This document shows positions 1 through 30,762 of a stretch of DNA of 30,762 nucleotides, one piece after another. Positions within the stretch are counted from its first letter, which is position 1; every line of letters starts with the position of its first letter. Origin of the DNA: Stellaceae bacterium. GTDB taxonomy: Bacteria; Pseudomonadota; Alphaproteobacteria; ATCC43930; CGMCC-115725. The notes under the pieces were generated by a model. It saw nothing but the letters and a program-made list of their open reading frames with translations, did no database searches and was not told the DNA's origin. The stretch is taken from contig DATJLY010000139.1 in the NCBI GenBank assembly GCA_035509095.1, positions 1-30,762 of the forward strand, read 5' to 3'. The position numbers were made by a program, and so were the translations under genes.

Positions 1-2
1 GC

Positions 3-2003
3 GGCCCGACATCGACGACCATCACGGCCGCGAACATCTCGTTCAATTTGGTCGATGGAAGCAGATCGATCGATGGAGGCGTGACCGGTGAACAGTCCCT
101 CACGCTCGATGCGGCTGGCGGCTCCATCGGGTTTGGCGGCGCTGTCGGCGCTGCGACGCCTCTCGGCGCGCTCTCGCTAATCGACTCGTCGCTCTATTTG
201 TCTTCCGGCGTGACGACTTCGGGCGGCATCATTTCGGAAGCCGGCTCGACGTTGCTTTCTGGCGCGACCTCTCTCGATACGACGGCTGGCGGCGCGGTTC
301 CGGGCGGTGCCAATGTCACGTTTACCGGCGCGATCGAGGGCCCGGAATCCCTGTCGATCAATGCAGGCACCGCGAGCACCATAACGCTGGGGTCGGACAT
401 TGGCGCGCATACCACGCTTGCAGCGCTTACGGCGCTCAGCCTCTTTGATGCGGTCTTGAGCGTGCCCGCAAATTTCTCGATCACGACCGCCGGCGGCGCG
501 GTGACGGAGACGGGCGCGACCATCACGGCCGGCGGCGCCGCCCCGACAAGCTTCTCGGTCGACACGACCAACGCTGGTGCGGTACCAGCCGGCGCCAATA
601 TCTTGTTTGGAAGCATAGGCGGTGGTGCTCCGGGCACGCTGACCCTGGCGCTTGACGCAGGAACGGGCGGCACCATCACGCTTTTGGGAGATCTGGGCGC
701 GACCGCCGCGCTGTCGGCGCTGAGCGTCACCGACGCGGCGCTCCAAATCGGGGCCAATGTCAGCGTGACGACCGCGGGGACGCCTTTCGTCGAGACCGGG
801 AAGACGGTTCTGCTCGGCAACAGCGCCGGCGCGACGCTGACGACGATCGATACCACCGATCACGGCGCGCGGGCCGGGGCGGACATCACGTTCGGCGGAT
901 CGATCGATGGCGGTACTTCCGGCAAACAATCCCTGACACTCGATGCGGGATCTGCGGCGGTGGCGCTCGGTGGCTCGGTGGGGGCAGCAACGGCACTCGG
1001 TTCCGTGACGCTCGACGATGCAACATTGAGGCTCGCCGCAGGGATCGCGATCGATACGGTAGGCGGCGCCGTCATGCAATCCGGCGCGACGATCCTGCTC
1101 GACCTACCGCTCGAACCGGCGGTGACAAATGTGACGATCGCGACGGGCGGCGGCAACATCTCGTTCGTCGGCCCGATCGACGGCACCGACGAAGGTGGCC
1201 AGGCGTTGACGCTGATCGCGGGGTCCGGCGGCACCATCAGCCTCGATGACAATGTGGGCGCGTCGGTTCCCCTTGGCGGCTTGAGCCTATCCGCCGGCAC
1301 GATCACTGTCGGCGGATCGCTCTATCAGACGATGGACGGCCCCATCACGATGAACGGAACGGTCAGCTTCATCGCGCCGCTGGTGACGATTGCGTCGGTC
1401 ATCCCGCCATCCGACGGACTTCCCGCGACGACTGGCGCCAATATCAGCCTCGCATCCGTATCTGGCGTTGCGACGACGCTCACGCTCGATCCGGGAATCG
1501 ATGCGGCGTCGATCGCGGGCGGCGATCTGTTGCGGATCGCGATCCTCGAAGGAAATGGCAGCAGCCTCACCGACCTCGATGCCGGGACCACCAGTCTCGG
1601 TGGGGAAGGAATCGGCACCAACATAACGGTTGGCGGGTTCTCGGGCGTCTTCGCCTCGCAGCACGCCTTCATCCGGCCCGGCGGGCATTGGACGATCAAT
1701 GCGGGCAACGTGCTCATCACCGATCCGGCGCTGGCCGGCCTCACCAACTCGGTGCTGAGCAATGAGGGCGTCGGTACGGCCATTGCCCTCATGAACCAGA
1801 TTCAGCAGCTCATCGCCCGCGGCGACACCGGCGAGACCGCGGCGCAGCAAGCCTTCCTGCAATCGCCGGACCGCCCCGACTATGCGCTCGATCCGTTCCG
1901 GCAGCGCTATAACATCCTCGGCGTTGACCAGGGGAATGCCGGCGGGTTCGAGGATTTGTCCTACGTCACGGACGGGTTCTGGGAAGGGCTGCTGAAGAAA
2001 TAG
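3..2003 (+). CDS. Large repetitive exoprotein/adhesin, filamentous-haemagglutinin-like beta-helical repeats (5'-truncated)
   Basis: The frame is open from base 3 (GPTSTTITAANISFNL...), so the TTG at 48 is probably not the true start. G/A/T/S/L-rich, with ~91-95-aa repeats anchored on G(A/G)(N/D)(I/V)xF, then a non-repetitive C-terminal tail. Confidence 0.75.
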   Translation, partial: GPTSTTITAANISFNLVDGSRSIDGGVTGEQSLTLDAAGGSIGFGGAVGAATPLGALSLIDSSLYLSSGVTTSGGIISEAGSTLLSGATSLDTTAGGAVPGGANVTFTGAIEGPESLSINAGTASTITLGSDIGAHTTLAALTALSLFDAVLSVPANFSITTAGGAVTETGATITAGGAAPTSFSVDTTNAGAVPAGANILFGSIGGGAPGTLTLALDAGTGGTITLLGDLGATAALSALSVTDAALQIGANVSVTTAGTPFVETGKTVLLGNSAGATLTTIDTTDHGARAGADITFGGSIDGGTSGKQSLTLDAGSAAVALGGSVGAATALGSVTLDDATLRLAAGIAIDTVGGAVMQSGATILLDLPLEPAVTNVTIATGGGNISFVGPIDGTDEGGQALTLIAGSGGTISLDDNVGASVPLGGLSLSAGTITVGGSLYQTMDGPITMNGTVSFIAPLVTIASVIPPSDGLPATTGANISLASVSGVATTLTLDPGIDAASIAGGDLLRIAILEGNGSSLTDLDAGTTSLGGEGIGTNITVGGFSGVFASQHAFIRPGGHWTINAGNVLITDPALAGLTNSVLSNEGVGTAIALMNQIQQLIARGDTGETAAQQAFLQSPDRPDYALDPFRQRYNILGVDQGNAGGFEDLSYVTDGFWEGLLKK

Positions 2004-2053
2004 GCCGCCGCTATCGCCCGGCGGAGCGCGATGGTCTAATCTGTCGCCGTCAC

Positions 2054-2779
2054 ATGCCTACGCCGCAGCTTCCGATGTTCTTTCGCGAGATCGTGCCGCT
2101 TGATGCGAAGCGGCACGGCACGCTGCGTTTGGCGCGCGGCAGCGACTATGGCTTCGCCCGCGAGACCAACGCGGTCCCACTCGCCATCCACGAGCTCGCC
2201 GCGGCGGGCGCGGATTATCCGATCGTGTTCGGCGCGGCCGGCGTCACCGGCGTGCTCGCGATCGTGGGGTACCGGGACCGCGAGAATCTTTTTGTCCAAA
2301 AGGACGGCACCTGGCGCCGCGGCGCTTATGTCCCGGCTTATGCGCGCAACTATCCTTTCGCCTTCATCGAGGCGCCGGGTGGCCAAACGCTGATGCTGGG
2401 CATCGACCCAAAGGCCCCAAGCCTCGGCACCAAGGGCGCGTCCCTCTTCGACGCGAAAAAGGCGAGCGCGACGCTCAACGACGCGATGGAACTGTGCCGC
2501 TCGCTCCACCAGTCATTGAAGGAAACCGCCCTGTTCTGCCAGGCGCTCGAGGAGCGGGGGCTGCTTGTCGAAAACCGGGCGGTCATCGAGTTCAAGGAGG
2601 GTGGGGCCGCCACGCTCGGCGGATTTCGCGTCATCGATCTGCAAAAATTCGGCGCGCTCGAAGACGCGGTGTTCATCGAATGGCGCAAGCGCGGCTGGCT
2701 CGGACCGATCTACGCGCATTTCCATGCCGCCGGGCGCTGGGGGCGGATCGTCGATCTCGCCGCCGGCGCGCGAGCCTAG
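2054..2779 (+). CDS. SapC family protein
   Basis: Segments typical of SapC as recalled: IVPLDAKRHG, YGFARETNAVPL, DYPIVF, NLFV..DGTW...YVPAYARNYPF, and C-terminal GWLGPIYAHF. Confidence 0.85.
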   Translation: MPTPQLPMFFREIVPLDAKRHGTLRLARGSDYGFARETNAVPLAIHELAAAGADYPIVFGAAGVTGVLAIVGYRDRENLFVQKDGTWRRGAYVPAYARNYPFAFIEAPGGQTLMLGIDPKAPSLGTKGASLFDAKKASATLNDAMELCRSLHQSLKETALFCQALEERGLLVENRAVIEFKEGGAATLGGFRVIDLQKFGALEDAVFIEWRKRGWLGPIYAHFHAAGRWGRIVDLAAGARA

Positions 2780-2829
2780 GAATCGGCGACCGAGGCGCAT
2801 ATCTTTCTTATGGTTCGAGGAGGCTCGCT

Positions 2830-3663
2830 ATGAACCCGTCGCGTTCCGTGTCTCTCCCCTTCGTGTCGGCGACGCTGAACTATTGCGCGCCGATGGCGGA
2901 AAAGGTCTTCAACTATACCTACGATCCGCCGCCCGGGATGCCGCGCACCAACGCCGTCCCCGAGCTACGGACCGTCACGATCCACTCGGCACGACCGATC
3001 GAGGGCGAGCTGTCGCTCGATGTCGAAGGGTTCGCGCTACAGCCTTGCAAGAGCGCGGTCGCCGATTTCTATGACGAAGACGAATTGGCGCGCGTCTATT
3101 ATCCCGAGGCGGAGGCGATTGTCGCCGCGGCGACCGGCGCAAACCGGGTCAAGGTTTTCGATCACACGGTACGCCGCCGCGACTGGGACGGTCAGGATAA
3201 GACGCCAGGCGTGCAGCGCGGCCCCGTGATGCGCGTCCATAACGACTTTACCGAGCTTTCCGGGCCGCAACGCGTGCGCGACCTTATGGGGGGCGAGGCC
3301 GAAGCGCTCCTGAAGCGCCGCTTCGCCTTCATCAATGTGTGGCGTCCGATCCGCGGGCCGCTCCTCGACCACCCGCTGGCGCTGTGCGACGCCGGGAGTA
3401 CCGAGCCGAGCGATTTCGTCGGTTCCGAGCAACGCTATCGCGACCGCACGGGCGAGATCTATGTCGTGCGCTATAACCCGTCGCATCGCTGGTTCTATGT
3501 GCCGGCCATGAGCAAGGACGAGACGGTGCTTATCAAATGCTATGATTCCGAGCGCGACGTGGCCCGGTTCGTCGCGCATACGGCCTTCACCGATCCGACC
3601 ACGCCCAAGGATGCTCCCCCGCGCGAGAGCATCGAAATCCGCACGGTGGCTTTTTTCGCATGA
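2830..3663 (+). CDS. CmcJ/NvfI (AsaB-like) family Fe(II)/2-oxoglutarate-dependent oxidoreductase
   Basis: ATG at 2830 follows a GAGGAGG RBS, so the ORF-track extension to 2494 is unlikely. Motifs FDHTVR, VHND (HxD), INVWRPI, PLALCD, AHTAF (distal His) and RESIEIR. Confidence 0.85.
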   Translation: MNPSRSVSLPFVSATLNYCAPMAEKVFNYTYDPPPGMPRTNAVPELRTVTIHSARPIEGELSLDVEGFALQPCKSAVADFYDEDELARVYYPEAEAIVAAATGANRVKVFDHTVRRRDWDGQDKTPGVQRGPVMRVHNDFTELSGPQRVRDLMGGEAEALLKRRFAFINVWRPIRGPLLDHPLALCDAGSTEPSDFVGSEQRYRDRTGEIYVVRYNPSHRWFYVPAMSKDETVLIKCYDSERDVARFVAHTAFTDPTTPKDAPPRESIEIRTVAFFA

Positions 3664-4106
3664 TCGCTCGCCTCGGACCCCGCCGTCGTCTCGACCCGAG
3701 TTCCAATGCGGGCTTCACGCTGGTCGAGCTCCTTGTGGTGCTGGCGATCCTCGGCCTTCTGATCGGCATCGCCGTGCCCCAGCTCTTCAAATATTTCTCG
3801 CGGGCGAAGGAGGACGCGGCAAAGATCCAGATCCAGACGATCGCCTCCGGGCTCGATCTTTTCCTTCTCGATGTCGGCCGCTACCCGACCGACCAGGAAG
3901 GATTGAAGGCGTTGGTCGAGCCGCCGCCCAATCTCGCGAACTGGGCCGGCCCCTATGTAAGCCAGGCGAGCATCCTCACCGATCCGTGGGGCCGCGCTTA
4001 CGTCTATCACGTGCCGGGCCGCAATCGCGGCACCGCCTATGACCTCTATACGCTCGGTCCCGATGGCGACGCGACCGGTCCGCCGCCGACATCGGCGTCC
4101 AATTAG
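3660..4106 (+). CDS. gspG: Type II secretion major pseudopilin GspG-like protein
   Basis: Class III prepilin motif G|FTLVELLVVLAILGLL with Glu5; GRYPT..EGL.ALV, W.GPY and DPWG..Y.Y motifs. ATGA overlap with the upstream stop. Confidence 0.88.
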   Translation: MIARLGPRRRLDPSSNAGFTLVELLVVLAILGLLIGIAVPQLFKYFSRAKEDAAKIQIQTIASGLDLFLLDVGRYPTDQEGLKALVEPPPNLANWAGPYVSQASILTDPWGRAYVYHVPGRNRGTAYDLYTLGPDGDATGPPPTSASN

Positions 4107-4118
4107 CGCGGAGCGGCG

Positions 4119-5075
4119 CTACTCGTTGCAAGGGCCGGGGAGGTATTTCTCGGTATAAAGGGTCGACATGTCCGGCTCCTTGTCCAGGAGGCCGATCTCG
4201 ACATAAGACCGCCTCAGCACGGCGAGCGCCTTGGGATCGAAGCAGCCGTTGGTCGAAAGAACCGGCATGACCTCGGCATAGGTACGGTCGGCGAGATGCT
4301 CGCTGACGCCCATGACTTTAGCGGTGATTTGGTCGGTCTCTTGCCGGTTCGCGCGCATGAAGGCGATCGTCTCGAACCAGGCGGCAAGGAAGCGCCGCAC
4401 GGCGTCGGGATCGCGCGCGAGGATCGCGTTGCTGGCATGGATCACATGCATGTGAAAGGCGGGCGCGATCAATCCGAACTTGAGCAGAAGTCGGACCTGG
4501 CCTTCCTCCTCGAGCTTGTAGGCGGCGGTCAGGTCCATCACCATGCTGTCGGTCTGATGGGTCTTGAGCGCCGCAAGCTGCGCCTGGTTTCCGCCAAGGG
4601 ACAGCACATTGATGCCGTTCTCGCCCCAGCCTTCTTGCCGCGACAGCTCGTGCGCCAGCCAATTGGTGAGCGACCCCGCGCTCGTCACGCTGATCGTCCG
4701 GCCCTTCATGTCGGCGGGCGACTTGATCGGCGAGTCCGACAAGGTGACCAGCACCATCATGTTGGGCGCACCGGCCATCGCCGCGACCGATTTGGCGGGC
4801 GAGCCCTTGGCAATGAAGGCCATATCCGGTCCCGAGGCGAGCGCGATGTCGATGTCGCCCGACGCAATGGCCTGATGCACCTTGGTGGCGCCGTCGAAGT
4901 TCGAGACCTTGAGCTCGAGGCCGCGCTTCTGGAAGAAGCCTTCCGCCAGCCCGACATCGACCGGCGCGAACGAAAAGGATTGCGGGCCGCCTTTGGCGAC
5001 GTTGAGCGTTTCGGCGTGGGCGGCGACGGCGGTGAAAGCCATCGCCGCGCAAATCAAGAAGCGCCGGAGAAACAT
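4119..5075 (-). CDS. ABC transporter substrate-binding protein, NMT1/SsuA/TauA type
   Basis: Sec-type signal peptide ending AHA; GFFQKRGLELKV, DMKGRTISVTSAGS and RFLAAWFETIAF segments. Confidence 0.85.
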   Translation of the reverse strand: MFLRRFLICAAMAFTAVAAHAETLNVAKGGPQSFSFAPVDVGLAEGFFQKRGLELKVSNFDGATKVHQAIASGDIDIALASGPDMAFIAKGSPAKSVAAMAGAPNMMVLVTLSDSPIKSPADMKGRTISVTSAGSLTNWLAHELSRQEGWGENGINVLSLGGNQAQLAALKTHQTDSMVMDLTAAYKLEEEGQVRLLLKFGLIAPAFHMHVIHASNAILARDPDAVRRFLAAWFETIAFMRANRQETDQITAKVMGVSEHLADRTYAEVMPVLSTNGCFDPKALAVLRRSYVEIGLLDKEPDMSTLYTEKYLPGPCNE

Positions 5076-5078
5076 GGC

Positions 5079-5420
5079 TCAACCCTTCGCGCTGCGCGTC
5101 TTGCGCTGTGATCTTGTCGCCTTCGCCTGTCGCGACGGCGCTTCCTTGGGTGGCGTCGGCGCCTCAGCGGCGTGCGCGGCGAGGCTCGCGACGCCCTGAA
5201 TCTGCAAGGTCCAGTAGACTTCTTCCTTGTAAAGGCGCTCGGCGTGGCTGGCGAAACGCTGCTCGTTCAGGCGCTGACCATGGCGGCGCGCGGAATCGCT
5301 CAAGTGAGTTGCGAGCTTTCGCCCTGTCTCTGCCTGGCGGACGAACTGCCGCAGCCACGTCTCATATTCGCCCGCCCGCACGAACGGCCCAACCGCCACC
5401 CCGATCTCGGACGTGGCCAT
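5079..5420 (-). CDS. Hypothetical protein (113 aa)
   Basis: ATG at 5420 preceded by an AAGGGGG SD. It fills the gap between two same-strand genes (26 nt and 3 nt spacers). No family recognised. Confidence 0.55.
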   Translation of the reverse strand: MATSEIGVAVGPFVRAGEYETWLRQFVRQAETGRKLATHLSDSARRHGQRLNEQRFASHAERLYKEEVYWTLQIQGVASLAAHAAEAPTPPKEAPSRQAKATRSQRKTRSAKG

Positions 5421-5446
5421 CTCGCCCCCTTGGGGAGGGACCCTCC

Positions 5447-6427
5447 CTATTGCTGCACCTCGTCGCGCAAGATCTCGAGACGGCGCAAAATCTCGCGATC
5501 GGTGATCTGGAACAGCCGCGCCGGCTTCGTCGCGTGATGGCTGATCCATTGCCCGTGCGGAAGCGAGAACACGTCCTTCGGTCCCCACGTCACGGTCTCG
5601 TCGCCAACCCGGGTGCGTCCTTCGCCTTCCTTGACGACGCAGACGCAATTGCTGTTGGTCTTATAGGCCTTGGTGTCCTTGCCGGCGGCAAGGCCCAGGA
5701 GATAGCAGTCGATGGTCGAAAAGATCGAACCGCCCGTTACCGGGTTGGTGTAGCGCAGCCGGCGCGAGCCGTCGGCCGCCGGCGGAATCGCCTCGAGCGC
5801 CCGGACGGCCGCGTCCCACGGATACCGGAACATCGGCGAATAGGTCTGTTTCGTCGTCGGCGTGTCCGGCGTGAAGCCGGGCTCGAAGGCGCTATCGGGC
5901 GGAAGCGCGGTCAGGTTGCGCGCCGGGCCGGGTTCGTACTCTCCGGTCTCGAGATGGGTGTGCATCGGGACGTCCAGCACGTCGACCCACACGGCGCGTT
6001 CCTTCCCGGAATGTTGATGCTGATGCCAAGTCCAGCCGGGCGTCAGGATCATGTCGCCGGGCAGCATCGCGCATTCCTTGCCTTCGACCGTGGTGGTCGC
6101 GCCGTCGCCCTCGAGCGCGAATCTCAGCGCATGCATCGCGTGACGATGCGGCCGCGCCTTTTCACCGGGCATCAGCACCTGGAGATTGACGGTAAGGTTG
6201 ATGGCCGCCCCGTCGCGCCCAGTGCCCTCGAAAGACGGATGGCGCAGGATCAGCACGCGGCGCTCCGCATTGTTCATGTCGGTCTGCTGCACCGCCTCGT
6301 CGATCAGCGGGTTCATCGCGTCCCATTGCCAGATGTGCGGCGATGCCGGCGGATTGTTATGCCGACCTTCCCGCTCCCACAGCGCCAGAACGCTCGCATC
6401 CGCCATCTTTTTGTGGAATTCGTCCAT
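5447..6427 (-). CDS. Gentisate 1,2-dioxygenase-family bicupin ring-cleavage dioxygenase
   Basis: ERRVLIL, LQVLMPGE, HRH...ALRF and TPGWTWHQH motifs; LRYTNPVTGG linker; second cupin lacks His ligands. Confidence 0.8.
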   Translation of the reverse strand: MDEFHKKMADASVLALWEREGRHNNPPASPHIWQWDAMNPLIDEAVQQTDMNNAERRVLILRHPSFEGTGRDGAAINLTVNLQVLMPGEKARPHRHAMHALRFALEGDGATTTVEGKECAMLPGDMILTPGWTWHQHQHSGKERAVWVDVLDVPMHTHLETGEYEPGPARNLTALPPDSAFEPGFTPDTPTTKQTYSPMFRYPWDAAVRALEAIPPAADGSRRLRYTNPVTGGSIFSTIDCYLLGLAAGKDTKAYKTNSNCVCVVKEGEGRTRVGDETVTWGPKDVFSLPHGQWISHHATKPARLFQITDREILRRLEILRDEVQQ

Positions 6428-6526
6428 CGCCCGATCCTCACGCCCCTGAAGTCCCGCCTCGATAGAGGCATTGTCCCGCGTCCCGATGCCGGGCGCAATG
6501 GGCGGGACGGCGCGGCGGGACCGGGG

Positions 6527-7789
6527 CTAGGCGCCGAAAATGCCGAGCGGACCCTTGTCGACATAGCCGGGGAAGATGCGGTCCGCGGGCGCGGCTCCCC
6601 GATGCCGCAGGATCTCGGTTAATATTTGGCGGTAGTCGGTGGCGACGGCGAGGTCGACGCCTTCGTCCAGCTGCGCATTCGCAAGGCCCGGCCAGCGCCC
6701 AAAGAAGCGGCCACCTTTGACGCGCCCGCCCAGGACCATCATCACCCCGGCCCGACCATGGTCCGTGCCCAGGCTCCGGTTCGAGCGCAAGCGGCGGCCG
6801 AACTCGCTGATGGTCACGAGGACCATGCGGTCGTGATAGCGCGCCGTGTCGTTCCAAAACGCCGCGATCCCGTTCGACAGGTGCGTCACGCCGGTCTTGA
6901 AGCGGCCGGGCTGATATTCATGCATGTCCCAGCCGCCGATATCGACGGTCGCGATGTCGACGCCAAGCTCCATCTTGATGAGCTGTGCCAAGGTCCTCAG
7001 CGGCCGGCCGAATTCCGCCGCGCTGTCATAGGGGGCCGCGGCATCCGGATGATAGGGGATCACGGCGCCTTTGGGATCCCGCGGCACCGCGGCATCGATC
7101 GTCGCCATTGCCGAAAGCGCCGAGCGTCCGGCCTCGCTCACGGGATCTTTTCCGGTCGCGTAAAGCCGGGTCAGGACCTCGCGCGCTTGCGGACCGCCGG
7201 CGGGCGCGAGGCCACCCGAAAGGTCGGCAACCGCAAGCGCATCGGGCCACTCCGCGAGCTCGCCGCTGACGGCGCCGGCGGCCGAGACCGCGGCGATTGG
7301 ACCGGTCGAAGCCGGGTCGGCCCGAAGATAGCGAGTGAGCCACCCGTCGCGGAGGCGCGACAGGCTTGCCCCGTCGGCGACGCCGCGCTCGATCATGTCG
7401 GTCGCGACGAAATGGCTGCGCGTGCCGTCCGTGAGCCCGGCCGCGTGGATGATCGCCAGCGCGCCACTTTTGTAGAGCTCGGCAAGCCCTCCGGCGGCGG
7501 GATGCAGCCGGAAATCGATCGTCCCGTCGGGACCGTTGGCGAGCGCATAGCCCGCCTCCGAACCGTCCGCGGCCACGCGGAGCTCGCTTGTCCGCGTGGC
7601 GATGAAGTCCGGGTCCGTCGCGGGAGAAACGAGATTGAGGCCGTCGGCGCCGCCGCGCAGATGCACGACCACAAGCAACGGCCGCTCGCGCGTCGGCGCG
7701 GCAAAGGAACGAACCGTCAGGCCCGGCGCCGATGCGACGATCGCCCCGGCGGCGGCGCTCTTCAGAAGGGTACGGCGCGACAGCGGCAT
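6527..7789 (-). CDS. DUF1501 family protein with Tat signal peptide
   Basis: ATG at 7789 gives MPLSRRTLLK (twin arginine). Motifs LRGGADGLN, RSHF, GGWDMH, SEFGRR and GTDHG. The ORF-track extension to 8746 overlaps the DUF1800 gene and is rejected. Confidence 0.88.
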   Translation of the reverse strand: MPLSRRTLLKSAAAGAIVASAPGLTVRSFAAPTRERPLLVVVHLRGGADGLNLVSPATDPDFIATRTSELRVAADGSEAGYALANGPDGTIDFRLHPAAGGLAELYKSGALAIIHAAGLTDGTRSHFVATDMIERGVADGASLSRLRDGWLTRYLRADPASTGPIAAVSAAGAVSGELAEWPDALAVADLSGGLAPAGGPQAREVLTRLYATGKDPVSEAGRSALSAMATIDAAVPRDPKGAVIPYHPDAAAPYDSAAEFGRPLRTLAQLIKMELGVDIATVDIGGWDMHEYQPGRFKTGVTHLSNGIAAFWNDTARYHDRMVLVTISEFGRRLRSNRSLGTDHGRAGVMMVLGGRVKGGRFFGRWPGLANAQLDEGVDLAVATDYRQILTEILRHRGAAPADRIFPGYVDKGPLGIFGA

Positions 7790-7799
7790 GGCCGGTCCC

Positions 7800-9407
7800 T
7801 CAGCAGCTTTGAAACGCGGGCGACATCGCCGCGTACGCCGCGACGAGGCCGAGGCGCTTTTCCGCGTCCGGGGTAAAACGCGGCCCCAGCCGGTCGTCGG
7901 GCGCAGCACCGATCCCGCCCAGGATGGCGGCGACCGGGCCTGGGCTCGGTTGGCCGGTGAGTGTCGCGACCCAGAACGCGGCGGCATCGCCGAGCGTCTC
8001 GACCGACGCGGGCATGACCGCATCGGGGATCCAAAGACCGGTGCCCCATTGGTTCTGGGTGAGCGCAAACGCGAGTTGCCACCGGACCCGCATCGCGCCG
8101 GTGCCAATGAAATGATCGCGCTCGTCGGGGAGGCCGGTCGGATCGGGATAGCCGTAAAGACGCTCCCCTGCCGCGGCGAGGTTGTTGATGAGGGGTTCGG
8201 TCGGCGTGATGTCGAGGGCGGTCGCGCGCGCAAACGCCGCGACCAGTGCGAGGGGCCGGCGGATTTTCGCGCCGTCCGACTGCGCGAATTCCGATGACAG
8301 CACGATGGCGCGCACGACCTTTGCGATCTGGTCCGGCGCGTGCAGATTCTGGCTCCAGACCGATACGGCCGCGGCGACGAGGCGAGGCGGAGGATCGTCA
8401 GCCACCAGGCGCTGCACGAGCTTGCGGCAGATGAAGCGCGCCGTCGCGGGATGTGCGGCGACCAGATCGAGGACCCGCCTGCCATCGGCCATCGCCGGCT
8501 GGAACTCGTTGAAGTCGGTCGCGAGCACGCGCTTCTGATAGCCGTCGTGCCAGCTCTCGACATAGGCGAAGCGGCCGGTCGCCGGCAGCTTGCGGCCGCC
8601 ATCGATGGGCGTGCCGTCCGCGACAGTCCAGCCGGTGAAAGCGCGCGCCGACTCGTAGACGTCCTCGTCGATATAGCCGACCGGATGGCCTTTGAGCGCG
8701 CCCGGCACTTCGCGCCAGCGATCATATTTGTCGTTGAGATAGGCATCGCGGCCCAACGTATGGAGCTCGAACAGCTCGCGGCCGTAATTCTCGTTGGCGG
8801 CGCCCGCGCGCGAAGACCGGTTGCTGAGATAGTAAAGCATCGCGGTCGAGGTCGCGACCGCCTCCAGCATGTGGCGGAAATTGCCGAAGCAATTGGGCCT
8901 GATCACGTCGCGGTCGTAGGTCGGCAAGGCAACCGCGACGGGCTCGGCGCTCCACGCATCGACATTGAAATGGTCGTGCCAGAAGCGGCACAGGATTTCG
9001 CGCAGCTGATAACGGCTGTGGACCGCGCGAATGATCGTCGCCGAGATCATGTCGAGCAGCGGCCGCCGCCGCTCCTGCGGCGCGTATTTGTCCCGCTCGG
9101 CGATGAGGGGCCATAGCGTGTCGATCGGTTCGTCGAGCGTGGCGAGCGGCCGCATCTCGTCCGTGGCCACCCAGCCCTGGTTCTTGCTCGCGTCGCCGGC
9201 AGGATAGTTTATCCGCAACCGCGCACGGGACAGCGCCGCGGCCGTTTCGGCATCGTCGCCTTGTGGCGGCTTGAGCTGTTGGTCAAGCCAATCGGCGAGC
9301 CCCAAGCGCTCAAATGCGATGACGTCGCCCTCTTTCGGGCCATAGCCAAGACGCGACAGAACGAAAAAGGGTGAGACGGAAACGGTACCGGCGTCGATTT
9401 CGGCCAT
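7800..9407 (-). CDS. DUF1800 family protein
   Basis: LSRLGYGP, FWHDHF, MLYYLSN, NENYGRELFELHTLG, ARAFTGW and HPATARFICRKLVQRLVADDPP; lies 10 nt upstream of DUF1501. Start chosen at ATG 9407 (9467 is possible). Confidence 0.88.
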   Translation of the reverse strand: MAEIDAGTVSVSPFFVLSRLGYGPKEGDVIAFERLGLADWLDQQLKPPQGDDAETAAALSRARLRINYPAGDASKNQGWVATDEMRPLATLDEPIDTLWPLIAERDKYAPQERRRPLLDMISATIIRAVHSRYQLREILCRFWHDHFNVDAWSAEPVAVALPTYDRDVIRPNCFGNFRHMLEAVATSTAMLYYLSNRSSRAGAANENYGRELFELHTLGRDAYLNDKYDRWREVPGALKGHPVGYIDEDVYESARAFTGWTVADGTPIDGGRKLPATGRFAYVESWHDGYQKRVLATDFNEFQPAMADGRRVLDLVAAHPATARFICRKLVQRLVADDPPPRLVAAAVSVWSQNLHAPDQIAKVVRAIVLSSEFAQSDGAKIRRPLALVAAFARATALDITPTEPLINNLAAAGERLYGYPDPTGLPDERDHFIGTGAMRVRWQLAFALTQNQWGTGLWIPDAVMPASVETLGDAAAFWVATLTGQPSPGPVAAILGGIGAAPDDRLGPRFTPDAEKRLGLVAAYAAMSPAFQSC

Positions 9408-9479
9408 TGGAGCGCCTCGTCTCGATCCACCTACCTTTCCGTTATAGGCAGGGGAAGGCGACGCCATCCTTCATCGCGG

Positions 9480-10322
9480 CTAATGCGCGAGAAGCACCGG
9501 CAGCAGGCTGTGGCCGACGATCTGATGGGTCGCGCCGCCGAACAACGTTTCGCGCCACGGACGGTGGCCGAAGGCGCCCATCACGAGCAGGTCGGCGCCG
9601 GCGTCTCGCGCTTCGGCCAGCAATTGCTCGCCCGCATTGACGCCCTCCACGGGCAGGATCTGGTGATGCCGCGCCGTGACGCCGTGGCAGGCGAGATAGG
9701 CGATCAGTTCCTTCGGATCGTTCTCGTCGTCACTCTCGCCGATGGTGATCACGTGAACGGCCTTCGCCTTTTCCAGAAGCGGCAGCGAGGCCGTGATCGC
9801 ATGCACGGCCTCGGGCGAGCCGTTCCAGCCAACCGCAATCACCTCGCCGATCGCCGCGGGCGGCTTCGCGGGAGCGAGAAGGACCGGCCGGCCCGACAAC
9901 GTCAAGGTCTCTTCGATCGTGTCGGAATAAGGGTGGCTCACGACCCGTTCGGAACGGCCAAGGATGACGGTATCGAAGAAGCGGGCGCGGTCTGCGATCA
10001 GCTTCGGTGCGTATCCCGATTCCTCGTGCCAGGATGCGTCCGTGCCCATTTTCAGCCCGTGGCGCGTCACCGCCGCCGCGAACGAAGCGGCGGTCTTCTT
10101 GGCGAAGGCATCGGCGTCGGCGGCAATCTTGTCGATCCAATCGGCCGCGATCGGCATGGTGAACCCGTCCGCCGCGTAGCTGACGATTTGGGTGGGATCG
10201 GTCTTGACGTGGAGCGCCTCGAGACGCGCGCCCACACGCTGCGCCATGCGGCAGGCGATCTCGACGGCGCCATCGCTGGCGCTGCCGCCGCTGACGCAAA
10301 CAAGGATACGTTTCGTGGCCAT
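9480..10322 (-). CDS. Universal stress protein (tandem UspA domains)
   Basis: KRILVCV, ARFFDTVILGR, SGRPVLL, VGWNGSPEA and ADLLVMGAFGH...LFGGAT...PVLLAH. Confidence 0.9.
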   Translation of the reverse strand: MATKRILVCVSGGSASDGAVEIACRMAQRVGARLEALHVKTDPTQIVSYAADGFTMPIAADWIDKIAADADAFAKKTAASFAAAVTRHGLKMGTDASWHEESGYAPKLIADRARFFDTVILGRSERVVSHPYSDTIEETLTLSGRPVLLAPAKPPAAIGEVIAVGWNGSPEAVHAITASLPLLEKAKAVHVITIGESDDENDPKELIAYLACHGVTARHHQILPVEGVNAGEQLLAEARDAGADLLVMGAFGHRPWRETLFGGATHQIVGHSLLPVLLAH

Positions 10323-10355
10323 GTCTTCCTCCTCATAGGAGATGCCGTGACGGGC

Positions 10356-10847
10356 CTACCCGGTCTGAAAGTCGCCGGGCTGCGGCGGGGCGATCGGTTT
10401 GAACAGGTTCCGGTCCGGCTTCAGATCGAGAAGCGGCGTTCCATCGAGACAATCGAGGCCCCGCACCGACAACACCCGGCCTTGGCGCGAGACCAAAGTG
10501 GCGATCGACGTGCCGATCGGGTTGGGCCGCGCGGGCGAGCGGATCGCAAACGTGCCGCGCGTCGTGCCGTCATTGGCGGGGCTTTGCCGCACCAGGTCGC
10601 GGCGGGATTCGTGCAGCCAATAAAGCACCTCGATCCGCTCGAACGCTTCGATCCCGTCGAGTGCCGCCTCCCACAGCTCGTTCACCTCGATGCGGCAGAG
10701 CGGTCCGTCCTGCCGGCCTTGGCGCGGCGTCTCGAGACGCGAGGTCCAGGGCGTGCGGATGATCCCGATGAAGACGAGACCCGCATCGCCAGGCGAGGGC
10801 GCGTCGACCGCGACCTCGTTCTCGCGGATCTCGTTGAGCCGCACCAT
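10356..10847 (-). CDS. TsaA/TrmO-like SAM-binding beta-barrel protein (single domain)
   Basis: [23 protein letters not shown] and [18 protein letters not shown] at 10847, 8 nt after the upstream stop. Confidence 0.82.
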
Positions 10848-10855
10848 GGCGGAAG

Positions 10856-11398
10856 CTACGCGACCGGCAGCTTGGCGACCGCTTTGGCGCGCCATTCCTC
10901 GATCGGCTGAAAGCGCGGATTCTCGCGGTTCTGCTCGATCGTCATCTCTTTGATCTCGTTTTCGGACAGGGTGAGATCGACGGGCCCCGCCATCGGTTGC
11001 CCGCAATACCACGGCAGGTCCCATCGGAACTCGATCCGCGTGCCTTCGGGATCGAGCGAATAGACCGACAGCCACGAGCCGTGAGTGATGGTATTGAGAC
11101 CGGAGACGCCCAGCTCGCCAAGCATCTTGTGACGCGCCTGCAACGCTTTGTAGGTGTCGAGGCGGAAGCACACGTGGTCGAGCGCGCCGGCGCCGGGCGC
11201 GCCTTCGCGTCCGCTCATGAGGGCGAGCTGGTGGTGTTCGGCCTCGGGGTCGAGGGTGAGAAAGCAGATGTCGCTGCCCCGGATCCGCCCGATGTCCGAG
11301 ACCTGAAACCCCAGCACGTTGGTGTAATGCTCCAGCATCTTCGCGAAGTTGAAGCATTTGATGACCGCATGAGAGATGACCGGCCTGCCGTTCGCCAT
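10856..11398 (-). CDS. VOC/glyoxalase superfamily protein
   Basis: ISHAVIK, YTNVLGF, HHQLAL, LDHVCF, HG...[13 protein letters not shown] (H/H/E metal ligands). ATG at 11398 with a GAAAGG SD. Confidence 0.85.
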
Positions 11399-11432
11399 GA
11401 TCCGTTGCCTTTCGCGAGCGCCCGTTGACGAA

Positions 11433-11461
11433 ATGCTATCGGGCCCGGATACGCCGGGCAA
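11433..11461 (-). promoter_or_regulatory. Putative sigma70 promoter proximal to the VOC gene
   Basis: On the - strand: TTGCCC (11461-11456), 17 nt, TAGCAT (11438-11433). Confidence 0.4.
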
Positions 11462-11551
11462 GCCTGCGGCGGCCGGCCCGGATTTCGCGACAATTGATAA
11501 TCGCCGCGCCGCGTCCCGTTCTCCTTTTCCTTGAACCAAACGACGCAAGCG

Positions 11552-11580
11552 ACTGTATACTATTAGCGTACACATGTCAA
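11552..11580 (-). promoter_or_regulatory. Strong sigma70-type promoter with an imperfect palindrome in its spacer
   Basis: On the - strand: TTGACA (11580-11575), 17 nt, TACAGT (11557-11552). TGTATAC-N7-GTACACA spans 11554-11574. Confidence 0.6.
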
Positions 11581-11595
11581 GGGGGATCGAGCCCG

Positions 11596-11624
11596 TTGAC
11601 CTGTCTGGGACCCGTTCATACAAT
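11596..11624 (+). promoter_or_regulatory. Sigma70-type promoter of the amidohydrolase gene
   Basis: TTGACC (11596-11601), 17 nt, TACAAT (11619-11624), followed by a GAGAGGAGG SD and ATG 11653. Confidence 0.65.
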
Positions 11625-11652
11625 CACGACCGCGCCGAGAGGAGGCTCGTTC

Positions 11653-12687
11653 ATGCACATCATCGATTCGCACTTCCATTGGTGGCCACGGGCGGTCTGG
11701 AACGAGCTCTGCAAGCGCAAGGATTTCCCGAACGCGAAGGTCGCGCCGGCAAAGAACGGCTATAACTTCTTCCGCAAGGACGACCCCGAGCCTTTCCTCG
11801 GCGGCGGGTCCGAGTGGTTCGACCTCGACGCCCAGCTTCAGCATATGGACGGGCTTGGCCACGATATCGACGTGGTGTGCTCGATCGGCCCGTTCTCGGT
11901 GGTGTTCTCCGAGCTTCCGAAGGCCGAAGGCCGCGACCTCGCGATGCTGTGGAACGAGGAGATGGCCGGCGCGCAGAAGAAACATCCCGGCCGCGTTTGG
12001 GCGAGCGCGGCGGTGCCGCTGGTCGATACCCAGACCGCGCTCGACGTGGTGGATCACGCGATCAACAAATTGGGCCTCATGGGCGTCAACCTGCCGGGCA
12101 GCGTCGGCGCCGATCCGCGCATCGATCACGAGCGGCTCGAGCCGTTCTATGACCGGGTCGAGAAGCTGGGCGTGCCGCTGTTCCTCCATCCGACCGATGC
12201 CGTGTTCCAGGACATGCTGGTCGACGGCTATGGCGGCGCGCTGTTCCTCAGCCTCGGCCGCGTGGTCGAGGTCTCGGTCGCGGCGATGCGCCTCGTATTC
12301 TCCGGCATCATGGAGCGTCACCCGAACCTGAAGCTGGTGATGTCGCATACCGGCGGCGCGCTCCCCTATCAGGCCGGCCGCATGGACAAGAACGGCAAGG
12401 CCGCGAAGCTGCCGCATCCGCCCAGCAGCTACATCAAGCGCATGTTTACCGACACGGTGTCGCCGCACACCGCCGGCATGAAGTTCGCGATCGAGTTCTA
12501 TGGCGTCGATCACGTGATGTACGGCACCGACTATCCGTGTTGGGACCCGGCCGCGGCGCTCAAGTTCTTCGGCGAGATCGGCCTGTCCAAGGCGGATCAG
12601 CAGAAGATCTTCTACGACAACGCGCGCCGCATCCTGGGCCTCAAGGACCCGGTGCCGACAAAGCAGCGCGAGGCCGTACCGGCCTGA
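11653..12687 (+). CDS. Amidohydrolase_2 family protein (ACMSD/decarboxylase-like)
   Basis: IDSHFH (HxH), FLHP, SHTGG.LPY..GRMD and YGTDYP metal/active-site motifs; strong SD. Confidence 0.88.
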   Translation: MHIIDSHFHWWPRAVWNELCKRKDFPNAKVAPAKNGYNFFRKDDPEPFLGGGSEWFDLDAQLQHMDGLGHDIDVVCSIGPFSVVFSELPKAEGRDLAMLWNEEMAGAQKKHPGRVWASAAVPLVDTQTALDVVDHAINKLGLMGVNLPGSVGADPRIDHERLEPFYDRVEKLGVPLFLHPTDAVFQDMLVDGYGGALFLSLGRVVEVSVAAMRLVFSGIMERHPNLKLVMSHTGGALPYQAGRMDKNGKAAKLPHPPSSYIKRMFTDTVSPHTAGMKFAIEFYGVDHVMYGTDYPCWDPAAALKFFGEIGLSKADQQKIFYDNARRILGLKDPVPTKQREAVPA

Positions 12688-12734
12688 GCCGGCCCGTTCG
12701 CGCGATGCCGTAGCCAAAGGTCGGCGGACCGGCC

Positions 12735-13787
12735 ATGGAATTCGGCATGTTCCACGAGTTCCCGACCCTTGGCGAGCGCTCGCACGGCGACGCGTTTCAC
12801 GAGGCGATGGAGCAGGTCGACAGCGCCGAGCGCTGGGGCCTCGACGCGATGTGGCTCGCCGAGCTGCATTTCGCGCCCGACCGCTCGGTGCTCGCGGCGC
12901 CCCTCACCATCGCCGCCGGGATCGCCGCCCGCACCAGCCGCATGAAGATCGGCATCGCGGTGCAGGTGCTGCCGCTGGGCCATCCGCTGCGGCTTGCCGA
13001 AGAAGCCGCCACCGTCGATCAACTGAGTCGTGGCCGCTTGATCTTCGGCGTGGGGCGAAGCGGCGTCGTCCGCTCTTACGACGCCATGGGCGTGCCCTAT
13101 CTCGAAAGCCGCGAGCGGTTTGCCGAAGCACTCGAGGTGATCGTCGGCGCCTGGACCCAGGAGCGCTTCTCGCACGAGGGCAAGTATTATCGCTTCAAGG
13201 ACGTGAGCCTGGTGCCGCGCCCTTATCAACAGCCGCATCCGCCGATCCGCATGGCCGCCAGCACCGGCGACACCTATGCGATGATCGGCCGGATGGGGCT
13301 GCCGATGCTGCTTTCCGCGCGCCACGTGAACTGGGACGAGCTCGCGGAGCAGATACGCCAATACCGCGCCGCGTGGACGGAGTCGGACCGGCCGGGCAAA
13401 GGCTCGGTGTTCGTTTCGGTGCCGACCCATCTTGCGGCAAGCGAAGGCGCGGCGCGCGATGAGGCAGAAGAGAGCGTCATGGGCTTCTACCGCTACCAGG
13501 CGCGGCTCCTGGCGGATTCCGTCGCGCGTGCCGGATCGGTCGCGGGCGAGCGGGCGGCGCGCGCCGAGCGCCTGCGCACCATGACCTACGACCAGGCGAT
13601 CCGCGGCCACACGCTGGTCGGCACGCCCGGCACGGTGTCGGCGCGCCTCAAGGAGCTCGATGACGAGCTTGCGCTCGACGGCATCATGGCCGAGCTCAAT
13701 TGCGGCGGCAAAATCCCTCATCGGCGGGTGATGAGCTCGCTGCGGCTCCTGTGCGAAGACGTGCAGCCGCGCTTCCGCTCGGGTTGA
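12735..13787 (+). CDS. LLM-class (luciferase-like) flavin-dependent monooxygenase
   Basis: WGLDAMWLAELHF, RTSRMKIGIAVQVLPLGHPLRLAEEAATVDQLSRGRLIFGVGR and PRPYQQPHPPI. Confidence 0.9.
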   Translation: MEFGMFHEFPTLGERSHGDAFHEAMEQVDSAERWGLDAMWLAELHFAPDRSVLAAPLTIAAGIAARTSRMKIGIAVQVLPLGHPLRLAEEAATVDQLSRGRLIFGVGRSGVVRSYDAMGVPYLESRERFAEALEVIVGAWTQERFSHEGKYYRFKDVSLVPRPYQQPHPPIRMAASTGDTYAMIGRMGLPMLLSARHVNWDELAEQIRQYRAAWTESDRPGKGSVFVSVPTHLAASEGAARDEAEESVMGFYRYQARLLADSVARAGSVAGERAARAERLRTMTYDQAIRGHTLVGTPGTVSARLKELDDELALDGIMAELNCGGKIPHRRVMSSLRLLCEDVQPRFRSG

Positions 13788-13801
13788 GGGATTTTAGAGA
13801 A

Positions 13802-14191
13802 CCTTCCTCATCCTGAGCGGAGCGAAGCGAAGTCGAAGGACGCTTGATGCTTCCGTGCGTCCTTCGACTGCGCGCCATTGGCGCTCCGCTCAGGATGAGG
13901 AAGGATTGGTCCTCATCCTGAGCGAAGCGAAGCGAAGTCGAAGGACGCTTGGTGCCTCCGTGCGTCCTTCGACTGCGCGCTTCGCGCTCCGCTCAGGATG
14001 AGGACCTTTCTTTGATGGCAATCAAACCCTTCCTCATCCTGAGCGAAGCGAAGCGAAGTCGAAGGACGCTTGGTGCTTCCTTGCGCCCTTCGACTGCGCG
14101 CTTCGCGCTCCGCTCAGGATGAGGACCACTTCTTTGATGGCAATCAAACCCTTCCTCATCCTGAGCGGAGCGAAGCGAAGTCGAAGGACGC
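13802..14191. repeat. REP/REPIN-like array: three full ~100-bp inverted-repeat units plus one half unit
   Basis: Left arm CCTCATCCTGAGCG(G/A)AGCGAAGCGAAGTCGAAGGACGC starts at 13806, 13911, 14032 and 14154. The right arm GCGTCCTTCGACTGCGCG..GCGCTCCGCTCAGGATGAGG follows the first three (GCGCCCTT variant in unit 3). The array sits between convergent genes. Confidence 0.9.
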
Positions 14192-14199
14192 TTCACGCG

Positions 14200-15033
14200 T
14201 CAGAGGCCCAGGAGCAGCAGCCCCAGAGCGATCGCGCCGGCGGCCCAGCAGTAATAGGCAAAGGGATCGAGCGCATCGAAATCGTGGCGCCGGAAATAGC
14301 GCATCAGGAATGCGACGCTGGCCCAGGCGGTGATCCCTGCGACGATCCCGGCGACCCAGGTCACGCTGCCGATCCCTTCGTGCGCATGGAGGATCTTCGG
14401 CACTTCCAGCACCGCCGCGCCGGCGATCACCGGCGTCGCGATCAGGAACGAGAAATGCGCGGCCTCGCGGTGTTGGAACCCGAACAGAAGCGCGCCCACC
14501 ATGGTCGTGCCCGACCGCGAGATGCCGGGGATCAGCGCGGCGCTTTGCCATAGGCCGATCACGAGCGCCTCGACCCAGCTCATGTCGGCCAGATTGCGGT
14601 CACCGGCCCGGCTCCGCAACCGCTCGCCCGCGAACAGCACGAACCCGTTGACGATGAGGAAGGCGGCCGCCACGACCGGCGTCCCGAACAAGGTGCGGAA
14701 CAATTTCTCCAGCACGAAGCCCAGGATCACCGCGGGGATCGTCGCCACCACGATGAGGCCGATGATGCGCCAGTTCTGCCGCCGCTGGTCGGGCTCCCCC
14801 AATCCCACGAACGTGCCGGCGAGCAACAGCCAGTCGCGCCAGAAATAAGCGAGCAGCGCCGCCGCCGTGCCGATATGCAGCACGACCAGGAACGGAAGAT
14901 AGGACGGCGCCTGCTGGTCGATGTTCCAGCCGACGAGCCGGGGGAGCACCACCGCGTGGCCGAGGCTGCTTACCGGGAACAGCTCGGTGACGCCTTGGAG
15001 AATGGCGGTCAGAATCGCTTGCAGCGCGGTCAT
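14200..15033 (-). CDS. uppP: Undecaprenyl-diphosphate phosphatase (BacA/UppP)
   Basis: LQGVTELFPVSSLGH, LHIGT and ALIPGISRSGTT motifs; polytopic hydrophobic. ATG 15033 overlaps the prmA stop (ATGA). Confidence 0.93.
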   Translation of the reverse strand: MTALQAILTAILQGVTELFPVSSLGHAVVLPRLVGWNIDQQAPSYLPFLVVLHIGTAAALLAYFWRDWLLLAGTFVGLGEPDQRRQNWRIIGLIVVATIPAVILGFVLEKLFRTLFGTPVVAAAFLIVNGFVLFAGERLRSRAGDRNLADMSWVEALVIGLWQSAALIPGISRSGTTMVGALLFGFQHREAAHFSFLIATPVIAGAAVLEVPKILHAHEGIGSVTWVAGIVAGITAWASVAFLMRYFRRHDFDALDPFAYYCWAAGAIALGLLLLGL

Positions 15034-15925
15034 CTGAGGGAAAGACCTCCGGGTCGGCGGGCGCGCGTCACAGCGAGGGTGGACCAGCCATCCACCACGA
15101 CCCGCGAGGCAAGGGGAAGCCGCACACGCCGGTGCGCGGCAAGGACAATGGGCTCCTGCCGCGGCAGGATGCCCGACAGCACGGCGACGCCGTTCTGGTC
15201 CAGCACGCGGGCAAGGTCGCGCGCCATCGCGGCGAGCGGCCGCGCCAGGATATTGGCCAGCACGAGATCGAACGGCGCGCGCCGGCGCAGCGCGCGCACG
15301 CGGTACGTCCCGGCGCGGCCCGGCTTCAGGGCGCCGGCGACGCCGTTGGCGCGGGCGTTGATCCGCGCGACGCGCACCGCCTCGGCCTCGATGTCGAAGG
15401 CGGCGACGCGCCCGTGCCAGGTCTTGAGCGCAGCGATGGCGAGAATGCCGGTGCCGGTCCCCATGTCGAGAACGCGCCGGCGTCGCCCGCGCCGGGCCAA
15501 CGCCTCCATCACTTTGAGGCATCCCCGCGTCGACGCATGCTCGCCGGTGCCGAACGCGGTCGCGGCATCGATCTCCAAGGCGATGTGTCCCGCCGGCGCG
15601 CGGGCGTGCCCGTGCGAGCCGTGGATGTAATACCGCCCGGCGGAAATGGGCTGAAAGCTTTCGCGGTTCTCCTTGAGCCAGTCGCGGGGCGGCAGCCGCT
15701 CGATGGTGAGCGCGGGCGCGGGCGTCGCGCCGATGAAGGCCAGCTCGAGCCGTGCCTCGAGCGCGCCGCGCGCCGGCGCTTCGAGGCTCAGCCCCTCGAC
15801 GAGATACTCCGCGCCGGCCTCGAAGACGCTGACGGACGACAGCGCCGGTTCGAGCGCGAGGAAGGCCGCCTCGGCACCCGCGGCGTCGGCCACGACACAA
15901 GCGACGCGCCACAGAATCCGGTCCA

Positions 15926-15926
<1 letters not shown>
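15030..15926 (-). CDS. prmA: Ribosomal protein L11 methyltransferase
   Basis: AFGTGEHASTRGCL, VLDMGTGTGILAIAA and FDLVLANILA. ATG 15926 overlaps the uvrD stop (TGATG). Confidence 0.88.
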
Positions 15927-18154
<2,228 letters not shown>

Positions 18155-18278
18155 TCTGTGTGATCTATAGCACTCCCGCGCGAAGATCGCATGGGGCCTT
18201 CGACCGATTGATGCGACCGGGAAGGGTTGGTTTTATGATACCGCTTCCGTCCCCCTGCTTCCCGCAGCATCGCCGCCC

Positions 18279-19541
18279 GTGCACGCCGCTGTCATCATTC
18301 TGGTCTTCGTCGCAACCTATCTGGGCATGGCGGCGGGGCGGTTGCCGTGGCTCAGGGTGGACCGCACGGGCATCGCGCTCTTGGGCGTCATCGCGCTCCT
18401 GGCGAGCGAGGCCACCACGCTCGACGATCTGGGCGCCGACATCGACACCTCGACCCTGGTGCTGCTCTTCGCGCTGATGATCGTATCGGCGCAGTTCGTC
18501 GAGACCGGCTTTTATGATCGCTGCGCCGAATGGATCGTCGCGCGGAATCGCAGCCCGGCGCTGCTCCTCGCGACGACGATCGGCGTCTGTGGCGCATTGT
18601 CGGCGCTGCTCGCGAACGACATCCTGGTCGTTGCCTTGGCGCCGCTGCTGATCGCCGGCGCGCGCGCCAAGGGACTCGATCCGCGCCCGTTCCTGATCGC
18701 CCTTTGCGGCGCGAGCAACGCCGGCTCCGCGGCGACGCTGATCGGCAGCCCGCAGAACATCCTGATCGGGCAGCTCGGCAATCTCAGCTTCGCGTCCTAT
18801 CTCTTCACGGGCGCCGTGCCGGCCGTGATCGGGCTCTTGGCGTTCTACGCGGTGATCTGGTTCTTTTGGCACGACCGCATCGAAGGCACCGTGATGGCGG
18901 TGACCCGCGAGGTGCCGGACGTGCCGCACCATCCCTATGACCGCAACCAGACGATCAAGGGCCTGGTGGCGATGGTGCTGCTGCTCGGTCTCTTCATGAC
19001 GCCGTTGCGGCGCGAGATCGGCGGCCTGCTGATCGCCGGGCTGCTCATGTCGAACCGCAAGATCACCAGCCGCACCATGATCGCGGCGGTCGATTGGCCG
19101 CTGCTGCTGCTTTTCGTGTGCCTTTTCGCGATCACGGGAGCGCTCGCCGATACCGGCCTGCCGTGGAGCTTCCTGACCACGCTCGACGCGCACGGGCTTT
19201 TGCCGGACAGTCTCGTGGTGCTGGCGCCGCTCACCTTGTTCGCGAGCAATGTCATCGGCAACGTGCCGTCGGTCATCCTGCTGCTGCAGATCTGGCCCAA
19301 TCCGCCCCAAGGCGCGCTCTACGCGCTGGCGACGCTGTCATCGCTCTCCGGCAACCTGCTGCTGGTGGGATCGGTCTCGAACCTCATCGTGAGCGACCGC
19401 GCCGAGGCCTATGGCGTGAAATTGAGCTTCGCCGAGTATGCGCGCGTCGGCGTGCCGGCGACCTTGCTCTCGGTCGGATTCGCGATGTTCTGGCTCGCCT
19501 GGACCGGCTGGCTCCCGTGGCTGCCGGGCGGCGGGAACTGA
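18279..19541 (+). CDS. ArsB/NhaD (YbiR-like) anion permease
   Basis: Many hydrophobic helices; RVDRTGIALLG, SALLANDI, ASNAGSAATLIGSPQNILI, NVIGNVP and LLVGSVSNLIV. The GTG start is uncertain. Confidence 0.8.
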   Translation: MHAAVIILVFVATYLGMAAGRLPWLRVDRTGIALLGVIALLASEATTLDDLGADIDTSTLVLLFALMIVSAQFVETGFYDRCAEWIVARNRSPALLLATTIGVCGALSALLANDILVVALAPLLIAGARAKGLDPRPFLIALCGASNAGSAATLIGSPQNILIGQLGNLSFASYLFTGAVPAVIGLLAFYAVIWFFWHDRIEGTVMAVTREVPDVPHHPYDRNQTIKGLVAMVLLLGLFMTPLRREIGGLLIAGLLMSNRKITSRTMIAAVDWPLLLLFVCLFAITGALADTGLPWSFLTTLDAHGLLPDSLVVLAPLTLFASNVIGNVPSVILLLQIWPNPPQGALYALATLSSLSGNLLLVGSVSNLIVSDRAEAYGVKLSFAEYARVGVPATLLSVGFAMFWLAWTGWLPWLPGGGN

Positions 19542-19544
19542 CGG

Positions 19545-20588
19545 CTAGGCGGCCGCCACCGGCTTCGGCTCCTCGACCTCGACCCGGTTGCGGCCTTGCC
19601 GCTTTGCGCGGTAGAGCGCCGCGTCGGCCCGCTCGATGAGGGTGCTGAGGGTTTCGCCGGCCCGATATTGGGCGGCCCCGAAGGAAAGCGTGACCGAGCC
19701 GTACTCGCCGCGCCGGTCCCTGCCGACGAGCTTGCGCCGGGAGAGGCCCACGCGGACCTGATCCGCCACGACCGCCGCTTCGGCAAGCCGGGTCTGCGGC
19801 AGGATGATGGCGAATTCCTCGCCGCCGTAACGGGCGGGCGTGTCGCGGCCTTTGACCGAATCGGTCAGCGTCTTGGCGACAAGGCGCAGCACCTGATCGC
19901 CGATCTGATGGCCGTACGTGTCGTTGAAATGCTTGAAGTGGTCGATGTCGCCGATGAGAAGGCTTAGCGGCTCGCCATGCTCCATCGCTTCGCGGGCGGC
20001 TTCGCGCAGCCGCAACTCGAAGGATTTCCGGTTCGGGATGCCGGTCAGCGCGTCCGTCAGCGCTTCGCGCTGAACGCTTTCGAGATTCTGCCGCAGCTCG
20101 TTCACTTCGTCGGCGGTGCGTCCCAGCCGCTCCTCGAGCTGCCGGTTGCGCTCGGCGACGCGCTGCGTCTCGACCAACAGGTCGTCGATGAGCGCGCGCA
20201 TGCCTTCGGCTTCGCCTTCGCCGATCGCGGTGCTGAAATCGTCGAGGGTGCGTCCGAACGCGTTGGCGTCGCCGGCCGCGGATTCGAGCTGCTTTTTCAA
20301 CTGATCGACGATGTGCCGCAAGCGCCCGCCGGCGGCGGTGAGGAGCTTGATCTGCCCGCCTTCGTCGAAGAAGCGCGCATAGAGCTCGGCGCTGATCTCG
20401 GGCGTGATCGGCTGCTTGTTCGAGACCAGGATGTCCAGCACCCGCTTCAGCTCGGGCACCGTGCCGGAGAGGTAGGCGTACCAGACCGCGTAGTTCTGTG
20501 GCGTCGGCGGCACGTCCCGGGTGGCCATCGCCGCCAGCGCGTTCTCACCAAATTTCCGCACCAGCGCCGACTCGCCGGACCCCGTCAT
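19545..20588 (-). CDS. Soluble diguanylate cyclase (GGDEF), VdcA/DgcB-like architecture
   Basis: N-terminal PPTPQNYAVWYAY, a coiled coil, then DALTGIPNRK, DIDHFKHFNDTYGHQIGD and RYGGEEF. ATG at 20588 has a GGAGG SD. Confidence 0.92.
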   Translation of the reverse strand: MTGSGESALVRKFGENALAAMATRDVPPTPQNYAVWYAYLSGTVPELKRVLDILVSNKQPITPEISAELYARFFDEGGQIKLLTAAGGRLRHIVDQLKKQLESAAGDANAFGRTLDDFSTAIGEGEAEGMRALIDDLLVETQRVAERNRQLEERLGRTADEVNELRQNLESVQREALTDALTGIPNRKSFELRLREAAREAMEHGEPLSLLIGDIDHFKHFNDTYGHQIGDQVLRLVAKTLTDSVKGRDTPARYGGEEFAIILPQTRLAEAAVVADQVRVGLSRRKLVGRDRRGEYGSVTLSFGAAQYRAGETLSTLIERADAALYRAKRQGRNRVEVEEPKPVAAA

Positions 20589-20615
20589 CGCTTCCTCCAG
20601 GACACCCCGAAGGGT

Positions 20616-20646
20616 CTTAGCAGGTGAAGGGTTAACGATCCGCCAA
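20616..20646 (-). promoter_or_regulatory. Candidate CtrA-type promoter of the GGDEF gene
   Basis: On the - strand: TTGG-N7-TTAAC, then GCTAAG 10 nt after TTAA. The match is a half-site plus a degenerate half. Confidence 0.35.
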
Positions 20647-21171
20647 CGGCGACGGATCACGCGTCTTGCGCGGAAGCGCGATGGCGTGGCCGGCCTCGGC
20701 CGGACGGGCGAGGCGCCCATGGGATGCGGCCAGCGCGTCGAGCCGCCGCAAGGTTTCCTCGGGCCAGGCCGCGGCGCGGCGGGTCCCGAAATCGATATTC
20801 ATCATGAGAAGCTCGTTGGTGGCGGCGCGCCAGCCCTCGGTTCCGTGATAAAGGACGTGAAAGAAATGCGCCCGCTTGTCGTCGTGCGCGAGAAGCTGGG
20901 TGGTGACGCGCATCGGGTCGCCGGCCCTTAGCTCGCGCAGGAAGGTGGCATGGGTCTCGAGGATGAAGACCATGCCCAGCCGGTGCTCGACATAGGGCCA
21001 GGCAACGCCAAGCTGCTCGCAGAACGTGTCGGTCGCGTGATCGAAGGCGACGATGTAATAGCCGACATTCATGTGGCCGTTGGCGTCGACCCATTCGGGC
21101 CGCACCGACGCGCGATGGCGGTCGAGCGGCGCGGCAAGATCGAGATCCGGCAGCGGATAAGGGAAGGCCAC
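20632..21171 (-). CDS. 4HBT-like hotdog-fold thioesterase
   Basis: VRPEWVDANGHMNVGYY..AFD.ATD, FLRELRAGD and AHDDKRAHFFH. GTG start. Confidence 0.85.
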   Translation of the reverse strand: MAFPYPLPDLDLAAPLDRHRASVRPEWVDANGHMNVGYYIVAFDHATDTFCEQLGVAWPYVEHRLGMVFILETHATFLRELRAGDPMRVTTQLLAHDDKRAHFFHVLYHGTEGWRAATNELLMMNIDFGTRRAAAWPEETLRRLDALAASHGRLARPAEAGHAIALPRKTRDPSPLADR

Positions 21172-21180
21172 GATCGGGAG

Positions 21181-21209
21181 ATCGTGCCCGCCATTTCCCG
21201 TGCGTCAAG
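21181..21209 (-). promoter_or_regulatory. Putative promoter of the thioesterase gene
   Basis: On the - strand: CTTGAC (21209-21204), 17 nt, CACGAT (21186-21181), immediately after the sRNA terminator. It would give a near-leaderless mRNA. Confidence 0.4.
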
Positions 21210-21216
21210 CGCGGGC

Positions 21217-21244
21217 AAAAAAATGGGCCGCACGAGGCGGCCCA
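21217..21244 (-). terminator. Rho-independent terminator of the sRNA (possibly also of the amidase transcript)
   Basis: 8-bp stem TGGGCCGC/GCGGCCCA, 5-nt loop, seven T on the - strand. Confidence 0.9.
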
Positions 21245-21304
21245 AGTTTTGGGAGGAAAAGCCCGAAAGATCGCGGTAGAGGCCGGGGGAGGCCCATGTA
21301 CCGC
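21217..21304 (-). ncRNA. suhB/alpha-r8 (MmgR-like) small RNA
   Basis: GCGGUA-CAU-G-GGCC-UCCCCC-GGCC-UC-UACCGC hairpin, then a single-stranded UUUUCCUCCC, then UGGGCCGC-CUCGU-GCGGCCCA-U7 terminator. This matches the recalled suhB/MmgR UUUCCUCCC-plus-terminator architecture. The 5' end is inferred from the -10 box. Confidence 0.8.
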
Positions 21305-21310
21305 GCGATG

Positions 21311-21343
21311 CTTATAGGGCTTCACCCCTCAAGAAATGGTTAA
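21311..21343 (-). promoter_or_regulatory. Candidate CtrA box and -10 element of the sRNA promoter
   Basis: On the - strand: TTAACCATTTCTTGA (TTAA-N7-TTGA, containing TTAACCAT) at 21343-21329, then TATAAG at 21316-21311. No conventional -35 is present. Confidence 0.55.
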
Positions 21344-21348
21344 GAGGC

Positions 21349-22152
21349 TCAGACACGCGCGCCGCCATTGAAAAAATCGTCGACCGACCGCGTGAGACCG
21401 ACCGCGAGCTTTCGCCGATAAGACGAAAGCTGCAGCAGCGATTCTTCCTGGCGATTGGAAAGGGCGCCGATCTCGACGAGTGCCGACGGAATATCCGGCG
21501 CTTTCAGCACCGCGAACCCGGCCGAGCGGTGGCTGTTTTGCAGCATCGTGACGCGGCGGCTCAGCTCGCTCACGAGATCGCGCGCCAGCCGGATCGATTC
21601 GTTGTTGGTCTCGCGCTGCGCGAGGTCGAGCAGGATGTTGGCGACTTCGGGCGCGTGATGCGACAGATCGACGCCGGCGACGAGATCGGCCTGATTCTCG
21701 CGGGCGGCGATCAAGGCGGCTTCGCGGTCCGAGGCTTGCTCGGACAGCGTGAAGACGGTGGCGCCGCGAAACCGCTCGTCCGGCAGCGCGTCGGCGTGGA
21801 TCGACAGGAAGAGATCGGCATTTGCCGCCCGCGCCCGCGCAACCCGGTCGGCAAGCGGAATGAACTCGTCTTCGTCCCGGGTGAGCCTTACCCGAAACCG
21901 CCCGGTTCCCTCGAGCTCGCGCGCAAGCTCGAGCGCGGTCGCGAGCGCGATGTCCTTCTCGAACACGCCGCTGGCGCCGATGCAGCCGGGATCGATGCCG
22001 CCATGGCCGGGATCGAGCATGATCAGGCGCTGCGGCAACTGCAGACGCTTTGCCTGCGCCCAGGGTGCCGCCAGCATCGTGGCGGCGGCGCTCAAGGCGC
22101 CAAGAAACCGACGCCGATTCAGGAGATTAAACTGCACGGCTTGTTTCTCCAC
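21349..22152 (-). CDS. N-acetylmuramoyl-L-alanine amidase (Amidase_3) with Tat signal, no AMIN domain
   Basis: NRRRFL twin-arginine signal ending AQA; DPGHGG, EK, SIHAD and VEIG Zn/catalytic motifs. GTG 22152 has a GGGGGAG SD (GTG 22137 is an alternative). Confidence 0.9.
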   Translation of the reverse strand: MEKQAVQFNLLNRRRFLGALSAAATMLAAPWAQAKRLQLPQRLIMLDPGHGGIDPGCIGASGVFEKDIALATALELARELEGTGRFRVRLTRDEDEFIPLADRVARARAANADLFLSIHADALPDERFRGATVFTLSEQASDREAALIAARENQADLVAGVDLSHHAPEVANILLDLAQRETNNESIRLARDLVSELSRRVTMLQNSHRSAGFAVLKAPDIPSALVEIGALSNRQEESLLQLSSYRRKLAVGLTRSVDDFFNGGARV

Positions 22153-22204
22153 ATTTAGTACTCCCCCGCCGAACCCCCACAATATCTTGATTCAAGCGGG
22201 ATTT

Positions 22205-22233
22205 ACTATATGTGGAGCTTTAGGAAAAGTCCA
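22205..22233 (-). promoter_or_regulatory. Putative sigma70 promoter of the amidase gene
   Basis: On the - strand: TGGACT (22233-22228), 17 nt, TATAGT (22210-22205), in an AT-rich intergenic stretch. Confidence 0.5.
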
Positions 22234-22269
22234 TATCTTCTTGCACTACATGACTTTTCTCGGCCGTTT

Positions 22270-23436
22270 CTATCGGAGCCGTTGCAGGATGCTCACATAG
22301 TTGGCGACTGCCGCGCCTCCCATATTGAAGACCGCGCACAGATCGGCGTCCTTGACCTGGATGCCGCCCGCGGTCCCGGTGAGCTGCATCGCCTGGAGCA
22401 CGTGCATCGACACGCCCGTCGCGCCGATCGGGTGGCCTTTGGATTTGAGGCCGCCCGAGGGATTGACCGGCAGGCGCCCGTCTTTTTCGACCCACCCTTC
22501 GGTGATCGCGCGGCTGCCCTCGCCCGGCGGCGTCAGCCCCATCGCCTCGTAGGTCAAAAGCTCGGCGATGGTGAAGCAGTCATGCACTTCGGCGCAGGAG
22601 AGATCGTCGAGCCCGACGCGTGCCGCCGCGAGCGCCCGTTGCCAGGCGAGCGCCGGCCCTTCATAGGCGAGAATGTCGCGCCGGCTCATGGGCAGGAAGT
22701 CGTTGACCTGCTCGGCCGCGCGGAACACGACGGCCTTAGGGCAGGCAAGGGCGGTCTCGACATCGGCAAGCACCAGCGCCGCCGCACCGTCGGAGACGAG
22801 CGAGCAGTCGGTGCGGCGCAGCGGCCCCGCGACCAGGGGATTCTTGTCCGAGACGGTGCGACAGAACTCGTAGCCCAGATCCTTCTGCAATTGCGCCAAC
22901 GGGTTGCTTGCGCCGTTGCGGTGGTTCTTGGCGGCGATCCGCGCGAGCGCGTCGCCCGCGTCGCCATAGCGCTGATAATAGGATTCGGCGATGCGGCCGA
23001 AGACGCCGGCAAAGCCGCCCGCGATCTCGCCCTCTTCGCGCAGATAGGCCGCGCGGATCAGGATGTCGCCGACCTGGGGTCCCGCGATCTCGGTCATCTT
23101 CTCGACGCCGATGATGAGCGCGATGCGCGCGCGATGCGCCGCGATCGCGTTCAATCCCTGATGGATCGCGGCCGATCCGGTCGCGCACGCATTTTCGACC
23201 CGGGTCGTGCGCTTGAAGCGCAGCGCGGGATCGAGCGCCAGCGCAAGCGAGGATGGGAATTCCTGGCGCGTGAAGCCGCCATTGAAGGTGCCGACGAAGA
23301 TCTCGTCGATGTCGGCGGGCGCGATCCCGGCGTCGGCGAGCGCGTCGCCCGCCACTTTGAGGATCAGGGATTCGATGTCCTCGCCCTCGAGCTTGCCGAA
23401 CCGCGAATGGGCCCAGCCGACGATGCAGGCGGTCAT
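22270..23436 (-). CDS. Thiolase-family acetyl-CoA acyltransferase, SCP2/SCP-x type
   Basis: ENACATG, EVHDCF, KGHPIGATG and FNMGG motifs; AAGGAGG SD. Confidence 0.88.
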   Translation of the reverse strand: MTACIVGWAHSRFGKLEGEDIESLILKVAGDALADAGIAPADIDEIFVGTFNGGFTRQEFPSSLALALDPALRFKRTTRVENACATGSAAIHQGLNAIAAHRARIALIIGVEKMTEIAGPQVGDILIRAAYLREEGEIAGGFAGVFGRIAESYYQRYGDAGDALARIAAKNHRNGASNPLAQLQKDLGYEFCRTVSDKNPLVAGPLRRTDCSLVSDGAAALVLADVETALACPKAVVFRAAEQVNDFLPMSRRDILAYEGPALAWQRALAAARVGLDDLSCAEVHDCFTIAELLTYEAMGLTPPGEGSRAITEGWVEKDGRLPVNPSGGLKSKGHPIGATGVSMHVLQAMQLTGTAGGIQVKDADLCAVFNMGGAAVANYVSILQRLR

Positions 23437-23514
23437 GCCTCATTCCTCCTTAAGTCCGCTTGCTCCAGGATATAGTACGCCCCGCCGCGAGACCCAATCC
23501 GCGAGGAGGCAGAT

Positions 23515-23988
23515 ATGGAGATAAGGCGCGTCGTCACCGGCCACGATGAGAAGGGTCGGGCCGTCTTCAAGAGCGACGAGGCGATCGCCGGCACGCCGGT
23601 CGAAGGCGGCGTCGCCGAATTCGCGCTGTGCTGGACCACAGACCGCAGCCCGGCCGACAATGACGATCCCGTCGACGGCGCGACGCGCGCGGTCGGGCTC
23701 GCCTGTCCCGGCGGGACGGTGCTGCGCTTCGTCGACATCGCGCCGGGGCGCCGCTCGCCCATGCATCGTACCAACTCGATCGATTACGGCATCGTGATCT
23801 CGGGCGAGCTCGATCTCGAGCTCGACGACGGCGCGATGACGCATTTGCGGCCCGGCGACGTCGTCGTGCAGCGCGGCACCATGCACGCCTGGGTCAATAA
23901 CGGCGCGAATTGGTGCCGCATCGCTTTCGTGCTGATCGACGCCAAGCCCGCGAGCGTTGGCGGCAAGGTGCTGCCGCCAACGCATTGA
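23515..23988 (+). CDS. Cupin_2 domain protein
   Basis: RRVVTGHD, PMHRTNSIDYGIVISGE and GDVVVQRGTMHAW; GAGGAGG SD. Confidence 0.85.
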   Translation: MEIRRVVTGHDEKGRAVFKSDEAIAGTPVEGGVAEFALCWTTDRSPADNDDPVDGATRAVGLACPGGTVLRFVDIAPGRRSPMHRTNSIDYGIVISGELDLELDDGAMTHLRPGDVVVQRGTMHAWVNNGANWCRIAFVLIDAKPASVGGKVLPPTH

Positions 23989-23994
23989 CGCTCG

Positions 23995-24822
23995 CTAGTC
24001 CACCTTCACCGGGCCGAGGCCGGGGCGGTATTCCTTTTTGTCGAGGAATTTGTCCATGCCCTGGGCGCGCGAGCCTTTGGCATCGGCAAAGCGCAGCGCC
24101 ATGTTCTTCACCGAGAGATATTCATAGGCCGACGGCACGTCCATGTTGGCGACGTGGCGCAGCGCCTGCTTGGTGAAGGCAAGCGGCACCGGCGGCTTTT
24201 CCATCAGCTCCTTCGCGAGCTTCACCGTCTCCGCGCGCAGGTCGGCCGCGGGCACGGACATGTTGACGAGCTTCATCGCCGCCGCCTCCTTGCCGTCGAA
24301 GGTGCGGCCGGTCATCGCATAGAACATGCCGTCGCGCGTCGACATCATGTCGGCCACGACCTTCGACACGAGCCCGCCCGGGATGATGCCCCAGTTGATC
24401 TCCGACAGGCCAAAGGTCGCCTCATCGGACGCGATCGCAAGGTCGCACGCGCAAAGCGGCACGAAGGCGCCGCCGAAGCAGAAGCCGTGCACCATGGCGA
24501 TGGTCGGCTTGCGGCAGTTCGAGATGCATTCCCATTGCCAGCGCTTGTTGGCCATCCAGGCGCGGAACTGCTCGTCGGGCCGGTTGTCGTTGGCGCGGAA
24601 ATATTCCCTCAGATCCATGCCGGCGCTCCAGGACGGACCCTTGCCGGCAAGGACGATGACCTTGGTCTCCTCGTCGGTCTCGTATTTGAGCCAGGCCTGC
24701 TCCATGTCGAAGCAGAGCTGCGGGCTCATCGCGTTCCGCTTCTCGGGCCGATTGAAATAGATCCAGGTGATCCCGCCCTCTTTCTCGATCTTGACGGTTT
24801 CGTAGCTGTCGGTGGTGGCCAT
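23995..24822 (-). CDS. p-Hydroxycinnamoyl-CoA hydratase/lyase (HCHL/Ech)-like crotonase
   Basis: NRPEKRNAMSP, SAGMDLREYF, WQW, CFGG, LSEINWGI and the C-terminal QGMDKFLDKKEYRPGL are characteristic of the HCHL subfamily. Confidence 0.85.
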   Translation of the reverse strand: MATTDSYETVKIEKEGGITWIYFNRPEKRNAMSPQLCFDMEQAWLKYETDEETKVIVLAGKGPSWSAGMDLREYFRANDNRPDEQFRAWMANKRWQWECISNCRKPTIAMVHGFCFGGAFVPLCACDLAIASDEATFGLSEINWGIIPGGLVSKVVADMMSTRDGMFYAMTGRTFDGKEAAAMKLVNMSVPAADLRAETVKLAKELMEKPPVPLAFTKQALRHVANMDVPSAYEYLSVKNMALRFADAKGSRAQGMDKFLDKKEYRPGLGPVKVD

Positions 24823-24849
24823 GTGTCGCCTTGCCTTTCGCTGTGAGTG

Positions 24850-25863
24850 TCAGGATTTCGCCAGCCCGTCGACGAAACGGTTGGTATAGAAAGCCGTGGG
24901 GTCGGTCGCGTCAATGATGCCGGCCTCGCGCATGCCGGCGACGCCGCTGGCCCAAAGCGACGGGACGTTGTGCAACAGTGTCTCCTTGCCTTCGGCAAGC
25001 CAGATCTGTTGCGCATAGGCTTCTTCGAGCGCGACCAGCGTGTCGAGGTCCTTGATGCGCGGTATGTCGAAATCCTTGGCCGCGCGCTGGAAGATCGGGC
25101 CGTCCGGTCCCGCGATGAGCTCGTCGACCGACGCCTTCAGCGCCTTGAGCGTGCGCTGAACCATATCGGGCTTCTTCGCCACCATGTCGCGCGTCGTGTA
25201 ATAGAGCGCGCCCGGCGCCGGTATCACCTTGTCGATGTCGAGAAGGACGATCTTCTCGCCCATCCGTTCCAGGGTGAACGCGGTCGGGAAGTTGCAGATG
25301 AAGCAGTCGATGCGGCCCTGGCGGATGAGCTCGATCTCGCCGGGGCTGTTGCCGGCCACCACGCGCTTTGACTCGGCGGGCTTCTTGCCGGCCTTGATCA
25401 TGGTGATGTCGATCAGATCCTCCGACAATCCGCCGACCGAGATCGCGCCGATCGTCTTGCCGACGAGATCGGCGCCGGTTCGCACCGGGTGCTCCGGCAG
25501 GCTGACGATGCGGAAACCGATCCGTTGTCCGATCGTGGCGATCGCGACGAGCGGCGCGTGGCGCGCGGCGACCGCGCGGATCAGGTCGGGGCTCGAGAGA
25601 TAGCCGAATTGCGCCTGGCCCCCCAGCACCAGCTCGAGCGAGGCGGCGCTGCCGGGCGGGCCGACCACCTTGGCCGAAAGGCCCTCTTTGGCGAAATGCC
25701 CGCCCGAATAGGCGTTCATGATGTCGATGAACGCCGGATCGAAGGCTTGCGGCGTCGTGAACACGATCTCGTCCGCGGCGCGCGCGGGCGGAACCAAGGC
25801 GGGAAATCCAAGGACGGCGCCGGCGGCGGCCGCGCCCTTCAGCACCTCGCGTCGCGTGGTCAT
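24850..25863 (-). CDS. ABC transporter substrate-binding protein, NMT1/THI5-like, Tat-exported
   Basis: MTTRREVLK Tat signal ending ARA; GHFAKEGL and DLVGKTIG segments. ATG 25863 has an AGGGGGA SD. Confidence 0.85.
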   Translation of the reverse strand: MTTRREVLKGAAAAGAVLGFPALVPPARAADEIVFTTPQAFDPAFIDIMNAYSGGHFAKEGLSAKVVGPPGSAASLELVLGGQAQFGYLSSPDLIRAVAARHAPLVAIATIGQRIGFRIVSLPEHPVRTGADLVGKTIGAISVGGLSEDLIDITMIKAGKKPAESKRVVAGNSPGEIELIRQGRIDCFICNFPTAFTLERMGEKIVLLDIDKVIPAPGALYYTTRDMVAKKPDMVQRTLKALKASVDELIAGPDGPIFQRAAKDFDIPRIKDLDTLVALEEAYAQQIWLAEGKETLLHNVPSLWASGVAGMREAGIIDATDPTAFYTNRFVDGLAKS

Positions 25864-25916
25864 CGTTTCCCCCTGATGGACACTCATACGGCGTCCCGCG
25901 ACGACGATAGCATTTT

Positions 25917-26207
25917 TCACAAGCGGTCGGGCCATCGGCGTGCGCCGTGAAACACGCGGAGGATGTGGATCACGTCACCGGCCAGACGATAGGGGACGAC
26001 GAACGGTGTCCTGGCGATCACGAGCTCTCGCGTGCCGGGAACTCGACCCGGTCGCCCCGTCCCGGGATGAACAGGCAGTGTCGTTTCAACGGCCTCGATG
26101 ATATGCAGTGCAAGTCGCCGCGCAGCGGCCGGATCATCGAGCGAGATGTAAGCGCGCAGTTCCAAAAGGTCGTCGATCGATTCAGGCGACCAGACGAGTT
26201 GCGTCAC
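25917..26207 (-). CDS. Type II toxin, RelE/ParE family
   Basis: 96 aa; WSPESIDDL...YI..DDP.AA, GRPGRVPGTRELV, VPYR and ILRVFHGARRWP. Confidence 0.88.
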   Translation of the reverse strand: MTQLVWSPESIDDLLELRAYISLDDPAAARRLALHIIEAVETTLPVHPGTGRPGRVPGTRELVIARTPFVVPYRLAGDVIHILRVFHGARRWPDRL

Positions 26208-26470
26208 GACGTCCTTGGTGACGGTTTCTCAGCCTCGCTTCCCCAGGAAGCGACCCAGTCTTTGACCGCGCGGTGGGGCACTCCCTCGCCCTTCTCGACC
26301 GATGTCATCGCACGCTTGATTCCCGCGATCTGCCATTCGTTGACATCGAGATAGGCGTCGATGGCTTCTGCCGCCAGGACGGAACGGCTGCGGCCGGACC
26401 TCTTCGCGAGCTGCTCGAGCCGCTTCATCACGCCGACCGTGACCTTGATACTGAGTGTCGTGGGGCGCAT
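26204..26470 (-). CDS. Type II antitoxin, CopG/ribbon-helix-helix
   Basis: TLSIKV strand, RLEQLAKRSGRSRS..AAEAI..YL and WQIAGI..A. Its stop overlaps the toxin start (GTGA). GTG 26473 is an alternative start. Confidence 0.85.
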   Translation of the reverse strand: MRPTTLSIKVTVGVMKRLEQLAKRSGRSRSVLAAEAIDAYLDVNEWQIAGIKRAMTSVEKGEGVPHRAVKDWVASWGSEAEKPSPRTS

Positions 26471-26495
26471 CACGCTGTCTCAAAAGTTGCCTCGC

Positions 26496-26524
26496 AGTAT
26501 AAATAGGCCGCGGCGCAACGTCAC
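26496..26524 (-). promoter_or_regulatory. Putative promoter of the toxin-antitoxin operon
   Basis: On the - strand: GTGACG (26524-26519), 17 nt, TATACT (26501-26496). Confidence 0.5.
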
Positions 26525-26584
26525 CAGCCATCTCGCCGTCCCCGCTACCCAAATCTCGTCCCGCCCCTTATGGTCGCTTTCATC

Positions 26585-27544
26585 ATGCGGGTCTTTGGGC
26601 ATGCGAGGGCGGTGGGCGACGATCGCGGCGCGGTTCTCGCGATCGGCAATTTCGACGGCGTCCATCTCGGACATCAGACCGTGCTCGCCGAAGCGCGCGC
26701 CCGCGCGCGCGCGGCCGGCACGCGGCTCGCGGTCCTCACTTTCGAGCCGCATCCCCGCTCGGTGTTTCAGCCGGGAATCGCGCCGTTCCGTCTGACGCCT
26801 TTTCGCGACAAGGTGCGGCTTCTCGCCGAGCTTGGCGTCGATCTTTTGATCGCGCGTCGTTTCGACTTGGCGTTCGCCGCGAAGTCCGCCGAAGCTTTCG
26901 TGCGCGAGCTGCTGGTCGAAGGGCTGGGCGTGCGCCACGTGGTGGTGGGCTATGATTTCGTGTTCGGCAACCGCCGGCGCGGCAATCCAACCTTGCTGCG
27001 CGAGCTGGGGGCCGCGGCCGGCTTTTCCGTCAGCGTCGTCGATCCGGTCGCGAGCGGATCGGGCGCGGTCTATCGTTCCACCCTGATCCGCGAGCATCTC
27101 GTGGCGGGTCGCCCGGTCGAGGCCGCGTCTCTTCTGGGCCGCGCATGGGAAATCGGCGGGCGCGTGCGCCTGGGCGATCGGCTTGGCCGCACCATCGGCT
27201 TTCCAACCGCCAATCTCGCGCTCGCCGACTATCTGCGGCCGGCGGCGGGCGTCTATGCGGTGCGCGCGGGGCTGACCGAAGGCGGACGCACGCGCTGGTT
27301 CGACGGCGCCGCCAATCTCGGCTGGCGTCCGACCGTCGGCGGCACGGATCTGCGGCTCGAGACGCATCTCTTCGATTTCGACGGCGACCTTTATGGCAGG
27401 CGGCTGCGCGTCGCCTTCATCGAACGTCTGCGGCCGGAGCAGCGCTTCTCGGGGCTCGATGCGTTGAAGGCGCAGATCGCCGAGGATTGCGTTCGCGCCC
27501 GCGCGCGCCTTGGCTCACATTCGCGATCCGATGCCGATGCGTAG
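26585..27544 (+). CDS. ribF: Bifunctional FAD synthetase/riboflavin kinase
   Basis: IGNFDGVHLGH, TFEPHP, VVGYDF.FG, GRTIGFPTAN, NLGWRPT and ETHLFDFDGDLYG. Start is 26585 or 26570. Confidence 0.95.
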   Translation: MRVFGHARAVGDDRGAVLAIGNFDGVHLGHQTVLAEARARARAAGTRLAVLTFEPHPRSVFQPGIAPFRLTPFRDKVRLLAELGVDLLIARRFDLAFAAKSAEAFVRELLVEGLGVRHVVVGYDFVFGNRRRGNPTLLRELGAAAGFSVSVVDPVASGSGAVYRSTLIREHLVAGRPVEAASLLGRAWEIGGRVRLGDRLGRTIGFPTANLALADYLRPAAGVYAVRAGLTEGGRTRWFDGAANLGWRPTVGGTDLRLETHLFDFDGDLYGRRLRVAFIERLRPEQRFSGLDALKAQIAEDCVRARARLGSHSRSDADA

Positions 27545-28547
27545 GCCGGTCGTCCTGCTGTTTGCGCTGCTCGTCGCGGCCAATGTCGCGGCCTGGCTCG
27601 CGGCGCTCATCGTGTTCCGTGCGCATCCGGTGCTGCTGGGCACGGCGCTTCTTGCCTACAGCCTGGGGCTGCGCCACGCGGTCGATGCCGATCACATCGC
27701 CGCCATCGACAACGTGACGCGAAAGCTCATGGCGGCGGGTCAGCGCCCGATCGCGGCCGGCTTCTATTTCTCGCTCGGCCATTCGAGCGTGGTGGTGGCG
27801 GCCTCGCTTGCGGTGGCGTTCGGCGCGAGCGAGCTCGAAGCGCGCTTTGCCGGGTTGCGCGACCTGGGCGACGTGGTGGGGACCGCGGTGTCGGCGCTGT
27901 TCCTGTTCGCGGTGGCGGCGGCGAACCTTGCCGTGCTGGGCGCCGTCTGGCATGCGCTTGCCCGGGTCCGGCGCGGCGGCGTGCTGATCGAGGACGAGCT
28001 TGACCGCCTGCTGGGACGGCGCGGGTTCCTCGGCCGCATCTTCGCGCCGCTGTTCCGTCTCGTCAGCACCAGCCGGCACATGTACCCGCTGGGCTTCCTG
28101 TTCGGGCTCGGGTTCGATACCGCGACCGAGATCGCGCTGTTGGGGATCGCGGCGGCCGAGGCCGCGAAGGGCTTGCCGCTCGCCTCGGTGCTGATCTTCC
28201 CGGCCCTGTTCGCCGCCGGGATGGCGCTCGTCGACACGGCCGACAGCGTGCTCATGGTGGGCGCCTATGGCTGGGCCTTCGTCGAGCCGCAGCGGCGGCT
28301 CTATTACAATTTCGCCGTGACGCTTGTGTCGGTGCTGGTTGCGGTCGCGGTGGGCGGCATCGAGGCGTTGGGCCTGGCGGTCGACAAATTCGGGTTCGCC
28401 GGGCCGTTCTGGACCATGATTTCCGGCCTCAATGACCATCTTGGCGCGATCGGCTACATCATTATCGCAGTGCTGGCGCTGATGTGGCTGGTGGCGGCGG
28501 TGTTGTGGCGGCTCGGCGGGTTGACGCCGCGACGCGGCACCCCCTAA
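27531..28547 (+). CDS. NiCoT (HoxN/HupN/NixA) nickel/cobalt permease
   Basis: RHAVDADHIAAIDN, FSLGHSSVV, GFLFGLGFDTATE and GM.LVDT.D motifs. ATG at 27531 or 27537 overlaps the ribF end. Confidence 0.93.
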   Translation: MPMRRPVVLLFALLVAANVAAWLAALIVFRAHPVLLGTALLAYSLGLRHAVDADHIAAIDNVTRKLMAAGQRPIAAGFYFSLGHSSVVVAASLAVAFGASELEARFAGLRDLGDVVGTAVSALFLFAVAAANLAVLGAVWHALARVRRGGVLIEDELDRLLGRRGFLGRIFAPLFRLVSTSRHMYPLGFLFGLGFDTATEIALLGIAAAEAAKGLPLASVLIFPALFAAGMALVDTADSVLMVGAYGWAFVEPQRRLYYNFAVTLVSVLVAVAVGGIEALGLAVDKFGFAGPFWTMISGLNDHLGAIGYIIIAVLALMWLVAAVLWRLGGLTPRRGTP

Positions 28548-28555
28548 GAGGCCTC

Positions 28556-30762
28556 ATGGCCGACGACTACCGCGCGAGCGTGTTCCTGCCGCAGACGACG
28601 TTCCCGATGCGGGGCGGGCTCGCGAAGCTCGAGCCCGAGCTCATGGACCGCTGGCGCCGCATCGGTCTGTGGGCGCGGCTCAGGGAGAAGAGCCGCGGGC
28701 GCGAGAAATTCATCCTTCATGACGGCCCGCCTTATGCCAACGGCAATCTCCATATCGGCCACGCGCTCAACAAGATTTTGAAGGACGTGATCAACCGCTC
28801 GCAGCAGATGCTGGGCAAGGACGCGGTCTACGTGCCGGGCTGGGACTGCCACGGCCTGCCGATCGAATGGAAGATCGAAGAGGAATATCGGGCGAAGAAG
28901 CGCTCGAAGGACGATGTGCCGATCCTCGAATTCCGCCGGGAATGCCGCGACTTCGCGGCACGCTGGATCAAGGTGCAGAGCGCGGAGTTTCAGCGCCTGG
29001 GCGTGCTTGGCGACTGGGACCATCCCTATACCACCATGAGCTTCGACGCCGAGGCGCAGATCGTGCGCGAGATCGGCAAGTTCCTGATGAATGGCGGGCT
29101 CTACAAAGGCGCCAAGCCGGTGATGTGGTCGGTCGTGGAGAAGACCGCGCTCGCCGAGGCCGAGATCGAGTATCACGACCACGTTTCGGACCAGGTCTGG
29201 GTGAAGTTTCCCGTGGCAACCGCCGCGCCCGCGGTCGCGGGGCTGCAATCCGTGGTGATCTGGACGACGACGCCTTGGACGCTTCCCGGCAATCGCGCGA
29301 TCGCCTATGGCCCCGGCCTCGATTACGTGGTGGCCGAGGTGACGGAGCCGGGCGCCACCTGCCTCGGCAAAGGCGAGCGGATCGCGTTTGCGGCGGCGCG
29401 CCAGGAAGCGGTCGAAGCGGCGCTCGGCGTCGCAACGCGGGTGCTGTCGCGGGTGCGGGGCAGCGCCCTTGCCGGCACGATCGCGCGCCACCCGCTCGCC
29501 GGTCAGGGCTATGAGTTTGCCGTGCCGCTTCTTCCCGGCGGCTTCGTCACCGACACGGACGGCACGGGCTTTGTCCATGTCGCGCCCGGCCACGGCGAGG
29601 ATGATTGGGAGCTGGGCCGGGCCCACGGGGTCGAGGTGCCGCAGACCGTTGCCGATGACGGCACCTACTATCCTCACGTGCCGCTGTTTGCCGGCCGGCA
29701 TGTCTATTGGCCCAACGGCAAGACCGGTGACGCCAACCGCGCCGTGATGGACGCGATCGCCGCCGCGGGGTGTCTCCTGGCGACGTCGCGGCTGCAGCAT
29801 TCCTATCCGCATTCCTGGCGATCGAAGGCGCCGCTCATCTTCCGCAACACGCCGCAATGGTTCATCTCGATGGAGACGAACCGCTTGCGCGACGTGGCGC
29901 TCGCGGCGATCGACGAGACGCGCTGGGTCCCGCAGCAAGGGCGCAACCGCATCCGCGCCATGATCGAGACGCGGCCCGACTGGTGCGTGTCGCGCCAGCG
30001 CGCCTGGGGCGTGCCGATCGCCGTCTTCACGTCGCGCAAGACCGGCGAGCCGCTGCGCGACCAGGGCGTGGTCGACCGCATCGTCGCCGCCTTTGCGAAG
30101 GACGGCGCCGACGCCTGGTACAAGACCGACCCGAGCGTCTTTCTGGGACCGGGCCGCGATCCCGCCGAGTTCGAGCAGGTCACGGACATCGTCGATGTGT
30201 GGTTCGACAGCGGCTCGACCCACAGCTTCGTGCTGGAGAGCCGGCCCGATCTCGCCTGGCCGGCATCGCTTTATCTCGAAGGATCGGACCAGCATCGCGG
30301 CTGGTTCCATTCCTCGCTTCTCGAATCGTGCGGCACGCGCGGCCGCGCGCCGTATCGCGCGGTCCTGACCCACGGCTTCCTTCTGGACGAGCAGGGGTTC
30401 AAGCTGTCGAAGTCCGCGGGCAACGCGTTCTGGGTCGCCGACGCGCTCAAGGACAACGGCGCCGATATCCTGCGGCTTTGGGTCGCGGGGTCGGACTATA
30501 CCGAGGATGTGAGCTTCGGGCCCGAGATCCTTAAGCATTTGAACGAATCCTACCGGCGCTTGCGCAACACGCTGCGCTATCTTCTCGGCAGCCTTGCCGG
30601 GTTCGCGCCGGCCGAGCGGGTCGAGGCGGAGGCGATGCCGGAGCTCGAACGCTTCGTGCTCCATCGCCTTTCCGTGCTCGACGCGATGGTGCGGCAAAGT
30701 GCCGATTCGTTCGATTTCCACACGCTTTTCACGGCGCTCCATAATTTCTGCGCGGTCGATCT
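28556..30762 (+). CDS. ileS: Isoleucine-tRNA ligase, bacterial type 1 (3'-truncated)
   Basis: Hand translation from ATG 28556: LHDGPPYANG, HIGH (28751-28762), GWDCHGLP, WTTTPWT, GTGFVH, DWCVSRQR, DVWFDSG, YLEGSDQHRGWF and KLSKS (30401-30415). No stop was found in the parts read, and the ORF track omits the gene, consistent with no stop before the window end. Confidence 0.96.
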   Translation, partial: MADDYRASVFLPQTTFPMRGGLAKLEPELMDRWRRIGLWARLREKSRGREKFILHDGPPYANGNLHIGHALNKILKDVINRSQQMLGKDAVYVPGWDCHGLPIEWKIEEEYRAKKRSKDDVPILEFRRECRDFAARWIKVQSAEFQRLGVLGDWDHPYTTMSFDAEAQIVREIGKFLMNGGLYKGAKPVMWSVVEKTALAEAEIEYHDHVSDQVWVKFPVATAAPAVAGLQSVVIWTTTPWTLPGNRAIAYGPGLDYVVAEVTEPGATCLGKGERIAFAAARQEAVEAALGVATRVLSRVRGSALAGTIARHPLAGQGYEFAVPLLPGGFVTDTDGTGFVHVAPGHGEDDWELGRAHGVEVPQTVADDGTYYPHVPLFAGRHVYWPNGKTGDANRAVMDAIAAAGCLLATSRLQHSYPHSWRSKAPLIFRNTPQWFISMETNRLRDVALAAIDETRWVPQQGRNRIRAMIETRPDWCVSRQRAWGVPIAVFTSRKTGEPLRDQGVVDRIVAAFAKDGADAWYKTDPSVFLGPGRDPAEFEQVTDIVDVWFDSGSTHSFVLESRPDLAWPASLYLEGSDQHRGWFHSSLLESCGTRGRAPYRAVLTHGFLLDEQGFKLSKSAGNAFWVADALKDNGADILRLWVAGSDYTEDVSFGPEILKHLNESYRRLRNTLRYLLGSLAGFAPAERVEAEAMPELERFVLHRLSVLDAMVRQSADSFDFHTLFTALHNFCAVD

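What the first reader, a model, noticed from the sequence alone, without database searches (positions are those of the whole stretch)
21217..21304. Unannotated suhB/MmgR-like sRNA with two anti-Shine-Dalgarno elements
Seen: an ~88-nt minus-strand unit. Its 5' hairpin (GCGGUA/UACCGC outer stem, GGCC/GGCC inner stem) starts exactly 6 nt after a TATAAG -10 box. It presents CCUCCCCC in the loop, has a second unpaired UUUUCCUCCC, and ends in an 8-bp stem with U7. Established: suhB/alpha-r8 sRNAs (MmgR of Sinorhizobium, SuhB of Sphingopyxis) use the UUUCCUCCC anti-SD motif to repress target translation. Inference: the additional C-rich loop, reminiscent of cuckoo-family CCUCCUCCC loops, makes this a two-seed variant that could pair with two mRNAs or two sites.
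Basis: partly seen in the sequence, partly recalled or inferred. Interest (0 to 1): 0.8.

Follow-up and report, generated by a model that had tools for sequence, protein, structure and literature searches.

The report
Amidase-linked alpha-r8 (suhB/MmgR) small RNA
This is a real but ordinary member of a known family of small regulatory RNAs that block ribosome-binding sites. It is one of four copies in a soil or wetland alphaproteobacterium, and its proposed "second seed" loop is not a conserved feature.

Summary
On the minus strand, 21304-21217 carries a 5' hairpin, an unpaired UUUUCCUCCC and an 8-bp terminator with U7. TATAAG lies 6 nt upstream.

Rfam's suhB/MmgR model (RF00519) matches 21290-21210 at 42.9 bits, just above its 41-bit cut-off. 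It is one of four such copies in this 81%-complete Stellaceae MAG.

About 70 species of the family carry the same gene. In 62 of 70 it lies just downstream of the same Tat-exported cell-wall amidase gene. The anti-Shine-Dalgarno core, the terminator, a covarying 5' hairpin and a promoter at fixed spacing are all conserved.

So it is an independently transcribed alpha-r8 "sibling" sRNA. It most likely acts like SisA, SuhB and MmgR, by Hfq-assisted pairing of the 10-mer with ribosome-binding sites.

The two-seed idea is only weakly supported:
- The 5' hairpin is common to alpha-r8 copies in these lineages.
- Its loop is C-rich in some clades (UCCCCC here) but UCG, UCU, UAU, UUCG or UCCG in close relatives.
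- No cuckoo-type match was found.

The promoter has no -35 box.

No transcript ends could be checked. This is a new member of a known kind.

The parts
21329..21343 (-). Conserved promoter element TTAACCATTTCTTGA (TTAA-N7-TTGA, holding the octamer TTAACCAT). It occupies the -35 region, with its 5' T at -39 from the predicted start. It is a candidate CtrA-type response-regulator site.
   Evidence: TTAA-N7-TTNA is present in 64 of 69 unique orthologous promoters. In 60 of 69 its 5' T lies 37-39 nt before the hairpin start. No sigma-70 -35/-10 pair was found. The Caulobacter ctrA P2 full CtrA motif lies at -39 (PMC4287350).
21311..21316 (-). -10 box TATAAG
   Evidence: A TAnnnn box sits at the same place in the orthologs: T 78% and A 88% at its first two positions. 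Strain variants in other wetland runs keep TATAAG (loose ends).
21304..21304 (-). Predicted transcription start (G, 7 nt after the last base of the -10 box)
   Evidence: Inferred from promoter geometry and from the first paired base of the conserved hairpin. No 5'-end data exist.
21273..21304 (-). 5' hairpin: outer stem GCGGUA/UACCGC, inner stem GGGCC/GGCCU, apical loop UCCCCC at 21285-21290
   Evidence: MFE fold. The outer stem covaries in 62 orthologs: 5 of 6 pairs change on both sides, and 93.6% of cells are paired in a sequence-only alignment. A strain variant changes G21294 to A together with C21281 to U and keeps the loop.
21261..21272 (-). Linker GAUCUUUCGGGC, a degraded version of the family's weak hairpin (GUCC-UUC-GGGC in orthologs)
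   Evidence: Alignment A1. This copy differs from the otherwise invariant AAGUCCUUCGGGC. Rfam forces a GCCU/GGGC pairing with a 15-nt loop, which conflicts with the better-supported 5' hairpin.
21251..21260 (-). Anti-Shine-Dalgarno seed UUUUCCUCCC (family 10-mer UUUCCUCCCU; here followed by AAAAC instead of UGAAC)
   Evidence: Invariant across orthologs (part of that invariance comes from the search pattern). Shared by all four copies in this genome. Unpaired in the ensemble. It is the experimentally validated seed in SisA (PMC12559287).
21217..21244 (-). Rho-independent terminator: 8-bp G+C-rich stem, loop CUCGU, then U7 at 21223-21217
   Evidence: Terminator scan. The helix is 98.7% paired, and 4 pairs change on both sides in orthologs.
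21349..22182 (-). Upstream neighbour: N-acetylmuramoyl-L-alanine amidase with a twin-arginine signal (NRRRFLGALSAA...AQA). The likely start is GTG at 22152, after the SD GGGGGAG.
   Evidence: Pfam Amidase_3, 1.2e-45. Translation. An ortholog lies upstream on the same strand in 62 of 70 loci.

Best explanation
The region encodes an RNA of about 88 nt (21304 to about 21217, minus strand). It is one of at least four 'sibling' copies of the alpha-r8 / suhB / MmgR family in this Stellaceae genome.

It has its own promoter directly after the stop codon of a Tat-exported cell-wall amidase gene. It ends at a strong intrinsic terminator.

Its working part is the family's conserved single-stranded 10-mer, here UUUUCCUCCC. 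By analogy with SisA of Caulobacter and SuhB of Sphingopyxis, this pairs with Shine-Dalgarno regions of target mRNAs with the help of Hfq and represses their translation. This step is inferred.

The 5' hairpin is a conserved structural module whose sequence is free to vary. It most likely protects the 5' end and folds the RNA so that the seed stays open. Its C-rich loop is a lineage-specific feature of uncertain use.

The promoter lacks a -35 box. It carries a strongly conserved TTAACCAT / TTAA-N7-TTGA element at -39, so transcription is probably activated by CtrA or a similar OmpR-type regulator. My odds for CtrA are about 50%.
For: Family membership:
- RF00519 matches at 42.9 bits against a cut-off of 41.
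- The genome holds four copies. 36 of 41 related genomes hold 1 to 8 matches each.

Orthology:
- 70 loci in Stellaceae and related MAGs share the core, the terminator and the promoter.
- The amidase lies upstream on the same strand in 62 of 70. The downstream thioesterase is there only in this genome.

Structure:
- The fold has z = -4.4.
- The outer stem and the terminator covary.
- A natural strain variant carries a compensatory change in the inner stem.

Own promoter:
- The -10-like box and the TTAA-N7-TTNA box keep a fixed distance to the hairpin start.
- By contrast, the end of the amidase match lies 81 to 484 nt before the conserved core.

Mechanism by precedent:
- The 10-mer was shown to be the seed of SisA by compensatory mutation, and Hfq was needed (PMC12559287).
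- hfq is present in 9 of 9 same-genus genomes.

CtrA lead:
- CtrA scores above 400 bits in 9 of 9 genus relatives and 17 of 18 family relatives.
- Their ctrA genes carry full TTAA-N7-TTAAC boxes.
- The Caulobacter ctrA P2 box lies at -39.

Weak sign of expression: 8 soil, peat and rhizosphere metatranscriptome runs hold 2 of 5 sampled words of the ortholog in L035.
Against: - No transcript ends, abundance or Hfq binding could be tested.
- The Rfam score is marginal.
- This copy is the most divergent ortholog. Its weak hairpin is degraded and AAAAC replaces UGAAC.
- hfq and ctrA were not found in this 81%-complete MAG.
- The second half-site is TTGA, TTCA or TTTA in 68 of 69 unique promoters and TTAA in only one. 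The regulator could therefore be another protein.
- Target prediction gave no discriminating list.
Confidence: 0.8

Rival explanations
1. Two-seed regulator. The apical loop UCCCCC of the 5' hairpin is a second functional pairing site. It would be UCCC/CCCC-type, as in CcnA Loop A or the Gram-positive C-rich sRNAs. It would let the RNA bind two mRNAs or two sites.
For: - The loop is fully exposed.
- It is kept as (U/A)CCCC(C) in five genus members while the stem changes (GCAGC/GCUGC, GCGGC/GCUGC, GGGCC/GGCCU).
- A strain variant has a compensatory stem change with the loop unchanged.
- NCCCCC loops recur on unrelated stems in a second clade (L079, L082, L100, L109, L124, L149).
- Loops are 50% C, against 34% in terminator loops.
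- The canonical sibling often has a GCCC tetraloop.
- CcnA shows that a CCCC loop under a CtrA-box promoter can be a seed (PMC8959179).
Against: - The loop is UCG, UCU or UAU in three species of the same genus. Elsewhere it is UUCG, UCCG, UGC, GCCUA and others. It is therefore dispensable for the ortholog group.
- Six loop bases give a short contact.
- The best local match is the amidase SD GGGGGAG. Relatives with the same loop do not share it; their SD is UUGGAGCG.
- ctrA leaders of relatives have no GGGG.
- Counts across related species are not independent.
Confidence: 0.25
2. The RNA has no promoter of its own. It is cut out of the 3' UTR of the amidase mRNA, as a 3'-UTR-derived sRNA.
For: - It has the same orientation as the amidase in 62 of 70 loci, and lies directly after it.
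- No canonical sigma-70 promoter was found.
Against: - A conserved TAnnnn box and a conserved TTAA-N7-TTNA box sit at a fixed distance from the hairpin start.
- The end of the amidase match lies 81 to 484 nt before the conserved core.
- Eight loci show no amidase upstream, one of them near a contig end.
- The first base of the covarying hairpin falls where a start is expected.
Confidence: 0.1
3. It is not a trans-acting RNA. It is either merely the amidase terminator plus chance hairpins, or a cis-acting leader or attenuator for the downstream thioesterase.
For: - A terminator directly after a gene is expected anyway.
- The thioesterase start lies 46 nt after the U-tract.
Against: - The Rfam match is above its cut-off.
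- The invariant 37-nt core and the covarying hairpin occur in about 70 species.
- The thioesterase follows in only 1 of 70 loci.
Confidence: 0.03

Closest known systems
SisA-D of Caulobacter crescentus (alpha-r8 siblings; PMC12559287)
   Same: - Several dispersed copies per genome, each with its own promoter.
- A single-stranded UUUCCUCCCU after a weak hairpin.
- A Rho-independent terminator.
- An anti-SD seed, shown there to repress many mRNAs with Hfq.
   Different: - Here the copy is tied to an amidase gene, not to the FGase gene that marks the canonical copy.
- It carries a long 5' hairpin.
- Its promoter carries a conserved TTAA-N7-TTGA box, whereas no shared promoter motif was seen for sisA-D.
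- No CrfA-like sponge was looked for.
MmgR of Sinorhizobium meliloti / SuhB of Sphingopyxis granuli (Rfam RF00519)
   Same: - Same Rfam family and same 10-mer.
- An Hfq-dependent trans-acting repressor: PHB control for MmgR, thnR and stress control for SuhB.
   Different: - MmgR is a single 77-nt copy under NtrC/AniA control.
- This RNA is about 88 nt and one of four copies.
- It has a different neighbourhood and a different promoter type.
- Its weak hairpin is degraded.
CcnA of Caulobacter crescentus (PMC8959179)
   Same: - A CtrA box in the promoter.
- An exposed CCCC loop, which in CcnA pairs with GGGG in the ctrA and gcrA leaders.
   Different: - There is no sequence or Rfam relationship.
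- CcnA is 182 nt and lies at the replication origin.
- ctrA leaders of this genus show no GGGG.
- This is a functional analogy only.
Cuckoo / CcsR-type RNAs (CCUCCUCCC loops)
   Same: C-rich, anti-SD-like sequence shown in a hairpin loop.
   Different: - The loop here is UCCCCC, not CCUCCUCCC.
- It is a single hairpin, not tandem repeats.
- No Rfam family other than suhB matched beyond noise.

Membership tests
alpha-r8 / suhB / MmgR (Rfam RF00519) | Covariance-model score at or above the curated gathering score (41 bits) | tested here: met
   42.9 bits, E = 8.3e-6 for the window. The margin is small. Same-genus orthologs score 37-48.5 bits.
alpha-r8 / suhB / MmgR (Rfam RF00519) | Single-stranded 10-mer UUUCCUCCCU | tested here: met
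   UUUCCUCCC is present (21259-21251), followed by A instead of U, so 9 of 10 match. Unpaired probability is 0.7-0.9 for most of it.
alpha-r8 / suhB / MmgR (Rfam RF00519) | Weak hairpin directly upstream of the 10-mer | tested here: inconclusive
   Orthologs have GUCC-UUC-GGGC. This copy reads AUCU-UUC-GGGC, which allows only U-G, C-G and U-G pairs. Rfam's alternative pairing clashes with the 5' hairpin.
alpha-r8 / suhB / MmgR (Rfam RF00519) | Rho-independent terminator at the 3' end | tested here: met
   An 8-bp stem followed by U7. It covaries in orthologs.
alpha-r8 / suhB / MmgR (Rfam RF00519) | Alphaproteobacterial host; the canonical copy lies next to an N-formylglutamate amidohydrolase gene | tested here: not met
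   The host requirement is met: relatives are titled Stellaceae or Alphaproteobacteria. The synteny is not. The neighbour is Amidase_3, and no FGase lies within 1.5 kb of the other three copies. The published description applies this synteny only to the canonical copy, and extra siblings lie elsewhere. It therefore does not exclude membership.
alpha-r8 / suhB / MmgR (Rfam RF00519) | Hfq-dependent trans-acting repression of mRNAs | not testable with these tools
   hfq was found in 9 of 9 same-genus genomes but not in this 81%-complete MAG. There are no binding or expression data.
Cuckoo / CcsR C-rich-loop RNAs | CCUCCUCCC in hairpin loops, usually in repeated hairpins | tested here: not met
   The loop is UCCCCC. 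There is no CCUCCUCCC in 21217-21304. Apart from suhB, the Rfam E-value scan of 21100-21450 gave only sub-threshold noise.
CtrA-activated promoters | TTAA-N7-TTAA(C) or TTAACCAT overlapping the -35 region, with the 5' base near -39 | tested here: inconclusive
   TTAACCAT is exact at 21343-21336. The full site reads TTAA-N7-TTGA, so 7 of 8 match. Its 5' T lies at -39 from the predicted start, as in Caulobacter ctrA P2. The start itself is only predicted, and the second half-site reads TTAA in only 1 of 69 unique orthologous promoters.
CtrA-activated promoters | CtrA present and binding the site | not testable with these tools
   CtrA scores above 400 bits in 9 of 9 genus relatives and 17 of 18 family relatives. 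None was found in this MAG, where the best hits are CopR- and KdpE-like. Binding is untested.

The most novel reading that the evidence does not exclude
The amidase-linked sibling would be a cell-cycle-timed alpha-r8 RNA. CtrA would switch it on from the conserved TTAACCAT / TTAA-N7-TTGA box next to a septal Tat-amidase gene. In this sub-clade its exposed UCCCCC loop would act as a second, CcnA-like seed beside the anti-SD 10-mer. One small RNA would then couple division timing to translational control through two different contacts.
Probability: 0.12. Interest if true: 0.65.

Novelty: new member of a known kind. Interest (0 to 1): 0.33.

Why it matters
The result adds a well-defined ortholog group to the alpha-r8 family. 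The group spans about 70 soil and wetland Stellaceae species. It has fixed synteny with a cell-wall amidase gene and a promoter type not described for this family.

If the promoter box is a CtrA site, this sibling would link a global anti-SD regulator to the cell cycle. That would give a concrete reason why bacteria keep several near-identical sRNA siblings: the same seed under different timing.

The C-rich bias of the 5'-hairpin loops across siblings is a cheap, testable lead for a second contact surface.

Otherwise this is a routine annotation gain.

Tried and rejected
- **Sigma-70 promoter scan.** No hits in 20600-22000. TTGAGG lies only 10 nt from TATAAG, so it cannot be a -35 box.
- **Amidase mRNA as target of the loop.** In this genome the amidase SD region CGGGGGAG (22168-22161) is a perfect 8-nt complement of CUCCCCCG. 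But G001, G005 and G008 keep the C-rich loop and have the SD UUGGAGCG. I treat the match as coincidence.
- **CcnA-like targeting of ctrA.** ctrA leaders of three same-genus genomes have no GGGG.
- **Genome-wide duplex prediction.** I tested the seed region against 2906 SD-plus-start sites. Many sites scored -25 to -28 kcal/mol, topped by a LivF-like ABC ATPase on C461. There was no clear break, so the result was not used.
- **Regulon test for the box.** Nine further sites in the own genome have the architecture TTAA-N7-TTNA-N10-13-TAnnnn. They precede clpX, three histidine kinases, an RR-EAL protein, a pentapeptide protein, an acyl-CoA synthetase and a PLP enzyme. This is suggestive of signalling but not decisive.
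- **FGase synteny.** No FGase lies near the other three copies.
- **Expression.** No RNA run holds the window.
- **Alternative seed-presenting helix.** UUCGGG/CCUGAA appears in the minimum-free-energy fold of the ortholog in L035. It lies in invariant sequence, so it can be neither supported nor excluded.
- **Papers.** MmgR J Bacteriol 2017 (PMC5370414) is not held.

Full report
**What is in the sequence**

I read the minus strand. The stop codon of an upstream ORF lies at 21351-21349. After it come these elements:
- TTAACCATTTCTTGA at 21343-21329.
- TATAAG at 21316-21311.
- Six bases, then a hairpin that starts at G21304. Its outer stem is GCGGUA/UACCGC, its inner stem is GGGCC/GGCCU, and its loop is UCCCCC (21290-21285).
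- A short linker.
- UUUUCCUCCC at 21260-21251.
- An 8-bp G+C-rich stem-loop at 21244-21224, followed by seven U at 21223-21217.

RNAfold gives exactly this picture at -39.4 kcal/mol. The z-score against 200 dinucleotide shuffles is -4.4, and none of them folds as well. In the ensemble the six loop bases and most of the seed are unpaired, with p about 0.9.

Only UCCCCC is in the loop. The preceding CC belongs to the stem.

**Family**

Rfam's suhB model (RF00519, "Makes More Granules Regulator RNA") is the only family above its gathering score in the whole window. It matches 21290-21210 on the minus strand at 42.9 bits against a cut-off of 41, with E = 8e-6.

A permissive scan of 21100-21450 adds only noise at about 15-17 bits: RyhB, SorY, anti-hemB and others. 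Nothing of the cuckoo type appears.

It forces a GCCU/GGGC pairing with a 15-nt insertion, so the 5' hairpin lies outside what Rfam models.

**Copy number and host**

The genome is a MAG of 544 contigs, 81% complete. It holds four RF00519 matches above the cut-off, and this one ranks third. Of 41 related genomes, 36 have matches above the cut-off, typically 2 to 5 each.

Titles of related public contigs name Stellaceae, Rhodospirillales and Alphaproteobacteria MAGs from soil. The window itself recurs in wetland metagenomes.

Multi-copy "sibling" alpha-r8 RNAs with unrelated promoters are already described. SisA-D of Caulobacter are the example, and the canonical copy there sits beside an FGase gene (PMC12559287).

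**Orthologs**

A DNA search across the family and one exact-pattern scan of 185,579 species genomes gave 70 loci with the same unit.
- In 62 of 70 an ortholog of the upstream gene lies on the same strand. The end of that match falls 81-484 nt before the conserved core.
- That gene is an Amidase_3 N-acetylmuramoyl-L-alanine amidase with a twin-arginine signal.
- The downstream 4HBT thioesterase follows only in this genome. The unit is therefore not a leader for it.

Across orthologs the stretch AAGUCCUUCGGGCUUUUCCUCCCUGAACUUGGGCCGC and the terminator are almost invariant. Part of that invariance was imposed by my search pattern. However, the BLAST-derived loci show it as well.

This genome's copy is the most divergent. 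It reads GAUCUUUCGGGC for AAGUCCUUCGGGC and AAAAC for UGAAC. This explains its low Rfam score and weakens the family's "weak hairpin".

**The 5' hairpin is real but not special**

Almost every ortholog folds into a hairpin that starts a few bases after the -10-like box and ends just before AAG-UCC.

In a sequence-only MAFFT alignment of 62 loci, the six outer pairs are 93.6% paired. Five of the six change on both sides (for example G-C to A-U and U-A to C-G or G-C). Sliding the partner by 1-3 columns drops pairing to 31-52%.

Contigs from independent wetland runs add a natural experiment. One strain variant changes G21294 to A and C21281 to U on the RNA strand. These two bases pair in the inner stem, and the loop stays UCCCCC. 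This rests on one contig at low depth, with indels nearby.

The region is therefore under selection as RNA. This places the transcript's 5' end upstream of it.

The other siblings also have a 5' hairpin ahead of the Rfam model start. So do the best-scoring copies in neighbouring families, which have ordinary CTTGAA-N17-CATATT promoters.

**The C-rich loop**

Within the genus, the loop is (U/A)CCCC(C) in ours, G001, G005, G006 and G008, on stems that differ. It is UCG in G004, UCU in G009 and UAU in G007. In other genera it is UUCG, UCCG, UGC, GCCUA and others.

A second clade again shows NCCCCC on unrelated stems: L079, L082, L100, L109, L124 and L149.

Over 61 unique hairpins:
- The apical loops are 50% C (133 of 267). 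Terminator loops are 34% C, and the whole hairpins are 33% C.
- CCCC sits at the apex in 16 of 61, against 2 of 59 terminator loops.
- The canonical sibling often has a GCCC tetraloop on covarying stems.

There is thus a real tendency towards C-rich loops. It is compatible with a lineage-specific contact, and CcnA's CCCC Loop A is a precedent (PMC8959179). But the loop is not a conserved part of this RNA, and the species counts are not independent.

I tested two concrete targets.
- The amidase's own SD region (CGGGGGAG, 22168-22161) is a perfect complement of CUCCCCCG in this genome. Relatives with the same loop have UUGGAGCG instead.
- ctrA leaders in the genus lack GGGG.

I put the two-seed reading at about 25%.

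**Promoter**

No sigma-70 -35/-10 pair exists. Instead, 64 of 69 unique orthologous promoters carry TTAA-N7-TTNA. The 5' T lies 37-39 nt before the hairpin start in 60 of 69.

Further conserved bases give the consensus TTAAC-c-ATTT-n-TTgAc, followed 10-11 nt later by a TAnnnn box. I anchored this alignment on the motif, which inflates the conservation of the anchor itself but not its fixed position.

In this genome the octamer TTAACCAT is exact. The 5' T lies at -39 from the predicted start G21304.

In Caulobacter, CtrA recognises TTAA-N7-TTAA and TTAACCAT, and activating sites overlap the -35 region (PMC6180460). The full site of ctrA P2 lies at -39 (PMC4287350).

CtrA itself scores above 400 bits, against a cut-off of 350, in 9 of 9 same-genus and 17 of 18 same-family genomes. 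The ctrA genes of those relatives carry two full TTAA-N7-TTAAC boxes.

Three points weigh against the CtrA reading:
- ctrA was not found in this incomplete MAG. The best response regulators there are CopR- and KdpE-like.
- The second half-site reads TTAA in only 1 of 69 unique promoters.
- Nine similarly built sites elsewhere in the genome precede clpX, kinases, an RR-EAL protein and metabolic genes. This is suggestive only.

My comparative data agree with that note and extend it, but binding is untested.

**Mechanism**

Shown here:
- Family membership by covariance model.
- Conservation of the seed, hairpin, terminator and promoter geometry.
- Seed accessibility in silico.

Inferred from established work on the family:
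- The 10-mer pairs with ribosome-binding sites, and Hfq assists. SisA was tested by compensatory mutations and Hfq dependence. MmgR and SuhB are described.
- hfq is present in 9 of 9 same-genus genomes, though not in this MAG.

Targets in this organism are unknown. My duplex scan did not discriminate.

Expression could not be checked directly. Eight soil, peat and rhizosphere metatranscriptome runs hold 2 of 5 sampled words of an ortholog.

**Verdict**

This is a genuine sRNA gene, but an additional member of a well-known family.

The new points are modest:
- A distinct amidase-linked ortholog group spread over about 70 Stellaceae species.
- A conserved CtrA-box-like promoter in place of a -35 box.
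- A C-rich bias in the 5'-hairpin loops.

The headline "two anti-SD elements" is not a conserved property.

Noticed in passing
L071 (G006:C28, about 91071-91144) and L073; own-genome copy at G000:C18:5074-5152 (L004): Another sibling group really does carry two tandem seeds. In G006 it reads GGUUUCCUCCC-GUGUG-UUUCCUCCCUGAAC. The own-genome copy has a decayed first unit, GGUUCUCCC-GUGUGCGUG-UUUCCUCCC.
   Followed up: no
L014, L016, L018, L022, L023, L025, L029, L030, L032 (5' of the RF00519 match): The best-scoring (canonical) alpha-r8 copy in several genera has a 5' hairpin with a GCCC tetraloop. The loop is kept on stems that covary. The promoter is an ordinary CTTGNN-N17-CATATT.
   Followed up: partly
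window 22161-22168 (-): The amidase's Shine-Dalgarno region CGGGGGAG lies 8 nt before the GTG at 22152. It is a perfect 8-nt complement of CUCCCCCG in the sRNA's 5' hairpin. Relatives with the same loop do not share it.
   Followed up: yes
window 22229-22238 (-) and the same place in about 55 orthologous loci: A strongly conserved motif, (C/A)AGATATGGAC/A, lies upstream of the amidase gene across the family. A TATAGT-like box follows. It is probably the amidase promoter or an operator.
   Followed up: no
G000:C228:23900-23950 (+) and G000:C496 (-), about 4065-4115: Two further own-genome promoters share the TTAAC-N6-TT(G/C)A(G/C)-N10-11-TAnnnn architecture. One is upstream of clpX. The other is upstream of a 1224-aa MHYT-PAS hybrid histidine kinase.
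   Followed up: partly
L159-L161 (ctrA of G004, G003, G007), -80 and about -170 to -205 from the start codon: ctrA of same-genus species has two full TTAA-N7-TTAA(C/G/A) boxes upstream, which suggests autoregulation. The sister family f2 (7 genomes) shows no CtrA at all but keeps alpha-r8 copies.
   Followed up: partly
window 21381-21404 (-): A terminator-like hairpin plus T6 lies inside the last 60 nt of the amidase coding sequence. It is probably a chance match.
   Followed up: no
L002 (G000:C397:8935-12005): Another sibling lies between a dihydropteroate synthase gene and a Peptidase_M23 (LytM-type) gene. Two of the four siblings therefore sit beside cell-wall hydrolase-related genes.
   Followed up: no
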